Virus record (IMG/VR): IMGVR_UViG_3300000292_000170
Direction: 5' to 3' (one strand)
Length of the DNA: 5,387 bases
Origin: a virus
Lineage: Duplodnaviria > Heunggongvirae > Uroviricota > Caudoviricetes
Made by a program: the position numbers and the translations under genes. The notes beneath the pieces were generated by a model that saw nothing but the letters and a program-made list of their open reading frames with translations, searched no databases and was not told where the DNA came from. This document shows positions 1 through 5,387 of this stretch, one piece after another (within the stretch, counting starts at the first letter, position 1; the number at the start of each line of letters is the position of its first letter).

Positions 1-462
1 ATGCTGGGTGATTGTTTCCCTCCTGATTTTAAGGCTAATTTTAGTCGTGAAAGAGGTATATCACCCGGTGATGTATTGTATCTTCATTGTGATTTTACGA
101 CCCCACCTAAAGTAAAATATATGGTGGTTGTTTGCTGTGAACCTCTTTTAGTTCTTCTAATAAATTCAGATATAAATGAATTTATTAAGAGAAACAATGA
201 TCTTATGGCTTGTCAGGTCGAAATTAATAGAGAGGACCATGATTTTCTTAAATGGGACTCATTTGTTAATTGCATTGAGGCTCATGCTGCTTTCGATCTT
301 GAAATTATTAAAGAGAAAATAGCCATCCAATATGGCGACGTGCTAAAAGGTCGCATTACAGATCATTGTATGAGACAAGTTCGATGTGCAGTTGAGATAT
401 CTAAAATCATGGTTAAACGGCATAAAAAACTGATACTCGCTGCTCTTCAACATTATGAATAA
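1..462 (+). CDS. Hypothetical protein, 153 aa, markedly AT-rich orphan ORF convergent with the prophage operon; possible moron/cargo gene
   Basis: Uninterrupted ORF from ATG at 1-3 to TAA at 460-462. Composition is visibly AT-rich compared with the rest of the window (by-eye estimates of about 35% versus about 50% GC), with Lys/Ile/Asn-rich codon usage. No family motif recognised by eye. Followed directly by a hairpin terminator. The start coincides with the window edge, so the true 5' end cannot be verified. Confidence 0.55.
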   Translation: MLGDCFPPDFKANFSRERGISPGDVLYLHCDFTTPPKVKYMVVVCCEPLLVLLINSDINEFIKRNNDLMACQVEINREDHDFLKWDSFVNCIEAHAAFDLEIIKEKIAIQYGDVLKGRITDHCMRQVRCAVEISKIMVKRHKKLILAALQHYE

Positions 463-490
463 ACCCACCTTTGGATGGGTTTATTCATAT
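461..490. terminator. Putative bidirectional rho-independent terminator between convergent genes
   Basis: Inverted repeat aaaccca (461-467) / tgggttt (476-482) around a short loop, followed by T-rich tttattcatattctattt on the plus strand. On the minus strand the same stem is followed by tttattcat. It sits in the 33-bp gap between the stop codons at 460-462 (+) and 496-498 (-). Confidence 0.45.
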
Positions 491-495
491 TCTAT

Positions 496-768
496 TTAAA
501 TGAGCCTTTGTTTATGGGTTCTGACCCTTTCCCACTCAGCACGCCCTTCTTCTCGCCTTTTGTCTATGTATTCCGCAAGATCCTGAATATTGATGCAACG
601 TTTTGCTTTTTGTGATGTGCCGATGCGATATGTTGGAACGGGCAACTTACAAGCGTTTGCTTTTGCTTCTGCCGTGGCTGGACTCATGCCAAAGTACTTT
701 TGGCTAACTGCTGAGAGTTCAATGTTAGGGGTATTGAATTCAGCCATCAGTAAAAACAAGGTGTTCAT
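496..768 (-). CDS. PrtN-family (pyocin-activator-like) small DNA-binding protein, putative excisionase/recombination directionality factor
   Basis: Minus-strand ORF ending at TAA (496-498). The translation contains the KLPVPTYRIG...IQDLAEYID region, which I recognise as characteristic of PrtN/excisionase-like phage proteins (recognition by eye, unverified). The ORF track starts it at GTG 795, which has no Shine-Dalgarno sequence. ATG at 766-768 is preceded by GGAG (ATGGAGAAAATTATG) and is the best-supported start, giving 90 aa. ATG at 778-780 is an alternative. Confidence 0.6.
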   Translation of the reverse strand: MNTLFLLMAEFNTPNIELSAVSQKYFGMSPATAEAKANACKLPVPTYRIGTSQKAKRCINIQDLAEYIDKRREEGRAEWERVRTHKQRLI

Positions 769-804
769 AATTTTCTCCATCAAAACCGGCTGCACCCGGG
801 AAAA

Positions 805-1377
805 TCATAATTCTGTGCTGGTGGCAGGAATTAATTTCTGCCAGATAGCGGAAACATATTTTGCCTGATGACGGGCATCGGCCAGGGCGTTGTGCCGTTC
901 GCCATCGAAAGGCATGTCCATTTTGGGGGCGAATCCGATGGAACGCCCAAGCGTAACGATCGTGCGTACATCGTGGTCATTCCAGTATGCCCACGGGCAG
1001 ATTTGTCCTGCTCGCTCATAAGCTCCACGTAAAATTACGTTGTCGAAGGTGGCCCCGTTACCCCAGACTTTTAAATATTTTGTATTGTCTGCATGCTGAT
1101 TAATGAAATGGCTCAGTTCAGAGAGTGCATCGCTGATCGACAAAGTATCATCAATACAGATTGCAGCTCGTGCTTCAGGGCTCTGTTTCAACCACCACAG
1201 GATGGTATCGCCGTCAGGTGTGGCCCCTTGCTCCATAGCACTTTCCAGGCTGACAACCGTATAGAATTCTTGTCCGATGTCTCCGGTTTCTGGGGTGAAG
1301 AACACCGCGCCAATGGAAACGATTGGTGCATCCTTATTTTTCCCCATCGTCTCAAGGTCGATCATTAAGTTGTTCAT
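805..1377 (-). CDS. DEDDh-family 3'-5' exonuclease (DnaQ-like fold), phage-type
   Basis: 190-aa ORF. N-terminal IDLETMG matches the Exo I D-x-E motif and C-terminal HNALADARH matches the Exo III H-x4-D motif of DEDDh exonucleases. Strong Shine-Dalgarno AGGAGGTG (reverse complement of 1383-1390) sits 5 nt upstream of ATG 1375-1377. The start overlaps the upstream stop as TAATG. Confidence 0.75.
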   Translation of the reverse strand: MNNLMIDLETMGKNKDAPIVSIGAVFFTPETGDIGQEFYTVVSLESAMEQGATPDGDTILWWLKQSPEARAAICIDDTLSISDALSELSHFINQHADNTKYLKVWGNGATFDNVILRGAYERAGQICPWAYWNDHDVRTIVTLGRSIGFAPKMDMPFDGERHNALADARHQAKYVSAIWQKLIPATSTEL

Positions 1378-1688
1378 TACTTCACCTCCTGCGTTTCTTT
1401 GCTGCTGTGAATTCGCCAGTTACCGACGCCTTCCCATTCAAACTGGCGGTTACTAATTCGCGTCCAGCCCCTGCCGAAAAGCAAATCCAGATACCAGTAT
1501 TTTAAAGTTCTGATAATTGCTCTTACAGTTGGTTTGCATCCAGAAGTCTTTGATGCGCAAATAAAGCACCGAGTTATGCTCATGGCCTCTACAAAAGGCC
1601 AGATAAACCAAACCCAGATGCAAAGAGCCACGAACAACATGAGCGCAATGTTAGCCACTAAGCCAGACCAGTGCAGATAATTGCTCAC
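1377..1688 (-). CDS. Small Trp-rich membrane protein (hypothetical), 103 aa
   Basis: GTG start at 1686-1688 preceded by a perfect AAGGAGG (reverse complement of 1695-1701) at 6-nt spacing. One clear hydrophobic segment, LVANIALMLFVALCIWVWFIWPFV, predicts a transmembrane helix. GTGA overlap with the upstream gene's stop and TAATG overlap with the downstream exonuclease start. Confidence 0.6.
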   Translation of the reverse strand: MSNYLHWSGLVANIALMLFVALCIWVWFIWPFVEAMSITRCFICASKTSGCKPTVRAIIRTLKYWYLDLLFGRGWTRISNRQFEWEGVGNWRIHSSKETQEVK

Positions 1689-1924
1689 TGGTTGCCTCCT
1701 TTACGGATCTGCGCTGCGATGCGCGAAAAAAAAGACTCCCGCGTATGACTGTTAAGAGCTGGCGCGAACGCTGCGTTAAGAACGGCAGCATCACAGCCGT
1801 CATCGATATAGAGCGCAATTTTTTTCTCCAGGCGCGCTTTGGCTTCCTGCAACTGCATACCCCGGCACGCACGCGGGATATACTCAGCAATTTGAGCGAT
1901 AGATTTTTCGTTCTGTTTAAACAT
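1685..1924 (-). CDS. Hypothetical phage protein, 79 aa
   Basis: ATG at 1922-1924 preceded by GAGGTGA at about 5-nt spacing. The stop overlaps the next gene's GTG start as GTGA. No family recognised. Confidence 0.55.
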   Translation of the reverse strand: MFKQNEKSIAQIAEYIPRACRGMQLQEAKARLEKKIALYIDDGCDAAVLNAAFAPALNSHTRESFFSRIAAQIRKGGNQ

Positions 1925-2120
1925 GCTTCACCTCGATAGGCTTGATGGTGTCGATCAGTAGTCGGAGGCGCGTATTTTCTGCAAAGTGGCGGCGTCCGGT
2001 TTCTTTGTGGTAAAACTCGTTTTTGCCGACGACCCACATCCGCTCTGTCTGGTGAAGTTTTTTTACCTGCGGGCCGTCTTTGGTGATCACAATGCCGGTA
2101 TGGGTTTTTACGATTGTCAT
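1917..2120 (-). CDS. Hypothetical phage protein, 67 aa
   Basis: ATG at 2118-2120 preceded by GAGGTGGTGG. The start overlaps the PAPS-reductase-like stop as ATGA, and there is an 8-nt overlap with the downstream gene. No family recognised. Confidence 0.55.
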   Translation of the reverse strand: MTIVKTHTGIVITKDGPQVKKLHQTERMWVVGKNEFYHKETGRRHFAENTRLRLLIDTIKPIEVKHV

Positions 2121-2995
2121 GCCACCACCTCTTCGAATTTCAATTCCAATTGATCACCCCAGATTTCACATGACTCTGAACACGAGCCGGTATCGAATCG
2201 CCTGGCTTGCACCATCGCTTGATACAAATTTCTGTAGTCGCTGTCGGCATACATTCTGGCAATCCCGTCAAGGCTCAGATGACCACGGTACATAACGTCT
2301 TTATTTGTCTTTCGGTGACCATCCCGGACGTGTTTACCTGTAACCAGCTCATTAAAAACTCGCATCAGACCAGGTTCGTCTTTACATGCAAGCCCCAGCT
2401 TTTGCGTGGACTTTTTGATGCAGAAAACACAGTTCCCGAGGTGCTCCGGGATTTGCAAATCAAAAGGTTGTTTATGCCACCACCGGATAACATCCGAGTT
2501 ATCAAAATCAGATAGCTCGGCAAGATACCGGACGCCCGATTTCGGTTTCAGCCTACGAGGTTCGTCTGCACGAATACCCAGCCATGTGATGTAATTCCCT
2601 CGTCCGAAATGGTCATCGCAGTATTTTGTGAAGGGGGTGAGTTTTAATCTGTCAGTGCAGAACGCGCCGCCGATGTATGGCGTGCCATATTTTTTTACCA
2701 TGTCCATAAACGGTTTAAGCACCGGCATTCGTGTCTGAATATCCTTTGGTTCCCATTCCGTATAACCATTTGGCTGCCCAAGCTCTGGATTTATATCGAC
2801 CTGCAACACAGTTAGCGGTATGCCCCAGAACTTCACAACCTCCCGAATAAAGCGGTATGTCAGCGGATGTTCGCAACCGGTATCCATAAAGATGTAGCAG
2901 ACGTTATTGCCAGCCTTTCTTTGTTCTTCCATCAGGTGAACAAGATATGCAGATGTTCTCCCGCCAGAAAAACTAACTACATGAGTTATGCACAT
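2117..2995 (-). CDS. Phosphoadenosine-phosphosulfate (PAPS) reductase family protein / PP-loop ATP pyrophosphatase-like, phage-encoded
   Basis: 292-aa ORF with N-terminal PP-loop motif VVSFSGGRTSAYL (SGGxxS), typical of the PAPS-reductase/DndC-like/ATP-sulfurylase superfamily. Cysteine pairs CVFC (residues 189-192) and CSESC (271-275) could ligate a metal or Fe-S centre. The start overlaps the upstream YfdR-like stop by about 10 nt. Confidence 0.8.
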   Translation of the reverse strand: MCITHVVSFSGGRTSAYLVHLMEEQRKAGNNVCYIFMDTGCEHPLTYRFIREVVKFWGIPLTVLQVDINPELGQPNGYTEWEPKDIQTRMPVLKPFMDMVKKYGTPYIGGAFCTDRLKLTPFTKYCDDHFGRGNYITWLGIRADEPRRLKPKSGVRYLAELSDFDNSDVIRWWHKQPFDLQIPEHLGNCVFCIKKSTQKLGLACKDEPGLMRVFNELVTGKHVRDGHRKTNKDVMYRGHLSLDGIARMYADSDYRNLYQAMVQARRFDTGSCSESCEIWGDQLELKFEEVVA

Positions 2996-3522
2996 TTGCG
3001 TAATTCCGATAACTCGTTAAAACGTTCCATAAACATCCCGTAGGCATGGCCTGGTGACAGTGGAATAACTTTGAACATCTCTGTTGCCGGGATGCCTTCC
3101 AGTACAGGCCAGAAAGAGCCATCATCAAGCCCGAGATCGCGGCGTTCGGTTGCCAGCATAATGAGATCGGCATATTTCACTGGCGTGCTCATAACAGGAG
3201 GTAACCCGTATTTCTCACGGATTACGGCGTCTATTTTTTCTTCCATCCGTTTATAGTCAGGAAGAGGTCGTTTCAGTGGCGCGGGGATGTCCTGGCAATA
3301 TGCTTCTGTTGCATCATGCATTAACGCTTCGAAAGCAAACTCCTGCGGTACCAGCTGGCTGCAAAGCACCGCATGTTGGGCGACGCTGTAGAAGTGTGAA
3401 AGATGCCCTGCAAAGCGACAGATATTTGAGAGGGAAACTGCGATATCGTTAATCACGATGTCGTCTTTATTTATCTTGTCATAATAAAAATGCTTCCCGG
3501 AAAAAGTTTTAATAAATGACAT
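2986..3522 (-). CDS. yfdR: HD-domain phosphohydrolase, YfdR-like 5'-deoxynucleotidase
   Basis: HD-domain signature: H in LSHFYSVAQH, HD in EALMHDATEAY, and downstream Asp residues. The ORF track begins at GTG 3549, which has no Shine-Dalgarno sequence. ATG at 3520-3522 is preceded by GGAGAACAAA, giving 178 aa, which equals the length I recall for E. coli CPS-53 YfdR. The symbol is assigned from recalled family, length and gene order, not from a search. Confidence 0.7.
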   Translation of the reverse strand: MSFIKTFSGKHFYYDKINKDDIVINDIAVSLSNICRFAGHLSHFYSVAQHAVLCSQLVPQEFAFEALMHDATEAYCQDIPAPLKRPLPDYKRMEEKIDAVIREKYGLPPVMSTPVKYADLIMLATERRDLGLDDGSFWPVLEGIPATEMFKVIPLSPGHAYGMFMERFNELSELRKCA

Positions 3523-3615
3523 TTTGTTCTCCACGTATATGCGCTGCACCGCGCTGAATTCTGGTAAAAGGAAGCTCTCACCATCCGGTGATTATTGAGT
3601 TAATTACGTTTCCAT

Positions 3616-3637
3616 AAATGCCCCCGCAGGGGCATTT
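3616..3637. other. GC-rich perfect hairpin in the yfdQ-yfdR intergenic region (possible attenuator, processing or binding site)
   Basis: aaatgcccc (3616-3624) / cgca loop / ggggcattt (3629-3637) forms a 9-bp perfect stem. There is no U-tract beyond the stem on either strand, so it is not a classical intrinsic terminator. It lies in the 127-bp gap between the stop at 3650-3652 and the start at 3522. Confidence 0.4.
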
Positions 3638-3649
3638 GCAGTAATGAAA

Positions 3650-4168
3650 TCAGGCGGTGAAAGTACCAATAAAGGTTTCGACTTTGCTGTCTTTGAATTT
3701 CTCAACAAGCAGATCACGAAATTCGTTAGCCATTTCTTCCTGCACCGCTTCCAGCTGAATAATGCGCAGAACCAGTACAGGACGATCGCCAGTGATAATG
3801 CTGAGGCGTAATTTAAACGGACGTTCTTTCAGGCCTTCAAACGGAACGCATTTAAATTCAAATGCCACTGGCATAATATCTTTGGTCTTCGCTTCGACAG
3901 ACTCCATCAGGGAGCGTTTGCCGCTGAAGTCATTGTCTTCAAAATCAGCGGTCTGGTTTGCTTCAATCGTGATTTTACGGACTGCCGCAGCCGCTTTTGT
4001 TGCCTGAATGGCATCACCATTAGCATCAAAGCCCACAAGGTAGTCGGCCCAGTCTTCAATCCATTCTGCCAGTGACTTCTGGGAGTTACGCTCGCCGTTA
4101 ACAGACAACAGAGCAGAGAACGGTGCTGTCTTTTTCAGTTTGAGAGTGGCGGTGTTATCTGCGTGACC
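3650..4168 (-). CDS. yfdQ: DUF2303/YfdQ-like phage protein, C-terminal 172 codons plus stop, truncated upstream by a scaffold gap
   Basis: Continuous reading frame from the N-run boundary at 4168 down to TGA at 3650-3652. The ORF-track start at 4108 is a TTG inside this frame. The codon boundary at 4168 is in frame with the N-terminal fragment at 4654-4959; joined, they give 825 nt, i.e. 274 aa, the length I recall for YfdQ. Symbol from recalled length and gene order only. Confidence 0.6.
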
Positions 4169-4178
4169 NNNNNNNNNN
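4169..4178. other. Run of 10 N: scaffold/assembly gap
   Basis: Exactly 10 ambiguous bases, a fixed-length spacer typical of scaffolders. Confidence 0.9.
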
Positions 4179-4368
4179 GTCTTTGGTCTTCGCTTCGACT
4201 GACTCCATCAGGGAGCGTTTGCCGCTGAAGTCATTATCTTCAAAATCAGCTGTCTGGTTCGCTTCAATTGTGATTTTACGGATCGCCGCAGCCGCTTTGG
4301 TTGCCTGAATGGCGTCACCATTAGCATCAAAGCCCACAAGGTAGTCGGCCCAGTCTTCAATCCATTCT
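4179..4368 (-). repeat. Divergent partial copy (about 95% nt identity) of the yfdQ-like segment 3878-4067, flanked by N-gaps; probable alternative-allele contig
   Basis: Direct alignment at offset 301 shows about 9-10 substitutions in 190 nt. The encoded peptide ([27 protein letters not shown]...) differs from the primary copy by a single V/I change, so the substitutions are almost all synonymous. Confidence 0.8.
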
Positions 4369-4378
4369 NNNNNNNNNN
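4369..4378. other. Run of 10 N: scaffold/assembly gap
   Basis: Exactly 10 ambiguous bases. Confidence 0.9.
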
Positions 4379-4643
4379 TGGTTCATCGATAGTACCCAGG
4401 TTAAGTACACTGACGGCACGCATATTATCGGCGTCGATAAAGCAGCGGGTGCCTTCATCTGCAAGATCTTTAGAATAACGGGTAAAATCATCGATGCTGG
4501 CAGTGGAAAGTGCACCACGGAAACGGAAGCGATTTAAATTAAATTTTTCCAGATCATGAATGCGGAAATTCTCAGGCAATGCCACAGCATCGGCACCAAT
4601 CTTACTGATAATTTCATTAACACCCTGAGCAGAAATAAGGGCA
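4379..4643 (-). repeat. Divergent partial copy (about 95% nt identity) of the yfdQ-like segment 4654-4918, flanked by N-gaps; probable alternative-allele contig
   Basis: Alignment at offset 275 shows about 12 substitutions in 265 nt, all synonymous: the peptide [68 protein letters not shown] is identical in both copies. Confidence 0.8.
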
Positions 4644-4653
4644 NNNNNNNNNN
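4644..4653. other. Run of 10 N: scaffold/assembly gap
   Basis: Exactly 10 ambiguous bases. Confidence 0.9.
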
Positions 4654-4959
4654 AGGCTCATCAATAGTACCCAGGTTAAGCACACTGACGGCACGCATAT
4701 TATCGGCATCGATAAAGCAGCGGGTGCCTTCATCCGCAAGATCTTTAGAATAACGGGTAAAGTCATCGATGCTGGCAGTGGAAAGCGCACCACGGAAACG
4801 GAAGCGATTTAAATTAAATTTTTCCAGATCATGAATGCGGAAATTTTCAGGTAATGCCACTGCGTCGGCACCAATCTTACTGATAATTTCATTAACACCC
4901 TGAGCAGAAATAAGGGCATGAATTTGATTAATTGCGGTTGCGTCTAAGTTCTGAGACAT
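4654..4959 (-). CDS. yfdQ: DUF2303/YfdQ-like phage protein, N-terminal 102 codons, truncated downstream by a scaffold gap
   Basis: ATG at 4957-4959 preceded by GAGGA at about 6-7 nt spacing. The frame runs to the N-gap boundary at 4654, ending on a complete codon (...NLGTIDEP). The ORF-track call 4534..4959 continues through the N-run into the variant copy and is an artefact beyond 4654. Confidence 0.6.
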
Positions 4960-5024
4960 AATAAGTCCTCACTATATAAAGATATTCAGTGATGAGATAA
5001 ATAATCAGTTAATTAAGAACGATA

Positions 5025-5387
5025 TTAATGACCTGCTGCGCGGAGTTTTCCGTCAGGCTCACCGGCAAGAGTCAGTAATTGTCCCTGGTCTTCCTGCAGA
5101 ATAGTCAGGCGACCACCGCGATTGACATACATCGGCGTTTCGGTGGTGTCTTCTTCGGAAATTTTCCCGCGGTTAGTCGGACGAACATATGAGAGTTTGT
5201 GTTTTATTTTCACACGGTTCTCATCAAACGGTTCGATTTCCAGGTTGAGCGAGACCTTACCTTTGGTTTTCGTGTTCATCACACCGGAAGCGACTTCACT
5301 GAGAACTGCGCCGATTTTGGTTTCAAATACGCCGCCGTCCAGCTCCCCGATAAATGCCTGCACATCAGTACTGTGTTCGCTAGCCAT
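5025..5387 (-). CDS. Hypothetical phage early protein, 120 aa (position corresponds to yfdP in a CPS-53-like arrangement)
   Basis: ORF from ATG at 5385-5387 (window edge, so upstream context is unseen) to TAA at 5025-5027. Same strand and operon as the downstream genes. No family motif recognised. Confidence 0.55.
   Translation of the reverse strand: MASEHSTDVQAFIGELDGGVFETKIGAVLSEVASGVMNTKTKGKVSLNLEIEPFDENRVKIKHKLSYVRPTNRGKISEEDTTETPMYVNRGGRLTILQEDQGQLLTLAGEPDGKLRAAGH

What the first reader, a model, noticed from the sequence alone, without database searches (positions are those of the whole stretch)
1..495. AT-rich convergent orphan gene at the distal end of the early operon, where an integrase would be expected
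All phage genes in the window run on the minus strand and end with an excisionase-like gene, after which lambdoid phages normally place int on the same strand. Instead there is a plus-strand, strongly AT-rich 153-aa ORF with no recognisable family, insulated by a bidirectional terminator. Compositionally foreign genes at module boundaries of prophages are classic morons, often superinfection-exclusion, abortive-infection or toxin genes.
Basis: partly seen in the sequence, partly recalled or inferred. Interest (0 to 1): 0.55.

Follow-up and report, generated by a model that had tools for sequence, protein, structure and literature searches.

The report
Prophage PanA–PanT toxin–antitoxin cassette toxin gene
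The "orphan" gene is the toxin half (a MazF-like, probably RNA-cutting protein) of a two-gene Panacea-type toxin–antitoxin cassette carried as swappable cargo next to the attachment site of an E. coli prophage; it is an untested member of a family already predicted in the literature, so it is interesting but not new in kind.

Summary
The ORF at 1-462 (+, 153 aa, 35% GC against 47% for the rest of the window) is real, and so is the hairpin between it and the convergent PrtN-type excisionase-like gene. It is not an orphan.

- **Partner gene:** In identical E. coli chromosomes a Panacea-domain (PF13274) antitoxin gene ends 5 nt upstream, just outside the window. A Panacea gene sits directly upstream in all 24 distinct related loci examined, from Enterobacterales to Acidobacteriota, including a P2-like prophage and an isolated Serratia phage.
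- **Literature:** A 53%-identical Photorhabdus homologue is listed by Kurata et al. 2022 as predicted PanT toxin cluster T5. One T5 member was toxic in E. coli.
- **Integrase:** It is not missing. The prophage sits in dusA, attP lies between int and this cassette, and int is at the other prophage end.
- **Slot:** The att-to-xis slot holds other cargo elsewhere, including a second PanA pair and a YafO toxin pair.

Verdict: new member of a known kind. RNase activity and a phage-defence role are inferred, not shown.

The parts
1..462 (+). panT-like toxin gene (153 aa; RefSeq WP_001547986.1). MazF/PemK-fold protein of PanT cluster T5. It is the second gene of a PanA-PanT operon whose antitoxin gene lies immediately upstream of the window (L001 11414-11995).
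   Evidence: - ORF.
- 100% identical in E. coli 730V1 with a Panacea gene 5 nt upstream.
- Family alignments A1 and A2.
- AF2 model, pLDDT 88.8.
- Homologue WP_054475897.1 listed as T5 PanT in PMC8832971 Dataset S1.
109..168 (+). Codons for the putative active-site residues K37/K39 (109-117) and N55/S56 (163-168). K39 and N55 are the only invariant positions across 74 diverse family members.
   Evidence: - A2 invariants.
- N55/S56 align with E. coli MazF T52/T53 in a low-confidence hhalign.
- K39 sits directly before strand beta-2, as MazF R29 does. This is a pattern comparison with A3 and is an inference.
454..489 (.). Palindromic hairpin overlapping the panT stop codon (460-462), 6 nt from the end of the convergent xis-like gene. 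Probable bidirectional intrinsic terminator and right-hand end of the cassette.
   Evidence: - Terminator scan.
- Folding -19.5 and -21.5 kcal/mol, z -5.4 and -6.0.
- Homology to phages with other cargo resumes at 496-518.
496..768 (-). PrtN-family (PF11112) excisionase-like gene, last gene of the early-left operon. It forms the conserved right flank of the cargo slot.
   Evidence: - Pfam E 3.9e-23.
- RefSeq CDS 273 nt.
- Annotated excisionase in mEp460.

Best explanation
Window 1-462 encodes the toxin (PanT, cluster T5) of a two-gene type II toxin-antitoxin cassette. The cassette is a moron in the variable slot between the attP arm and the excisionase-like gene of a temperate phage of the mEp460 / vB_EcoM-720R4 group that integrates into dusA.

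The upstream gene, outside the window, encodes a stand-alone Panacea-domain antitoxin (PanA). Both genes are probably transcribed from a promoter at the att-proximal edge of the cassette and stop at the hairpin at 454-489.

Proposed mechanism:
1. PanA binds PanT and keeps it inactive in the lysogen.
2. A trigger removes, outcompetes or switches PanA. Candidates are infection by another phage, or loss of the prophage together with antitoxin turnover.
3. The freed PanT, a MazF-fold protein, cleaves cellular RNA through a site built around invariant K39 and N55/S56.
4. Translation and growth stop. This acts either as abortive infection or as post-segregational punishment.

Shown here: gene pairing, its conservation, the fold, the mobile and variable location, and foreign composition. 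Taken from the literature: PanA-PanT complexes and toxicity of one T5 member. Inferred: RNase chemistry, the catalytic residues, the trigger and the biological role.

My sub-probabilities are about 0.85 for a PanAT toxin, about 0.6 for an endoribonuclease, and about 0.4 for anti-phage defence as the main role.
For: - **Partner gene:** A PF13274 SocA_Panacea gene (E 6.8e-20) ends 5 nt before the ORF on the same strand in a 100%-identical chromosome.
- **Conserved pairing:** A PanA homologue lies directly upstream in 25 of 25 loci (24 distinct). They span E. coli, Rahnella (P2-like prophage), Serratia phage OS31, Photorhabdus, Proteus, Idiomarina, Acidobacteriota, Ca. Vecturithrix and integrative islands.
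- **Co-divergence:** These PanA partners are 56, 51, 44 and 36% identical to the E. coli one. An unrelated PanA in the same prophage slot is only 27% identical.
- **Active-site positions:** The only invariant residues, K39 and N55 (S56 at 90% or more), fall where MazF has R29 and T52.
- **Literature:** Homologue WP_054475897.1 is listed as PanT T5, with HHpred 99.5% to EndoA/MazF for the cluster. The C. bovis T5 member was toxic in E. coli. Related MazF-like PanTs (T6, T25) were validated as TA pairs that inhibit translation (PMC8832971).
- **Asymmetric decay:** Five O166:H15/AST E. coli genomes carry a +1 frameshift in the toxin with PanA still annotated. Five Photorhabdus species have a frameshifted or truncated toxin beside a PanA match that is full-length in four of them and shorter in L037.
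- **Moron features:** GC is 35% against 49% for the prophage. There is a promoter-like site and a strong hairpin. The cassette is present in 46 of 5426 genomes. Other TA-like pairs occupy the same slot.
Against: - Nothing here tests toxicity, neutralisation or RNA cleavage.
- There is no sequence-level match to PF02452 PemK or to any PDB chain. The hhalign against four MazF sequences has a probability of only 1.7%.
- The catalytic Arg and Thr of MazF are replaced by Lys and Asn/Ser, so the chemistry could differ.
- In Kurata et al. the tested T5 toxin was not rescued by its PanA, which was itself toxic. Several phage-borne PanTs, and one MazF-like PanT, were not toxic in E. coli.
- PADLOC has no model for either protein.
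- The promoter-like site is no better than chance expectation: 3 found against 5.2 in shuffles.
Confidence: 0.8

Rival explanations
1. The protein is a CcdB-like gyrase poison rather than an RNase. The TA logic is the same, but free toxin traps DNA gyrase and causes double-strand breaks.
Against: - The Foldseek top hit is an RNA-bound MazF.
- The invariant basic residue and the Asn-Ser pair sit at the MazF catalytic positions.
- From my own knowledge, the C-terminal Trp-Gly-Ile gyrase-binding motif of CcdB is absent. The C-terminus here is two extra helices.
- Validated MazF-like PanTs inhibit translation (PMC8832971).
Confidence: 0.08
2. The pair is not a growth-arresting TA module. The 153-aa protein would be a non-toxic nucleic-acid-binding or regulatory protein, for example a phage-specific effector that only acts on invader RNA, or a decayed MazF fold. 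PanA would be its partner or sensor.
For: Eight of 25 PanTs tested by Kurata et al. were not toxic in E. coli. They include an E. coli prophage PanT and a Salmonella phage PanT (both T1) and one MazF-like PanT. Ernits et al. 2023 propose that Panacea is mainly a sensor.
Against: - One T5 member was toxic in E. coli.
- The toxin gene is inactivated repeatedly while PanA is retained. This fits a harmful or dispensable toxin better than a harmless one.
- Active-site-like residues are strictly conserved over 74 diverse sequences.
Confidence: 0.1
3. The ORF is a chance or decaying open frame in AT-rich att-proximal DNA with no function.
For: RefSeq calls it a hypothetical protein. There is no profile-library hit.
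Against: - 41 close clusters and 1250 remote representatives all have about 150 aa.
- The structure prediction is confident.
- Synteny with PanA is conserved across phyla.
Confidence: 0.01

Closest known systems
PanAT toxin-antitoxin systems, PanT cluster T5 (Kurata et al. 2022, PNAS, PMC8832971; Ernits et al. 2023, PMC10440598)
   Same: - The Panacea (DUF4065/PF13274) antitoxin gene is directly upstream, in antitoxin-then-toxin order with a gap of a few nt.
- The toxin is about 150 aa with no CDD/Pfam hit but a MazF-like fold.
- A 53%-identical Photorhabdus protein, in the same 90% cluster as search hit P0033, is listed as T5.
- The cassette sits on prophages and islands.
   Different: - The E. 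coli/Salmonella prophage pair (WP_001547985.1 / WP_001547986.1) is not in the stored part of their dataset and, as far as I could find, is untested.
- The only tested T5 pair (C. bovis) was toxic but not neutralised.
- The att-proximal slot of dusA phages as a site where PanA and other TA cassettes are exchanged is not described there.
MazF/PemK/Kid endoribonuclease toxins (PF02452) of mazEF/pemIK/kis-kid modules
   Same: - A basic residue precedes beta-2 and a hydroxyl/amide pair follows beta-3, at the catalytic positions.
- The gene is the second of a two-gene operon.
   Different: - There is no sequence-profile membership.
- Lys and Asn-Ser replace Arg and Thr.
- About 35 extra C-terminal residues form two helices (121-148).
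- The antitoxin is a globular Panacea protein, not a MazE/PemI-type antitoxin (AbrB-like, from my own knowledge).
Prophage morons and defence hotspots (for example the P2 hotspots, lambdoid Q-to-lysis morons)
   Same: - A compositionally foreign unit beside a promoter-like site and ending in its own hairpin.
- Variable between otherwise near-identical prophages.
- Relatives sit in the P2 GPA-to-portal interval next to an AbiJ-like gene and between Q and the lysis genes of Serratia phage OS31.
   Different: Here the slot is between attP and xis of dusA-integrating phages. A defence function has not been shown.
dusA-specific integrase elements (Farrugia et al. 2015, PMC4482086)
   Same: The prophage sits in the 5' end of dusA and leaves a 105-nt dusA 5' remnant at this end. 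The integrase lies next to the restored dusA at the other end.
   Different: Nothing unusual. This only explains why int is absent from the window.

Membership tests
PanAT (Panacea-neutralised TA), criteria of Kurata et al. 2022 | A neighbouring gene encodes a Panacea/DUF4065 (PF13274) domain protein | tested here: met
   L001 11414-11992: PF13274, E 6.8e-20, 72.5 bits against a cutoff of 25.7.
PanAT (Panacea-neutralised TA), criteria of Kurata et al. 2022 | The two genes are at most 100 nt apart on the same strand | tested here: met
   The gap is 5 nt in E. coli. In relatives it ranges from an 8-nt overlap to about 42 nt.
PanAT (Panacea-neutralised TA), criteria of Kurata et al. 2022 | [quoted passage not shown] | tested here: met
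   The pair is found in 25 of 25 loci across several phyla. The flanking genes differ: P2-like prophage, lambdoid phage, integrative island, chromosome.
PanAT (Panacea-neutralised TA), criteria of Kurata et al. 2022 | Toxin expression inhibits growth and co-expression of PanA rescues it | not testable with these tools
   Only indirect evidence. One T5 homologue (C. bovis) was toxic in E. coli but not rescued. The toxin gene decays while PanA is kept.
PanT cluster T5 | Sequence homology to proteins assigned to T5 | tested here: met
   P0033 is 53% identical at E 6.3e-50. P0208 = WP_054475897.1 is in the same 90% cluster and is listed as pT5/T5.
MazF/PemK toxins (PF02452) | Match to the PemK_toxin profile | tested here: not met
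   No Pfam hit at E up to 1. No PDB sequence hit with the family profile at E up to 10.
MazF/PemK toxins (PF02452) | MazF/CcdB SH3-like barrel fold | tested here: met
   [not shown]
MazF/PemK toxins (PF02452) | Catalytic Arg (EcMazF R29) and Thr (T52) | tested here: inconclusive
   Invariant K39 and N55/S56 occupy the equivalent positions. This rests on pattern comparison and a low-confidence hhalign. No structural superposition was available.
MazF/PemK toxins (PF02452) | Cognate MazE/PemI-type antitoxin | tested here: not met
   The upstream gene is a Panacea-domain protein.
MazF/PemK toxins (PF02452) | Sequence-specific endoribonuclease activity | not testable with these tools
   Needs biochemistry.
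Prophage moron | An autonomous unit with a promoter and terminator, foreign composition, and variable presence among related phages | tested here: met
   - Composition: 35-39% GC against 49% for the prophage.
- Terminator: hairpin.
- Promoter: only a promoter-like site.
- Presence: 46 of 746 records with this xis carry it, and other cargo occupies the slot.
- Expression in the lysogen was not tested.

The most novel reading that the evidence does not exclude
The att-proximal slot of dusA-integrating E. coli phages is a defence hotspot. Unrelated TA cassettes (two different PanA pairs and a YafO pair) would be swapped there behind a shared promoter/operator element (AAAGCA..ATTTGCT..ATTGACC). 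The T5 PanAT cassette would be an abortive-infection system in which the Panacea domain senses an invading phage component and releases a MazF-fold RNase that uses a non-canonical Lys/Asn-Ser active site.
Probability: 0.3. Interest if true: 0.5.

Novelty: new member of a known kind. Interest (0 to 1): 0.27.

Why it matters
- **Annotation:** It turns a 'hypothetical protein' seen on at least 1000 E. coli and Salmonella contigs into a testable toxin. It also shows that the large T5 family (1250 representatives at 50% identity, no Pfam model) is strictly tied to Panacea antitoxins.
- **Experiments:** If the pair is validated, it would give a tractable E. coli-native PanAT system. That system could be used to ask what the Panacea domain senses, a question Ernits et al. 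2023 leave open. It could also show whether a Lys/Asn-Ser variant of the MazF site cleaves RNA.
- **Prophage annotation:** The work flags the attP-to-xis interval of dusA phages as a place to look for exchangeable TA or defence cargo.
- **The original puzzle:** The missing integrase is ordinary and fully explained.

Tried and rejected
- **Profile libraries:** Pfam, NCBIfam, PHROGs and PADLOC scans of the 153-aa protein gave nothing significant. The best were RRM_2 at E 0.31 and phrog_29007 at E 0.009, both treated as noise.
- **PDB by sequence:** A family-profile search of PDB sequences gave no hit.
- **hhalign against MazF:** I used it only as a weak register hint.
- **Locus search:** The search for related loci with the diverse alignment A2 failed for lack of a conserved stretch. 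I repeated it with A1.
- **Accession look-up:** The E. coli accessions are absent from the Kurata supplements. The file was cut when stored, so absence is not proof. The link to T5 was made through a Photorhabdus homologue instead.
- **Integrase in strain 730V1:** That prophage's far end is rearranged by IS26 and IS5 and int is gone. An intact copy in strain HH107 settled the question.
- **Rejected ideas:** host housekeeping gene (it lies inside the dusA' junction); core phage gene (present in 6% of records sharing the xis); replacement of int (int is present at the other end).

Full report
**1. What is in the sequence**

The window is the early-left arm of an E. coli temperate prophage. On the minus strand it carries:
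- a PrtN-family excisionase-like gene (496-768/795; PF11112, E 3.9e-23);
- an Rv2179c-like 3'-5' exonuclease gene (805-1377);
- three small ORFs;
- a PAPS-reductase-like gene (2117-2995);
- a YfdR-like HD hydrolase gene (2986-3549);
- YfdQ fragments interrupted by runs of N;
- YfdP (5025-5387).

The finding's ORF is real. It runs from ATG at 1 to TAA at 460-462 on the + strand and encodes 153 aa. GC is 35.2% for 1-495 against 47.1% for the rest of the window. GC3 is 24% against 52% in the exonuclease gene.

A long palindromic hairpin at 454-489 separates it from the convergent xis-like gene. It folds at -19.5 kcal/mol on the + strand and -21.5 on the - strand. No shuffle out of 200 reached either value.

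**2. The gene is not an orphan**

The first 800 bases are 100% identical to several complete E. coli chromosomes. In strain 730V1 (L001; window base 1 = L001 12001) RefSeq annotates a 'Panacea domain-containing protein' (WP_001547985.1) at L001 11414-11995. It is on the same strand and ends 5 nt before the ORF. I confirmed the domain: PF13274 SocA_Panacea, E 6.8e-20. The window simply begins at the first base of the second gene of a two-gene operon.

The 153-aa protein has 41 close clusters, all 148-157 aa, in Enterobacterales, Idiomarina and metagenomes. A profile search found 1250 representatives at 50% identity, 633 of them at E of 1e-10 or better, and nearly all about 150 aa long.

In every related locus I examined (25 loci, 24 distinct) a PanA homologue lies directly upstream on the same strand, abutting or overlapping the toxin gene. 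The loci include:
- a P2-like prophage in Rahnella, next to an AbiJ-like gene;
- integrative islands that also carry a ParE pair;
- the isolated Serratia phage vB_SspS_OS31, between the Q antiterminator gene and the methylase and lysis genes;
- Photorhabdus, Proteus and Idiomarina chromosomes;
- Acidobacteriota and Candidatus Vecturithrix MAGs.

The PanA partners diverge in step with the toxins. They are 56, 51, 44 and 36% identical to the E. coli PanA, while a different PanA found in the same prophage slot is only 27% identical.

**3. What the protein is**

No Pfam, NCBIfam, PHROG or PADLOC model matches it, and no PDB chain matches the family profile by sequence.

An AlphaFold2 model built on the 41-sequence alignment is confident, with mean pLDDT 88.8 and pTM 0.82.
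- **Foldseek against the PDB:** the only significant hit is MazF-mt3 bound to RNA.
- **Foldseek against viral structures:** the best hits are phage 'PemK-like protein' and 'Endoribonuclease'.
- **Architecture:** the barrel core spans roughly residues 20-118. Residues 121-148 form two extra C-terminal helices.

Across 74 diverse members only K39 and N55 are invariant. K37, S56, G23, F32, Q72, F82, L83, S87 and C91 are conserved in at least 90% of them.

K39 sits immediately before strand beta-2, where E. coli MazF has the catalytic R29. N55/S56 end strand beta-3, where MazF has T52/T53. A low-confidence hhalign puts N55/S56 opposite T52/T53. I therefore treat the active-site mapping as an inference.

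**4. Link to the literature**

Kurata et al. 2022 (PMC8832971) named DUF4065 'Panacea'. They showed that PanA antitoxins pair with dozens of unrelated toxins (PanT) and form complexes with them. They predicted 88 toxin clusters.

WP_054475897.1 from Photorhabdus heterorhabditis is in the same 90% cluster as my hit P0033, which is 53% identical to the window protein. It appears in their Dataset S1 as PanT cluster T5, in antitoxin-then-toxin order with a 3-nt gap, marked 'notest'. The HHpred entry for T5 gives EndoA/MazF at 99.5%.

Their tests of MazF-like PanTs gave mixed results:
- One T5 pair (Chryseobacterium bovis) was tested. The toxin was toxic in E. coli, but its PanA was itself toxic and did not rescue.
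- The MazF-like PanTs of P. moraviensis (T6) and B. ruminantium (T25) were validated as TA pairs that inhibit translation.
- A Flavobacterium MazF-like PanT was not toxic, and neither were two phage-borne T1 PanTs.

Ernits et al. 2023 (PMC10440598) propose that stand-alone Panacea neutralises toxins directly and may act as a sensor.

The two E. coli accessions are not in the stored supplement text. That file was cut when stored.

**5. Why there is no integrase here**

A 105-nt 5' remnant of dusA lies upstream of PanA (L001 11169-11273). Upstream of that are the normal neighbours zur and the DUF2713 gene.

In strain HH107 the intact prophage reads as follows: complete dusA, then a divergent tyrosine integrase gene (WP_001514812.1), DinI, the tail, head, lysis and early genes, xis, the 153-aa gene, PanA, and finally the dusA remnant. 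[quoted passage not shown] 2015, PMC4482086).

In the free phage mEp460 the map is DinI, int, attP with the phage's own dusA 5' mimic, two + strand cargo ORFs, then xis and exo. An alignment of the junctions places the crossover at about L001 11262-11275. The common phage arm runs to about L001 11335.

So int does follow xis in the phage map. Integration at attP, which lies between int and the cargo slot, puts int about 40 kb away in the prophage. In strain 730V1 the far end has been rearranged by IS26 and IS5, and int is lost.

**6. The slot holds variable cargo**

Of the 746 E. coli records that match the xis part of the query, only 46 carry the cassette. That is 46 of 5426 genomes, always chromosomal and always at this site. 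No isolated phage in the phage collection carries it at the DNA level.

Between the same att arm and the same xis, other strains carry:
- a different PanA with a 128-aa and a 57-aa ORF (FDAARGOS_497);
- a 179-aa ORF with a YafO-family toxin, PF13957 (strain M8);
- a 177-aa and a 57-aa ORF (RM8082 and phage mEp460).

All of this cargo is on the + strand, convergent with xis. Three of these cassettes share an upstream element, AAAGCA..ATTTGCT..ATTGACC. In this cassette it supplies the -35 of the promoter-like site at L001 11372-11401.

**7. Signs of toxicity from gene decay**

Five O166:H15/AST genomes carry a +1 insertion in an A-run after codon 106. This gives a 112-aa product (P0193, seen on 82 contigs), while PanA is still annotated.

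In five Photorhabdus species the toxin gene is frameshifted or truncated. The PanA match beside it is full-length in four of them and shorter in the fifth, L037.

Losing the toxin first while keeping the antitoxin is what one expects of a TA pair. It is not proof.

**8. Conclusion**

The best explanation is a PanA-PanT type II toxin-antitoxin cassette of the T5 family. Its toxin has a MazF fold and is probably an endoribonuclease. It is carried as a moron in the attP-to-xis slot of a dusA-integrating prophage.

My confidence is high for the membership and architecture, about 0.85. It is moderate for RNase chemistry, about 0.6, and lower for the biological role. I put defence by abortive infection at about 0.4. 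The remainder is split between prophage addiction and selfish maintenance.

This is a new, untested member of a known and already predicted kind. The 'missing integrase' is ordinary.

Noticed in passing
window 3650-4959 (N runs at 4169-4178, 4359-4368, 4635-4643): The YfdQ gene region is broken by three runs of N. It holds two pairs of 95-96% identical direct duplicates (3879-4067/4180-4368 and 4369-4643/4644-4918). This looks like a scaffolding artefact that joins two prophage variants, not biology. No complete E. coli genome matches the whole of window 1-3640 in one piece.
   Followed up: partly
L001 11346-11377 and the equivalent positions in L014 and L015: Three unrelated cargo cassettes in the same slot share an upstream element with a small palindrome and a -35-like hexamer (AAAGCAnnATTTGCT...ATTGACC). 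It may be a common promoter/operator, or the recombination boundary for cassette exchange.
   Followed up: no
L014 3238-4439 (E. coli FDAARGOS_497): The same prophage slot carries a second, only 27%-identical Panacea antitoxin gene, followed by an unrelated 128-aa ORF and a 57-aa ORF with no Pfam hit. This would be partner swapping at a single locus.
   Followed up: partly
L004 4471-6688 (Rahnella aceris Y9602 P2-like prophage): A PanA-T5 pair sits next to an AbiJ_NTD4-domain gene, between the GPA replication gene and the portal gene. This is a mixed TA and abortive-infection cargo island in a P2-type prophage.
   Followed up: no
L011 16858-19056 (E. coli 730V1): The int-proximal end of this prophage is rearranged by IS26 and IS5 and now abuts a CP4-like island carrying cbtA/yeeU. 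The integrase and the restored dusA are not adjacent to it, so this copy is probably locked in the chromosome.
   Followed up: partly
L001 11414 versus 11474: RefSeq starts the E. coli PanA 20 codons upstream of where the Rahnella, Serratia-phage and metagenome-island homologues begin (MLNVRFD...), although the Idiomarina copy is also annotated with a longer N-terminus. The annotated start has a strong AGGAGG at short spacing, and the internal ATG also has a weak SD. The true start is uncertain.
   Followed up: partly
window 316-322 (A-run in GAGAAAATAG): A +1 A insertion here truncates the toxin to 112 aa in the O166:H15/AST lineage. The truncated product is seen on 82 contigs in the protein collection.
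   Followed up: partly
window 1377-1688 (-) and 2117-2995 (-): The early operon carries a 103-aa ORF with no Pfam hit and a hydrophobic N-terminal half. It also carries a 292-aa protein that matches only the N-terminal PP-loop part of PAPS reductase (PF01507, residues 5-72). Other copies of the prophage have a 120-aa 'phage protein' at that position instead.
   Followed up: no

Follow-up and report, generated by a model that had tools for sequence, protein, structure and literature searches.

Neighbours rather than a module: a homologue of lambda NinC in an exchangeable slot downstream of yfdR, with a possible role in phage counter-defence

NinC (Orf290) of phage lambda is a non-essential accessory protein that is dispensable on Escherichia coli K-12 and showed zero interactions in a two-hybrid map; a functional study of NinC was not found in the literature searched. 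The phenotype closest to it comes from Vibrio phage 44E38.1, where the joint transfer of the genes p0018 and p0019 allowed a sensitive phage to infect a Dnd-carrying host (Piel et al., bioRxiv 10.1101/2021.05.05.442762). DndC, a PP-loop Fe-S protein of the phosphorothioation machinery, shows ATP pyrophosphatase activity (PMC8569181), and K-12 YfdR is described in PMC4776307 as a prophage protein that binds DnaA. In prophage CPS-53 of K-12 the gene yfdR belongs to a yfdQ-yfdR-yfdS-yfdT cluster. Here we describe a locus in which yfdR is followed by a ninC-like gene, a pair that had been predicted to form a translationally coupled nucleotide-manipulating or DNA-modification module.

The window comprises 5,387 nucleotides of a Caudoviricetes virus record (IMGVR_UViG_3300000292_000170) and harbors both genes in intact form; all genes and motifs described below are located on its minus strand. 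Translation and homology to K-12 YfdR identify yfdR (2986..3522) as the gene of an HD-domain 5'-deoxynucleotidase of 178 aa, whose ATG start is the one annotated by RefSeq in identical genomes. A longer alternative begins with a GTG at 3549. The protein is identical to YfdR of E. coli K-12 CPS-53 in 174 of 178 residues (98%), and its HD dyad (aa 69-70, 3313-3318) is preceded by H50, leaving the H...HD motif intact. PHROG 318 ("deoxyribonucleoside 5' monophosphate phosphatase") matches with an E value of 7e-109, and the YfbR-like Pfam model scores 23.9 bits, slightly under its cut-off of 25.9. Judged by its sequence, the window gene corresponds to yfdR of CPS-53-type prophages, whose product is known as a 5'-deoxynucleotidase that binds DnaA; the orthology to K-12 YfdR and the intact motif bear out the original prediction of a YfdR-like HD 5'-deoxynucleotidase. 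The upstream order yfdP-yfdQ-yfdR and the junction at the end of yfdR are the same as in CPS-53, whereas the position of yfdS is taken by the ninC-like gene and that of yfdT by other small ORFs.

The ninC-like gene (2117..2995) encodes a protein of 292 aa, which homology and profile matches place in the PAPS-reductase superfamily of PP-loop proteins. It shares 78.4% identity over aa 2-292 with lambda NinC (tblastn; the lambda record annotates NinC), and PHROG 424 covers its full length (aa 5-291, E 5.9e-93). The Pfam model PAPS_reduct (PF01507) exceeds its cut-off of 22.5 with 37.1 bits but is confined to aa 5-72 and profile positions 2-66 of 175. At the level of sequence the window protein is homologous to lambda NinC: both have the same size and share the PP-loop, the GNCxFC motif and CSESC. 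Their N-terminal residues differ (MCITH in the window protein, MIN in lambda NinC), those of the window protein deriving from the local junction. The superfamily assignment and the conserved cysteines had been recognized correctly, as the Pfam match and our alignment document, and the accompanying statement that the function of phage PAPS-reductase-like proteins is not established holds. The homology to lambda NinC had been missed. Annotations of both proteins already exist in hundreds of genomes of E. coli, and YfdR is characterised; the pair as such is ordinary. A dN/dS of 0.07-0.10 among close NinC alleles documents strong purifying selection on the ninC-like gene.

The two genes overlap by exactly 10 nt (2986..2995), in agreement with the approximate length given in the original prediction, and the downstream gene starts with an ATG that is embedded in the final codons of yfdR (AAATGTGCATAA). 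In K-12 yfdS, and in phage 720R4 EaE, start from this same 10-nt junction; the ATG in the 3' end of yfdR serves whichever gene comes next. Between the exonuclease gene and yfdR, each of the five successive junctions overlaps (by 1, 4, 8, 4 and 10 nt), indicating that overlapping is general in this operon and not specific to yfdR and ninC. The overlap behind the proposed translational coupling is real, but it is not a feature of this pair, as every junction in the string overlaps. The next genes are a 67-aa ORF (PHROG 1226; 1917..2120), which overlaps the ninC-like gene by 4 nt, and a 79-aa ORF (PHROG 1344; 1685..1924) of the same overlapping string. Several E. coli contexts have NinC directly before the 67-aa ORF, and others have EaE or YfdS there. 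An Rfam search of the window yielded zero RNA families, and a promoter and terminator scan gave no convincing internal signal between the two genes on the coding strand. The synteny suggests that yfdR and the ninC-like gene are part of the early-left operon in a lambdoid prophage of E. coli.

E. coli 730V1 has a near-isogenic prophage in which a YfdS-like gene of 120 aa takes the place of the ninC-like gene. The flanks of the exchanged cassette (2111..2987) are 97.6-99.3% identical between the two prophages. The slot after yfdR is occupied by EaE or YfdS, with the same 10-nt overlap, in phage 720R4, K-12 CPS-53 and E. coli 730V1. The location of the ninC-like gene in a swappable slot implies that the two genes adjoin each other without forming a dedicated two-enzyme module.

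The distribution of both genes is in accordance with this exchange. Among 5426 E. coli genomes, 3087 gave a match to a query spanning the two genes, but only 281 covered at least 80% of it, our threshold for counting the pair as present; yfdR without the ninC-like gene is thus about ten times commoner than yfdR with it. Close ninC copies are present in 425 E. coli genomes, and about one third of them lack yfdR. The same ninC allele is located behind other genes in the O157 strain 272 and on plasmid pE2865-1. Among 162 loci from genomes and viral contigs, an adjacent yfdR is confined to those whose NinC has at least 94% identity, and lambda and about 150 other loci carry NinC without an adjacent yfdR. 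A conserved yfdR-ninC pairing was accordingly rejected, since across the 162 loci it is found only in near-identical E. coli copies. The immediate neighbours of 84 non-redundant NinC homologues, taken on both sides, are genes of replication and of the nin region (HTH_36, SSB, DnaD_N, NinG, NinB, DnaB and Q), and no constant partner emerged among them; DUF6475, the type of Vibrio p0019, is located upstream in just two of the 84.

These data bear directly on the proposal of a dedicated, translationally coupled module in which YfdR would act together with the PP-loop protein to alter the dNMP pool or to modify the DNA of the phage. In its favor, the genes are adjacent and overlap by 10 nt in 281 complete genomes of E. 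coli, and both enzymes are plausibly nucleotide-directed. Against it stand the YfdS and EaE genes that fill the slot with an identical overlap in K-12, phage 720R4 and the near-isogenic prophage, the third of close ninC copies without yfdR, the numerous loci in which NinC lacks this neighbour, and the overlaps at every junction of the string. The distribution largely refutes the module, which we regard as highly improbable. Co-conservation had been named as a test of the pair, and the pairing proved to be confined to near-identical E. coli copies (281 genomes versus 3087 that match the query); with the partner slot exchangeable, yfdR mostly alone and NinC nearly always without yfdR, the functional two-gene module is not supported, and nothing connects the pair to a joint manipulation of the nucleotide pool.

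The genomic setting is equally relevant for the reading of NinC as a recombination or replication accessory factor that acts with NinB/Orf and NinG/Rap. Some annotations read "NinC-like recombination protein", lambda and P22-like phages have the gene between ninB and ninG, and the commonest neighbours in our comparison are SSB, NinB, NinG and replication proteins. The nin region is, however, a mosaic of unrelated accessory genes, and the fold is that of a nucleotide alpha-hydrolase rather than of a nuclease or annealing protein. The rightward nin region of lambda has ninC between ninB and ninD, whereas the window gene belongs to the leftward operon and lies between yfdR and small ORFs, away from any nin region, the setting between replication genes and Q that is typical of the family without defining it. 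A role of this kind therefore has a very slim chance of being correct.

The conservation of the family was investigated in an alignment of 94 sequences, namely, the window protein and 93 diverse homologues. The PP-loop SFSGGRTS (aa 8-15, 2951..2974), which had been reported as intact and is present in our translation, retains S10, G11, G12, T14 and S15 in 89-98% of the sequences. It is followed by DTGCEHPLTYR (aa 38-48, 2852..2884), a stretch common to CysH and APS reductases (DTGxxFPETY), and by FCTDRLKL (2639..2662) with the invariant C113 and K118, which presumably recalls the CCxxRK loop of APS reductase. CVFC (aa 189-192, 2420..2431) contributes the invariant C189 and C192 inside an invariant GNCxFC, and CSESC (aa 272-276, 2168..2182) in the C-terminal tail contributes C272 and C276, which are 95-99% conserved. 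The motif DTG with E42, the residues K118, R142, D144, E145 and R148 and the five cysteines are found in 95-100% of the 94 sequences. The original prediction was right about CVFC and CSESC but counted two cysteine pairs, whereas the family has five conserved cysteines, with C113 as the additional one. The window protein carries every family-conserved residue (PP-loop, C113, C189, C192, C272, C276, K118, R142 and R148), and the loss of catalytic residues, which had been named as a possible objection, was not observed on alignment: PP-loop and cysteines are kept in 89-100% of the sequences.

The AF2 model of the NinC-like protein (pLDDT 87) has a PP-loop alpha/beta core, and the cysteine-bearing C-terminal tail (aa 267-292) is predicted to be disordered; this tail contains GSCSESCE, and the protein ends 16 residues past CSESC. 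The C-terminal 130 aa gave no match to anything known in Pfam and fold comparison. Compared with Fe-S APS reductase, which has four cluster cysteines (CC...CxxC) and a catalytic cysteine on its tail, the cysteine layout comprises a single C113 without a CC pair, C189xxC192, and C272/C276 on the disordered tail. This pattern points to a probable Fe-S or metal centre formed by C113, C189 and C192. Classical ATP pyrophosphatases have an Asp in the PP-loop (SGGxDS) where the NinC-like protein has a Thr, and its PP-loop resembles the SFSG of sulfonucleotide reductases, so that the use of ATP by this protein is uncertain.

The similarity to sulfonucleotide reductases raises the question of whether the protein is an auxiliary metabolic gene product, i.e., a genuine APS/PAPS reductase with which the phage would increase sulfate assimilation and sulfite production of its host in infection or lysogeny. 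Such genes are read in this way in much of the virome literature, and the above-threshold PAPS_reduct match, the shared DTGxxxPxTY motif and a C...CxxC arrangement with tail cysteines that recalls, as we infer, Fe-S APS reductases are in line with it. PAPS/APS reductases (CysH; PDB 1sur, 2goy, 6vpu) are also the nearest solved folds, CysH and APS reductase being the closest structures in Foldseek and 2goy and 6vpu the closest PDB entries by sequence, and SFSG...DTGxxxPxTY is common to the N-terminal parts. However, the Foldseek TM-scores are just 0.37-0.47, and the NCBIfam CysH equivalog (PRK02090) reaches 20.3 bits, far below its cut-off of 154. About 65 residues are alignable with CysH: the alignment is limited to aa 4-72, and hhalign of the NinC family profile with E. 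coli CysH aligned aa 4-69 only. The NinC-like protein has an additional helical region of about 80 residues and a different genomic context, and it lacks the ECGLH motif, its tail reading SCSESCE instead. Orthology to CysH was rejected on the basis of the NCBIfam score, hhalign and the fold comparison. Moreover, the host E. coli has its own cysH, the neighbours are replication and recombination genes and never genes of sulfur assimilation, and the recurrent fusions to DNA methyltransferases described below would be senseless for sulfur metabolism. A metabolic function is thus quite improbable.

The protein was also compared with the PP-loop proteins of phosphorothioation systems. The best defence-HMM match in PADLOC is SspD (55.7 bits, E 1.5e-15), which is restricted to profile positions 2-125 of 277; weak matches were obtained with the DndC profile (partial, E 9e-4, 16 bits) and with BrxP of BREX type 4 (over 52 residues, E 7e-5). 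The PAPS-reductase-superfamily PP-loop N-terminal half is common to SspD, DndC, BrxP and the NinC-like protein, whereas the C-terminal half of the latter is family-specific and the partners dndA/D/E, sspA/B/C and those of BREX are absent nearby. No dnd, ssp or BREX genes are present in the 29.6 kb genomic context of the ninC-like gene. Membership in SspD, DndC or BrxP as defined by the PADLOC models was rejected, given that the similarity is N-terminal only. The HMM classification that had been proposed as a check thus upheld the PAPS_reduct match, but placed the protein outside CysH, SspD, DndC and BrxP, with matches that are either partial and N-terminal or below the cut-off.

Fusion proteins provide an indication of a DNA-directed role. 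Among 89 non-redundant loci, 16 have NinC joined to DNA methyltransferase domains, the partners being Dam (PF05869), D12 N6A (PF02086), or a C5 methyltransferase together with one of these, and the NinC motifs are intact in the fusions. Seven neighbouring ORFs of the 84 non-redundant homologues, two upstream and five downstream, match DNA methyltransferase families, and in Salmonella phage Oslo a methyltransferase gene adjoins ninC. One example is p0018 of Vibrio phage 44E38.1, a NinC-Dam fusion that is 55% identical over 96% of the query; its NinC domain carries all signature motifs, as does the window protein, and the phage encodes YfdP and YfdQ homologues nearby. The segment is cited as anti-Dnd in PMC13551039. 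AntiDefenseFinder has a model named "adnd_p0020", which may correspond to the NinC-Dam protein, numbered p0018 in the sequence records. The Vibrio protein has a C-terminal Dam domain and was assayed jointly with p0019, whereas the E. coli protein of the window is unfused. As two genes including a fusion protein were transferred in Vibrio, the effect may not stem from the NinC domain alone. Fusion in polyvalent anti-restriction proteins can, furthermore, reflect a common purpose rather than a common substrate. Methyltransferase fusions and the anti-Dnd homologue nevertheless lend independent support to one part of the original prediction, the involvement of the PP-loop protein in DNA modification or restriction evasion. 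The DNA of lambda grown on K-12 is much studied and is not known to carry an unusual modification.

The anti-Dnd phenotype would also fit a non-catalytic decoy, in which NinC mimics DndC or SspD and poisons or titrates host complexes of phosphorothioation or restriction. The homology to the PP-loop subunit of the phosphorothioation machinery and the lack of phage-encoded partner genes are compatible with such a decoy, but the PP-loop, the charged active-site residues and the five cysteines are 89-100% conserved in a very diverse family that is probably common in hosts mostly without dnd or ssp. This conservation, together with the strong purifying selection on NinC, argues for catalysis, leaving the decoy with little likelihood. 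A catalytic alternative is a PP-loop enzyme directed at nucleobases or RNA, which would adenylate and thiolate or aminate a base of a tRNA, of another RNA, of a free nucleotide or of DNA. TtuA, NcsA, TilS, LarE and QueC would be its models, the DNA backbone not being the target. RNA-binding or tRNA-recognition domains were not found in the NinC-like protein, its C-terminal part is without a known match, the sequence places it in the PAPS-reductase/SspD branch, and the published phenotype is anti-Dnd. We consider this alternative improbable, if slightly less so than the decoy.

The explanation that we favor, with about an even chance of being right, is that of two independent genes, the NinC family consisting of stand-alone PP-loop enzymes of counter-defence that act on DNA or against phosphorothioate-type immunity. 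The ninC-like gene is a single-gene cassette placed in the variable slot directly downstream of yfdR, where it borrows the start codon embedded in the yfdR stop region. NinC proteins would be stand-alone enzymes with an ATP- or sulfonucleotide-binding PP-loop, the Fe-S or metal centre suggested above and, on a mobile C-terminal tail, C272 and C276, and their role would be phage counter-defence aimed at DNA or at immunity of the Dnd/Ssp-like phosphorothioate type. They may label the phage DNA as self through adenylation and sulfur chemistry of the DndC/SspD kind, perhaps aided by host IscS or Dnd partners, or may interfere with the host machinery of phosphorothioation or restriction. The Fe-S centre, the substrate and chemistry of NinC and the same task for the unfused E. 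coli protein are what we infer. A more far-reaching version holds that the family, lambda NinC included, comprises self-sufficient or host-assisted Fe-S PP-loop enzymes that would set a sulfur- or adenylate-based mark on phage DNA or would disable Dnd/Ssp-type machinery by chemical means; it is rather doubtful, albeit more credible than any of the rivals discussed above. A phosphorothioate at the sites that Dnd/Ssp-type immunity checks is an example of such a mark.

The gene product that is routinely tallied as a "PAPS reductase" of sulfur metabolism in virome studies is, in this lineage, lambda NinC, and the comparative evidence of fusions to three methyltransferase classes and of an anti-Dnd homologue favors DNA-directed counter-defence over sulfate assimilation. 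With existing strains of lambda and E. coli, both of them fully tractable, NinC function is directly testable. If the proposal is true, it would provide a function for a lambda gene that has been without one for four decades and would reveal a widespread anti-phosphorothioate counter-defence, often fused to methyltransferases in multi-purpose anti-restriction proteins.

Every recognisable gene of the window but one lies on the minus strand in a single tightly packed string, comprising yfdP (5025-5387, truncated by the window end), yfdQ/DUF2303 (from 3650), yfdR (2986-3522), the gene of the 292-aa PP-loop protein (2117-2995), ORFs of 67 and 79 aa, a 103-aa ORF (1377-1688; PHROG 2531, with a sequence-based prediction of membrane association), a Rv2179c-like DEDDh exonuclease gene (805-1377) and a gene for a PrtN/excisionase-like protein (496-795). 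Several complete E. coli chromosomes match the region 2000-3600 at 100% identity, and in them its two genes carry the annotations "phosphoadenosine phosphosulfate reductase family protein" and "yfdR: 5'-deoxynucleotidase". There the pair is located leftward of a LexA-family (CI-type) repressor and a Cro/CI-family regulator, within a lambdoid prophage adjoining a truncated tRNA-dihydrouridine synthase gene. An Rfam scan of the window returned zero family matches, and a promoter and terminator scan of the coding strand detected nothing convincing between yfdR and the downstream gene.

The original prediction regarded both genes as a translationally coupled candidate module for nucleotide manipulation or DNA modification. 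Their coordinates, the 10-nt overlap (2986-2995) and the gene-level identities (a YfdR HD enzyme and a PP-loop protein of the PAPS reductase superfamily) are correct, but the overlap is no special mark of this pair. Each of the five junctions in the string between the exonuclease gene and yfdR has an overlap (1, 4, 8, 4 and 10 nt in turn), and overlapping is therefore the construction style of the operon. The slot after yfdR is exchangeable: it harbors yfdS in K-12 and EaE in phage vB_EcoM-720R4, each with the same 10-nt overlap, and the ATG of the downstream gene lies within the last yfdR codons (AAATGTGCATAA in the window, AAATGCGCATGA in K-12). The prophage of E. coli 730V1 at the same site matches window 1-2110 at 99.3% identity and 2988-4168 at 97.6%, with a 120-aa YfdS-like gene between these conserved blocks in place of the PP-loop gene; the exchanged block (2111-2987) is essentially this ORF itself. 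The same allele stands behind other genes in O157 strain 272 and on plasmid pE2865-1, and the N-terminus of the protein varies with the upstream neighbor (MCITH after yfdR, MSTHH in the O157 strain, MHQ on the plasmid, MIN in lambda). With the 1601 nt that span both genes as query, matches occurred in 3087 of 5426 E. coli genomes, but only 281 of them reached at least 80% query cover; close copies of the PP-loop gene were found in 425 genomes, with 74 plasmid-borne places. Among 162 loci with homologues, adjacency to yfdR is restricted to proteins at least 94% identical, and 84 non-redundant homologues have genes of replication and of the nin region (HTH_36, SSB, DnaD_N, NinG, NinB, DnaB, Q) as immediate neighbors. 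A functional two-gene module is not supported.

YfdR represents already known biology. It shares 174 of 178 residues with its K-12 CPS-53 equivalent, named 5'-deoxynucleotidase in RefSeq, and its HD dyad is intact; a study on K-12 reports binding of YfdR to DnaA and inhibition of replication initiation upon overexpression of yfdQ-yfdR-yfdS-yfdT (PMC4776307).

Three further regions of the window deserve mention. The 103-aa ORF stands (1394-1674) where E. coli KGu016 has DUF551 and Ea22-like genes, and its position is another exchangeable slot in the same operon. The segment 4169-4654 contains three runs of exactly 10 N (4169-4178, 4369-4378, 4644-4653), and the fragments between them duplicate parts of yfdQ with 95-96% identity. 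In reference genomes the equivalent of 4168 joins 4655 directly; the segment looks like a scaffolding artefact joining alternative prophage alleles, and the disruption of yfdQ like an apparent one only. On the plus strand, a 153-aa ORF without family match (1-462), situated in a low-GC stretch (0.35), is rare (46 of 5426 E. coli genomes). In complete genomes a Panacea-domain gene immediately precedes it at the prophage end, suggesting that the ORF encodes the toxin partner in a PanA-type toxin-antitoxin pair.

A translated search of phage genomes revealed 78% identity between the PP-loop protein (aa 2-292) and the product of lambda ninC, located between ninB and ninD, and the homologue is annotated NinC in many P22-like Salmonella phages. 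The gene belongs to a known, annotated family and adjoins a characterised gene. CRISPRi mapping with polarity on Q relieved showed lambda NinC (Orf290) to be non-essential, and the protein counts among those of lambda described as "poorly understood", with zero interactions detected; our literature search found no functional study. The family is large, with 5043 matches at E ≤1e-3 in a word-indexed search and, among 50%-identity representatives searched exhaustively, 1636 at E ≤1e-3 and 820 at E ≤1e-10. A 93%-identical allele is present in 62 Stx2a-converting phage records and Shigella phage Ss-VASD, which makes the gene common among toxin-converting phages of clinical relevance. The lambda allele (78% match) also appeared in contigs L004, L005, L006, L007 and L009-L014 from assemblies of unrelated organisms (Pseudomonas, Kitasatospora, Oceanobacillus, Bradyrhizobium, Shewanella, Enterococcus and others by label); some contigs are ~48.4 kb long, several names imply ~1x coverage, and lambda DNA contamination is most likely. 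One surveyed protein (P0023; 294 aa, 20 contigs) is a chimera of NinC to about aa 229 and a DUF551 C-terminus that has lost the CSESC tail, probably a decayed or recombinant allele.

The predicted motifs SFSGGRTS (aa 8-15), CVFC (aa 189-192) and CSESC (aa 272-276) are all present. In an alignment of the window protein with 93 diverse homologues (94 sequences), S10, G11, G12, T14, S15, T39, G40, E42, T46, K118, G140, R142, D144, E145, R148, G187, N188 and K195 are 89-100% conserved, and C113, C189, C192, C272 and C276 95-100%, but not the remaining cysteines. Among close alleles dN/dS is 0.07-0.10. The AlphaFold model (pLDDT 87, pTM 0.85) exhibits a PP-loop alpha/beta core with disordered residues 267-292, which bear C272 and C276 and resemble the mobile tail of CysH with its catalytic cysteine. 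From sequence, C113...C189xxC192 and the two tail cysteines suggest a metal or Fe-S centre with a mobile thiol arm. The Pfam PAPS_reduct match is limited to aa 5-72, the profile comparison with E. coli CysH to aa 4-69, and the NCBIfam CysH model scored 20 bits (cut-off 154). SspD was the best defence-system model (55.7 bits, N-terminal half of the profile), and BrxP and DndC were marginal. These partial or below-cut-off matches rule out CysH, SspD, DndC and BrxP, and the protein therefore represents a separate branch of their superfamily. Its homologue DndC, a subunit of the host Dnd system, is an Fe-S protein with ATP pyrophosphatase activity (PMC8569181), and another study has since reported a tie of BrxP-type PAPS reductases to phosphorothioation in BREX type 4 (PMC12914056).

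At 16 of 89 non-redundant loci the NinC domain is fused in one reading frame to DNA methyltransferases, as NinC-Dam (PF05869), NinC-D12 N6A methyltransferase (PF02086) or C5 cytosine methyltransferase plus NinC plus Dam or D12, with intact PP-loop, GNCVFC and CxESC motifs except at L125, which lacks a PP-loop match. Seven neighboring ORFs (two upstream, five downstream) match DNA methyltransferase families, and ninC adjoins a methyltransferase gene in Salmonella phage Oslo. The three-part single ORFs of Mixta, Sodalis and related prophages (~970-1100 aa; L035:4402-7698, L041:4438-7530, L128:4582-7485) are candidate multi-purpose anti-restriction proteins. Vibrio phage 44E38.1 carries one of the fusions, p0018, which aligns with 96% of the window protein at 55% identity. 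Transfer of p0018 and its neighbor p0019 into a sensitive sister phage, in which a separate gene already encoded the Dam domain, allowed growth on a Dnd-protected host (Piel et al., bioRxiv 10.1101/2021.05.05.442762). A paper from 2026 refers to this work for Dnd evasion promoted by a phage PAPS reductase and notes PAPS reductase genes in anti-defence hotspots (PMC13551039). The NinC-Dam carrier of the Vibrio phage 34E29.1/44E38.1 type also encodes YfdQ (DUF2303) and YfdP homologues (L003:1-1248), and these adjoin genes for an RNase T-type exonuclease, a YqaJ-domain protein and an ERF annealing protein; in sister phage 66E30.1, retron-escape mutations map to the corresponding exonuclease p0028 (bioRxiv 10.1101/2021.05.05.442762). 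YfdP and YfdQ are possibly part of a recombination module.

We think that NinC is an enzyme. Its PP-loop would activate a phosphate or carbonyl and a cysteine or Fe-S centre would transfer sulfur. The phage would use it to counter phosphorothioate-based or related restriction, with either its own DNA being marked or host machinery disabled. The main rival, a role in sulfur metabolism, dominates virome papers; it is disfavoured because the CysH match is short and both genomic context and methyltransferase fusions speak against it. Action on the DNA backbone is inferred from a conserved PP-loop/Cys enzyme linked to methyltransferases. Against it, the PP-loop of NinC has Thr where ATP pyrophosphatases have Asp, partner genes are absent from the prophage context, and lambda DNA is not known to carry unusual marks. 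Furthermore, the Vibrio experiment (p0018 with p0019, a fusion protein) did not isolate the NinC domain, and the domains joined in polyvalent anti-restriction proteins may have no more than a purpose in common. The predicted DNA modification or anti-restriction is reasonable for the PP-loop protein alone, but unsupported for a two-gene module.

Follow-up and report, generated by a model that had tools for sequence, protein, structure and literature searches.

The genes yfdP, yfdQ, yfdR, yfdS, and yfdT form a cluster in the prophage CPS-53 (KpLE1) of E. coli K-12, whose arrangement is taken here from its description. An oversupply of yfdQRST is reported to inhibit the initiation of replication through the binding of YfdR to DnaA (PMC4776307), and the functions of yfdQ and yfdP are not known (PMC12315714). 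A structure named 'YfdQ Protein' (PDB 9o7m) contains 36 chains of a 274-aa homolog of YfdQ (E 1e-44; 1.2e-44). The number of chains suggests that this homolog may form a large homo-oligomer, and a literature search found no paper mentioning PDB 9o7m.

The DNA analyzed here (hereafter the window) is a 5,387-nt stretch of a viral record, and it is the early-left operon of a lambdoid prophage. In the relatives, the prophage site adjoins zur and a dusA remnant. The yfdQ gene of the window (3650–4959, minus strand) lies between two genes on the same strand. The downstream neighbor, yfdR (2986–3549), encodes an HD-domain 5'-deoxynucleotidase, matches PHROG 318 at 3.7e-110, and is annotated as yfdR in the relatives. 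The upstream neighbor, yfdP (5025–5387), encodes a protein identical to the 120-aa YfdP of L008 (GCA_036281865.1), the closest relative of the flanks, and its counterparts in the relatives carry PF27127. Beyond yfdR, the Pfam and PHROG searches identified, on the same strand, a PAPS-reductase-like gene, three small ORFs, a 3'-5' exonuclease gene, and a PrtN-type excisionase gene. The NCBIfam search gave no match for YfdQ, YfdP, YfdR, or a 153-aa ORF at the left end of the window.

Three other features of the operon were observed. Just past the yfdQ stop codon and before yfdR, there is a perfect G+C-rich inverted repeat (GCCCC-GCA-GGGGC, in AAATGCCCCCGCAGGGGCATTT, 3621–3640), which looks like an intra-operon terminator or an RNA stem-loop. 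The PAPS-reductase-like gene (292 aa, 2117–2995, minus strand) is found in the window, L008, KGu016, and UID2309220009, whereas otherwise similar prophages at the same site, among the loci L003–L012, have a 120-aa ORF or DUF551/Ead-Ea22 genes in its place; with this gene replacement, the early-left operon is a mosaic. The 153-aa ORF (1–462, plus strand) is without a match in Pfam, PHROG, or NCBIfam. In ten related loci, it is located at the prophage edge, 5 nt 3' of a SocA_Panacea-domain gene on the same strand, and it could be the partner in a Panacea-type toxin-antitoxin pair.

As written in the window, yfdQ is broken into four pieces by three runs of N (4169–4178, 4369–4378, and 4644–4653), each of which is exactly 10 N in length. 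The long contig on the left contains codons 200–274 and the stop codon (3650–3877), codons 137–199 together with the third base of codon 136 (3878–4067, hereafter A1), and codons 103–136 (4068–4168, the 101 nt between two variable zones), and ends at 4168. The long contig on the right starts, exactly on a SNP, with codons 15–102 (4654–4918, A2), followed by codons 1–13 and the first two bases of codon 14 (4919–4959). Between them lie two short pieces on the same minus strand: an alternative allele of codons 137–199 (4179–4368, B1) and an alternative allele of codons 15–102 (4379–4643, B2). The second spacer stands in place of the 101 nt of the alternative allele (allele B) that are equivalent to 4068–4168. 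B1 aligns with A1 without gaps and with 10 mismatches in 190 positions (94.7% identity), and B2 aligns with A2 likewise, with 12 mismatches in 265 positions (95.5% identity). Such identity over 190 and 265 nt is too high for chance, and a chance similarity of the pieces was thus rejected. A repeat search over the whole window found A1/B1 and A2/B2 as the only families of direct repeats. A 141-aa ORF that runs across the N runs was absent from the protein collection in an exact look-up.

When 3650–4168 is joined directly to 4654–4959 on the minus strand, an ORF of 825 nt (274 codons and a stop codon) is restored. Codon 103 begins with base 4168 and codon 102 ends with base 4654, so that the join falls on a codon boundary; the protein reads ...NLGTIDEP up to the join and continues in frame beyond it. 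Of the 22 substitutions between the A and B segments, 21 are synonymous, and the sole amino-acid change is V165I, arising from position 3982 (C/T on the plus strand). An initial annotation of this DNA, made from the sequence alone, had reported the three N runs, the two copies of about 95% identity, the restored 274-aa ORF, and a set of substitutions that were synonymous with one V/I exception. All of these coordinates and counts were reproduced by recomputation. Its description of the gene as YfdQ-like also proved correct: the joined product matches Pfam DUF2303 (PF10065) at 2e-92 (309.7 bits against a cut-off of 26.6), with residues 7–272 spanning positions 2–269 of the 269 profile positions, and matches PHROG 210, a family of unassigned function, at 2.6e-120.

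Each of the two alleles is a known, intact gene subject to purifying selection. In a comparison with 5,426 complete E. coli genomes, yfdQ was found at 95% identity or higher in half of them, at 3,446 places in 2,723 genomes, with up to 6 copies per genome. The joined gene with 100 nt of flank on each side aligned to complete genomes as a single ungapped alignment with 100% coverage, and the yfdQ genes of CFT073 and KGu016 each have a length of 825 nt. These results bear out the direct join proposed in the initial annotation, with no additional unique sequence between 4168 and 4654. Among the 2,501 complete genomes covering at least 80% of the query, the best matches listed were single ungapped pieces. 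A1, the 101-nt segment 4068–4168, and A2 are each 100% identical to CFT073 (L001) and to copy 1 of ExPEC XM. B1 and B2 are each 100% identical to one and the same yfdQ gene in KGu016, FDAARGOS_1300, FDAARGOS_1304, AH19D088, and BEN5202. B2 has 100% matches to L008, KGu016, and nine other complete genomes, and B1 likewise to L008, KGu016, and others. In KGu016, the B1 and B2 matches are 101 bp apart, which is the length of 4068–4168. Because both pieces hit one gene at this distance, we consider them to be parts of a second intact allele, the middle and ends of which are not written in the scaffold. The earlier view of the copies as a second functional allele thus holds. Allele B is rare, with 100% matches in about 10 of the approximately 2,500–2,700 matching records.

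The protein encoded by the long contigs (path A) is that of CFT073 (WP_000081287.1), and the protein encoded through the short pieces (path B) is that of KGu016 and L008 (WP_000081280.1); both bear the RefSeq name 'YfdQ family protein'. In ExPEC XM, these two proteins are encoded in two prophages of the same genome, by genes with 22 nucleotide differences, mostly at the same sites as those in the window.

The ends of the pieces are informative about their origin. B1 starts on the first SNP, its last SNP is at 4314, and it ends at 4368, 54 nt further on. B2 also starts on its first SNP and ends (4643) 54 nt past its last SNP (4589). The right contig starts on a SNP (4654), and the left contig ends (4168) one base short of that SNP. 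This geometry fits the branch nodes of a node-centric de Bruijn graph from which the leading k-1 bases are left out. Of all odd k values between 21 and 127, k = 55 alone is compatible with both B pieces, and we infer that the assembler used k = 55 and wrote its nodes without the leading k-1 bases. Since a SNP-free stretch of 59 nt corresponding to 4787–4845 gives B2 five shared 55-mers, a strict k = 55 graph would split this piece, and read- or pair-based resolution must be assumed to have kept it whole. Velvet pads gaps shorter than 10 bp to 10 N and omits the leading k-1 bases inside scaffolds. A literature search for this '10 N' convention of Velvet returned nothing relevant. SPAdes with K = 55 was also considered: its 56-mer edges would give a tail of 55 nt and an untrimmed head, against the observed tail of 54 nt and head of zero. 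A node-centric k = 55 graph fits better.

The spacers contain no distance information. The real distance from B1 to B2 is 101 nt, but only 10 N are present, indicating that the spacer is a fixed or minimum one; paired-end gap estimates were rejected as the origin of the N runs on the same ground. The order of the four pieces is that of a sort by start coordinate. These features support the earlier proposal that bubble contigs were placed in a scaffold gap. In addition, positions 4112 and 4921 are isolated sites that differ between the CFT073-type sequence and the type of the zur/dusA-side prophage (L-type), and neither is covered by a second piece; the window agrees with CFT073 at 4112 and with the L-type at 4921. 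This observation fits a procedure in which single-SNP bubbles are merged and multi-SNP bubbles are kept.

The possibility that the strain contains a second copy of the region was addressed with the Logan contigs. The 103-aa ORF at 1377–1688 (minus strand) has histidine at residue 6, where L008 has tyrosine (site 1673), and the exact protein was found on only two contigs in the whole collection, both from Logan. This variant therefore ties the window to the run ERR3986692, of which a literature search found no mention in any paper. One contig from this run, ERR3986692_8809 (a k = 31 assembly), is 100% identical to window positions 1–3085 and ends there, which makes it likely that the run comes from the same strain. 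The chromosomal sequence flanking the prophage on this contig matches L008 at 100% identity over 4,009 nt. Exact look-ups of the 103-aa protein, the 153-aa ORF, and the 172-aa and 102-aa yfdQ fragments retrieved no scaffold with the N runs of the window, and this contig was the nearest result. The first 31-mer common to the window and the CFT073-type locus starts at 3056 (a branch at 3055/3056, inside yfdR), and a k = 31 unitig must consequently stop at 3085. None of the other loci compared predicts a break at this position. It is thus very likely that the strain also holds a CFT073-type yfdR–yfdQ copy. No unmerged bubbles were found at 3266–3746 in the window, though they would be expected if the second copy were CFT073-type through all of yfdR. 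The presence of two related prophages in one genome, one of the two sources suggested in the initial annotation, is therefore plausible and indirectly supported; the other, a mixed sample, fared poorly, as described below.

Taking these results together, we consider yfdQ very probably to be undisrupted in the cell and its broken form to be a scaffold artefact arising from copies in two co-resident prophages. The results directly show the geometry of the duplicated pieces, the direct join, the natural occurrence of both alleles, the match of the flanks to a same-clone genome with allele B (L008), and the CFT073-type core of the long contigs. The artefact probably arose as follows. The strain would carry at least two lambdoid prophages, each with an intact 825-nt yfdQ: one in the prophage beside zur and the dusA remnant (L-type, represented by the window flanks) and the other in a CFT073-type prophage (C-type). 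The two copies would be identical over stretches longer than the assembler k-mer and about 5% apart in codons 137–199 and 15–102. Identical stretches would then collapse, and the divergent zones would form bubbles too long or too divergent for merging. The long contigs would take one branch per bubble, the remaining branches would be left over as orphans of 190 and 265 nt, and a scaffolding or ordering step would line up the four pieces with 10-N spacers of fixed length between them. It appears that the long contigs followed the branches of the other prophage, which would make the main path chimeric.

This last step concerns the question of which allele is native to the locus. Outside 3878–4918, the window differs from L008 at only two positions in approximately 4.3 kb (1673 and 5181). 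At the left side of the variable core, 3650–3877 is 100% identical to L008, KGu016 (L002), and UID2309220009 (L013), and departs from CFT073 at 3659, 3680, 3692, and 3746; this end of the long left contig is L-type. At the right side, 4919–4959 is L-type again: base 4921 agrees with L008 and KGu016 but not with CFT073, and 4919–5387 has one difference from L008 as compared with seven from CFT073. Inside 3878–4918, all 23 differences of the long contigs from L008 are CFT073-type, and L008 itself has allele B. These comprise 10 differences in A1 from L008 and KGu016, all at the A/B SNP positions, a single difference (4112) in 4068–4168 from the same two genomes, and 12 differences in A2 from L008. 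Because the core is CFT073-type and the ends are L-type, the long contigs must switch type within the shared stretches 3747–3877 and 4865–4920. Allele B, on the other hand, is what accompanies these flanks in L008 and in KGu016-like prophages. When compared with the 5,426 complete genomes, path A was at best 99.0% identical, in one ungapped piece, and the yfdQ part of the left contig was also 99.0% identical at best, whereas path B was 99.8% identical to four complete genomes, again in one ungapped piece.

The identities of the two paths, the rarity of allele B, and its linkage to the flanks led us to think that the native gene quite probably runs through the B pieces (3650–3877, B1, 4068–4168, B2, and 4919–4959), in which case the main path would be a chimera with the paralogue. 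The initial annotation had regarded the long contigs as representing the gene and the short pieces as foreign to it; the comparison with L008, a genome of the same clone, suggests the reverse, and the pieces that the annotation would discard are probably the native ones. The ORF restored from the long contigs is intact but probably chimeric at the nucleotide level, with a protein identical to a known one.

An alternative explanation for the chimeric main path is that the long contigs are right. The prophage on the zur/dusA side would then have acquired a CFT073-type yfdQ core by gene conversion or double crossover, allele B would reside in another prophage, and the B fragments would have been placed here only since they map here. 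Several observations favor such an explanation. The yfdQ gene is mosaic among prophages, as exemplified by UID2309220009, which combines L-type ends with a third core type. The left contig is continuous from the L-type end via 3747–3877 into A1, which would normally need read support, and a wrong turn from the L-type flank into the C-type branch would span 131 shared nt. If read pairs guided the scaffolding, a good assembler should not err in this way, and a true recombinant is therefore possible. Furthermore, a placement obtained by reference-guided ordering would be uninformative on linkage. Against this, allele B is rare and nevertheless linked to just these flanks in L008 and the KGu016-like prophages, its location elsewhere in the genome would need a reciprocal swap or a third copy, and the exact junction of the L-type 3650–3877 with A1 occurs in none of the 5,426 complete genomes (99.0% identity at best). 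We therefore regard the long contigs as unlikely to represent the locus correctly. The corresponding biological event, a recent reciprocal exchange or gene conversion of a yfdQ core of approximately 560 nt to 1 kb between co-resident prophages, appears improbable. If it did occur, the window captures recombination between prophages in one chromosome, and the sister genome GCA_036281865.1 keeps the parental arrangement.

It is also conceivable that the second allele came from a second E. coli strain through a mixed culture or contamination, and not from a second prophage. A bubble of about 5% divergence would also be expected from two strains at a common locus. In a mixture, however, variants should be found genome-wide, but the remaining approximately 4.3 kb of the window lacks alternative pieces and matches a single clone at 99.95% identity. 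Moreover, the end of the k = 31 contig at 3085 is consistent with a copy whose left flank differs, as would be the case in another prophage, and co-resident yfdQ copies are common in closed genomes. We thus consider a mixture very unlikely. A real local rearrangement, in which partial tandem duplications interrupt yfdQ and each N run is a short unsequenced gap, is hardly credible: although the scaffold at face value has the copies side by side in the same orientation, its junctions are N runs of exactly 10 N throughout, a constant offset of 54 nt ties the ends of the copies to SNPs, the copies differ by 5%, with all but one of the 22 substitutions synonymous, and are each 100% identical to a different natural allele (a recent duplication would be near-identical), and the closed genomes, in which the best matches listed are single ungapped pieces, show no such arrangement among those matches, in agreement with the initial annotation, which had also argued against a tandem duplication.

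The preferred reading, two co-resident copies that were assembled into one broken gene, is accompanied by a recurrence of the same break in other assemblies. The exact 172-aa (codons 103–274) and 102-aa (codons 1–102) fragments are present as 'DUF2303 family protein, partial' in many NCBI drafts, and belong to clusters with about 1,300 members, most of which are partial. The exact 172-aa product was found on contigs in 49 blocks of a public contig collection, derived from several assemblers, and the contigs that were read with this product end 0–2 nt from the position equivalent to window 4168. Assemblies thus routinely break at the boundary of codons 102 and 103 wherever two alleles of yfdQ are present together.

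Biologically, the locus contains nothing new: the two alleles were known before, and the disruption does not reflect the biology of the gene. Its significance lies mainly in data hygiene, as annotation of the scaffold will turn an intact, conserved prophage gene into several partial genes or pseudogenes. Repair by deletion of the short pieces probably gives a chimeric nucleotide allele that is absent from complete genomes. Pseudogene counts, pangenome clusters, and SNP calls at yfdQ are systematically affected where two lambdoid prophages co-reside.

Compared with the known systems, the window proteins are full-length members of the YfdQ family (DUF2303) and show no difference from it at the protein level. 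The yfdR–yfdQ–yfdP order of the early-left lambdoid operon of the relatives is also kept, and the scaffold representation alone is broken. The yfdP, yfdQ, and yfdR genes are homologous to those of CPS-53 (KpLE1) and are arranged in the same order, and one fragment in the collection bears the name 'CPS-53 (KpLE1) prophage protein'. Unlike CPS-53, the prophage of the window is located at the zur/dusA-remnant site and has the PAPS-reductase-like, exonuclease, and excisionase genes past yfdR. With respect to the assembly, the window resembles the bubble or collapsed-repeat contigs that de Bruijn graphs yield from multi-copy prophage genes in its fixed 10-N spacers, its colinear ungapped pieces, the ends tied to variants by k-1 = 54, and the recurrence across independent drafts. 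Removal of either set of branches leaves a sequence colinear with closed genomes (99.0% identity for path A and 99.8% for path B). Two differences distinguish the window from such contigs: the alternative branches remain in the scaffold rather than being discarded or reported separately, and the main path seems to follow the branches of the paralogue, giving a chimeric consensus.
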